A stretch of 64,000 nt of DNA from Octopus vulgaris (Eukaryota), in contig OX597828.1 in the NCBI GenBank assembly GCA_951406725.2, positions 42,780,001-42,844,000 of the forward strand, written 5' to 3'. Of this stretch, positions 1 to 64,000 are shown piece after piece (the stretch's first letter is position 1; each line of letters starts with the position of its first letter). The translations under genes were made by a program, and so were the position numbers. Below the pieces are notes generated by a model. It made no database searches, had not been told where the DNA came from, and saw only the letters and a program-made list of their open reading frames with translations.

Positions 1-451
1 CTTTCTTCAACCGTGAAGTGTTTCTGAAAAAAGGTAAAGGCATATTTGGTCAGAGGTCACCGAGAGAAGTCGAAACAGACACAGCGTGATATTTTATTTT
101 ATATCCTAACGATTTAAAATAATACGAATCCGCCTACCTAGAGACAAACCCGATATATTCTTCGGCCGCTATTATTAATGTGAAAACATCTCTCCCATAC
201 TTAGAGTTTCTCAAAAAGGCATCGACCGTCGTCACACGGTATAAGCAAAGTCTTATAGAGGGTTATCTTGTTTCTGGTTCAAAGTTTATTCCCTCTGTAA
301 CCTATAGCGATTCGTAAACAGTTAAATCTAATTATTCTCACATTGTCCCCCGACAGAAAGTAATTACATCGTTCTCTTGTTTTGGTTATGAAGAAAATGG
401 CTTTGTGTTTTTGAAATGTTATTTGAAGACACCATACATGCATAAATACAC

Positions 452-531
<80 letters not shown>

Positions 532-558
532 GTTTATCTGCCTAACGATACACACACA

Positions 559-615
<57 letters not shown>

Positions 616-696
616 TATTTCGTTGTATTGTGTATTCGTTTCTTTCTGTATCTGTTATTTATTATTATCGATCTTATAAATGTCTTATTTCGCCCG

Positions 697-850
697 TCGC
701 TACGTTTTGCGTTCAAATTCTGCTGAGGTCGACTTTACCTTTCATCCTTTCGGGAACGATAAAACGAGTACGTGTTATGCACAGGGGTCGATGTAATCGA
801 CTCATCCCCTCTCCCAAAACTGCTTCCCTTGTGCCACAATTTGAAACCAT
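697..850 (+). mobile_element. SINE family B, 5'-truncated copy
   Basis: B-box-like gttcaaattc followed by the conserved body gaggtcgacttt(a/g)cctttcatcctttcggg shared with many other loci in the window. Confidence 0.75.
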
Positions 851-1167
851 TGTTATTGATCTTATATAACATTGAAGCTGTATCATTTAAAATGCTGTTT
901 TCTATACACGAACCGAATAGTTCTTGCGGAACAGTCGTTATATTAACGAGATATATTTTGTTATCACCCGAGGAGACACATCTACACCGTCGGATAACTA
1001 GTTGTCAAGTATCCCACCCGTGAGGGATCGATGCTAGATGGGTCGAAATAATTGTATTGATTAATAAACTTTCTCGTATCTTCCATCTTCCGTCGCTTTA
1101 TTCACATATATATACATATATATATATACATACATATATATATATACATATATATATACATGTATAT

Positions 1168-1297
<130 letters not shown>

Positions 1298-1367
1298 TAG
1301 GGGGGGGGGCAAACACAGACACACACATATATAGACGAATATATGCATACATACAGACACACATATA

Positions 1368-1436
1368 CTATATAAAATCCGTTCTGTCTGTCTGTGTGTG
1401 TGTCTTCTAGGATCTCGGGCATCCTCCATCCGATTG
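1368..1436 (+). mobile_element. 5' fragment of the non-autonomous Helitron-like element at 22557-23131
   Basis: About 65 bp nearly identical to the 5' end of the 22557-23131 (-) copy (tatataaaatccgttctgtctgtctg...tcctccatccgattg). Confidence 0.7.
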
Positions 1437-1446
1437 TGTAAGTATA

Positions 1447-1453
1447 ATTGTTG

Positions 1454-1485
<32 letters not shown>

Positions 1486-1587
1486 GGTGGTGGTGGTGGT
1501 GGTGTTGTTTCTGTTATAGTCACCATCATTCATGCTATTAATAACAATCGCAGTAACAGTAGCAATAATGATGTTGATGATGAAAGC

Positions 1588-1642
<55 letters not shown>

Positions 1643-1654
1643 TTGATGATGAAA

Positions 1655-1731
<77 letters not shown>

Positions 1732-2116
1732 GTTTAGGATAATGATGATGGTGACGACGCATGTGTCGTTGATGGCGGTGATGATGATGATGATGGTGTT
1801 AGTGGTGAAGGTGTTATGGACGACAACGACGATAGATTTGGAGAAAGGTGGCGGCGACGACGATGGCAGTGGTTCATTGGACGGCGATGTGAATGGAAAC
1901 GGTTGCATAGAGCCGAGCCGAGCCGAGCCGAGCCGAGCTGAGCTGAGCAAAGCCGAACTAAACTGAGCAGAGCCGACGATGTCGGCGATGACGTCGATGA
2001 CGGCGATGACGTCGATGCTGGCGACGTCGACGACGTCGGCGGTGATGGCGATGTAGTCGGTAACGATAGAGAAAAAGAAGAAGAAGAAGAAGAAGAAGAA
2101 GAAGAAGAAGAAGAAG
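1447..2116. repeat. Compound trinucleotide/pentanucleotide microsatellite cluster (TTG, GGT, GAT, GAGCC, GAA)
   Basis: Direct reading; explains the poly-M/D/S/I ORFs in the track. Confidence 0.95.
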
Positions 2117-2596
2117 GAGAGGAAGAGGAAGATGGAGTCGTTTAAGCTTAGTTCTGGCGTGTTATGTTGACTGTATCGACCGGATAGGTTTTTGGTTTCT
2201 TTGGAAGCAAGCAAATTAGGACTCTATGTAATTATTTAATTACTAATTCATTGTATTTTTAATAGTAATTTTCTTTGTACACTGACCGCAGTTATAGCTT
2301 AATTGAATGAGGTTCGGTCCGGCGTGGTGGGGCGTTGCGGTGCGGTGAAGGGTACGGGGGGAACAAAAGCAAAACAAAAAAAAAAAAACATAAACGCACC
2401 GACCAACACAACAATAAGACAGCACATCTGTTTCTGCTTGTACGATGCATCCAATGCACCATTTGCTCAGGTACCGATCGCTGCTGTAATTACTGACTTC
2501 TGTTTTCTATAGCAACTCGATAATTATATTCGTCCAATCAAGTGCTGCCTATATGTGCATATGTGTATACATGACTGTGTGTATGCATGTATCTGC

Positions 2597-2631
<35 letters not shown>

Positions 2632-2637
2632 TGTATG

Positions 2638-2689
<52 letters not shown>

Positions 2690-2879
2690 CATATATTCAT
2701 ATATAAATACATACATATATATGTATAAATACATATAATATATATATGAATATATATGTATATACACACACATGTATGTATGTTTATGCAATTTAGTATG
2801 TATGTAAATGCCGCGTGTATCAATATATAAATATAGATAGGTGTGTGTATTATATCGGCCCGTCAGACTGTCTGCCTCC

Positions 2880-2938
<59 letters not shown>

Positions 2939-2949
2939 CACACACACAG

Positions 2950-2995
<46 letters not shown>

Positions 2996-3004
2996 CACCA
3001 TGAT

Positions 3005-3297
3005 CACCGTGACCGACCAGGCTATCAGATGTTGCTACACATCGCTGGTCACAATGCGTTTCGCATTGTTTTAGCCTTCAAATGACGCCACCCCGCTGGC
3101 TAAGCGAGCAGGCCAACAGAAGAAAGAGTGAGAGAAAGTTGTGGCGAAAGAGTACAGCAAGGATCGCCACCACCCCCTGCCGGAGCCTCGTGGAGCTTTA
3201 AGTGTTTTCGCTCAATAAACACTCACAACGCCAGGTCTAGGAATCGAAATCGCGATCCTACGACCGCGAGTCCGCTGCCCTAACCACTGGGCCATTG
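3005..3297 (-). mobile_element. tRNA-derived SINE family C, tail type 1
   Basis: Minus strand begins caatggcccagtggttagggcagcggactcgcggtc (A box/tRNA-like head) as at 52203; its 3' part matches 62440-62545. Confidence 0.85.
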
Positions 3298-3828
3298 TAT
3301 ATATATATGCATGTATATATACATATAGATGTAGGTACGTACATATATGTATGTATGCATATATTTTATTTATTAAATTATTATATGACTGAGCGCCCTC
3401 GCGTCGTTTCGTTTCTTTTCTCCAAGTAAGTTTTTATATATAATTATGACGCGAACTCTTTAACCCTTTACTTGACCTTTCCTTCCTTCATGTCTGTCTT
3501 CCTCTTTACCTGTCTCTCTCTTTCTTATTTTTCATTCTTTCTGGTTTCCCTTCCTCTCTATCTCTCTCTCTCTCACTCCTCCTCATCTCTCTCACTGCTG
3601 AGTGGACTACCAACTTTCTTTTGCTCGCAGCTTTCTACAAGTCAACACCGGCTTTTTCTTGCGCTCCGAATTTTTCCATCGTCTAGGCTTAAAAAAAGCC
3701 CTCAATGCTGGTTTCATTATCCTGTTTTTATTCTTTATGTGTACTGTATTTTTATTTGTATTGCTTTTACGTCCTGTTCTTGTCACTTTTTTTCTTTCCT
3801 TGTTTTACCCCTCTGCAAAAGAATTTTA

Positions 3829-3925
3829 ATTCTTTTGCAGGAAGGATTGCTTCGACGGATCGTGTTCTGTCCTTAACTTCGAAACACGCATTGAGTCGAA
3901 CCAGGGACAGCTGATGAAGGGGAAT
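3829..3925 (+). ncRNA. Putative non-circularly permuted (pseudoknotted) hammerhead ribozyme, family 1
   Basis: Core elements GUU (3864-3866), GAAA (3881-3884), CUGAUGA (3911-3917). Stem III cgtgt/acacg, stem I ctgtcc/ggacag, stem II gaag(3841-3844)/cttc(3877-3880), extra helix ttcgac/gtcgaa. Confidence 0.7.
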
Positions 3926-4045
3926 ATTCCTTGTATTGTTTGTCTTGTACTCTGTTTTTTTCGTTGTTAAAAAAAGTCCGTTTCCTAGTTTGTTTTTATG
4001 TTTTCGTTTCTCGTTGTGTTCTACGTTTATTTGTGGTGTCCTCTA

Positions 4046-4155
<110 letters not shown>

Positions 4156-4284
4156 TGTATATATATACATATAGATGTAGGTACGTACATATATGTATGT
4201 ATGTATGTATGCATATATTTTATTTATTAAATTATTATATGACTGAGCGCCCTCGCGTCGTTTCGTTTCTTTTCTCCAAGTAAG

Positions 4285-4323
<39 letters not shown>

Positions 4324-4869
4324 TATATAAATGCCAGTGTATGTGGTTATGTATGTGCGTTTAGCCCCTAAAGGCTTTGAAGTGGCATGTCTTCGAGAAA
4401 GACGTATTTCATTTTCGAAATCTGCATCACAAAGAGAAAGGCTTCCGTAAATGGTAATAAAAATCATAATTTTCTACGAGAAACAACTTAACTTTTAGAT
4501 CGACATCTCTCCTACTCTTTATCTGTCACCTTGAATCTGCCTCTCTCTTTTATTTACCACATTCTTTCTCTATCTCTCACCTTCTCTCCCTTTCTCTGTC
4601 AGAATCTGTCTCTCTTCCTCTCCCCCTCCCCTCCTCTCCCCCTTTCCCCCCTCTCTCTCTCTTTGTATGTATTAACTCTCATGCTTTGCTTTGACTTAGT
4701 GTAAAACCTCTTCTAATGCTTAATTTCATTTTATGACAGCTATTACGCTCAAAGTCTTCCTTAAACCTTCCTTAAATTACACGCATTTACGTCTGAAAAT
4801 TACTGTAAAATTGTAAACAAAAACAAATTGCAGATTCGGATATCCGTATTTTAAAATACTATTAATATC

Positions 4870-4975
4870 TTATTAAGTCTGGTACCTATTCTATCGATCT
4901 CTTTGCTAAACCATTAGATAACACGCCACCACCGGTTGTCAAACAGTGGTGGGGGACGGACACAGACACAGACAC

Positions 4976-5028
<53 letters not shown>

Positions 5029-5140
5029 CGTTCCCGTCTATCATATCTACACACGCGACACTTGCCCTAGATGCCATGCAGTGGGACTGAACCCGGAACC
5101 ATGTGGCTGGTAAGCAAGCTTTGTACCATACAGCAACGTC
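4870..5140 (-). mobile_element. SINE family A, degenerate copy
   Basis: gcagtgggactgaacccggaaccatgtggctgg head and internal (CA)n, as in the full copies. Confidence 0.7.
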
Positions 5141-5155
5141 TGCTCTTTTAAGTTT

Positions 5156-5230
<75 letters not shown>

Positions 5231-5261
5231 ATCCATCTATCTATCTATCTATCTAGATAGG

Positions 5262-6155
5262 CCAGAGATCCCTGGCCTGGCAGTGCTACCGAGAAGCGCT
5301 ACCCGTTCGGGATAAGCTCTACAGACACGGCTCGAGAAACACGGGGCCGACCTGCCCGAGATGCGGTCAGAGCGACGAAACCGTTCTGCACGCACTCGTT
5401 CAGTGTCCAACAATTTCCGACCTGTGGGCTTATGTCGAACAACTGCTGTCACGTGTGGGACGAGTCGGTTTATCAGCTGAGTCTATCGTCAATATTGTCA
5501 CGCCTCCTTCCTTCAAACGGGAAGGAAGAGCTATTTTCATCATCCTTGTGGCTATGGCGAAAGAATGTATCTGGTGGACGCGTCTGAAAGGATTGGAGAC
5601 AAACACTTTCCTCTCTGGTCAATCTCTCATCAACTTCTTCAAGTACCACTTGAAAAGGAAAGTGAGAGTAGAGAGGCAAGTTTTGTCTAGCGAATGTTTT
5701 AAAAAAGATGGGTGAATGTAGCAAGAATGGCACGTATGAATGACGAAGCCACCTTGAGCATAATCCTATGAACCCAGAAATTGAAAACAGAGATTTGCTT
5801 ATTTGCAAAAAAAAAAAAAAAAAAAAAAAGAAATATAAAATGTGACTCCATTGACCGAGGTTACCGTGGTCTTTTCCGTAGGCTTTTCTTTCCAGGGGTA
5901 AACCTCACCTGTCCTCCCCTTTACACTTCATATTGACATTTCTGTGATAACGATCCCTATTGATCAATTTTTTTTTCCTCTCCCCCCTTTTTTTAACCCC
6001 CCCTTTTTTGTCCTCTTTCTCTCCTTTTACGATCCCTTTTGATCGAAACTCCCCCTTTCCTTTTTTTTTTTTTTTTTTTTAAACCGTCAAAAGAAAAGCT
6101 CTACCTTGTAATTTGTTCTATCTGTGTGCAGCCCTGTGTGGCTAATAAAGAAACA
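5262..6155 (+). mobile_element. Tx1/L1-clade non-LTR retrotransposon, 5'-truncated copy 1
   Basis: Near-identical to 6279-7433; encodes CPRC...H...C zinc motif; 1-nt deletion near the ORF end; ends aataaagaaaca then (TATC)n; preceded by (TATC)n. Confidence 0.9.
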
Positions 6156-6231
<76 letters not shown>

Positions 6232-6244
6232 CATCCATCCATCC

Positions 6245-6278
<34 letters not shown>

Positions 6279-6279
<1 letters not shown>

Positions 6280-7433
6280 GCAGCTCGTCTCCATGACCGA
6301 ACTGCAGTCGTGGATCAAAAAGAGGCCGAGGAAGGGCGAATGGCACCGCGAGTGTCGCGTTGCTCTCAAGCAACTCTGCCGTCCTGGGTCGACCTTAAGT
6401 GACTTCAACACAACCAAAGCATTCTATAGGGGTTTAGTGGAGGGGAGGTACGACGACGAGCTCGGGGCGAACCTGGACGTCGACGAGGAGTACCTGACCC
6501 GCCTGTTCAGGACGACTTTCGGGCCAGGGCCCATGGACAACTTCCAGAGATCCCTGGCCTGGCAGTGCTACCGAGAAGCGCTACCCGTTCGGGATAAGCT
6601 CTACAGACACGGCTCGAGAAACACGGGGCCGACCTGCCCGAGATGCGGTCAGAGCGACGAAACCGTTCTGCACGCACTCGTTCAGTGTCCAACAATTTCC
6701 GACCTGTGGGCTTATGTCGAACAACTGCTGTCACGTGTGGGACGAGTCGGTTTATCAGCTGAGTCTATCGTCAATATTGTCACGCCTCCTTCCTTCAAAC
6801 GGGAAGGAAGAGCTATTTTCATCATCCTTGTGGCTATGGCGAAAGAATGTATCTGGTGGACGCGTCTGAAAGGATTGGAGACAAACACTTTCCTCTCTGG
6901 TCAATCTCTCATCAACTTCTTCAAGTACCACTTGAAAAGGAAAGTGAGAGTAGAGAGGCAGGTTTTGTCTAGCGAATGTTTAAAAAAAAGATGGGTGAAT
7001 GTAGCAAGAATGGCACGTATGAATGACGAAGCCACCTTGAGCATAGTCCTATGAACCCAGAAATCGAAAACAGAGAGTTGCTTATTTGCAAAAAAAAAAA
7101 AAAAAAAGAAATATAAAATGTGACATCATTGACCGAGGTTACCGTGGTCTTTTCCGTAGGCTTTTCTTTGCACGGGTAAACCTCACCTGTCCTCCCCTTT
7201 ACACTTCATATTGACATTTCTGTGATAACGATCCCTATTGATCAATTTTTTTCCTCCCCCTTTTTTTTAAACCCCCTTTTTTTTGTCCTCTTTCTCTCCT
7301 TTTACGATCCCTTTTGATCGAAACTCCCCCTTCCTTTTTTTTTTTTTTTTTCTTTCTTAAACCTTCAAAAGAAAAGCTCTACCTTGTAATTTGTTCTATC
7401 TGTGTGCAGCCCTGTGTGGCTAATAAAGAAACA
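6279..7433 (+). mobile_element. Tx1/L1-clade non-LTR retrotransposon, 5'-truncated copy 2
   Basis: Contains ORF 6293-7054, 3' UTR and aataaagaaaca end; (TATC)n on both sides. Confidence 0.9.
6293..7054 (+). pseudogene. C-terminal fragment of LINE ORF2 (zf-RVT-like CCHC domain)
   Basis: WQCYREALPVRDKL...CPRCGQSDETVLHALVQC...LW matches the cysteine-rich C-terminus of L1/Tx1 ORF2; no RT or endonuclease domain present. Confidence 0.85.
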
Positions 7434-7481
<48 letters not shown>

Positions 7482-7490
7482 CATCCATCC

Positions 7491-7531
<41 letters not shown>

Positions 7532-7870
7532 CCTATCTATCTATCAATCTATCTTTATATCTGACTACTTGTTGATAATATTTAGTTTCATGTGGACGAC
7601 AAGCATTATCATCAGATACATTCTCAGCAAACAATTATTTCAAGTGACGGTCATTTAATACTGTTCGCTGGCGATGTTTACTAGTAAATGTCATGTCATG
7701 GAACATTGGTTATGTATAAGAAATATATTGTGGTATGTTTTCATATTATATATAACGTATCGAATATCTAATTTTATTCGTAAATTATTATAATGTATGC
7801 TAGAGATAACTTGCTATTTTGAGGAAAGCGTTTGGGCAGTGACGTATTTTATACATACCGATTATACACA

Positions 7871-8274
7871 GGCGCCGGCGAGGCTGTGCGGTAGGCACAG
7901 GCGTGGCTGTGTGAAGAAGCTTGGTTCCAAACCATGGTTCTGGGTTGAGTCCTACTGCGTGGCACATTGAGCAAGTGTATTCTGCTATTGCTTCGGACTG
8001 ACCAAAACTTTGTTAGTGGATTTAGTAGATGGAAACTGAAAGAATCCCGTTGCACATATATATATGCAATGCCATGGTTGACCGCTTGCCACTAAACTTT
8101 TTTTATTCTCTCTGTGTTTATTTTGTCGTGTTCCTTTCTGTTGAAGAGCGTAGGCTCGAAACGTAAAAGACTTTCTCACCTTCCCGAGCAAACAGGTGTA
8201 TTAAACTAATACACCTGTTTTGTTGCTTATACACCTGTCTTCGTCCTTTGTATTTTTTTTTGTAAATTTTATCC

Positions 8275-8312
<38 letters not shown>

Positions 8313-8515
8313 TTGTGTGTCTGTTTGTCCCCCCACCTATCGCTTGACAACCAATGTTGGTGAGTTTACGTCTCCGTAACTCAGCAGTTCGGCACAGGGG
8401 GCCGAAAGAATAAATACTAGGTTTACAAAGAATAAGTCCTTCGACTAAAGGCGGTCTTCCAACAAGGCTGCAGTGAAATAAGTGAAACATGTAAAAGATA
8501 AAAAAAAAAAAAAAA
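7871..8515 (+). mobile_element. SINE family A, full length, with a hammerhead-bearing insert in its internal (TA)n
   Basis: tRNA-like head (partly duplicated), CORE-like gcaagtgt segment, internal microsatellite, conserved 3' half; foreign segment at about 8066-8275. Confidence 0.85.
8134..8169 (+). ncRNA. Minimal type I hammerhead-like motif with variant core CUGUUGA
   Basis: cttt-CTGTTGA-a-gagc(gtag)gctc-GAAACGTA-aaag: stems I and II pair, stem III is the palindrome ACGT. Confidence 0.55.
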
Positions 8516-8520
8516 TATAT

Positions 8521-8612
8521 GTGCATATTCTAAAACTGGAACGATACAGAGAAGCTTAGCGTGGCCCCTGTGCTAGGATGACACGCAAATTCGTGAAGCG
8601 CTCCATATTTTT
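8521..8612 (+). pseudogene. U6: U6 snRNA pseudogene, 5'-truncated
   Basis: Matches canonical U6 from about nt 17 to the 3' oligo-T, including the ACAGAGA box and AGC triad; about 9 mismatches in 92 nt by eye; 5' stem-loop absent. Confidence 0.93.
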
Positions 8613-8615
8613 AAA

Positions 8616-8715
8616 GGCGCAGGCGTGGCCGTGAGGTAAGATCTTGGTTCTTAACTATATGGTTCTGGTTTCAGTCCCACAGCATGGCATCTTTAGCAAG
8701 TTTTTTCTACTATAA
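8616..8715 (+). mobile_element. SINE family A head fragment
   Basis: ggcgcaggcgtggccgtgaggtaag...ttcagtccca head beginning 3 nt after the U6 terminator. Confidence 0.8.
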
Positions 8716-9161
8716 TCAGTATTTATCTTTTCCGATAATGATGCATTTAACTCTTCGTACGTTGTTGACATAATTTTGTTTGCCTATTAAATATTTCAGC
8801 CAGAAGTATGAGACCCTGTCTCTTCCGAGTACCTTCTTTACGAGATTATTGCATAATGCCTACACGAGTATCGATATGCTGTTTTCACCATTTTGAACTC
8901 TCGTCTGTGTCGACCATTTCGCTCTTCATTCTTCTACTCTTACCACATCCTAGCAATAACATTCTACCATTTCCCTTGATGTTGGCGTTGCATTGATTTT
9001 TGTTTTTTTTGTGTTTTTACCTCATTCTTGATAAAACCGTTTTCATTTAGAGTCAAAATTTTGTTTTGTTCAAAGAATCGTTGTTGATTTTCACAAAGTC
9101 GGATTCTTTGCGATTTAGCAAAGACCAGTTCTTTCATGAGTTCTTTGATTTAGAGTGCTGC

Positions 9162-9725
<564 letters not shown>

Positions 9726-10572
9726 GTTAAATCTTGTAGCGTTCCTTTCTTCACCCTTTTCTGTTTTTTTTTTCTTCTTTCATTTCACTATTTTCGTTAT
9801 TGATTTTATTAAGGACTAAGAGAATATTTTTTTAATTTTTTTATGTTCTGTTTTATCTTCCTCTAATCTGTTTTTTTTTTTCCAACTTGTTTTGCCTGGG
9901 TTTTTGATATTCCTACACGAGTAGCTCTCAACAAGTACGCAATTTCCTTTGTAACTGCCACGGCCGCTGCATATATTATACCGAGCTACTGATGTTCACT
10001 TCTGTTTTCATTAATTCTTCGATGGACAACTTTGCATATTTTTGAAACTGTCTTTGCTGTTTTATCGTCACTCTATACAAAGGTCTCATATCGATTTTAA
10101 TTATTTAACTATTTCCAATTTCTAAATTATTATCGTGTACATATTTCCCATTTTTAGAATTTTCTATTATCAATTTTCCTTCTAATTATTCTATTAATAA
10201 TTCTGTTTACTGCATGTTTTTCATCTTAATCTTCTTATTTAACGTCTCTGTTTTTTCAGTTTCCCGCATTCTCGGTTTTAGTAAATTTCACACCGACTTC
10301 AATAGTTTCATGAATTGTAAAACAGATATGGGAAGAATACGAAATCAAAACGAAGAGGGACGTGAAGTAAATACCACAAGGTATTTTGTCTGTTGCTCTG
10401 TCAATACTGCCGTCGACTTGCCATATTGTTCGGAGACATTCCTTGTTAAAAAGAATCAATGGGCCCTCGCGAGGCATAGGCCAGTGTTCCAGATCAGTGG
10501 GGGTGTATATATAACAGCTGGACCCCACACTCCGGTCCATTGCAAGGAAATCTGCGTACACACACATATATA

Positions 10573-10608
<36 letters not shown>

Positions 10609-10847
10609 TGTATGTATGTGTATGTATATATATATATATGTATGTATGTATGTGTATGTATATATGTATATGTATGTATGTGTATGTATATATATATGTA
10701 TGCATGTATATATGTATATATATATGTATATGTATGTATATATGTTTATATACACACAAACAAATACATATGTGAGTATGTATAAATATATGAATGTATA
10801 CATTCATACATATATTCTGTATATGCAGAATATTCATACATTCGTTC

Positions 10848-10879
<32 letters not shown>

Positions 10880-10883
<4 letters not shown>

Positions 10884-11084
10884 TAATCCAAACATGAAAA
10901 CACCAAGAGAAAACACAACAACGCGATGACGTGGAACAAATATAGTATTATTGGACGGTCAGGAAGGAAAGGAAGATGCAGGGTTTCACGTTTCGAGCGG
11001 AGCTCTTCGTCAGAAACATAGGAAAAGGAAAGATCCAGAGACGGGAAGACGGAGGGAAAAAAATCGCCAACGGTACACACGCGG

Positions 11085-11087
<3 letters not shown>
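10880..11087 (-). mobile_element. About 210-bp Penelope-pLTR/retrozyme-like element flanked by (TA)n
   Basis: Homologous to about 13945-14145 (+); carries a hammerhead motif at 10983-11017; (TA)n on both sides. Confidence 0.7.
10983..11017 (-). ncRNA. Minimal type I hammerhead motif
   Basis: gttt-CTGACGA-a-gagc(tcc)gctc-GAAACGTG-aaac; triplet is GUG here (likely inactive) and GUC in the 14016 copy. Confidence 0.65.
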
Positions 11088-11151
<64 letters not shown>

Positions 11152-11910
11152 AAAATATATGTCCTGTACCCATATATGCATACATACGTAAATACATACA
11201 TACATACATACATACATACATACATACATACATACATACATACACACACGTGTGTGTGTGGCTCAAGTGAATCAACGTGATTTACTCATAAAAATGTTTT
11301 GCATGATCGAAACAATGCCGACCTACTCGAAGATATAAAATGGATACAGTAACAGCAAGCTTTTCTTTTTTCTTCTTTTTTTAGTTATTAGGCATTCATA
11401 CGTCATCTTTGTGTTATTGTGTACGTGTAAAAATTGTGATCGTATATCGGTGTGTATGTGTGTGTGTATGTGTGTGTGTGTGCGTAGTGGTTTTAAGTGG
11501 GGGTGGGAATCAAAGGAGAGACAGTTGGCAGTAAGTGGAAGCTTTGTCTTAAAGTTTCGCATTCGTTATCAGTCGTTATAGCAGGAGTATAAAACAAAAG
11601 GTTTACCTGTCCAGGTGTCAAAAGCCATCTAACCCCAGTGTTTAGATAATGTCGCTAGCTACCATGGTATGGTGAGTTATCTATCTGTTCGTAACGTCAA
11701 CGCTGTCATCGTCAATCCATACACACACACAAACACATACACACACAAATACATGCTCACTCACAGAGGCAAGCGTGCACACACACGTACAACACCTATC
11801 ATCAATTTTACAGTCGATTCCCCTCTACCTGCCTACCTACCTACCTTCCTACCCACTTGTATGTATACATACACACATACATGTATACGTACACACATAC
11901 ATATACATTT

Positions 11911-11949
<39 letters not shown>

Positions 11950-12082
11950 CATATATGCATATCCATATCTATCTATCTATTCTATTATTTTATTCTTTTA
12001 CTTGTATCAAGCATTTCACTGCAATCATACTGGTTCATCGCCTTGATATTACATATATATATATATATATATATACATACAC

Positions 12083-12113
<31 letters not shown>

Positions 12114-12118
12114 CATAT

Positions 12119-12243
12119 ATCTTGCTTCAGTCATTTGACTGCGGCCATGCTGGACCACCGCCTTTAGTCGAGCAAATCGACCCCAGGCCTTATTCTTTGT
12201 AAGCCCAGTACTTATTCTATCGTTCTCTTTTGCCGAACCGCTA
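12119..12243 (-). mobile_element. SINE family A 3' fragment
   Basis: cagtcatttgactgcggccatgctgg...tttgccgaaccgctaa, as in the 45872-46319 copy. Confidence 0.8.
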
Positions 12244-12269
12244 ATGTTTAAAGCCATTATTGATATAGG

Positions 12270-12780
12270 GAGGACAGTAAGCTGTGAGAAACGGTAGAGC
12301 GTCAGAAAAAAATAGGCTATGGTATTTCTCCTGTTTCTTTACGTTCTGGCTTCAAATTCCGCTGAGGTCAACTTCGCCTTTCATCCCTCTGGGGTCGATT
12401 GATTAAAGCACCAAATTAGTGTTGGGGCCAAAGGTATTAACCAGCCCCTTATCTTAAAATTGATGGCTTTGTACTTAAGTAAAAAGCATGAGGATACTGG
12501 ATTAAGGTGGTAGATTGGTAGAATTGTTCGTGCATAGTGGGGTCGATCTAATCGACTGGCTCTCTCCCCCAAAATTTCGAGCCTTCTGCCTGGTGTAGAA
12601 AAAAATTGTTCGGGCATCGGACAAAATATTGTTTGGTATTTCTTCTAGCTCTAACGATTCTGATTTCAAATTACACAGAGGACAACTTTACCATTTATTC
12701 CTCCGGGGCCGATAAAATACAGTATCAGCCAAATACTGAGGCTGATGGCATCGACTAACTTTCTCCCTTTAAAAATGGTG
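12270..12780 (+). mobile_element. Cluster of degenerate SINE family B copies
   Basis: Repeated ttcaaattccgctgaggtcaactt and ggggtcgatctaatcgact motifs. Confidence 0.65.
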
Positions 12781-13498
12781 GGATCTTTACCTTTTTACCT
12801 ACAGATTTAAAAAATTATTTTTTGTAAACACTTTCAAACTTCGGACACTGGTAGAATGTATCATATAAAACATATTTTACTCTTAGCATTTTTGAGAAAA
12901 ACTTATATTTATGTTATTTCACGTTAAAGTTGTCGTATTTCGGTAATTTCAACCAATGATAAGAGTAAAAGATGCTTTATATGTCACATTCTACGGATCT
13001 TTTCGGTTTGAACGGCAGTTTTTTCTAGCGGCGTCGTATGAAATAGTCACCCATAATTATGACCCTAGTATCGATCTATTGCATTTCAATCTGTTTTAGG
13101 GTTAGGGTTAGGGGTGGGTGGAAGGTTATCTTTTTTTCTTCATATATGTAAATAAACCCAATCTGTTTCTTAGACGATTGACATATTCATACGGCACAGA
13201 ATGTTTTTTAACTCAATGGACGTCTTCGATTGGTTGAAATTGCAGAAATTGAAGAAAAACAACAACAAATATCTTACAAACTATAGAATTTTCTCAATAA
13301 AGCCAAGAGAAAAAGATGTTTAATAAACACATTCTACCAGTATACGAAGTTTAAAAGTATTTAGTTACGTGGAAGTTATTTAAAAAAAACTGCCGTTCAA
13401 ACCGAAAAGATCCCATTCTACTAGTGTCCGAAGTTTTGAAAGCGTTTAGTTACAAAAAATTATTTTTTAAATCTGTAGGTCAAAAGGTAAAAAGAACC
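12781..13498. mobile_element. MITE (outer), GG...CC termini, 8-bp TSD, Merlin-like
   Basis: Long imperfect TIRs ggatctttacctttttacctacagattt / aaatctgtaggtcaaaaggtaaaaagaacc; TSD aaatggtg at 12773-12780 and 13499-13506. Confidence 0.88.
12995..13413. mobile_element. MITE (inner), nested in the outer MITE, 8-bp TSD, Merlin-like
   Basis: Perfect TIR ggatcttttcggtttgaacggcagtttttt / aaaaaactgccgttcaaaccgaaaagatcc; TSD cattctac at 12987-12994 and 13414-13421. Confidence 0.92.
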
Positions 13499-13767
13499 AA
13501 ATGGTGAGGTTGTATTTGAATTAGAAACCATTATTATGGTAATATATTAGCAAAATGCTATATGTAGAATGCCTGTAATGCCTTTGTTTAGTTATAGTCC
13601 TGTACGCGCAGAGGTCGAATCCTGTCGTAGACAGCTTTACATTTTATCATTCTGTAGTTGATAACATCAAAAAAAAAATCTAGTCATGTGCTGGGGGTCA
13701 ATCTATGAGGTTAACGCTTACACTCAGAATTTTCTTCTTGTACTGATTTTAGAAATTATTACAAGAG

Positions 13768-14142
13768 GGCGTAAGAGTGGCTGTATGGTAAATAGCTTGT
13801 TTACCAGCCACATGGTTCCGGGATCAGTCCCACTGCGTGGCACCTTCGGCAAGTGTCTTCTACTATAGCCTCGGGCCGACCAAAGCCTTGTGAGTGGATT
13901 TGGTAGACGGAAACTGAAAGAAGCCCGTCGTATATATGTATGTATGTAACCTCGTGAAGACCACTTACATTTTTTTCCCTCTGTCCTCCCACCTCGGGAT
14001 CTTTCTTTCTCCTATGTTTCCGACGAAGAGCTCCGCTCGAAACGTCATACCCTCCTTCTTCCCTTCTTTCCTGAGCGCCCAATAATACTTTATTTGTTCC
14101 ACATCCTCGCGTTGTTGTCTTTTTGTTTTCTTGTTTGGATTA

Positions 14143-14173
<31 letters not shown>

Positions 14174-14390
14174 GCGTGTGTGTGTTTGTGTGTCTGCGTT
14201 TGTTCCCCCAACATCGCTTGACAACCGATGCTGGTGTGTTTACGTCCCCGTAACTTAGCAGTTCGGCAAAAGAGACGGATAGAATAACTACTAGGCTTAC
14301 AAAGAATAAGTCCTGGGGGTCGATTTGCTCGACTAAAGGCGGTGCTCCAGCATGGCCACAGTCACATGACTAAAACAAGTAAAGTAAGAG
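13768..14390 (+). mobile_element. SINE family A, full length, with hammerhead-bearing insert (about 13945-14145)
   Basis: Head and tail match 15271-15845; insert homologous to 10880-11087. Confidence 0.88.
14016..14050 (+). ncRNA. Minimal type I hammerhead motif, degenerate
   Basis: gttt-CCGACGA-a-gagc(tcc)gctc-GAAACGTC-atac; U4 changed to C. Confidence 0.55.
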
Positions 14391-15270
14391 CGTGAAATTG
14401 ACAGAATCCTTAGAGTAATGGCTACTGTGTGTTGTGGATTATGCCCCGGCAATTTATGCATTGAGTTTAAATCCTGTCACGGACTTTTAATATTATAAAT
14501 GAAGTACTAATTACCTACTGGGGCCAAGTTAATCCATTAAGCATCCCTACCCTAAATTTATAGTCGTCTACGTATGCTGTCCATAAAGTATCTTTACAAT
14601 CTCCACACTTCCATACTACAAATTGTAAAACTAATTTATGGATACCAAACATTACTGTGGCAATGTTGTATTACCCGATGCATTTACTGCTTAAAGCGTG
14701 TAATAAGTGGTAAAAAAAAACTATTGTTTCCTTCGCTAAATAACGAAATAAAAATAAATTTTGGAGAGGATTTAATATGTTTTCGATTTCCCCCACTACA
14801 ATTTGTGGTTGACATAGATATAAATTTACTTTCTTTTTTGATATATGTTCAACGAAGCGTTGTTTATTTCGACCTCTCTAACTATCCACGGTGAAACATA
14901 CCGAGTTATCTAATTATTTTATCTTCTCATAATAAACTGGTTTTGCCCTACTTTTTGTTTCCATTTCACAGTTCTATTTTACAAGTAAATACCAGCCATT
15001 CATGTTCACAACCATATTAATGTCACCTGTAACCTGTATCATATTTTTTATTCGATTTTCTTTTCACATAAAGTATACTTTACTAATATAGTGTTCATCT
15101 GATTGCTCCATCTCAGCTAAACGGTGGATGGCAGTTTAACGAAACATATTCGATTCTTTGGGACATTTACAGCAGTTTCTATGCAGCGATTCGAGTGAAG
15201 TGAAGAATCCGTTTATCTCGTTAACCTCCACCTCCACATGATCGATAACTGGAGTGGAAAATGTACAATA

Positions 15271-15845
<575 letters not shown>

Positions 15846-15911
15846 AATGCAATCACACCAAACACCACCCAGTTATATAGTTCTGAGGCTGCTTACGGTA
15901 GAATAATCTAT

Positions 15912-17000
15912 ACTGTACTGTTTTACACACATAAACGAAGAAGTGCTGAAAAGCTCCCGGCTCTAAGGGTATCGCGCATGGCCTGGTTGGCAGTCTCACC
16001 TTCCAAGTTCTTTTACAAGGGCTTAGAAAACCCGAAGGACTGCTGCAATAAGTGTGTGAACCTGAGAGGAGGAACATGTTGGATAAAATCATAATTAACT
16101 GATCCTCCTGTATTTTCATTTACCCAAACTGTACTGTTTCACCCACATAAACGAAGAAGTGCTGAAAAGCTCCCGGCTCTAAGGGTATCGCGATCGGCCT
16201 GGTTGGCAGTCTCACCTTCCAAGTTCTTTTACAAGGGCTTAGAAAACCCGAAGGACTGCTGCAATAAGTGTGTGAACCTGAGAGGAGGAACATGTTGGAT
16301 AAAATCATAATTAACTGATCCTCCTGTATTTTCATTTACCCAAACTGTACTGTTTCACCCACATAAACGAAGAAGTGCTGAAAAGTTCCCGGCTCTAAGG
16401 GTATCGCGCATGGCCTGGTTGGCAGTCTCACCTTCCAAGTTCTTTTACAAGGGCTTAGAAAACCCGAAGGACTGCTGCAATAAGTGTGTGAACCTGAGAG
16501 GAGGAACATGTTGGATAAAATCATAATTAACTGATCCTCCTGTATTTTCATTTACCCAAACTGTACTGTTTCACCCACATAAACGAAGAAGTGCTGAAAA
16601 GCTCCCGGCTCTAAGGGTATCGCGATCGGCCTGGTTGGCAGTCTCACCTTCCAAGTTCTTTTACAAGGGCTTAGAAAACCCGAAGGACTGCTGCAATAAG
16701 TGTGCGAACCTGAGAGGGGGAATATGTTGGATGAAATCATAATTAACTGATCCTCCTGTATTTTCATTTACCCAAACTGTACTGTTTCACCCACATAAAC
16801 GAAGAAGTGCTGAAAAGCTCCCGGCTCTAAGGGTATCGCGCATGGCCTGGTTGGCAGTCTCACCTTCCAAGTTCTTTTACAAGGGCTTAGAAAACCCGAA
16901 GGACTGCTGCAATAAGTGTGCGAACCTGAGAGGAGGAACATGTTGGATGAAATCATAATTAACTGATCCTCCTGTATTTTCATTTACCCAAAAGCCAGGA
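15912..17000 (+). repeat. Tandem array of five 216-bp units derived from a mariner-type MITE
   Basis: Units start at 15912, 16128, 16344, 16560, 16776; + strand reads AWLAVSPSKFFYKGLENPKDCCNKCVNLRG(EYVG*), like a mariner transposase C-terminus; array ends aaagccagga, complementary to the tcccggctct end motif in each unit. Confidence 0.9.
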
Positions 17001-17617
17001 GATTAGAAAGTAAAGACGGAGGAAATGCCGCTAAGCAATTTATCCGGCATGTTAACGATTCTGCCAGCTTGCCGCCCGGGAAAGGTTCTGCTATTAAGAT
17101 TTTATGACGACGCTGATTTTTTCCTGAGAATTAATTATGTTAAGGATACAAGCGTTTGGGAAATGCTCAGCTTATGACTCAGCTAATGCAGTATTTTACT
17201 AACAAACGATTCCTAATGGTAGCTAAACCTTACTGTGAACCCAGTGGTATAGTGCCTAGCCAGTTCAGGCGACCTACATGTTGATATGCCTAGATTCTAA
17301 TGAATCCTTTAACTAATCCCTCTTCCTTTCTTTCTTTATAACTTTCTTTCTTTCCTTCTTTCCTTCCTTCTTTCTTTCCTTCTTTCCTTCCTTCCTTCCT
17401 TCCCTCCTTCTTCCTTTCTTTCTTTCCTTCCTTCTTTCTTTCTTCTTTCCTTCATTCTTTATTTCCTTCTTTCCTTCATCCCTTCTTTCTTTCCTTCTCT
17501 CCTTCCTTCTTTCTTTCCTTCTTGCTTTCTTTCCTTCTTTCCTTCCTTCCGTCTTTTCTTCTATCCTTCCTTCCTTCTTTCCTTCATTCCTTCTTTTCTT
17601 CCTTCCTTCTTTCTTTC

Positions 17618-17654
<37 letters not shown>

Positions 17655-17655
17655 A

Positions 17656-17728
<73 letters not shown>

Positions 17729-19344
17729 GTATGTGTGCGTGTATGTGTATGTGTGTGAGTGAGTGTATGTGTGTGAGTGAGTGTGTGTGTGTGTGTTTGT
17801 GTGTCTTTGTGACTAGTGTTGGGTTATTTATGTCCTTGCAACTTAGCAGTTCGGCAAAACAATAGGAAACATATATTTCCCCCCACACACACACAAAAAA
17901 AAAGACTGAGGACGATTTGTTCAACTAAACCCTTGAAAGCAATGCACCAGTATGGCCGCAGTCCAATGAGTGAAACAGGTATAAGACAAAAAAAAGAACA
18001 AAAAACAAATAAACGAACCTAATAATAATAATAATAATAATAATAAAAAGCACCAAACAAAACAAACACCTAAATAAAAAAAAGGCTCTTCTCGCCAGAA
18101 TTAACGAGCCGGGACAAGTCAACAACAACAACAAAAACAACACGCAACAACAATAAGAACGACAACAACAACAACAACAAAGACAACACGTAGCAGCAGC
18201 AGGAACAACAACAATCAGAAGAAGAAGAACAACAACAACAAAAACAACAGCAACAACAAAAGCAAGAATCAGAACAACAACCACAACGCGTAACGAACAA
18301 CTGAAAGCGTTGCAAAAACCTAACAACAGAGCAAATATATTATAAAGCTGAGAGTCGTGAGGTCATTAGTTGGTTTGTGAATAGTTTTGTTTCAAGTTTG
18401 CTTAATTTCGCGAGGATTTAATGTTTTTGTTAAGTTTGCCGCGTTTGTCTGGAAGCTATGCTTTTTATCTTTCCCCGACTACTAAAAACAGCTGGATTCA
18501 TTGAGTTTAAGCCTGGGACAGCAAACGTGACATGAGGTCCTTACGAAGATAATCTGGAACAGAACGCATTCAAGCACGTGTAGGTGAATGCACATGAGTG
18601 TGTGCTTGTGTGTGTGTGCTTGTGTGTGCTTGTGTGTGTGTGTGTGTGCGTGTGTGTGAGTACGTGTGTATAAATCTCTATGTTTATATAGACACATGCG
18701 TATATAAGATAAGATTTGTATGTATATGTTTATGCGCATATACATACATATATATATATACATACACACACATACACAAACACACATACATATATATACA
18801 TACATATATATACATACACACACATACATATATATACATACATATATATACATACACACACATACACAAACACACACACACAGACACACACACACACATA
18901 TATATATATATACGTATATATAGACGTGTACATGTATATATGTATCTCGGTCTCTTTTTATCTCTCCCTCTCTCTCTCTCTCTCTCTCTGTATATACGTA
19001 TAAGTATACGTGCATATATATTTCAGGCGTGGCTGTGTGGTAAGAAGCTTACTCCCGAATCACATGGTTCTGGGTTCAGTCCCACTGCGTGGCATCTTGG
19101 GGAAGTGTCTTCTACTATAACCCTTCGTATCGTCTGTCTGTCCGGATGTTTTATTGTCGTCTGTTGCGTTCTTGTTCCATTTTTAGGATTCATAGATACA
19201 CATAGCGGCGTACGTACACTTTTGCTCACCTTGTAAATATGTATCTAAATTCTGTACGACTCTTTTACTCTTTCTTTTAGTCTCCCGCATACTTTCTTCT
19301 TTCATTCCTCTTTTCTTTAACTCGCTCCCCCTCTCTCACATTTC

Positions 19345-19710
19345 TTGGCCTTCTCTTTCTTTAATTTCCCTACTTTTCCCCCCTTCGTTTATCTCCCTTG
19401 CACCTTTCTCTGTGTCCCTTTGATTTCCTCTCTTTCTCGCTCTTCCCCTAATTCTTCAATCCTTCTTCCCTCTACCTATCTCCTTTCCTTCCACGTGACC
19501 GGTGTTCGGCCAAGCATGATCTTTCTTTCTTGGTTCGACTTCCGGCCGCGAAGCATCGCTTATATTCCTGTCTAATGACTTTCATCTCTTACGTTCCTGC
19601 CTCAAGGTTTTCACTCTACTTACGCCAGCTCAACTTGAATCATCTTTATTGGTCGAAAGACACTTGTTATTTTCTTGTTGTTGGTAACTGTAATTGTGTA
19701 ACAACTTCTC
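19345..19710 (+). mobile_element. Upstream part of the family-2 ribozyme-bearing repeat (ribozyme not retained)
   Basis: ccacgtgaccggtgttcggccaagcatgatctttctttcttggttcg...gtcgaaagacac is homologous to about 36420-36640 (-); a 3'-end fragment of the same family lies at about 19120-19190. Confidence 0.7.
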
Positions 19711-19799
19711 TGTTAGATAAATGAGATAACTTAGATATGTTGCGGCCAAGGACACTCCCAGGCCATGTTTTACTTAATAGTATCACCTAACAAGACCTA

Positions 19800-20460
19800 C
19801 TAAGTCACTTTAAAGTCAAGTTTTGAAGCAGAGAGCTGTTGTTGACAGAGATGTGTCCAGCTATTGGTTGCTTCTATGGTATCCCTTGAAAAAAATTTTC
19901 CAGGTTTCGTCTGAAGGTGATGAGATCTGTTTCTGTTTTGATTAGTTTCGGGATGATGTTATATAGGAGCAGGGCTTGTTGAGGAAAAGAAATCGTGTTG
20001 CGATCAGTTTATGTGTTGTGAGTCTCAATTGTGTAGGGAGTGTATGGAATATTGCCCCAGCCTTTGATGAAATCTGAATGTAATGTTAAGGTCGACTGAG
20101 CAATGCTGGTGGTATATACTCCACATTGTGCAAATGGCGACGCCGAAGAGAATAAAGTTTCAATATTTAAGGCGGTCCTTCTACCGAGGTCGACTTTGCC
20201 TTTCAACTTTTCGCGGTCGATAATAAGCACCAGTTGAGCACTAGGGTCAATGTTATAGACTTGGCCAACCCCATCCTCGAAATTGTTCGCTTTGTGCCTA
20301 AATCTGAATTCATTATTTAAGGCGGTCCCAATTATCAAGATCAGTCATGCCCTAAATTTTTTAGTGAATGCTCTCTGGGGTGACTCAACTCTCGTAATGT
20401 TTTGTTTGGTGTGGGGAGACCACAGGCGGAAGTAGAATTCTAGGTGTGGCCGTAGGGTGT
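19800..20460 (-). mobile_element. CR1-group LINE ORF2 C-terminal remnant
   Basis: Minus-strand translations LRPHLEFYFRLWSPHTKQNITRVESPQRAFTK and NIIPKLIKTETDLITFRRNLENFFQGIP; stops and frameshifts. Confidence 0.7.
20179..20313 (+). mobile_element. SINE family B, 5'-truncated, 15-bp TSD
   Basis: TSD tatttaaggcggtcc at 20164-20178 and 20314-20328; interrupts the CR1 remnant. Confidence 0.85.
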
Positions 20461-20799
20461 TTATATACTTTCTATGTCATATCGAGCAATCTTTTATTAC
20501 AGTTGTTTTAACTATGATAACCTGCGCTTAACTAAGAAAGATATATAAGAAATATAGCAGTTTTCTTTCTAAATGTTGATAAACATACATTCTTGTAAAA
20601 TGCAATGAGTAACAGTTTAGCATTTAAAACAGCTACATCAAGCAGAAATATTCCCCTTTCCTTATGCACAACTGGCTTGACACGGCCACTCACACGTAAC
20701 CTACAATGTCATTCTAAAAGTAAATAACTTACGAGATAAAGTTTGATTTATACAAAACAATGTGAATAAAAAAAGCATTACATATGACAGAGTAATTAT

Positions 20800-21196
20800 A
20801 ATATTCTATTCTACTCTAGGCACAAGGCCGGAAATTTTGGGGGAGGCGGGTGGGGATGTTGATTAGATCGGCCCTAGTACGCAACTGGTACTTAATTAAC
20901 ACCCCCGAAAGGATGAAAGGCAAAGTCGACCTCGGCGGAATTTGAACTCAGAACGTAACGGCAGACGAAATACCTATTTCTTTACTACCCAAAAGGGGTT
21001 AAACACAAACAAGGACAGACAAACAGATTAAGTCGATTATATCGAACCCAGTGCGTAACTGGTACTTATTTAATCGACCTCGAAAGGATGAAAGGCAAAG
21101 TCGACCTCGGCGGAATTTGAACTCAAAACGTAGCGGCAGACGAAATACTGCTAAGCATTTCGCCCGGCGTGCTAACGATTCTGCCAGCTCGCCGCC
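20800..21196 (-). mobile_element. SINE family B, full head plus tandemly repeated body
   Basis: Head ggcggcgagctggcagaatcgttagcacgccgggcgaaatgc; body cgaaaggatgaaaggcaaagtcgacctcggcggaatttgaactc present twice. Confidence 0.88.
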
Positions 21197-21269
21197 TTAG
21201 AATAATTTGAATATTTAAGGGTCAATGTTAATTTTTTTAATATGTAACTTGACATAAAATCAAGTATTA

Positions 21270-21322
<53 letters not shown>

Positions 21323-21474
21323 TGTGTGTATGTGTGTGTGTGTATGTATGAGTATGTAAATATGTGTGTACATGTGAACACCGTCATTTTGGTTCGACTA
21401 AAATGCCTTCAAGGCGGTGCCTCAGCATGGCCGTAGTCTGGTGATTGAAACAATTAAAAGATAAATGATAAAAA

Positions 21475-21552
<78 letters not shown>

Positions 21553-21572
21553 GTGTGTGTGTGTGTGTTTAC

Positions 21573-21608
<36 letters not shown>

Positions 21609-21731
21609 GCACATATATATATATATATATATATAAATACATAGACCATATATGTATATACATATGTGTGTGCCTATATATACACACATGTCTATGTATA
21701 TCATTTACACACACACACACATACACATACA

Positions 21732-22540
21732 CAGAGGGTGCGATGGATAAATTGTCGCCATTTTATATTTTTAAATTCGTACATGTGCAGTGTTTGCTTT
21801 TGATTTTGTCGACTACACAGTATTGTAGGGTCAGTTGGGCACCGTCAGTGAGAAAAACAGCATAATGATGCAATTCACACCGCCAGAAATTTGGAAACGA
21901 CATGCTGTACTGCCTAGCATTCGCGCTGGAAGCTCAAATACGAACAGATGGTGAACACACAGTTCAATTGTTGGCTTGCCGTGTTCCCAAAACATCTACC
22001 GAGAATGATAAAAATCAAACAATCATGGTATTTGGAGATGATGTTATGCCTCCATCCATCTTCCCACAGACGCAATTTGGATACCTATATCAAGTGCCTG
22101 GACGAGATAGTGCTGCCCTGGATCAAGAGGGTGGCTGCTGGAAGACCCTGTGTCTAGCAACAGGACTCTGCACCTTGCCACACAGACAGGAGAACCCAGT
22201 CATATCGACTGGGTTCTCCTGCTTGTGTGACCCTAACATCATCCTTAACATTTGGTCATCTAACTCCCTAAACTGCAACCTCCTTCATTATTATGTGTGG
22301 AGCACAGTTGAGCGAGAGACCAACAAAACTCCTTCTAACACCGAAGACGAACTGACGGCAAGGATTGTGGCAATATTCACCAACATAAACAAGGAGACCT
22401 CCAGAAGAGTGGTTGAAGCCATTACTCTTTAGTATTTAGAGATATTTTTTATGTAATTTCAGTAATATCTGTTAAAATGAGATGTCAGTGTTATTTTCAG
22501 TTTTGCATAATTTAGACGACAATATATTAACCTCACCCTG
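21732..22540 (+). mobile_element. Tc1/mariner-superfamily (maT/DD37D-like) transposon remnant
   Basis: Fragments MVFGDDVMPP, YIKCLDEIVLPWIK, QQDSAPCH, IWSSNSLNCNLLHYYVWSTVERETN; degenerate TIRs ending caccctg-ta. Confidence 0.8.
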
Positions 22541-22556
22541 TACACATATATATATA

Positions 22557-23131
22557 CGAGCAAAACGCCCCCCGTCCAATGGACGGTGCTGAATCATATC
22601 TGCTGAATAAAAAGCTATCAGTGTTTTCTGTTCATTAGAAAATAATTAAGCATGCCTTTATTTCAATAAATTTTTTGGTTTTGTTAAACGAAGTTAAGGC
22701 AAAAAAAAAAAAAAAAAGAAATAAACTTCTTGAGAAACCATATTGTCTTTCCTTCCTTCATGCCAAGTTTGAAGAAAATATCTCTTTTGCATCATACTTT
22801 TTTGGCCTCTTAAATCTACTGCATTTTGTGGCATTATTTCAAGCCAGCCGGCTTTTTTTTTGCGCAAACTGCACGTGCATTTTTCTCGCGTACGCGTAGT
22901 ATCGATTGCAACTGCTGATGTACTTGCGCGTACAAATGCACGTTCCCACGGCTTTATCGATTGCATTCTCACCTGGAATCGATTTTTGCAATTTTTTTCA
23001 AGACTTATTATACACGCCCTGATACTGTCGGTATCTACATATCAAACTTGGGCGCAATCGGATGGAGGATGCCCGAGATCCTAGAAGGCACACACATACG
23101 CAGACAGACAGAACGGATTTTATATAATAGA
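22557..23131 (-). mobile_element. Non-autonomous Helitron-like element
   Basis: 5' TC start, gtct microsatellite near the 5' end, 3' hairpin ccgtcca-n-tggacgg (22572-22586), CTCG end (CTRR-like), inserted between A and T with no TSD. Confidence 0.75.
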
Positions 23132-23533
23132 TTTTTCACAATCACCTCCCCGCTTTGCGCTTTTCACCCACACCATTCCTCTCACAACATCAATTCGCCA
23201 ACATATTTTGAAGTTTGTAGACAGGCATGATTATATCGTCACAAGATCTGTCTGCACGTCACATTATGTCTGTCTGTACTTTTGTCTGTCTCTAAACATT
23301 GCACAATCTATCTCACCCCACACTTCTCTTTCTCCCTCTCTCTATCTATCTCTCTATCTATCCATCTATCTCACTCCCACTCACACTATAACTCTCTTTT
23401 ATTACGTATAAAAAAGTATCAGATTTATCCAGATAGTCGAGTGAGTGCAGAAACTCCTAATCAACGAGTGCAACAGGAGTTATTCAGACGTCGTCCAGAC
23501 GAGTGCATACAGATGTGATACTTTCAAGCTGCG

Positions 23534-23565
<32 letters not shown>

Positions 23566-23795
23566 GATAAACGTACGTCTCACTTCCTATTTACTGTGTA
23601 GCCGGCGTGTATATTTTTACATAAGGTTCTTTTATTTTCTTTTTTTTCCTTCGTTTGTTATCAGTGTTACTAAATCTTTTTGTTCCACGCTCCACTTCGA
23701 TTTCCCTCCCTTCCTTCTACCCACCTACCCTCAAAATACTTGCGTCCCACGATGAACAAATGATGTTAGAATCTCTTTCTCTCTCTCTCTCTCTC

Positions 23796-23842
<47 letters not shown>

Positions 23843-24104
23843 CATACATATATTTATATATATATATATATATATATACATACATATATATATATTATGT
23901 GCACGTGTATATATATGTGTATGTATGTATATAAATACATAGACAGACAGCCAAACAGACAGACAGACAGATAGATAGATAGATAGATAGATAAAAAGAG
24001 ATATATTTATATATACACACCTATACATATATATATATGTGTGTGTGCGTGTGTCTGTGGACACACACACACACTCACACAACGACACAGTCAAGGATTT
24101 ATGC

Positions 24105-24260
24105 ATTTCTTTCAGTTTCCGCCATCTACCAAATCCACTTACAGGTCTTTAGTCGGCCAGGGGCTATGGAAAAGACACTTGCTGAAGAAGCCATGCAGTG
24201 GGACTGAACCTGGAGCCATGTGGTTGGGTGCAAGCTTCCTACAATACAACTACGTCTGCA
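24105..24260 (-). mobile_element. SINE family A head, degenerate
   Basis: tttcagtttccgccatctaccaaatccact...gcagtgggactgaacc. Confidence 0.75.
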
Positions 24261-24288
24261 CCCATGGGTGTACTCATTGTACTCATAA

Positions 24289-24332
<44 letters not shown>

Positions 24333-25024
24333 AGACACAACACACATACCTTTATATATATATAAAACTGAGAATGTGTATGTGTCTGTCTGTCTGTCTG
24401 TGTGTTTCCCTAAAACTTGAGAACTACACAACCAATTTCATTCAAATTTTACACATGCCTTAATTAGGGTCCATGGAGTGTCATGGGCAACGCTCTGGGC
24501 GCCATTGGGCTCACTGTCCAAGGCTACGACACCACAGTGAGCGCTATGGCGTTGGTTTTACCGTAATCAGTAGCTTGGCTTGGCTTGGCTTGGCCAATAG
24601 TATTTTAGGCAACGATAACATGAAATAGGATTACATCGAAAACGAAATTGTTTTGCGAACAACGAAAGGAACAGAAGTAAAAACAAGACAGGTAACATAA
24701 AAACATGTGTGTGTATGTATGTGTATGTATGTGTATGTATATATATATGTGTTGGTGTGTGTGTATGTGTATTGGTGTATGCATGTGTATGTATGTACGT
24801 ATGTATGTATGCATGTGCACGTATGTATGTGCATATCTGTCTGTCAGTATGTGTATGTATGTGTATATATATATGTATGTGCATGTATGTACATGTATGC
24901 ATGTGCGTATATGTATATATGTGGATGTATGTATCTGTATATATGTATGTATGTGTATGTATGTGTTTGTATGTATGTGTATTTCTCTATGTGTATGTAT
25001 GTGTATGTATGTATATGCATGTAT

Positions 25025-25550
25025 GGATCTTTTCCTTTTGAACGGCAGATGTCAACACAATTTCTAGTTAACTAAACACTTTTAAACTTCGTATACTGGT
25101 AGAATGTGTTTATAAAACATCATTTTTTCTTGACATTATTGAGAAAATTCTATAGTTTGTAAGATATTTCGTCCGAAAATCCGAGCATTTCGGCAATTTT
25201 AATCAATCGATTACCTCCATTCAACTAAAATTATTTGCTGCGTCTAAAACTGAGACAACATCATGTAACTAACCGTAACCCTAATTTTTTTTTTCTTAAT
25301 TGTTAAATTAATTTAATTGTTACGCGTGTAAAAAAAAAAACGAAAGCAATGGAAAATGATTTAAACAATTAACAAACAAAATAATTTTATAATTTTATAC
25401 ACACGCTTTCCGTACGTATACGGAAAGCGTGTGTATGAAAGCGTGTGTATACGGAAAGCGTCTGTATGATGTTGTCTCAGTTTTAGACGCAGCAAATGAG
25501 TTTAGCTCAAAAGAGAGCATAGGATTGGTTAATATATATATATGGCAGAC
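25025..25550. mobile_element. Rearranged relative of the 12995-13413 MITE
   Basis: Starts ggatcttttccttttgaacggcag; shares aaacttcgtatactggtagaatgtg; internal inverted repeat about 25226-25264/25466-25505 and palindrome 25397-25436. Confidence 0.7.
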
Positions 25551-25565
25551 TGTTAAGTTCATACA

Positions 25566-25655
<90 letters not shown>

Positions 25656-26689
25656 TATATAAAACCCTGATGGGAGCCTTAACTCACAAATTTTAGTAAT
25701 TTCTTTTTTGATCCAAAACTAGATCAAAAGTACTGAATGAAGCTTTATGAAATTTGGAAATTATATTTTATGCATAAGAGCCATAACCCCCATGACAATT
25801 CATATATCTTTGCTGTTGAGGAAATTTTAACCATAGCTATTAGACACAAATGAAGTAATATTTATAAAATTCCATCTTCATACAAGTTATAAAGACCCCA
25901 CCATGGGGACTTAACATCGACAATTTTGTCATTTTATCAAAGCAAAAACGAATACAGTTGTGCTCTTGGAAGCTGTAGGGTTACCCGAGCATAAAATTTG
26001 AGCATTATTTGTAATTCAATGGTACAACAGTGTAAGAGTTTGCTTTGGCATACACATACAATGTGATTCCTGCAATGTGGTGCATAAATTGTCAAGTAAA
26101 TGAGAGGCACCTTTGCCTCCACTGACTCAGTTGCAAAGTGTTGAGTAAAGTTATTTGATTGCAGACTTCCTTTCAGTCTTTTTATTATCACTCGGTCACA
26201 CATAGTCCCCAGATGGTAACATTGATTTCAAGGCCTTCCCAGATGAGTGACTGGTTATTCAAAGACGTTTATAGATTGCAAATTTATTCTGTCCAGTTAT
26301 GTATCAGTATAGTGATCATTTGCAAACTCCAACTTTCATTTCTCCTTAGCCCTCACGTCACACAGTTGTTAATGTTTATTTCAGTTGGGTCACGCCCTTC
26401 CAATTGCTATAGATTCGTAATGCATCTTACGGCTGTGCCTGTCACCTGGGTAGTGAGGAATCCTACATTGGGAGTGATAACGACTAGGGTAGGGTAACTG
26501 ACTGCTTATTGTGATCATTCGTCTTTTGGTTTCCTGTAGCTTTGCTCTCTTTTACAAACCCAGTGAACATATATTTCCTATTTCAAAGAAATTCAAACAA
26601 TATATATAAGACCCAAGTAAAAAAGATTCTCAACAATTCAATAGCCTGGTCGGTCACACTGATCACGGTGATATATATATATGTATGTA

Positions 26690-26832
26690 TATACGGCGGG
26701 CTTCTTTCAGTTTCCGTCTACCAAAATCCCCTCACAAGGCTTTGGTGGGCCCGAGGCTATAGTAGAAGACACACTTGCCTGGAACCATGCGGTTGTGAAG
26801 CAAGCTTCTTACCACACAGTCACTCCTGCGCC
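26690..26832 (-). mobile_element. SINE family A head
   Basis: gggcttctttcagtttccgtctacc...cactcctgcgcc. Confidence 0.8.
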
Positions 26833-27254
26833 TAATGCATTATACTTACATACATCTACGCGCTTGCGAACCCCAGTTCAGCCGGGTCACTGTTATTATC
26901 TCCCTTATATTCGACATCTTTCTTCCGGTCATTTCATCATGTTAAACCGTTAAACCGTTAAACCGTTAATCCCCTGCACATTTTTTCCTGTATCTCAGTT
27001 TTTTTCTTTCTCCCTCCATTTTCTCTCTCTCTTCTCTCTCTGTAGAAGAGCGTTGGTCCACAAGGTTAAAGACTTTTTTCCATCCTCCTCAAAGGCCAAA
27101 CTAATACACCTGCTTGTTGTTCCTTCACCTGTCTTCGTTTTCTGTAAATTTGAACTATATGTGTGTGTGTTTGTTTGTGTGCGTGCGTATATGTATGTAA
27201 TTCATGTGAAGAATCATACGTAATCTCTTTCACACATCTTTCTATTCCTTCAGC

Positions 27255-27321
<67 letters not shown>

Positions 27322-27419
27322 TGTCTTTCTAGATTAATCTATAAATCAACAATAATAAATCACTACCTCATCACTCATCACTCATGATTTACAGTACATT
27401 GATATTACTTACTCCTCAC

Positions 27420-28250
27420 GTCACAACCACCACCACCACGACCAACACCACCGCAACAACAACAACAACAACAACAACAACCAGCATCACAACCACTAGC
27501 AGCAGTAGCAGTACCACCAACACCACCACCATGACAACCAGCATCACAACCACTAGCAGCAGTACCACCACCACCACCACAACCACCACGACCATTGTAC
27601 AAATAGCACAACCTCCCCCCTGCGCACTGACACTATCACCACCACCACCACCACCACTACCATTGTAGAAATAGCACAACCTCACCCCCACGCACTGCCA
27701 CCATCATCACTACCACCACCATCACCACCACCACCATGTAACCAGCATCACAACCACTAGCAGCAGCGCCACCACCACCACCACCATTGTACAAATAGCA
27801 CAACCTCACCCCCGCGCACCGCCACCATCATCACCACTACCACCGTCACCACCACCACCAGCACCACCATCACCATCACCACCACCATGTAACCAGTATC
27901 ATAACCACTACCAGCAGCGCCACCATCACCACCACCACCACCACCACCACCACCACCACCATGTAACCAGCATCACAACCACTACCAGCAGCGCCACCAC
28001 CAGCACCACCAGCACCAGTACCACAACCACCACCACCACTACCATTGTACAAACAGCACAACCTCACCCCCGCGCATCACCACCACCGTGTAACCAGCAT
28101 TACAACCACTAGCAGCAGCACCAGCACCAGCACCAGCACCACCAGCACCAGCACCACCACCACCACTACGACCACCACGACAACGACGACGACCACCATC
28201 ACAACCACCACCACCACTACCACCACCACCACCACCACCACCACCACAAA
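27420..28250. repeat. Compound minisatellite interleaved with (ACC)n/(AGC)n
   Basis: accagcatcacaaccactagcagcag about 6 times and cattgtacaaatagcacaacctc about 4 times, separated by variable ACC runs. Confidence 0.85.
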
Positions 28251-28595
28251 ATTCTAATCCTACTTTTAATATGCAGATCAACTGATTACGGTTGTTGTTG
28301 TTTCCATGGCTTTTTGACTTTGATGATATATCGTCTTGTCGTTGTTGACATTTATCCATGTAGTAATAAAACGAGAAGTAGTAGCAGTAGTAGCAGCAGC
28401 AGTAGTAGTAGCAGCAGTAGTAGTAGCAGCAGTAGTAGTAGCAGCAGTAGTAGTAGCAGCAGTAGTTCTTGACGTTATTAATTTGTTGGTATTTTAATGA
28501 TTATTATACAGTTTTGTTGTTTGTTGCTTTCTATCCTTGTTTGTGTCTTTGCAATCATTACAACAACAACAACAAAAACCACTGAAGCTACTACA

Positions 28596-28663
<68 letters not shown>

Positions 28664-28710
28664 AACTACTACTACTATTACTACTACTACTACCACCACC
28701 ACCACCACTG

Positions 28711-28756
<46 letters not shown>

Positions 28757-29122
28757 ATTTGCCTAGATCAGAGGAAAGACACATGTCGGTTCGTATTTTT
28801 TTGTCTTTTGTAAAAAGAGAAGAATAAGAATTACATGCGGTTTCCCTAGTGACGGCTGTCCTTGCAACGTAAGATGGGTGCCCAATCGTTTCTTCATGAT
28901 ACGATTTAGGATTACGAATTTGGATTTGAATTTGAATTTGAATTTGAAGAACTGCGAGGATAAATAAACATGCAAAGAATTTTACAGATTTCATTTCTTT
29001 CGTTTGGTTATTATAATTCTCTTTCAGTTCCCCCGTTGGTGGTAATCTTTATTGTTGTTTGGGGAGAAGCAGCGTCGATTGTTCCACTAGAAAAATAAAC
29101 ATGAGTTTCAAAGAAAGATTAC

Positions 29123-30011
<889 letters not shown>

Positions 30012-30924
30012 GGCCCTGATGCAGTACCAAGCAATGGCTCTAGTGGCTTCTGATCTCAACTGATTGAAAGTGTTATCATCTACATTGTTTTGTCTTGGTA
30101 GAAAAGATGGGCTAACAGCAAATATTCTGCTCAATACCACAGATTTGCTTGTCAGTTGTTTGACCTTAACCAGTTGAGCATGTCCCTTAGTGGTCGACGA
30201 TATTTGCATCTCTGATCACGAGCAGAAGTAGTGGGGGTGCATCATAGCCATGTGTTGAGAGGGATTCTTTGGGGTTTGAATAATTTGGCGAATTTGGCGA
30301 ACAAGCCGACGCAGGTTATAGCGTGAACCTGTAGCGTAAACACTCAAATAACACCATTGTTTTTCCAAATTCTGCTGCATCTCACTTAGAAATTTTGGTC
30401 CTTTGCAATCGTTATGATATATGAGGCCAATTATCTTCCTTCGACTGTACATTTTATCCTGAAAAGTTTAACTTTTACGCTTGAAGAGGCGCAAATCAAT
30501 TATCTAATATCGTTTATAACAGTAGTAACGCTAGCTGAAATTTGCTAGTATCGCTAATCAGGAAGAAGCACTCAATATATACCTTTTAAATCTCAAAAGA
30601 GGCAGTGTTTTGTTGCCCGAAAAATTTATACAAGAAAGGGAAATGACGTAGGTCCGGTTTTCTCAGACTGAAGAGATTTCCAAATGCTTCTGAATGAGAA
30701 CTCGATACAAATGTTCACTGATATGTAGCACAATGTGTGCTCCATTGACCGGGACGAGGTTACTGGAAGCGTATTTTTGCTCATTAGGTAAAAAAATGAG
30801 ACGAAGACACAACTGGAACTGATGCGGCACTCACCGTCCTTCCCGTTAGTGTCAGAAATATATTAGCAATCGAAAAACAAGGATTACTGTCGGGAATAAT
30901 GGAAGTGGTGTTAATCATTGTCTT

Positions 30925-31089
30925 GTCTTCAGTTCTGAGTTCAAATTCCGCTGAGATCAATTTTACCTTTCATCCTTTCGGGGCAGATTAAATAAGTACC
31001 AGTTACATAGTGGGGTCGATGTAATCGACTTATTCTCTTCCCCAAAATTTCGAGCCTTGTGCCTACAATAGAAAGGACTATTATTATTA
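30925..31089 (+). mobile_element. SINE family B copy with (TTA) tail
   Basis: gttctgagttcaaattccgctgag...cctttcatcctttcgggg...ggggtcgatgtaatcgact. Confidence 0.8.
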
Positions 31090-31581
31090 GGGCAAGGCAA
31101 TTTTCCTTTGTCTACTGGCTGTAGCGAAAGAGGTGGCTAAATTCAGACACTTTCCTCTTTGGCCAAGGACTCATCAAGTTTTTCAAGTTCCACTTGAAAA
31201 GGAAGGTGAGAGCAGAGAAAGAAGTGCTGTCTCATAGCAAATTTATTGAACGGTGGGTGAATGTCGGTAAAAATGGCCAGTGTGAACGGACCCATTCTGA
31301 GGTTACACATGTAAAAGAAAAAAGGTAATATAAAAAGAGAAGGGGCTCTCTACCCCCTTTTGACCAGGCTCCCATGGCTTTAATGGGTTTTTCCATGAGT
31401 AACCTTTCAAAGCGCCTCCCCCTATTGGGAGTTTTATCTGTTATATTTTTCGCTGTTACTTGAATGTTTACACGGACCTTTCTTTTTAGCAAAATCCTTT
31501 GCACTTTTTGTCCTGAGTTTGTCCTTACATGATTTTTGATTTATGTTAGACCTTCTGGCCAATAAAACCAGAATTAAAAAA
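31090..31581 (+). mobile_element. Sister Tx1/L1-clade LINE 3' fragment with (ATT)n tail
   Basis: Translates AIFLCLLAVAKEV...DTFLFGQGLIKFFKFHLKRKVRAEKEVLSHSKFIERWVNV, alignable to the 6293-7054 C-terminus; ends tggccaataaa then (ATT)n. Confidence 0.82.
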
Positions 31582-31592
31582 ATTATTATTAC

Positions 31593-31676
<84 letters not shown>

Positions 31677-31985
31677 CAGTATGAACGGACCAATTCTGAG
31701 GATACACCTGTGAGAATTAAAAGGAAATATAAAAGGAGAAAGGGGCTCTCTACCCCCCTTTTGACCAGGCTCCCGTGGCTTTTATGGGTTTTTCCACGAG
31801 TAACGTTTCGAAGCGCCTCCCCCCTATTGAGAGTTTTAATTGTCACTTATTTTTCGTTGTCATCCTGCTTTTGTACACGGACCTTTTTCAAACGGACAAA
31901 ACCCTTTTGTAACTTTCGTCCTGTGCTTTGTCCCTTTATGTTTTAATTGATTTTTGTTAGCCCTTGTGGCCAATAAACGAAAGAA
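31677..31985 (+). mobile_element. Second, shorter copy of the sister LINE
   Basis: Homologous to about 31278-31575; starts directly after (ATT)n; followed by an ATT/ATC-derived tract. Confidence 0.82.
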
Positions 31986-32191
31986 TTATCATCATCATCA
32001 TCATCATCATCACCACCATCATCATAATCATCATCATCATCATCACCACAATCATCATCATCATCATCACCACCACCACCATCATCATCATCACCACCAC
32101 CACCACCACCACCACCACCACCACCACCACCACCACCACCACCACCACCACCACCACCACCACCACCACCACCACCACCACCACCACCACC

Positions 32192-32225
<34 letters not shown>

Positions 32226-32791
32226 TTATTATTATTATTATTGTTATTATTATTTATTAATATTGGTATTGTTGTGGTTGTGGTGGTGGTGATCATTGAT
32301 GACGATGATGATGATTGTAATTTCCATTGATAAAGCTTATGGAAATGATGTTGACAATGATGAAAAAAAATATTATTGATGATACTGATGCTGGTGAAGT
32401 AGACGGTGTCGTTGCTGATACCGTTGCGGTCCCTATCGCCCCTTCTCAGGATGAAGAGAAAATAGTGGAGTGATGATATTAGCGATGTTCACGAAGACTG
32501 ATGATCAATATGATGATTATGAGGATGATGATGAAAGTGATGTTGATGACATCATACATACATACATACATACATGCACACACGCACACGCATATATGTA
32601 TATACATATATATGTATACAAACATGATACACAATATGTTATAATATATATATATATATATTATATATATTATATATATATATAAATATATGTATGTATA
32701 TACATATATATATATATAATATATATATATAAATATATACATATATATATGAATACATATATATATGTATACATATATCTATATATACATA

Positions 32792-32826
<35 letters not shown>

Positions 32827-32887
32827 GAATACATATATATATATATATGAATACATACATATATATATATATGTATATTATACCTAT

Positions 32888-32958
<71 letters not shown>

Positions 32959-33465
32959 ATATATATATATATAAATATATACCGAATATATAAGCGCACA
33001 TACACATACACACAACACACACACACACAAATATGTACGTATATATTTCATGTTTCTCTGTCATCGTAGCTGTCCTGATACAGTCATTAATTATTGTGTT
33101 TTGATGCTTCCCCCACCGCCCACCTATACACTCCTCGTGGATGGTCGTCTGCTGTCTCTTCTGTTGTCGACACATTGTGATGTGATGGCCAACTTAAAAG
33201 CGAAACTGTCAGCTGCATTTCCTAGTTTATTAACCACACACACACACACAAACACAGAATTACATACCCATATACATACATATATATACATACATACGTG
33301 TATATATATATATATATGTATATACATATGTATATATATATATGGATTTGTATATATATATATATATATATATATACACAAATATATATATATATGTCTG
33401 TGTGTACATATATATCTATATGAATATATGTATAGATATATTCATATACATATGTATGTATACAT

Positions 33466-33502
<37 letters not shown>

Positions 33503-33504
33503 CA

Positions 33505-33544
<40 letters not shown>

Positions 33545-33642
33545 TATACACACACATATATAAATAATATATAAATAAATAAAGTATATATATATATTTA
33601 TATATACATATAAATAAAGAAGTATATATATATATATTATTA

Positions 33643-33700
<58 letters not shown>

Positions 33701-34734
33701 TTTACTTACACACACACACCACGAGCACAGAGGCACCCATATACACATAAAAATATTTAGATTTGTAAGCTTGCAGAATGTTTGGTGGGTTTATCTATTT
33801 CCTCATACATAAGTTTCCGTACATATTTATCTCTCTGCGTATCTATCTGACCATCCATCTATTTATTTGTATATTTGTACAGACACATACACCCATACCT
33901 CACCAGATATATATAGCTAATTAGTCACATAAACATATATATATATATATATGTGTGTCTTTGTGTGTGTGTTCGTATGTGTGTGTGTTTATATACTGAC
34001 ACATATGTATATCTGAACCATTCTACATATACGTTCTCCACCGTCGCCATTTTATGACTGATCATTAGTGAGACTGTATATCAAGTGTCTGGCGATATTA
34101 GCGGTGGTAAAATGGCGAATCGTGCGTTTGTTTTGCTTGGCGCTTTTTGTTTTTCTTCTTTTCGCCAGACATCTTTGTTTTCGGTTCCAGTTTTATTCTT
34201 TCTTTTCTATCTTATCAATCCTCAATCTAAATTAGCAACGGACTAGATGTTACTGTGTCTTAATTGAATGAAGCAACTGATGTCTTTGATTTTCCCCGTG
34301 TGTGTGTGTGTGTGTGAGAGAGAGTTTGTGTGTGTGTTTGTGTGAGAGTTTGTGTGTGTGTGTCTGTGTCTGTGTGTACATATATATGTATATGAATATA
34401 TGTATGTATAAACACAAACACAGACACACACACATATATAAATAAAAAAAGTATATATATATATATATATATAAATATAAATAAAGAAGTATATATATAT
34501 ATACACAAATATGTAAAAAGTATATATATATATCATATATACATACACATATAATAGCCATACATATCCACTCACACACACATATATACATACACACATA
34601 TACATACGTACACAGATATATGAAGAAATATATATGCGTTTGTATGTGTGTGTGTATATATATATTTATATATACACACACATCATCATCATCATCATCA
34701 TTATCATCATCATCATAATCATCATCATCATTAA

Positions 34735-34910
34735 AGGTAGTGAGCTGGTCGAATCGTTAGCTCCTCGGGCAAAATACTTCGTCCATCTGTTCGTTATGAT
34801 ATCAAATTCCGCCGAGGTCGACTTCGCCTTTTCTTCCCTTGGGGATCGATAAAATAAGTTCAAGAGAAACACGGGAGACAATACAATCGATTAAACTCCT
34901 CCCCACAAAT
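34735..34910 (+). mobile_element. SINE family B copy
   Basis: ggtagtgagctggtcgaatcgttagc head; caaattccgccgaggtcgacttcgcc. Confidence 0.78.
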
Positions 34911-34914
34911 CTGG

Positions 34915-35280
34915 ATAAGTGGAATCTTTCGAACAGCGTAGTCACGTCCTGTTCAAGTGTTGCTATAAATCACGGTGCTTTAGTTTGTTGCCAGCTTCTG
35001 TAGGATCCCCACACATCGTTCTCACCTTTACTCCAGGGAGTGGGTCATAGTTCTTTCAGTTTCTCCCAGTAGTTCTTGTGTTTCATTGATGCAATGTTCT
35101 TGGTGTAACTCCGCTGAACTACCAAGAATTCTGCTGTTAAATCGACACAGTAGAGTGACAATAGTTGAGAGTAATATTCCAGACGGTTAGGGACAAATGT
35201 GCTCCATATGATCTTGGTCCCTTGCTCATCCAATCATTCTTCTGCACATTGCCCGTCACCTTGGTCTCTCTTGGAAGCAC
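34915..35280 (-). mobile_element. CR1-group LINE remnant
   Basis: WSTFVPNRLEYYSQL...VQRSYTKNIASMKHKNYWEKLKEL resembles the post-RT region of CR1/L2-group ORF2. Confidence 0.7.
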
Positions 35281-35288
35281 TTCCTTTA

Positions 35289-35666
35289 GCACTCCGTCGG
35301 TTACGACGATGAGGGTTCCGGTTGATCCGAATCAACGGAACAGCCTGCTCGTAAAATTAACGTGTAAGTGCCTGAGCACTCCACAGACACGTGTACCCTT
35401 AACGTAGTTCTCGGGGATATTCAGCGTAACACAGAGAGTGACAAGGCCGGTCCTTTGAAATACAGGTACAACAGAAACAGAAAGTAAAAGTGAGAGAAAG
35501 TTGTGGTGAAGGAGTACAGCAGGGATCACCACCATCCCCTGCCAGAGCCTCGTGGAGCTTTAGGTGTTTTCGCTCAATAAACACTCACAACGCCCGGTCT
35601 GGGAATCGAAACCGCGATCCTATGACCGCGAGTCCGCTGCCCTAACCACTGGGCCATTGCGCCACC
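35289..35666 (-). mobile_element. tRNA-derived SINE family C, tail type 2, full length
   Basis: Reverse complement of 52203-52566 with high identity. Confidence 0.92.
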
Positions 35667-35975
35667 TTGGTAATATGCATATGAAACGATGCATCGTTAC
35701 ACACACCAATCTCTAAGCTATACACATTATATAGTCCAATGTAGTTTTGTTGCGGCGTTGTAGCACAAGATGGCTGGTAGCCGAGAGCCAGGAAGTTTTA
35801 CCATATTAAATTGCATGTATTTTCTTCAATTCAAATAACTTATTCTGAACAGCAGGATTTTAAATTTCTTCTTTTGCCATATCATCTTCCGTTACTGTGT
35901 CTGCTTAGTTTTGATATAAACACGATCTTGCTTTTCTTGGATTTTTTTTCTGCGATAGCACTTTTCTTTCTCCTC

Positions 35976-36008
35976 TTTCTGACGAAGATCCATACCCGAA
36001 ACGTTATA
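35976..36008 (+). ncRNA. Degenerate minimal hammerhead motif
   Basis: CTGACGA...GAAACGTT core intact but stems I and II are eroded. Confidence 0.4.
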
Positions 36009-36157
36009 CGCCAGCACTATTTCCCATCTTATACTGAGCCTCAAGATAATATAAGTCCATGTATACGTCATTTTGACTTTTGTTGTTTTGTTATTTTTAA
36101 TTTTGGATTTCCTCACACACACACATTCTATGTGTATATATATATATATATATATAT

Positions 36158-36860
36158 AAATGCAAAATGGGACAAGAACGCAAAACATCTAGACAGGTGA
36201 TAGAAAAAGGAGCAACAAAACTTCCAGATAAACGATACAGAGAAAACAAGAACGGTTGATTCCGAGTTTTTTTCATCAGTCGAGTTCCAGATTATCTTCG
36301 CAATTTCGGCTGGTTATACTCGAGATTGCTTCAATCTGGCCAGCCCCAAGGAAAAACTAAGCGAAGATTCCTTAGAAGAAAGCAGCAAATATATAAAAAC
36401 AAGGACTGAAGAAAATCGGAGAATGTTACACAAATACAAATAACAGGACATAAAAACAGGTGTCTTTCGACTAAGGAGGAATTAAATTAAGCTGGCGTGT
36501 GTGAAAATAAAGCCTTGCGGCAGGGATACAGGAGTTCAAGACACAGGGAGGAATATAGATGTTGTATGGACGAATGCCGAACCAAGAAAGAAAGATCAGG
36601 CTTGGCTGAACATCGGCCACGTGGGGAGAGAAGAGAGAGATGTAGAGGCAGAGGGACAGAAGAATTAAGGAGGGTCGAGAAAAAAATGACAGGGACACAG
36701 TGAAGTGAAAAGAGGAGGGAAAGTGAGCAGAAGAGAAGCCAGGGAAATGTGAGAGAGGGTGAATGAAAGAACGAAGAGTGGAATTACAGACGAGAAACTA
36801 AATCTTGAACGCAATATAGCCGTACAAACAGCAGAAAGATGGGGTACTTTACCCCTATAT
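36158..36860 (-). mobile_element. Family-2 non-coding repeat carrying the permuted hammerhead; 3' end abuts (TA)n
   Basis: Homology to 19345-19710, about 19120-19190 and about 58910-59100; no coding capacity; 5' boundary approximate. Confidence 0.7.
36265..36358 (-). ncRNA. Putative non-circularly permuted hammerhead ribozyme, family 2, intact copy
   Basis: Minus strand ggctgg-ccagatt-gaa-gcaat-C-tcgagt-ataa-ccagcc-GAA-attgc-gaagat-aatctgg-a-actcga-CTGATGA; four perfect helices and a complete catalytic core. Confidence 0.8.
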
Positions 36861-37009
36861 AGATAGATAGGTAGATAGATAGATACATATATACATAAAC
36901 ATGCATACATACATACATACATACATACATACATACATACATACATACATACATACATACATACATACATACATGCATACATACGTACATACATATATAT
37001 TTGCCGCAT

Positions 37010-37066
37010 TTATCACTGATGAAGAGAAGGTTCTTATGAACTCTGAAATCGGGTCCGATATGGTAA
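37010..37066 (+). ncRNA. Type I hammerhead ribozyme
   Basis: ttatca-CTGATGA-[aga..gttc ttat gaac tct]-GAA-atcgg gt ccgat-A-tggtaa; stems I, II and III all pair; AUA triplet. Confidence 0.72.
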
Positions 37067-37206
37067 TAACGGAATTTTAAAGAAATTTCTGTCGGTTTTC
37101 TTCGAGACACGTGCTTATAGTGATTAATTATATGGTTATGTACGTTGTGTCTAGTTTCGGCATATTTGGCATTAGAGATTTTTTTTCTTTTGCCCTTGTT
37201 TATAAG

Positions 37207-37276
<70 letters not shown>

Positions 37277-37280
<4 letters not shown>

Positions 37281-37452
37281 TAATTAGAGATAAAACCACT
37301 ATTTTGCAAAACAAACAAGGAAAGACTTAATCAATACATAAAATTTTAATAAAAAGTAAAAAAAAGTAAGAAAAAGTAAAAAAAAAATTATGTATTGATT
37401 AAGTCTTTCCTTGTTTGTTTTGCAAAATAGTGGTTTTGTCTCTAATTAATAT
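37277..37452. repeat. About 65-bp inverted repeat with A-rich spacer, embedded in (TA)n
   Basis: Arms 37277-37341 and 37388-37452 are near-perfect reverse complements. Confidence 0.9.
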
Positions 37453-37533
37453 TATATAATATTTTACTATAAAATTGGATTTAATCCTAAATCTGATTTT
37501 TTCCCTGTAAATTTGGATTTATTCCCTAATATT

Positions 37534-37632
<99 letters not shown>

Positions 37633-38367
37633 ACTTACTCTACCTACTTACACACATACACATATATATATGCCGCTTACTCTACCTACGTACACACGCA
37701 TACATATATAGTAACATACATATAGTTACACATATACATACAGTCTCGTACATATAGATGCATGTATATACGTATGTACGCACACACACTCACAGCATCT
37801 ATCGAACAGTAGCACCGTTAACAACTTCGGATGTTCGGTGCAGGAAGCTAATTCTTTCTCAATGCCAACAAGGCTGAAAGCTAGAACCATTGCTGATTCT
37901 ACCATCTACTTAAGCAGTCTTTTATGTCAATTCACTCTGTTGCATTCCTTTAACAATAAATCTTTTCATCTTTTTATCCTGATTTCTCGGTTTTCGCCAA
38001 TTGCAATCGATAGAACTCTGCTACCGTCCAACAAGACTTAATTCTTTCACGTTTACATCTACCAAAGACCCGAACAGACGTGTAACTCTTGTGTAACTCT
38101 CCTGTCATCTGTACATGTGTGTTTGCCTGTTTGAATGTGTGTGCGTACGTGTGTGTGTGTATGTGTGTGTGTGTGTTTGCCTGTTTGAATGTGTGTGTGT
38201 GTGTGTGAGTGTGTGTGTGTATTTTTTATTTTAGTGAATGATAGATTAGGGAAATGGGATGTGACATACATGCCAATGTAAAAAGGAATACACATGCAAT
38301 CATATACACACATGCACGAAACATGTAAAACCTGGAGTGTATGTATACATATGTATGTATGTATGTA

Positions 38368-38403
<36 letters not shown>

Positions 38404-38486
38404 GCACAAGTAAATATATACAAATACTAAACTACACACTCAAATACACACACGTACACACACACACACATACACACATATATACC

Positions 38487-38880
38487 CTTTTACTCTTTGC
38501 TCTTTTACTCTTTTACTTGTCATTTTACAGGCATTTAGACTGTGGCCATGCTGGAGCACCGCCTATTAGTCGAGCAAAATCGACCCCAGGACTTATTCTA
38601 TCGAGTTCGTTTGCCGAATAGCTAAGTTACGGGAACGTAAATACACCAGCAATGTCAAGCGATGGTGGACGGACAAACTCACACAGACACACACACACAC
38701 ACACTTAGAGAAATGCACACACACACACACGCTTACACAAATGCACACACACACACGCACGCACACACACACACATACATACATATATATATACGACGGG
38801 CTTCTTTCAGTTTCCCTCAACCAAATCCATTCACAAGGACATTGGTCTCGGCCGGAGGCTATAGTAGGAGACACTTGCTC
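38487..38880 (-). mobile_element. SINE family A, 5'-truncated
   Basis: Tail ttttactc repeats, conserved body, internal (CA)n. Confidence 0.82.
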
Positions 38881-38923
38881 AATCTATCTAGCTATTAGTT
38901 TGTCTGTCTGTCTGTCCGCCTGC

Positions 38924-39003
<80 letters not shown>

Positions 39004-39005
39004 AC

Positions 39006-39104
<99 letters not shown>

Positions 39105-39829
39105 ACTAACTAACTATCTATCAATCAAAATAAGCAACAGGGATATCTAGAGGTAATGCAGTACCATCGTTTCACGCAACTCCATTTAATTGAACAATAC
39201 ATGAAGTGGAAGGAAAATCGAGGTGATGAGACGGCGAAGATGGTGGGGCACACAGAAAAGAAGTTTAAGAAACTTTGATCGTGAACTAAATTGACGTATA
39301 TCTGGAAAAAAGAATCCATGGGTGGAATGATTTTAATCATAGGTATGCTTAATTCGAGTTGTCCTGGAACAAAAAATCAACAATAACACATACGATATTC
39401 TTTTTTTTGTTTTGTTGGAACAGTAAAGCTCGAATTACATAAAGCTTATAAATAATATGTTGTAAATATTGGGTTAAAAAGCTCTTTGGAAAGAAAAAGT
39501 AGAAGATATATAATTTGCTAGAAATAGCAAGCAAGTGTCCCTCAAATCACACCCTACACTTAGCGGTTAGGGTGGTGGACTCATGATCATAAGATTGCGG
39601 TTTCTATTCTTCGACTGGGTGACACGATGCTCCAGGCCAGTCAGTTAGTGAACGTGAGTAAACTTACTATAGACCAGCGTCCCATCCAGGAAGTAATATA
39701 AACTGGGGAACTGGCTTAAAGCTCCTTCCGGACTAATAAGGGGCAACCTAAATTAACGTAAGTTACTTTTTGTCCTAGACGTGATGGCTACGACTGGAAT
39801 GTCTATAATAATGTGCATCTATAATTACT

Positions 39830-40229
39830 TAATTCTTTATTGCCCACAAGGGGCTACACACAGAAGGGACAAACAAAGACAGACGATTACAACGACCCCA
39901 GTGTGTAACTGGTACTTAATTTATCGACCTCGAAAGGATGAAAGGAAAAGTCGACCTGGGCGGAATTTGAACTCAGAATGTAGCGGCAGACGAAATACCT
40001 ATTTCTTTATTACCCACAAGGGGCTAAACACAGAGGGGAGAAACAAGGACAAACATAGGTATTAAGTCGATTACATCGACCCCAGTGCGTTACTGGTACT
40101 TAATTTATCGACCCCGAAAGGATGAAAGGCAAAGTCGACCTCGGCGGAATTCGAACTCACAACGTAACGCAGACGAAATACCGCTAAGCATTTCGCCCGG
40201 CGTGCTAACGTTTCTGCCAGCTCGCCGCC
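39830..40229 (-). mobile_element. SINE family B, full head plus tandemly repeated body
   Basis: Same organisation and same internal junction as 20800-21196. Confidence 0.88.
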
Positions 40230-41169
40230 TTATATATGTGTGTACCTATAATTACTTGTTTTTTTTAAGGCTAAACAGTATCATAATCACCATCACCATT
40301 ACACCGTCATCACCACTACCGCCTTACCAACACCAACACCATAATCACCTCCACCAATGCAACCATCACCGCAGAGCCATAACTACTGCTCCTCTTTACC
40401 ACCAGCACCGGCACCAGCACCGGCACCACCACCACCACCACCACAGCAATAACAATGACAGCAACAACCTCCACAATCACCATCATTGCTACTACTACCA
40501 CCACATACACTAATTACAGCATTATCTCCACCAATCCTTCCATGCCACCGCCATCAACATCATTACTATAAACATGACCTGCCCCATACAAAAGGAAAAG
40601 CACAGCTACTACAGCAAAATGCCATCAACCCCACCACTACCTCTACGACCATAACAATGACCATCACCGCCATCTCTACCATCAATATATCCAGTGATAA
40701 CAGCACCTCCTTCACCACCCTAACACCCCAACACCATCACCATCAGCACCACACATATGATCACATCCACAAAAACCACAAGCACTTCAAATATCCTCAC
40801 CACCGATACTATCACCCCAACCATTACCACCACCTGCAGCAGCACCACCACAACCACCACCATCACTACAGTCACGTGCCCCCATCATATTCACCGCCAT
40901 TCTCTGAGTGGAGTAATAAGAGGTCATCAAGTGCGCAAATTGGAATTGGTATTCCGCATTTACGTCTATCAAAACACTATCAACTGCAACCTATACACTT
41001 CGACACATAATCGACATGCCACACGTCACCCCACCACCAATACTACCACTTCCACCCCCACAGATTGGGGTTACTATAACAACACTTGTTACGGTAAACA
41101 GCAGAAAAAGGAAAATATATTTCTAGAAATGTCTCTCAAACTGATTTACAGAAACAGAAATGTTTTATG

Positions 41170-41518
41170 CTTGTTCGCATGGCAGTGTGGTAAGAAGTTT
41201 GCTTCTCAACCACATGGTTCCAGGTTCAGTCCCACTGCATGGCACCTTGGGTAAGTGTGTTCTAATATAGCCTCGGGCCAACCAAAACCTTGTGAGTGAA
41301 TTTGGTAGACGGTAACTGTAAAAAGCCCGTCGTATATATATATACAGAGAGTGGTGGTGAATATGATGGGGGCACGTGACTGTAGTGATGGTGGGGGTTG
41401 TGATAAAATCAGTACTAGGCTTACGAAAAAGAATAAGTCCTGGGGTTGATTTGTTCGATTGAAGGTAGTACTCCAGCATGGCTGCAGTCACATGACCGAA
41501 AAAAAAGGAAAAGAATAG
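41170..41518 (+). mobile_element. SINE family A with internal replacement
   Basis: Head and tail conserved; 41345-41393 is an inverted copy of 40858-40906. Confidence 0.82.
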
Positions 41519-42258
41519 AATTTACTGCCAGGAAAAGGAGCGGATCAAGAATATGAAGACTTTAGGGGTGTACTTCGAATTTTGACATGGTTAGGGGTAA
41601 AATACTAAAATTGACGGCTCCACATAACCATGAAGGATAATTTCTTTGGTATCATTTTATTAATATTGTTATTGTTGTTACCTTTATTGTCGTTATTGTA
41701 TATTAACTTTGCTGTTATTAAACTTGTGCGTTGTTGTTGTCATCAGCTCCAGCCCAGCCCCACCACTACACACGCCACCATTATCACCTTCATCATCATC
41801 AACATCTGCATCGTCATCATCATCATCGTTATCGCATTCGTCGTCGTCATCGTCATCGTAATCGTCGTCGTCAACATGATCATCATCATCATGATCAACA
41901 GCATCATCATCATCACCACCACCACCACAACCATCATCATCATCATCCTCATCGTCGTCGTCGTGGTCATCATCATCGTCATTATCACCATCATCATCAT
42001 CCTCATCATCATCATCAACAACGTCAACTTATTCATCGACATCGTTATCATCATCATCGTCGTATTCGTCATCGTTATCATCATCATCATCATCATCATA
42101 ATGATTATCATATTCATCATGATTATCATCGTCATAGGCGTCGTCGTCGTCGTTCTCCCCATCCTCTTCCCCCTCATCTTCCTCCTCCTCCTTCCCACCA
42201 TCATCATCACCGTAGTCCCATTATTCATTTTTGCTACCATGGTTGCGAACTAGTATTT

Positions 42259-42290
<32 letters not shown>

Positions 42291-42300
42291 TCTGCTGCAG

Positions 42301-42351
<51 letters not shown>

Positions 42352-42730
42352 GTGTTGCAGTCAATGAGACTGGCAAACACTTTATCTTCATATTAGAAAA
42401 ATAATATTTTGTTCCGCGGGGTATCATTTTGGAATTATGGAAATTCGGTAGAGAAATCCATTTTCCTCAACCAAGGAATATGGAAACATTCTGAGAGGTA
42501 CAAAAATAACAGCAACAACAACAACAGTAGGAACAACAACGGCGATAACAGCAATAATAACGAATGGCAGAGACTATAGCAAACGATAATAACAATACCA
42601 ACAATAATTCTAACAGAAATACAAAAAAGGAACTGAGAAGAAATTAGAAGAAGGAGAGTAGAGGAAGAGGAGGAGGAGGAAGAAGAAGAAGAAGAAGAAG
42701 AAGAAGAAGAAGAAGAAGAAGAAGAAAGAG

Positions 42731-42761
<31 letters not shown>

Positions 42762-43128
42762 GAAAGAAGAGAAAAAAGAAGAAGAGGAAAGAGAAGAAGG
42801 AGAAGAAGAGGAAAAAGAAGAAGAAGAGAAAAGAGAAGACGGAGAAGAAGTAGAAGTGGAATAAGAAGAGGAAAAGAAGAAGAAGAAGATGAAGAAGAAG
42901 AAAAAGAAACGGAAGAAGAAGCGGAAGAAGAAGGAGAAGAAGAAGAAAAAGAAGAAGAAAGAGAATGTGAGGAGGATGAAGGGGAGGATGAGGAAGAGAA
43001 GAAGAAAAAGAAGTCAAATTGTCTTCGACGAAATTTAAATGTATCTAGGACGAGGAGATTATGTTAGAGAGAGTAAGAAGGAAAGAGAGATGGGCAGAGG
43101 GGAGAGATAGAGAGATAGAGAAGTGAGG

Positions 43129-43165
<37 letters not shown>

Positions 43166-43333
43166 TGAGGGAGAAAGAGAGAGTGTGAAAAAGGTGCAAA
43201 ATCCTTCATTTCGAAATGGCATTTATCATCATTTATTTCAGACATTCTAACAGTGAAAGAATTCTATTTTATTCCACACACACACACACAAATATATAAA
43301 TTTATAAATATGTATATATATATGTACATATAC

Positions 43334-43449
<116 letters not shown>

Positions 43450-43706
43450 GCATACATACATATATGTGTGTATAAGCATGCATATATTTACGTATATGGT
43501 TACAACCATCTTATGTATATTGTGATATAAGTTTTAGAAATTTTTGAACAACCAAGATTACACACACATATACACACATACACACATTTCAATATATATA
43601 CAGGTATACAAATACACGTATATATATGTGTCTGTGTCTATCTGTACCTATACGTATACATATATACATATATACATATATATATATGTATGTCTGTGTG
43701 TGTATG

Positions 43707-43800
<94 letters not shown>

Positions 43801-44345
43801 CATACACACATACATGCACACACAAAAACATACATACATACATACATATGTATATATATATGCATGTATACATATACGTATATAACTCCTGGCTATATAA
43901 TACATTAGCGCTTTTCGTCAATTTTGCAGCCGCTGTGAAAACAAGTGAGGCAAAGATATTTAAGTAATTTTGGTTGTTTGGACTCCAAGAACTGCTCCAC
44001 AGAAAAATGCCACTTAGAGAGAGGATGTCTTCTTAAAAGTCTCTTGTGGATATTTACATATAAATCATCGTTTGCTCTGGATGTGCAGCTATGTACGTAT
44101 GTATGTATGTATGTATGTATGTATGTATGTATGTATGTATGTATGCATGCATGTACGTATGTATGTATGTATGTATGTATGTATGCATGCGTGTATGTAT
44201 GTATGTATGTATGTATGTATGTATGTATGCATGTATGTATGTATGTATGTATGTATGTATGTATGTATGTATGTATGTATGTATGTATGTATGTATGCAT
44301 GTATGTATGTATGTATGTATGTATGTATGTACGTATGTATGTTTG

Positions 44346-44376
<31 letters not shown>

Positions 44377-44486
44377 ACATATACATATACATATACATAT
44401 ATATATATGCATGTGGCTCTGTCAGAGTTGTTTTTCCCTCTGTCTGTGTGTTCTTGTGTAAGTGTGTGCCTGAGTGTGTATTTGTT

Positions 44487-44524
<38 letters not shown>

Positions 44525-44881
44525 TGAATTAGTGAGAATGCGTTAGTAAGTGAAGGAGAGTGTGTGTGAGAGGTAGAGATAAATAGAAAGGGTATGCAAG
44601 TGTTCTATTTGTCTATCTGTCTACAATACATTACTACACGCACGCACATACTCACACACTGACACACAAACACACACACACACACACAAGCCCACGCTCT
44701 TATACGTCTAGCATTATTAATGTGAATATATATCACCATGTGCAATTACGTATCGTTATATATAAGCGTGTTTGTAAAAATCATATTTCCCTCTTTCTAA
44801 CGAAGTCTATAAAACGATATCATGACGGATCGTTAGCCACTAAACCTTTTTTTATTTTCTCTCCCTGTTTATTTCTGTGCT

Positions 44882-44919
44882 TCTTTCTGTCGAAGGGCGT
44901 AGGCTCGAAACGTAAAAGA
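44882..44919 (+). ncRNA. Minimal type I hammerhead-like motif with variant core CUGUCGA
   Basis: tcttt-CTGTCGA-a-gggc(gtag)gctc-GAAACGTA-aaaga; lies in an about 200-bp repeat (about 44815-45020) homologous to 8066-8275, 26950-27160 and 53965-54135. Confidence 0.55.
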
Positions 44920-45333
44920 CTTTCTCACTTCCTGAGCGTTAAACTAATGTATCTGTTTGATATTTACACACCCGTCTTCGTCTTTTGGTTTTTCTCTTTT
45001 GTAAATTCTCACTATTTATAGAAGCAACATTCTTAAAATTTTAATGAAAATGGCCCGTGATACTCTTGGCACCAGCAATGAGACTGTATATTAAGGGATA
45101 GACAGCATTCTACTAGAATTCCTTAACATTTTACCATTTATGAGATTGTTGCTACAAAGTCGCTAACCAGATTTGACATTTCGTCACATTTGCTCCAAAA
45201 TGCTTTCGCTTTGTAATAATACTCTGAAGTTTTCTATCCAAAACCTTTTCCCAATCCAATATTTATATACTATTTTTTGTAGCCTAAATTGCTTCGAGAT
45301 TCACTGTTTCTCCAAAATTATTCCCTGTCTTCT

Positions 45334-45412
<79 letters not shown>

Positions 45413-45871
45413 CTATGTATGAATCTATAAACACATATATATATATAGTGTCGTCCAGCTAAGCCATCATCGGACTATGATGATGGCTGAGGTCGCAGAA
45501 ACTTCGAAGCCACTGTTTATATTATTCTTGTTAGATAATAATAAATTTATATCTACGAAAGCATGAAGCAACCCATCAGATTAAAGTAACATTGTTTTCA
45601 TAATAAACCAACATAAAAACAAGCATTAATATGTGTATGTAAGTCATTATTCAGTTTATTTCAAGATTTCTTGCAAATAGAGAAGGAACCGGTTTTCTAA
45701 CCTGGGTCCATCCGAATGGGGTAACATCCAAATTCCACTCGGGAGTACCCATCTATAATCAGCCCTTTACATGTAGAAATCCACACATGTTGAGATGCAT
45801 GATACTGAAATACATATATGTAGTTATATATAATCGTGTGAGTGTAAATAGATTAATATGTATGTACGTAT

Positions 45872-46101
45872 ACTCTTTTTACTCTTTTTACTCTTTTTAC
45901 TTGTTTCAGTCATTTGACTGCGGCCATGCTGGAGCACCGCCTTTAATCGAGCAACTCGACCCCGGGACTTATTCTTTTGTAAGCCCAGTACTTATTCTAT
46001 CGGTCTCTTTTGCCGAACCGCTAAGTGACGGGGACGTAAACACACCAGCATCGGTTGTCAAGCAATGCTAGGGGGACAAACGCAGACACACAAACATATA
46101 T

Positions 46102-46154
<53 letters not shown>

Positions 46155-46319
46155 TACGACGGGCTTCTTTCAGTTTCCGCCTACCAAATCCACTCACAAG
46201 GCATTGATCGGCCCGGGGCTATAGCAGAAGACACTTGTCCAAGGTGCCACGCAGTGGGACTAAACCCGGAACCATGTGGTTGGTTAGCAAGCTACTTACC
46301 ACACAGCCACTCCTGCGCC
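45872..46319 (-). mobile_element. SINE family A, full length, well conserved
   Basis: Complete head, body, internal microsatellite and tail. Confidence 0.92.
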
Positions 46320-46681
46320 TATGTGTAGATATATTTGTATTTTAGCGTGCATGTTTATAAGTGTGTGTATGTGCATATGTATATGTGTGTGTATGAGTGT
46401 ATATGCATGTACGTATGAGTATATGTGTATATATATATGTATATTATATATACAAATTTAAAATTTAAAAATTAAAATTTAATTTAATTTAATTACGTAA
46501 TATGGTAATAGTGAAACATGTATGTGAATAATCCATATTTTTATTGCTTTTCTTTTGCCTTGCTTGATTAGGTTTTGATTATTTGCTGAATTTATTTCTT
46601 GAGAACATTTCTTAGTGGTAAAAACATAGCGGATCTTCTTCTAGCATAAGAGCATCCACATAGTGGTTTCCCTCTAATATA

Positions 46682-46717
<36 letters not shown>

Positions 46718-46769
46718 TGTATGTATGTATGTATGTATGTATGCATGCACATGTATTTTGCTGTAATTA

Positions 46770-47900
46770 TCTTGCACGCTTCCAAAGACTTGATGTCAAC
46801 GTCTATATTCGCTTCAGAACCACAGGTAAGGTCTTTGATGTTAAACGCTTTGATATTCTAGGTCCTGGTTCGAGAGCTCCTTTATGCTGATGATGTTGTT
46901 CTCGTTGCTCACACCGAGGAGGACATGCTTTCAGACTTACCATCAGTCTAAAGAAAACAAAGAGCATGTTCTCTCAGCCATCAGGTCAATCTTATGTGGA
47001 ATCGAACATTTTCGTCCAGGGTACAAGATTAGATGTGGTTGACTCGTTCATCTACCTTGGCAGTGCTCTCTCTAGAGATGGATCCCTTGATTCTGAAATA
47101 GACCTGAGAATTGAAAAGGCTAGCAAAGCATTTGGAAGGCTTGAAAATCGTGTGTGGTCTGATAGAGGTATCACCTTCAAAACCGAGCTTAGAATCTATG
47201 AACCTTGTATTTTAACGGTCCTCCTGTAATCGTCTGAGACCTGGAGACATATCGGCACCACATCAAGGCTTTAGAAAGATTCCACCAGACTTATCTAAGG
47301 AGGATACTAGATATCAAATGGAAGTTTTTAACACCTGACACCGTTGTTCTTCAGCAAGCTAGCACATCCAGTTTTGAAATGATCCTCATGCGCAATCAGA
47401 TGCGTTGTGTTGGGCTCCTTGTTAGGTTGATAGGTTGCCAAATCAATTGTTTTTCGTAGACAGGACATAACTAGAATCCCAGACACTTTTCTGCTTAAGA
47501 ATATGTGTAAGACTAGCTTACGTTGACTTGCTATACACGCGGATGAGGGGGTAGATGTTACTTTCTGTTGCTTCCTTTCTGTTTTTTTATCGCCTTTCTG
47601 ATTTTTATCGAGGTCGATAAAATATCTTAGCGGTTCGCCAAAGGAGATCAATAAATGTCTGAGACATAAACCTAAGAAACGTTTTAGGGATGCTGTCAAA
47701 AGCAACCTTAATGTGAAAGTTGAAGACTGGGAGCAAATGACGCAAGATCGATAGGTTTAGAAACAAATGATCTACAATAGATGTAAAGCATATGAAGCTC
47801 GAAGAATTGAACAATCTATCTTAAAAGGAGCATTTCGGAGACAGGACATAACAACAATCCCAGACACTTTTCTGCTTAAAAATATGTGTAAGACTAGCTT
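46770..47900 (+). mobile_element. RTE-clade LINE remnant (RT C-terminal half)
   Basis: RELLYADD motif near 46872-46895; VVDSFIYLGSALSRDGSLDSEIDLRIEKASKAFGRL; LERFHQ..LRRIL.IKW; multiple frameshifts. Confidence 0.88.
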
Positions 47901-48104
47901 ACGTTGACCAGCTATACGCGCGGGTGAGGGGGTGGATGTTATTTTCTGTTGCTTCCTTTCTGTTTCTTATCGCCACATTCTCCCTCTTTGTTTCTCTCTC
48001 CTTTCTCTCTCACTTTCCCACTCTCGGATTCTCCCTTGCTTTCTCTTACTCAATCTTTCTCTATCTAACTCTCTCCCATTTATAAAAAATTAGATTTCCG
48101 CAGC

Positions 48105-49394
48105 GGTCAGGCGATCCATTTGCTGTCAACACCCGTTAAAAGGAGGACTGGGCATGCCGTGGTTGATGATGCGCAGACACGCGCTGAGACTGCGACATCT
48201 CAGGCTCTACGTAGACGACGGTGAACAGGTGTGGTCGCCGTTTGTGAGGCACGCTTTCCCGCAACTCGTCTCCATGACCGAACTGCAGTCGTGGATCAAA
48301 AAGAGGCCGAGGAAGGGCGAATGGCACCGCGAGTGTCGCGTTGTTCTCAAGCAACTCTGCCGTCCCGGGTCGACCTTGAGTGACTTCAACATAACCAAAG
48401 CATTCTATAGGGGATTAGTGGAGGGGAAGTACGACGACGAGCTCGGGGCGAACCTAGACCTCGACGAGGAATACCTGACCCACCTGTTCAGGACGACTTT
48501 CGGGCCGGGGCCCATGGACAACTTCCAGAGATCCCTGGCCTGGCAGTGCTATCGAGAAGCGCTACCCGTTCGGGATAAGCTCTACAGACACGGCTCGAGA
48601 AACACGGGGCCGACCTGCCCGAGATGCGGTCAGAGCGACGAAACCGCTCTGCACGCACTCGTGCAGTGTCCAACAATTTCCGACCTGTGGGCTTATGTCG
48701 AACAACTGCTGTCACGTGTGGGACGAGTCGGTTTATCAGCCGAGTCTATCGTCAATATTGTCACGCCTCCTTCCTTCAAACGGGAAGGAAGAGCTATTTT
48801 CATCATCTTTGTGGCTATGGCGAAAGAATGTATCTGGTGGACGCGTCTGAAAGGATTGGAGACAAACACTTTCCTCTCTGGTCAATCTCTCATCAACTTC
48901 TTCAAGTATCACTTGAAAAAGAAAGTGAGAGTAGAGAGGCAAATTTTGTCTAGTGAATGTTTAAAAAAAAGATGGGTGAATGTAGCAAGGATGGCACGTA
49001 TGAATGACGGAGCCACCTTGAGCATAATCCTATGAACCCGGAAAATTTAAAACAGAGAGTTTTAAACAAATGTTTTAAACAAACTTGCAAACAAATGTGG
49101 TAACATCTAACATCATTGAACGAGGTTACCGTGGTCTTTTCCGTAGATTTTTCTTCTCACGGATAAACCTTATCTGCTTCCCCCTTTACACTTTACACAA
49201 TGACACTGTGATACATGATCCCTATTGACCATTTCTCCCCTTTTTTTATTTTATTTTATTTTTTTCTTCTTTCCCTTTTACGATCCCTTTTGATCGAAAA
49301 CCTAACCCACCTTTTTTCTCTCCCCCCAAAAGAAAAGCTCTACTTTGTAATCTGTCCCGTCTGTGTGCAACCCTGTGTGGTTAATAAAGAAACA
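48105..49394 (+). mobile_element. Tx1/L1-clade LINE, 5'-truncated copy 3 (longest)
   Basis: Frame open from VRRSICCQHPLKGGLGMP to the stop at 49035; 3' UTR more diverged than copies 1 and 2; ends aataaagaaaca then about 420 bp of (TATC)n. Confidence 0.9.
48154..49035 (+). pseudogene. C-terminal fragment of LINE ORF2 (zf-RVT-like CCHC domain)
   Basis: Nearly identical to 6293-7054; preceded in frame by the P..GGLG motif typical of L1/Tx1 ORF2. Confidence 0.85.
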
Positions 49395-49505
<111 letters not shown>

Positions 49506-49537
49506 AACTATCTATCTAATCTAAACCCCCTCCTATT

Positions 49538-49585
<48 letters not shown>

Positions 49586-49594
49586 ATAAAGAAA

Positions 49595-49637
<43 letters not shown>

Positions 49638-49655
49638 CCTACTACCTCTATCTAA

Positions 49656-49742
<87 letters not shown>

Positions 49743-49758
49743 CTATCTATCTATCTAA

Positions 49759-49822
<64 letters not shown>

Positions 49823-50614
49823 CTCTCTGTCTCTCTGACATTTTATCCTAATTTCCCACCTTACCAAGAAGAAGTTCTCAAGCAAGAGCGATACATAATC
49901 TTTATATTTATATTTAAATTTACTTTTATAATTAGGATATATCATTTATCACTTCTGACCCACAACTTTAAATGTATATTTTTTTTTTCTAACTGATCTC
50001 TTCTTCGCGGTAACATTTCGAAACCATGTTAGACAGTACAATACAACGAGAACTTTTTATCAGCTCCATTAACCTCTACCCTCGTTTTATGTATGTGCAG
50101 GAACGTGATATATAGCCTCTGTAAATTCGTGTATGTGGGTTTGTACGTGAGTGCGTGAATTTTTAATTACCCATTGGGCGGTGAGTATAGAGATTATGCA
50201 ACTCTCAGTCCTGTGGGAAGGAGTTTGTAAGCGTTTCTTTTATTCTTTCAATTAACTATTTCTCTCTCTATCTTCATCTTTATTTTTTTTCTCTCTTTCC
50301 ATCGTCTTCTTTTTCCCCGCTCCGCTCCGTCTCGTTACCAAATCATCTTTCAATCACAAACTATTACAATAAGTTCATTTTCTTTTTTTCTTTCTTTCTT
50401 TTTCTCTTTCTTTTTTTTCTGTCTTTCTTTCTTCGTTCCTTCCTACCTTCCTTCCTTCGTTTCTTTGTTTATTTCTTTCCGTCCTTCATTCTTTCCTTTC
50501 TTTCTTTTTTTTGTTTGTTTGTTTCTTTTTTCTTTCTCTCTCCCTATCCATCCACTCGATTCCGTGTCTTTCCATTCACTCCCTCTTTCTGATTAATGTC
50601 TATCTATCTATCTA

Positions 50615-50707
<93 letters not shown>

Positions 50708-50762
50708 GTCTATCTATCTGTCTATCTGTCTGTCTGTGTTACTATGCGTGCAGGGTGTGTAC

Positions 50763-50814
<52 letters not shown>

Positions 50815-51103
50815 GTATATTTATATTATACATACGCCGATATATACATATACATACATATATATGCATAAATATATATACATATATACATATACATATG
50901 CACATACATATACAAACACACATACACATATATATGCATATGTATATATACATATGTACATAAGTGTGTGCGTATACATATCTATACACACATATCTATA
51001 TATATATTTACAAGTATGTATATATATATACATATATGTATATAAACATATATATACATATATGTACAAGTATGTACATATATATACATATATATGTATA
51101 AAC

Positions 51104-51214
<111 letters not shown>

Positions 51215-51620
51215 CATATAAATAAACATACATAAGTGTGTGATTATCTTCCTTTGTCACACGTGAAACATTAATACAAATTCTAATCAAAAGGCAAAAG
51301 AAAAACAAAAAGAACACAAACCTCTTAAAAAACATAAACAAAAAATACAACAGCTGACAACAAAAAACAATTAAAATATTAACATAACAACGACAACAAT
51401 AGCAAGAACAAGAAAATAGGGTGTTGTCCAGTATTGCAGAAGTTCAGTCCCATGCCCCGTGGTTGATTCGTGGGGCGGCGCATTTGGGAAAATTATCGTG
51501 GTTTTAATTGACAAGGTATTTGACATTTAAGTAGAAAAAGTCAATTAATCTTGTGCATGCATGTGTGTATGAGTGTGTGTGTGAGTGTGTGTGTGAATGT
51601 GAGTGCGTGTGTGTGTGTAG

Positions 51621-51682
<62 letters not shown>

Positions 51683-52202
51683 TGTAGTGCTATGAATTCT
51701 TATCTTTGATATTTATCTTGATTAAATGAAGCTTAATTGCGATTTGGATAGCTCTGCTTTATACACAAACACACACAGATACTCTCTCTCTCTCTCTCAC
51801 ACACACACACTGACAAATATACACAAATATATAACTCATATGCACACACATACATACAAATAAACATATTCATATATAGCTACATACCTACACACACATT
51901 CGTTTATTCTCGCAGGTGTTAACCATTACAATGCGTCTTGGCCTACGGGCCCTTGCTGTTTATCTTTGTTGATTGTTTTACTCCGTAGGTCCACTCTATC
52001 GTCGTTTGTTCGTTTGAAACTATAACTCTCCATGAATTTTATATTTTAGAATTTATGGATGATGCTGTCTCATGAAGTTCCCTATATTGTTGTTAAATGC
52101 ACGAAATAGGAGTAATAAACACGCCGACAAATGATGAGGTGTTATCTGCTTTTGGTATTTTGTCTCATACCTGCCACTCATGTGTTTATGTATTTTTAAA
52201 GT

Positions 52203-52566
52203 GGAGGCGCAATGGCCCAGTGGTTAGGGCAGCGGACTCGCGGTCATAGGATCGCTGTTTCGATTCCCAGACCGGGCGTTGTGAGTGTTTATTGAGCGAA
52301 AACATCTAAAAGCTCCACGAGGCTCCGGCAGGGGATGGTGGTGATCCCTGCTGTACTCTTTCACCACAACTTTCCTGTTTCTGTTGTACCTGTACTTCAA
52401 AGGGCCGGCCTTGTCACTCTCTGTGTCACGCTGAATATCCCCGAGAACTACGTTAAGGGTACACGTGTCTGTGGAGTGCTCACCCACTTACACGTTAATT
52501 TCACGAGCAGGCTGTTCCATTGATTCGGATCAACCGGAACCCACGTCGTCGTAACCGACGGAGTGC
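52203..52566 (+). mobile_element. tRNA-derived SINE family C, tail type 2, full length
   Basis: A box tggcccagtgg, B box gtttcgattcc; matches 35289-35666. Confidence 0.92.
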
Positions 52567-52622
52567 TTCCATGTGTATTTTTCACTCGTTGGTAATGTCC
52601 TGTCCTTATTGTATATTTTTTG

Positions 52623-52701
<79 letters not shown>

Positions 52702-52884
52702 CGTGTGTGTCTGTGTATGTGTATATATACATATATATATATATATATACATATACATACATAAGAACTTTCAATAAGAATCAATTAAGCAACTCATTGC
52801 TTAAATAATCTACACTTTTTTCCCTACAGTTCCTGGCCAATGGGAGAAAACTTTTATTATTGTTATATGTATATGTATATATAC

Positions 52885-52974
<90 letters not shown>

Positions 52975-52975
52975 C

Positions 52976-53088
<113 letters not shown>

Positions 53089-53149
53089 GATGGTTGGCTG
53101 AAACGTTCAGAGTCTGACTAAGACGTTCTTGAAACGTGACGAAATGTGG

Positions 53150-53535
53150 TTTATTTTGCTTCCATCGGTATTGCAGTACTTGAATCCTATTGGTAAAGAA
53201 ATATTCATCCTGTTAGTTAAAAAAAAAATCATCAACAACAGATATGAGGTCATCATCAATGTGATACTGCTTCCAAATCAAGTGAATTTTCATTTTGGGG
53301 AGCAGACGATTGTCAGTTGGTGCCAAATCAGGAGAATAGGGAGGGCGATCAATCAAATTAAAGCTACAGTCACACACAGCAGCCATTGAAACCAAGGGCT
53401 TGTGCTTCGGAGCATTATCCTGATGTGCAGGAACCACTTCGTCAGTTTTCCTGGGCATTTGGTTTTGGTAGACTTTCATAACTGTCTCAAGAATTTGGTA
53501 TAGTACTCTCCCTTGATAATGTGGCCCGTTTGAAT
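53150..53535 (-). mobile_element. mariner (DD34D-type) transposase remnant
   Basis: HQDNAPKH...[11 protein letters not shown] motifs. Confidence 0.88.
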
Positions 53536-53544
53536 TCCAACTAT

Positions 53545-53648
<104 letters not shown>

Positions 53649-53657
53649 ATATATGTA

Positions 53658-53746
<89 letters not shown>

Positions 53747-53918
53747 ATATTAGAAGGTTTGGAGGTGATGTACAGGTATTATATATCAGAAGAAATAAGG
53801 TGCTCAGAAATCTGGATGGGTTTATATTTACAGATTTTTATTAATATGTCACATGTTTTTATAAATCATTTATTAGCACTTGCATCCACTCTAGTGGATT
53901 CTTCAGATTTTGTATCTG

Positions 53919-53949
<31 letters not shown>

Positions 53950-54471
53950 TAATAATAATAGATATAATCAGTTGTTCTGCCTCTGTTTCTCACTCCCTCT
54001 CTTTCGTTATTTATATCGAAGAGCGTAGGTTTGAAACGTCAAAGACTTTTCCTTTCTTCCTGAGCGTTAAACTAATATACCTGCTTGTTGCACCCTCACC
54101 TGTTTCCGTCTTTTGTTTTCTGTAAATTTGAACTTCACACACACAGCCTATTCATCCCCTATAAACTCACAGCCTCATACAATAAATATATATATGTAAG
54201 ACAAGGTGGTACAATGTGCAGTAGTCTTGTCACACACATAAGCAAAGACTAAATGTGAGGTAATGATATACATCAATTCTCTCGTCAAGCCACTTACACC
54301 GAAAACTCTACAACAGGCAACTTATTACAGACACCACAGCTAAAACATATTTGAATTTCATGTACAACGCAGGAACAACCAGTACGTCCACACATTGATA
54401 CACACCTACATATACAAGAACTTACTCACGGATGTATATTTGTTATTTTCAATTCACATGTAGGCATACAG

Positions 54472-54539
<68 letters not shown>

Positions 54540-54676
54540 TCGCAGACACACATTTGCACACACTGACACACTCATTTAGCTAGATAACGAGTATGGGTAA
54601 TGTTACAGATAAAATATATCAAATGCTTCTCCCTTTCTTTCTTACACACTCATAGACGCACAGATACATATACATT

Positions 54677-54734
<58 letters not shown>

Positions 54735-54739
54735 TAGAT

Positions 54740-54798
<59 letters not shown>

Positions 54799-55030
54799 CA
54801 GACATACGTGTACATAAATTGCTAGTGACCGGTTTAAATTACGTGAGGTAAAAACTTAAGTCCTAAAGAAACACACACACAAACACACATACACACAAAC
54901 ACATATACTCACTCATTCACTCACTCACACGCCCACTTACAGCCCAAAACACACAACTATGTATGTGTGTGTATATATGTATGTGTATCTATGTATACAA
55001 ATCTCTCTATCTCTCTTCTGTTTGTCTATG

Positions 55031-55066
<36 letters not shown>

Positions 55067-55374
55067 CTCACACACACACACACAAACATGGATTTATATA
55101 TATATAAACATAGATATATAAATGTATATATATATGTTTATATATGTATAGACATATGTTACCAATAAATAAAACTGGGTGTAGATGATATTCTATACCC
55201 TTCCATGGTATTAGCATATTGTTAAGTTAAATGTCAAGACCTTGCACGATCCTCTTCCCGCTAAACATGTTTCGAAAACGCTTACATGTTTTTTTTGTCC
55301 TGAACTTGAACTTTTGTTTTGTATTAATGTTTGCTTTCTTTCTCTGTATACTCGAAAATAAATATATATATATA

Positions 55375-55477
<103 letters not shown>

Positions 55478-56037
55478 AACTATATATATGCCTATGTATA
55501 TATGTATCTACTACATACGTGGGAAATTCTGTTTGTGGAGTTGTTAGCTAACTCCTCCAACATCGTTTTATCGATTTGGAGGAAACTTGACACGCGAGTA
55601 GAACTCATGTCTGGAAACCTCATGGCATACTCAGATTGTTGAAAAAGTTGATAATAAGACCCCCGAAAGGGATCCTTATATATGTCTAATATATTTTATT
55701 TTAAAAGCCAAGGGAAATAACCCATTCACACTTGGAAGTAATCCTTATACATAGCCAATGGAAATAACCTATCCATTTTCCCAAATTATTTAGTAAAAGG
55801 GAAATTGAATATACTCTTTTCTTAGTATTTGAACTGTTAGAGTTATTTTCGCAATTTATCCAGTACAACCCTTAAACAAGTAAATATCATTTTCCTAAAC
55901 AAAAGATCCATTTATTTCGGTTAGTGACGTATTCACGAATAAACCAACACTAGCACCACTGAGGGTAATATTCTGTGGGAAAGCACAAAAGCTCTTTTCA
56001 GAGTTATTCACTTTGAATTGTTATTATCTAATATCTG

Positions 56038-56089
<52 letters not shown>

Positions 56090-56093
<4 letters not shown>

Positions 56094-56290
56094 TGTGTGT
56101 CTGTGTTTGTCCCTCTTCCTAGCATCACTTGACAACCGATACTGGCGTGTTTACACCCCCGAAACTTAGCAGTTCGGCAAAAGAGCCCGATAGAGTAAGT
56201 ACTAAGCTTACAAAGAATAAATCCCGGGGACGATTTGTTCGACTAAAGGCATTATTCCAGCATGGCTGCAGTCAAATAACTGAAACAAAA
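56090..56290 (+). mobile_element. SINE family A 3' half
   Basis: cttgacaaccgat...cttagcagttcggcaaaagag...ccagcatggctgcagtc. Confidence 0.8.
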
Positions 56291-56540
56291 AAATCCATAT
56301 ATATATATATGTGTGTGTCATATAGATATGTATCTATATATATCTTTAATTATGTGCATATACATTTATATGTATATATGCGTATATATTAATATATACA
56401 CACCGACACACACACACACACATACGTATATCTTTCCGTGTATATACAGACATATATATATATATCCGTATCTCCAATGTACATGGGTATGTATGTATCT
56501 GTCTGTCTGTTTGTCTGTCTATACAGGCACATATGTATAA

Positions 56541-56591
<51 letters not shown>

Positions 56592-57246
56592 TGTATGTAT
56601 GTATGTATATATGTAAATAGACAGAGAGCTGGCAGACAGACAGACAGATATATATATATATATATGCATAGATAGGTAAAGTGATATAGCGATAAATAGA
56701 CAGTCACACACGCACACACATATACATGCGCCCGCGCAGACGCTCACACACACACACACACTGACAGAATTTATCACATATCCTCTAACAGGCAGAAAGG
56801 ATTGATGTCAAACTCAAATAGATATGCATTCACGTCGGTGTTCACTTACACATTACAATGAATATTATAATGAAATTACACTGTGACGAAAGGGCAATAG
56901 TACTGCATGACAAATATATTATTTATCATTTCATCAAGTAAGGGAGATAACTTTGATCAGGTTTTGATTTTTTTACGTCTTTTCAGCGACTTGATGACTC
57001 CACCGTCCTTGCTGGCCAAAACAGGGATGAAATAACCACGAAATAGATGTGTAATCTCTTAAAGGAATTTGCATAGATAATTAGATAATTGTGCCGTTTT
57101 GAAAATTAAAATATTCAGGGGCGCTATCTGCATATTAAGATGTTGAATACTATGGACGGTCAAACTTGAAAATTATTATGTGATGATGGAAATACATTAG
57201 CTTATGAATAATGCATATATACGTGTGTGAGTATGCGTGAGTTTAA

Positions 57247-57464
57247 CTCCTTAGCATTTAAACTGACCATATCTGGCCTAAATATTCGACCCGTTTTATG
57301 TTCAAACTGGCCTGATCTGGCCTCTCGCTCCTATCCTACAATGTCATTCTGAAAATAAACAACCAACCATCAAAATCTGGAAGATACAAGACAATGCATG
57401 ACCAATTGAAAACAGTGTGAACTAGTAAGGATTGCGTTTGAAAAATGATCCGAATGCTAAAGGG
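57247..57464. mobile_element. piggyBac-like MITE, degenerate (relative at about 20610-20795)
   Basis: ttaa then ctccttagcatt ... aatgctaaaggg termini; shared internal cctacaatgtcattct. Confidence 0.6.
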
Positions 57465-57504
57465 TCAGGTGAATATGTGACGCAGAAAGATCTGTCCCTT
57501 CATA

Positions 57505-57880
57505 CATACATCTATCCGTCCGTCCATCCATGCATCCGTCCATCCATGCATCCGTCCTTCCGTCCATCCATCTATACATCCATTCGTCCATCCATTCATC
57601 CATCCACCCATGCGTCTATCCATCTTTACATCCATCCGTCCATCTATCCGACCGTCCGTATCCATCCATCCGTCGATCCATCCGTCGATTCATCCGTCGA
57701 TCGATCGATCCATCCATCCGTCCATCCATCCATCCGTCCATCCATTCACCCGTCCGTCCGTCCGTCCGTCCGTCCGTCCGTCCGTCCGTCCGTCCATCCA
57801 TTCGTACGTCCATCCATCCATCCATCCATCCATCCATCCATCCATCCATTCGTTCATCCATCCACCCATCCATCCATTTA
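57505..57880. repeat. (CATC)n/(CGTC)n tetranucleotide microsatellite
   Basis: Direct reading. Confidence 0.95.
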
Positions 57881-57889
57881 GCCAACGAG

Positions 57890-58240
57890 ACTGTCTGCCC
57901 ACTATTCCTGGAAGGACCTTAAGAGTAGAGACCCCAGGCATTTCCTCCATAAGGTCCATTAGACTTTCCAGTTGGATTTTGAAGAATGAACAACTGAGCG
58001 TTTAGATACTATGCAATCATATCGTTCTTGGTCAACCCCTAGGTCTTCTGCCAGTCGTCTCGGATAGGAAAATCTGCCGTGCGATTTCTTTCCTACGAAT
58101 TCTAATTCTAATCATACCGTGTGTCTATAGTACTGGAGCTGTGGCCTCTCTCAAAACGAGTCGAGAAGGAAACACACCCTGATGTCCGAACTACCCTCCA
58201 TGTCGAAAAACGTTACTCCAAAGACCATTCCGTAAGTGCA
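57890..58240 (-). mobile_element. RTE-like LINE 3' remnant
   Basis: Minus-strand fragments ER.QLQYYRH and TTGRRPRG*PRT resemble the RTE ORF C-terminus. Confidence 0.55.
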
Positions 58241-58423
58241 ATCTGAATTAATTTAAGAGAGATATTTCATTATTGAGAGTGCATAATAACTCAGCAAGTA
58301 ATCGGAGCTATGGCGTTAAATTCAGGTGAGTCAATCAAAAAGAGAAAGACGACTCAGTTCACAAGTTACCTCGTTGAGTTAGTCAACCACGTGAGATATC
58401 CAATTAGCAAGGGTGCATAATGT

Positions 58424-58475
<52 letters not shown>

Positions 58476-58498
58476 CAGCAGCAGCAGCAGCAGTAGTT

Positions 58499-58530
<32 letters not shown>

Positions 58531-58554
58531 CACAACATTCTAACACAATATATA

Positions 58555-58809
58555 TTTTTATCTTTTACTTCTTGCAGTCATGGTGGAGCAATGCCTTGAG
58601 AATTGTTTCAGTCGCACAAATCGACAATAGGACTTCAATTTTTGAAGCCTAGCACTTATTCTATTGGTCTCTTGGCTGAACAGCAAAGTTACGGAACGTA
58701 AACAAACTAACACCGGTTGTCAAGTGGCGGAGGGAGACAAACACTGACTCCCACACACATATATATATATATATATACGATGATATATATATGTATATGC
58801 ATATGTATA

Positions 58810-58886
<77 letters not shown>

Positions 58887-59279
58887 TATGCATACGATGA
58901 TATATTTATAGATTTTCTTGTGACCGGCCAGATTGGAGCAGTTCGCGAGTGTAGCCGATCGAAACTGCCGAGAAAATCTGGAACTCGACTGAGAATAGAA
59001 AACTCTAAATGACCCGTCCTTGTGTTTTCTTGTCCTTTTTTTTTAATCATCTGACTGTCCGGATGTTTTGTTGTCGCCTGTTACGTTTTTGTTCCATATA
59101 TAAACGTTGGGTTTCTTTCAGTTTCCGTTTATCGAATCCACCAACAAAGCGCTGGTCGGTCGATGGCTTTAGTAGAAGACACTTGCACAAGGTGCCACGC
59201 AATGGGACGGAATCAGAAACCATGTGGTTGAGAAGGGATCTTCTTACCACACAGCCAAGCACACACCCATGCCTGCGTC
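58555..59279 (-). mobile_element. SINE family A with a family-2 ribozyme repeat in its internal (TA)n
   Basis: Tail at about 58555-58745, head at about 59105-59279, insert at about 58885-59100 on the opposite strand. Confidence 0.78.
58913..59002 (+). ncRNA. Putative permuted hammerhead, family 2, degenerate copy with compensatory changes
   Basis: gaccgg/ccgatc, ccagatt/aatctgg, gcagt/actgc and cgagt/actcg helices; core decayed to CUGAGAA. Confidence 0.62.
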
Positions 59280-59378
59280 TATTTATAGGCACACAGAAAT
59301 ACACGCAACGTGTCCAAATACATATATGATGGGTATATACTTATATATATATATATATATATACATACGCACAGATGG

Positions 59379-59411
<33 letters not shown>

Positions 59412-59439
59412 CATAGATTTGTATATGTTGATATATTCA

Positions 59440-59470
<31 letters not shown>

Positions 59471-59491
59471 GTATGTGCTTCTCCCTCTCTC

Positions 59492-59547
<56 letters not shown>

Positions 59548-59679
59548 CACACACACACACACACACATATATATAGCCTCGAGTAAATTTATAATTATTC
59601 ATCAAGGATTATCAGCATGTTCTTCTTCTGTCCCACGAGTTGAGATGTACTCTGGTGAGATTTGTGACTCTTATTACTA

Positions 59680-59735
<56 letters not shown>

Positions 59736-59771
59736 GCACAAACACACACACGCATACATACATATACACTC

Positions 59772-59814
<43 letters not shown>

Positions 59815-60344
59815 TACAAAAATAGCTGGGTGCAATAAACAAACCGGCACACCCGAATTTGATACGGTTCACATATATAGGGTAGATACCCGACAGTAAC
59901 GGGTAGAAAGAGCATCTGCAACATTCTATGGTATTCTCTTTGCTCCCTGTTATCAGAATACTAATTCTTCTGTCGACTGCAGTTGCTGTAAACCCGATAA
60001 GGATTTTTTAGGGGTCATTTAATATGCACACAAACGTATCTGTGTCTGCTTGCGATTCTGCTGCTGCTGTTACTGCACTGCTGAATTTCAGCAGGCCCGC
60101 AGTCAGACATACCCAAGAGACATAAAAAAAAAGCTAACTCTTTTTTCTCCCCCCACATCCCTCTCTCTCTCTCTCTCACATAATCATTGCACAGCACACA
60201 CAAACACACAAACACACACACACACACACACACACACTACACACTATACACATACTCACACTACACACAAGCCGACCCACACGTATAGACATAGACACAA
60301 ATACACACAAACGCAAGCGAATATTCTCTTTGTTTGATTTTTTT

Positions 60345-60773
60345 CTCTTTTTTTTACTTGTTTCAGTCATTTTGATTGCGGTCATGCTGGAGCACCACTT
60401 TTAGTCGAACAAATCGACCCAACGACTTATTCTTTGTAAGCTTAGTACATATGCTATCGGTATATTTTGCCGAACCGCTAAGTTTCGGGGAGGTAAACAA
60501 CCCAGCATCGGTTGTCACGCGGTTGTGGTGGTGGGGGAATAAACACAGACACAGACACTCCCCCCACATATATATATATATATATACGTATATATATATA
60601 TGTATATATATGATAGGCTTCTTTCAGTTTCCGTCTACCAAATCCATTCACATGACTTTGGTCGGCTCGAGGCTATAGTAGAAGTCACTTGCCCTCGGTG
60701 TTACTCAGTGGGACTGAACCCGGAACCATGTGATTGAGAAGCAAGCTTCTTATCACACAGCTACTCCTGCGCC
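60345..60773 (-). mobile_element. SINE family A, full length
   Basis: Complete head to tail. Confidence 0.9.
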
Positions 60774-60784
60774 TATAAAAAATC

Positions 60785-60890
60785 TGCCCTGGGTGAGGCT
60801 CGAACTCACAACTTCCGCATTTCTCCAGACTTGTGAATAACACAAATAAAGTACCCACTATAAGTACGGCGCGCTAGCAGAATGTGTCAC
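60785..60890 (-). pseudogene. tRNA-Ile(TAT) pseudogene with 38-nt intron
   Basis: tagcgcgccgtactTATa-[intron 60821-60858]-atgcggaagttgtgagttcgagcctcacccagggca; anticodon and T arms pair; D arm mutated and 5' acceptor strand missing; T6 terminator at 60777-60782. Confidence 0.85.
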
Positions 60891-60943
60891 ATATGTACAT
60901 GTATATATGTATATATATATATATAAATTTAATTTAATATATA

Positions 60944-61349
60944 AATAAAAATTTACTGAGGCCGTCTTCTTTAGCGGGTAGCCTTAGATTAAATATACAC
61001 ACAACGAGATCGATTCAGCATGTAAACTCATTGTTTGTACATTCTAATTTTTTTATATGAACAATATATAGTCTATTGACTAAATTTTTTGCGCTAGATC
61101 ACCGGCAGTAAAAATTTCTATAATTTCTATTACCCTGGTATTATTTATTATGTTTAATGAATTTTGGCAAATTTGTTCGAAGTTTTACCGGCATCCTTTC
61201 TGTTGCCAACAATAGACTGCAACTGCGCAGTGGATTTGAAAAACAAAATAATGTACAAACAATGAGTTTACATGCTGAATCGATCCCGTTGTGTGTATAT
61301 TTAATCTAAGGCTACCCGCTGAAGAAGACGGTCTCAGTAAATTTTTATT
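60944..61349. repeat. About 100-bp inverted repeats flanking about 200 bp (Penelope-type 5' inversion or foldback)
   Basis: Arms about 60944-61043 and 61251-61349 differ at about 3 positions. Confidence 0.88.
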
Positions 61350-61381
61350 TTACTGAAATAAGTCAGAAACCATGGTCCGGG
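61315..61381 (+). ncRNA. Type I hammerhead ribozyme with palindromic stem III
   Basis: cccg-CTGAAGA-a-[gac..tcagtaaa/tttactga..gtc]-a-GAA-accatggt-C-cggg; GUC triplet. Confidence 0.7.
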
Positions 61382-61599
61382 AATTGAATTAGATGGTAAA
61401 TGTTTTGTTATTTTTCATTCCCTTCGAGAATTTATCCCTAATTAGTGGCTTGAACTTTAACTGTTCTTTCTAGCGCAAGGCATTCCTATGATGGAAGCCT
61501 CCTATTCACACAATGAAGCCCGCACATACACAGTCTTCTCTCTATGTACGAAGGTAACGTTACCTCTCTCTCAATATATATATATATAATGTGTGTGTA

Positions 61600-61668
<69 letters not shown>

Positions 61669-61909
61669 TTCAATTAGAGGTTGTGTTAACCTCATGAAAG
61701 GATGGTTTCACAATGAATCCATAAACACGTAGAAAACATCCAAGAGTATATATTTTTTCCCTCGGAAGGTATTATGCTGAGATCATATAAACATAAAGTT
61801 AATATTTAATTAATATTTACTGAGTATTAATTAAAACAACTGTAAGTGAAGATGATTAATTTGCTGTTGAGAATAAACAATTATTAACTTCCCAATTTCC
61901 ATTTTCTTT

Positions 61910-61946
<37 letters not shown>

Positions 61947-62061
61947 TGCGCGCAGACACACGCATATATATAAAATTGTATAATAAGGGTAGAAATTGAT
62001 ATTAATCAATTAAAACCAGTGGCTTAGCATATTTAAAAAATCCGAAGATTAAAAATTATGT

Positions 62062-62424
62062 TACATACAACATTAAGAGGAATGACCACTAAAAGTGGAC
62101 ACCTAATATACGGAACATAGACGTCAAATCGCCATTATCACGAAGAGTGTGTTCTCAAGAAAAATCTCAGCAAAACACCAAAATGTAAAAATGAGCAATA
62201 CAAATGAAAATATACGAAATAAAAAACGATTACCATGGTTTCACTTGTTAATATTTACGTATGTTTTATATTTCGTATATTTTCATTTGTATTGCTAAGT
62301 TTTACATTTTGGCCTTTTGCTGAGATTTTTCTTGAGAACACACTTTTCGTGGTAATGGCGATTTGACGTCTATGTTTAGCATATTAGGTGTCCACTTTAG
62401 TGGTCATTCCCCTTAATTTTGTAT
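62062..62424. repeat. About 160-bp inverted repeat with short spacer
   Basis: Arms about 62062-62225 and 62265-62424; a diverged single arm lies at about 46500-46680. Confidence 0.88.
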
Positions 62425-62439
62425 ATATATATATATATA

Positions 62440-62545
62440 GCCTGGTCGCTTAGCCAGCGGGGTGGCGTCATTTGAAGGCTAAAACAATGCGAAGCGCATT
62501 GTGACCAGCGATGTGTAGCAACATTTGATAGCCTGGTCGGTCACG
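62440..62545 (+). mobile_element. SINE family C tail type 1 fragment
   Basis: Reverse complement of about 3005-3113. Confidence 0.85.
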
Positions 62546-62549
62546 TGGT

Positions 62550-62595
<46 letters not shown>

Positions 62596-63049
62596 GTATA
62601 AAGTATAAAGTACTGTTTCCATATTAATGGGTTCTACCCAAAAAGTTTTCTAACCGTTGAGATATAAATATCATTTAATATTCGGATGAATCGTTATGGT
62701 TTGGTGTGTATTAAAGAGCAGACTTTTTGGCCGGTCTCATAAGTTGCAAGAAAGTACGAGAAACAACGAGCGTAGAATGTAAAGAAAAAAAAAATGAAAC
62801 GAGAAATAAAAGCATGGAATAAGGGTTGATAAAAATTTTCTCTCCTTGTTCTGTTAAAAGGAGAATTAACAACGTTTGGGGTAGTGAATTCGACGGGGAA
62901 ATGTTAACGTTTGTGATATTGTAAGTTTAGTCTGGAGAGTGTGGTATTTTCTGGTTGGATAATAGAAACTTTCCTAATACTTTCATTTAGCGAAAACTCG
63001 GATCTAGAAATCTGTAGGTTGACGGATTTTTTGGATTTAAAAAAAGATA

Positions 63050-63600
63050 ATTAGTTCTTACAGATTTCAAAACCTGCAATTACTTGACCCATCAGTATAC
63101 TGAGAGGATCATTCTACGCTGCTCCAGTTGAAGATATATGAGGTATTGTTGGTGTTCAAGTTCCAAATGTGGAACTTCTCTTGCTATATACTGGTCATCA
63201 TATCTTTTTTTAAAGTCACTTTCACATAGACCAAAATACTTTTCCCTTTGAGTTTCCTTATTTTGTAAAACTGAGTTGACCCCCAGCTTCGAAAACCCCT
63301 GAGTTAACCATGCAAGTCTGGTCAAGTGGGAAAATGTTTGCGTCGCTGCAGTCACATTTTAGAGTAAGCACCTGGTGTGCCTTACATGTAATGTTTTCAT
63401 GTTTGGTCAACATCTGTAAAGATCCTTCCCTGAATGCCCATTAAAAATTTTCTTGTATTTATGGTTATCAGGGAAGTTCTTATATATCAAGACAAAAATT
63501 TTTCTATCTTTGTCATAACATTCAAAGAGGACTGGGTGGAGCTAAACATATAAAATTCCCAGCTCTACTTTTAGGCTTCGTACTCTTGATAACCGGGGTT
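63050..63600 (-). mobile_element. Penelope-like element ORF remnant (RT thumb/linker to GIY-YIG)
   Basis: Fragments KNFPDNHKYKKIFN...Y.C*PNMK and KYFGLCESDFKKRY resemble the PLE linker and the YIG half of the endonuclease. Confidence 0.62.
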
Positions 63601-63622
63601 GTTGGCCGCACACACGCACATG

Positions 63623-63743
<121 letters not shown>

Positions 63744-63815
63744 TATAGATACATATATACATACAAATATATACTTGTATGTGTATATATATACATTCAT
63801 ACATACATACACACA

Positions 63816-63867
<52 letters not shown>

Positions 63868-63907
63868 TTCATACATACATACATACATACATACATACAT
63901 ACATACA

Positions 63908-63943
<36 letters not shown>

Positions 63944-64000
63944 TATATTTTTAACGGAGAGAAAGAGTGAGAGAAATAACGTGGTAATTGTTGCTATCGT

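Follow-up and report, generated by a model that had tools for sequence, protein, structure and literature searches.

A putative self-cleaving hammerhead with its core split between A9 and G10.1 in Penelope-like repeats of Octopus vulgaris and in Naiad-type elements

The 64,000-nt stretch of Octopus vulgaris DNA analysed here (hereafter, the window) contains, by sequence inspection of its minus strand, a full hammerhead core whose blocks stand in the order cleavage site > GAAA > CUGANGA. We consider it probable that the core belongs to a self-cleaving hammerhead of a further permuted kind, which resides in the 3' pseudo-LTR of Naiad-type elements and of abundant non-coding Penelope-like repeats. 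The parts of the fold, their order, the covariation of its stems and its placement in the elements were established in this analysis, and its cleavage and role are predicted. The RNA runs from a closing strand through a hairpin, the 5' strand of stem II, a helix termed P0, the site block, a linker, the GAAA block and the P0 partner to stem I with CUGANGA and a second closing strand. In the proposed fold, a double pseudoknot, stems I-III and the core would form an ordinary hammerhead active site, with the linker and P0 holding stems I and II together, while the closing helix and hairpin, stacked on each other, would position A9 beside G10.1 although no covalent bond connects the two.

A sequence-only reading of the window had named these stems, the linker and the core parts, and every one of them is present on the minus strand, to which all coordinates in this paragraph refer. 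Stem II pairs 36345-36340 with 36313-36308, P0 36339-36333 with 36293-36287, stem III 36329-36325 with 36304-36300, and stem I 36323-36318 with 36285-36280. At the upstream end lies the closing helix 5' strand UUUCUU (36376..36381), whose family partner AAGAAA directly follows A9, and then a hairpin of 8 pairs (36346..36375) whose 3' strand abuts G10.1 and whose loop is 10 nt shorter by deletion in the window copy. The 5' strand of stem II (36340..36345, G10.1 = 36345) comes next, having moved upstream of the cleavage-site block, and is followed by the P0 5' strand (36333..36339). Block S (36318..36329) comprises the stem III 3' strand, U16.1 (36325), C17 (36324) and a stem I strand, with the predicted cut at 36324/36323. 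It is joined through a 4-nt linker from stem I to stem II (36314..36317; 1-6 nt in other families) to block G (36300..36313), which consists of the stem II 3' strand, C11.1, GAAA (36307-36304) and the stem III 5' strand. The P0 3' strand (36287..36293) and the first half of block C (36273..36285), namely a stem I strand and CUGAUGA (36279-36273, A9 = 36273), complete the core. The last segment is the closing helix 3' strand (36258..36272), where the G of the family AAGAAA has been lost and 2 pairs are left in the conserved register. The proposed order NUH > GAAA > CUGANGA, opened between A9 and G10.1, was thus borne out, the chain break resulting from the upstream position of the stem II 5' strand.

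The window copy has CUGANGA, GAAA, an NUH triplet in which H is not G, and the pairs G10.1-C11.1 and A15.1-U16.1, and stems I, II and III, backed by covariation (below), adjoin this core as in a hammerhead. Its core, stems and hairpin are intact, and because its closing helix is damaged, it may be weaker than its family relatives. The CUGAUGA of the earlier reading is complete in this copy but is the copy's own variant, since N7 is G in 26 of 31 related copies of the same repeat family (family A).

Standard type I/II/III models had been expected to miss the motif, and Rfam at gathering thresholds indeed gave no match there. The sole Rfam match in the window was a U6 snRNA at 8515-8612 (plus strand) with a degenerate 5' stem, probably a pseudogene. 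The window also holds a 216-nt unit in five tandem copies that are 97% alike (15912-16992). Nested folding of the motif was unremarkable (z = -0.73) and did not reproduce the proposed structure; neither this procedure nor the Rfam search is able to display a double pseudoknot. CUGAUGA alone occurs in the window at chance level (7 versus 9.4). The pattern CGAAA-N20-36-CTGANGA, however, matched twice versus a shuffle mean of 0.22, a count reached by 2 of 100 shuffles, and both matches are full motifs.

The fold is located near the 3' end of a non-coding Penelope-like repeat with a unit of approximately 760 nt, and the window holds a 5'-truncated copy of it, delimited by its match to other copies (36165..36784, minus strand). 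The 3' end of this copy borders a (TA)n tract (36136..36164), the usual insertion target; across the family, a TA/AT run lies at most 24 nt past the 3' anchor in 90 of 100 copies. A DNA search of the 2.8-Gb genome returned 1,436 family A candidates, 40 of which were scored, and a 19-mer from the 3' end of the family had 3,718 genome matches versus 0 for a control. Copies vary at their 5' ends and share a 3' end fixed beside the TA run. Most loci seen are single, dispersed copies; L017 is a head-to-tail dimer with a spacing of 763 nt, tandem, direct and inverted 3' fragments occur in L017, L006 and L024, and short fragments lie upstream at some loci. Tandem and inverted insertions with a (TA)n target have been described for Penelope-like elements in the part of PMC8557442 consulted. 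Family A therefore shows the anatomy of a non-autonomous Penelope-like element, namely 5' truncation, a fixed 3' end, tandem or inverted 3' fragments and a microsatellite target. There is no notable coding frame in its unit. Further, the upstream single ORF with an N-terminal GIY-YIG endonuclease and a C-terminal reverse transcriptase that marks the Naiad clade was not found in family A. Non-LTR retrozymes consist of tandem units that each carry a type I hammerhead; here the fold is not type I and the copies are mostly dispersed.

The fold recurs in families unrelated in sequence. A descriptor search of the window revealed family B on the plus strand at 3808..3922, with closing strands at 3808-3812 and 3918-3922, a hairpin at 3813-3840, G10.1 at 3841, a predicted cut at 3866/3867 after GUU, GAAA at 3881-3884 and CUGAUGA at 3911-3917. 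It lies in a Penelope-like unit at 3340-4285 (plus strand) with copies 93-97% alike. This unit is followed by a TA tract and then by a partial tandem repeat of the unit's 5' part. Family B has 2,619 candidates in the genome, and a third family, found in locus L002, has 2,129. Genome-wide, the pattern CGAAA-N20-36-CTGANGA matched 48,209 times versus 15,726 for the reversed control pattern. Chance arrangement in repeat-rich DNA would agree with the frequency of CUGAUGA in the window and with the unremarkable nested folding; this threefold excess, the fixed spacing, the covariation and the recurrence in other phyla make it an exceedingly improbable explanation. Among copies picked by BLAST rather than by the pattern, the core is complete in 22 of 31 of family A and 30 of 34 of family B, and H17 is never G.

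The position of stem II was evaluated in the first 100 listed pattern matches on contig C1, all of which were fetched. A good site block was present in 44, many of the others being truncated copies or chance matches. A stem II partner of at least 5 bp was found 15-30 nt upstream of the site in 31 of the 44, versus 0, 0, 0, 1, 2 and 1 in six control windows. These counts bear on the alternative of an ordinary type-SGC hammerhead (blocks in the order S > G > C), in which stem II would form from the bases directly after CUGANGA and the upstream match would be incidental or part of a switch. Some room for it is left by a weak 4-bp stem II with G-U pairs that could form downstream at 12 of the 44 sites, mainly in families B and C. 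A downstream stem II of at least 5 bp, however, was seen at only 1 of the 44 sites, and these bases have the closing strand as their pairing partner. In families B and C, the upstream stem II is stronger than the downstream alternative. In families A and D, no downstream duplex forms (+0.9 kcal/mol versus -10.1 and -8.1 upstream), and the ordinary fold was rejected for these two families. Overall, we regard this alternative as very unlikely.

Covariation was assessed in two hand-picked sets. In 13 representatives, a stem's own strands pair at 61/65, 63/65 and 51/52 positions for stems II, I and III, respectively, and swapped strands pair at 0.51, 0.62 and 0.48. Aligning 29 family-A-type copies revealed two-sided changes at 19 of 37 pairs, a number matched by 0 of 500 shuffles; own partners are 89.7% paired versus 22-53% for slid partners. 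As the sets were chosen for intactness and their sequences are related, the shuffle counts are not probabilities, and the result indicates consistency rather than significance. On covariation and core conservation over genomic copies, the check that the earlier reading had proposed, the copies show covarying stems and a largely kept core. Its view of a non-circularly permuted fold in a mobile repeat also agrees with the covariation across unrelated families, the Penelope-like anatomy and a pile-up of 5' junctions described below.

Two helices are added at the chain break. A hairpin of at least 7 pairs ending at G10.1 is present in 32 of 39 copies, compared with 1 of 39 when the anchor was moved by 13 nt; shifts of 5 and 9 nt, which stay inside the same hairpin, gave 22 and 9. 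A closing helix of at least 5 bp that starts just past A9 and ends beside the hairpin was found in 21 of 39 copies and at shifted positions in at most 2 of 39. It is short or absent in the other 18, the window copy among them, which counts against the proposed fold. We infer that the hairpin and the closing helix stack end to end, holding A9 beside G10.1. The sequence-only reading had suggested instead that a terminal helix agttttt/aaaaact joins the two ends. This helix can form in the window copy, but it overlaps the conserved hairpin and was rejected as a conserved helix, since across families it is the hairpin that abuts G10.1 and the closing helix that follows A9.

P0 appears to correspond in position to the helix through which stems I and II interact in type-SGC hammerheads. 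Only 3 and 6 nt on the two strands separate it from the far end of stem III, which would mean a long reach in a monomer. Such short links are present in all families, and a similar problem of reach is raised in the consulted part of PMC10085705. If the active site were assembled instead from strands exchanged between neighbouring copies of a tandem transcript, the long reach would be removed. Canonical Penelope-like hammerheads are thought to cut as dimers (PMC6765202, in the part consulted), and tandem copies exist (L017). The hammerheads of dimer type described there have a very short stem III and a palindromic loop, whereas stem III here has 4-5 bp and is closed by P0; furthermore, most loci seen are single copies, and a single unit is enough to close every conserved helix. 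We consider a dimer an unlikely form of the active RNA.

The statement in the earlier reading that natural non-circularly permuted hammerheads had been published was correct. Eckert et al. 2023 (PMC10085705) confirmed three types, SGC, CSG and GCS, by in vitro experiments, and the consulted part of their text assumes that the block of stem I, CUGAnGA and stem II cannot be interrupted and reports no non-circular permutation in the genomes of known organisms, bar one GCS candidate. Comparison with these published forms placed the window order outside the six types of that scheme as given there, because block C is interrupted. Types I, II and III are circular permutations of C > G > S, and the order here is S > G > C. 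Type SGC (HRIMA-1 in PMC10085705) is among the nearest published forms: it has the same S > G > C order, a full core, a pseudoknot and a short linker between stems I and II, and an extra helix, here P0, joins the other sides of both stems. It differs in that block C is here split at A9/G10.1, the stem II 5' strand comes first, two helices are added at the break and P0 is tied to stem III on both strands. An unbroken block C with the stem II strand directly after CUGAnGA, as in type SGC, is not found here. The split form would putatively work like an SGC hammerhead, and it is not a member of that type because it is opened inside block C. Moreover, the type-SGC RNAs came from metatranscriptomes and, according to the same part of the source, from no known organism's genome, whereas the split form occurs in an animal genome and in retroelements. 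The two metagenomic examples of type CSG in PMC10085705 share the ring order of the blocks; as presented there, their blocks are unbroken and the ring is opened between G and C, whereas the split form is opened inside C.

Type I hammerheads of canonical Penelope-like elements and non-LTR retrozymes resemble the split form in their setting, as both lie in the 3' pseudo-LTR of a Penelope-like unit with tandem and truncated copies (PMC6765202 and 10.64898/2026.07.22.740005, in the parts consulted), and they likely share the same job. By contrast, canonical Penelope-like elements carry circularly permuted forms with a minimal stem III, for which cleavage as dimers is proposed in the consulted part of PMC6765202, while the split form has six helices and no three-way junction in linear order. 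The consulted part of the 2026 preprint on animal retrozymes (10.64898/2026.07.22.740005) uses type I models only, and that of PMC13725137 mentions hammerhead variants with additional helices. The split-core fold was not found in the consulted parts of PMC3088659, PMC10162972 and PMC13725137, and in the open literature searched we came across no description of the split order or of a permuted Naiad hammerhead. By violating a stated assumption, the fold would widen the published permutation scheme of the best-studied small ribozyme. Non-circular permutations, known from rare metatranscriptome RNAs, would then also be present in animal genomes at high copy number. The replacement of the A9-G10.1 link by two stacked helices would also provide a natural insertion point for RNA engineering.

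Craig et al. 2021 (PMC8557442) reported Naiads to be without canonical hammerheads, and the consulted part of their study carries the flags 'HHR_core' and 'HHR_half_core' without explaining them. Of the 54 consensus sequences in File S5 of PMC8557442, 53 were inspected by eye over their final 330-450 characters. By this reading, 10 of the 53, from five phyla, end in the full architecture with its hairpin and closing helix: the ctenophore Bfor, with a stem I of only 2 bp; the cnidarians 3_Chem, Amil, Aacu (two mismatches), Anas and 2_Movir; the acanthocephalan Plae; the crustacean EuTe; and the octopus sequences Obim and Ovul, with a weak closing helix. The Esco Naiad appears to have a partial architecture. 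Six nematode Naiads (Naiad-1/2/3_Nbra, Hcon, Hpol and Asuum) seem to end in an unbroken type-CSG hammerhead. No such fold was seen by eye in the last 330-450 characters of the remaining Naiads inspected. In the same part of File S5, bivalve and hemichordate Naiads have a different, conserved non-hammerhead motif directly after the ORF, and the Ptep, Smim and Dst Naiads have CUGANGA after a C run with GAAA upstream, possibly further permutations.

The octopus Naiad 3' motif corresponds to family D in this genome, with 554 exact 14-mer matches versus 14. In 3 of 17 loci, the family D motif stands 784-965 nt behind a decayed Naiad reverse transcriptase, of which the C-terminus was examined, which places the fold on the element's sense strand. 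Among the matches listed (185 upstream flanks), a sense Naiad reverse transcriptase was found upstream only of family D, and the search for an autonomous partner of families A, B and C found none; a single search pattern for the Naiad ORF gave no match. Family A shares with Naiads the (TA)n target and the tandem and inverted insertions described in the consulted part of PMC8557442, and the octopus Naiad 3' end bears the fold. Family A differs in being non-coding, and its descent from Naiads is conjectural. We lean towards the broader view that Naiads kept hammerheads, non-circularly permuted across animals: split-core, a helical junction replacing the A9-G10.1 bond, in a ctenophore, cnidarians, an acanthocephalan, a crustacean and cephalopods, and of type CSG in nematodes. 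The split form would then be active in vivo and present in tens of thousands of copies in this genome, with its core opened inside the catalytic block in nature. This would offer a testable answer to why Naiads seemed hammerhead-free while thriving.

Neptune-like elements, which have a C-terminal GIY-YIG domain and 781-codon frames, were considered as carriers and rejected, as the 1.5 kb behind the ORF held no sense fold in 30 loci; the fold copies near them are antisense insertions. At L097 and L102, Neptune-like elements, which have many intact frames of 781 codons, terminate behind the ORF in a short hairpin motif resembling a type I hammerhead whose core is altered.

By cutting after NUH, the RNA would release the element RNA from longer transcripts, whether tandem or read-through. 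Starting from the 3' TA tract, reverse transcription would run off the cut end, which would leave an excess of short copies, and on uncut or religated RNA it would copy further. Among 100 family A copies anchored at the 3' end outside the ribozyme, 18 5' junctions fall at 0 to +20 relative to the predicted cut, 29 at +21 to +147 and 2 at -48 to -1. The rate at 0 to +20 is 5.1 times that of +21 to +147 and 17 times that of -48 to -1 (p<1e-6). No other 21-nt window in the scan exceeds it, and among those without overlap the best reaches approximately one third of this rate. The peak lies 5-14 nt past the predicted cut, in the linker and the stem II 3' strand, with three junctions at +20; an exact start at the predicted cut was seen in only 1 of the 100 copies, which counts against cleavage as the source. 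In a second set, anchored on the pattern across families, 21 of 63 assigned matches end at +1 to +15, several assignments being made on references approximately 70% alike and at least 2 copies being intact. A 5' breakpoint test anchored on (TA)n, swamped by overlapping matches and TA microhomology, gave no clear pile-up exactly at the cut. Assembled contigs, uncertain in kind, from four public sequencing runs yielded no signal on RNA ends or strand.

The junction pile-up fits cleavage in vivo, and the offset of 5-14 nt would need trimming or microhomology joining. The pile-up could also arise if the fold were real and had no useful cutting rate, acting as a binding or stalling signal for the reverse transcriptase, with the peak reflecting stalling in stem II. 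The location of most junctions at +5 to +14 and of three at +20, rather than at the cut, would suit such a signal. Nevertheless, stem I, P0 and the hairpin are equally strong and give no peak, and no junction falls at -1 to -7 in the 100 copies. TA microhomology does not account for the peak either, since the interval from -120 to -49 has a similar TA/AT density (0.17 versus 0.185) and yet one fifth of the junction rate. In addition, the catalytic core has been kept while every stem was replaced, in this genome and in five phyla. A non-cutting signal thus seems quite unlikely, and self-cleavage is preferred. At L309, L339 and L376, element sequence from nearby is briefly duplicated at junctions just past the predicted cut, which looks as if it came from template jumps at a template end.
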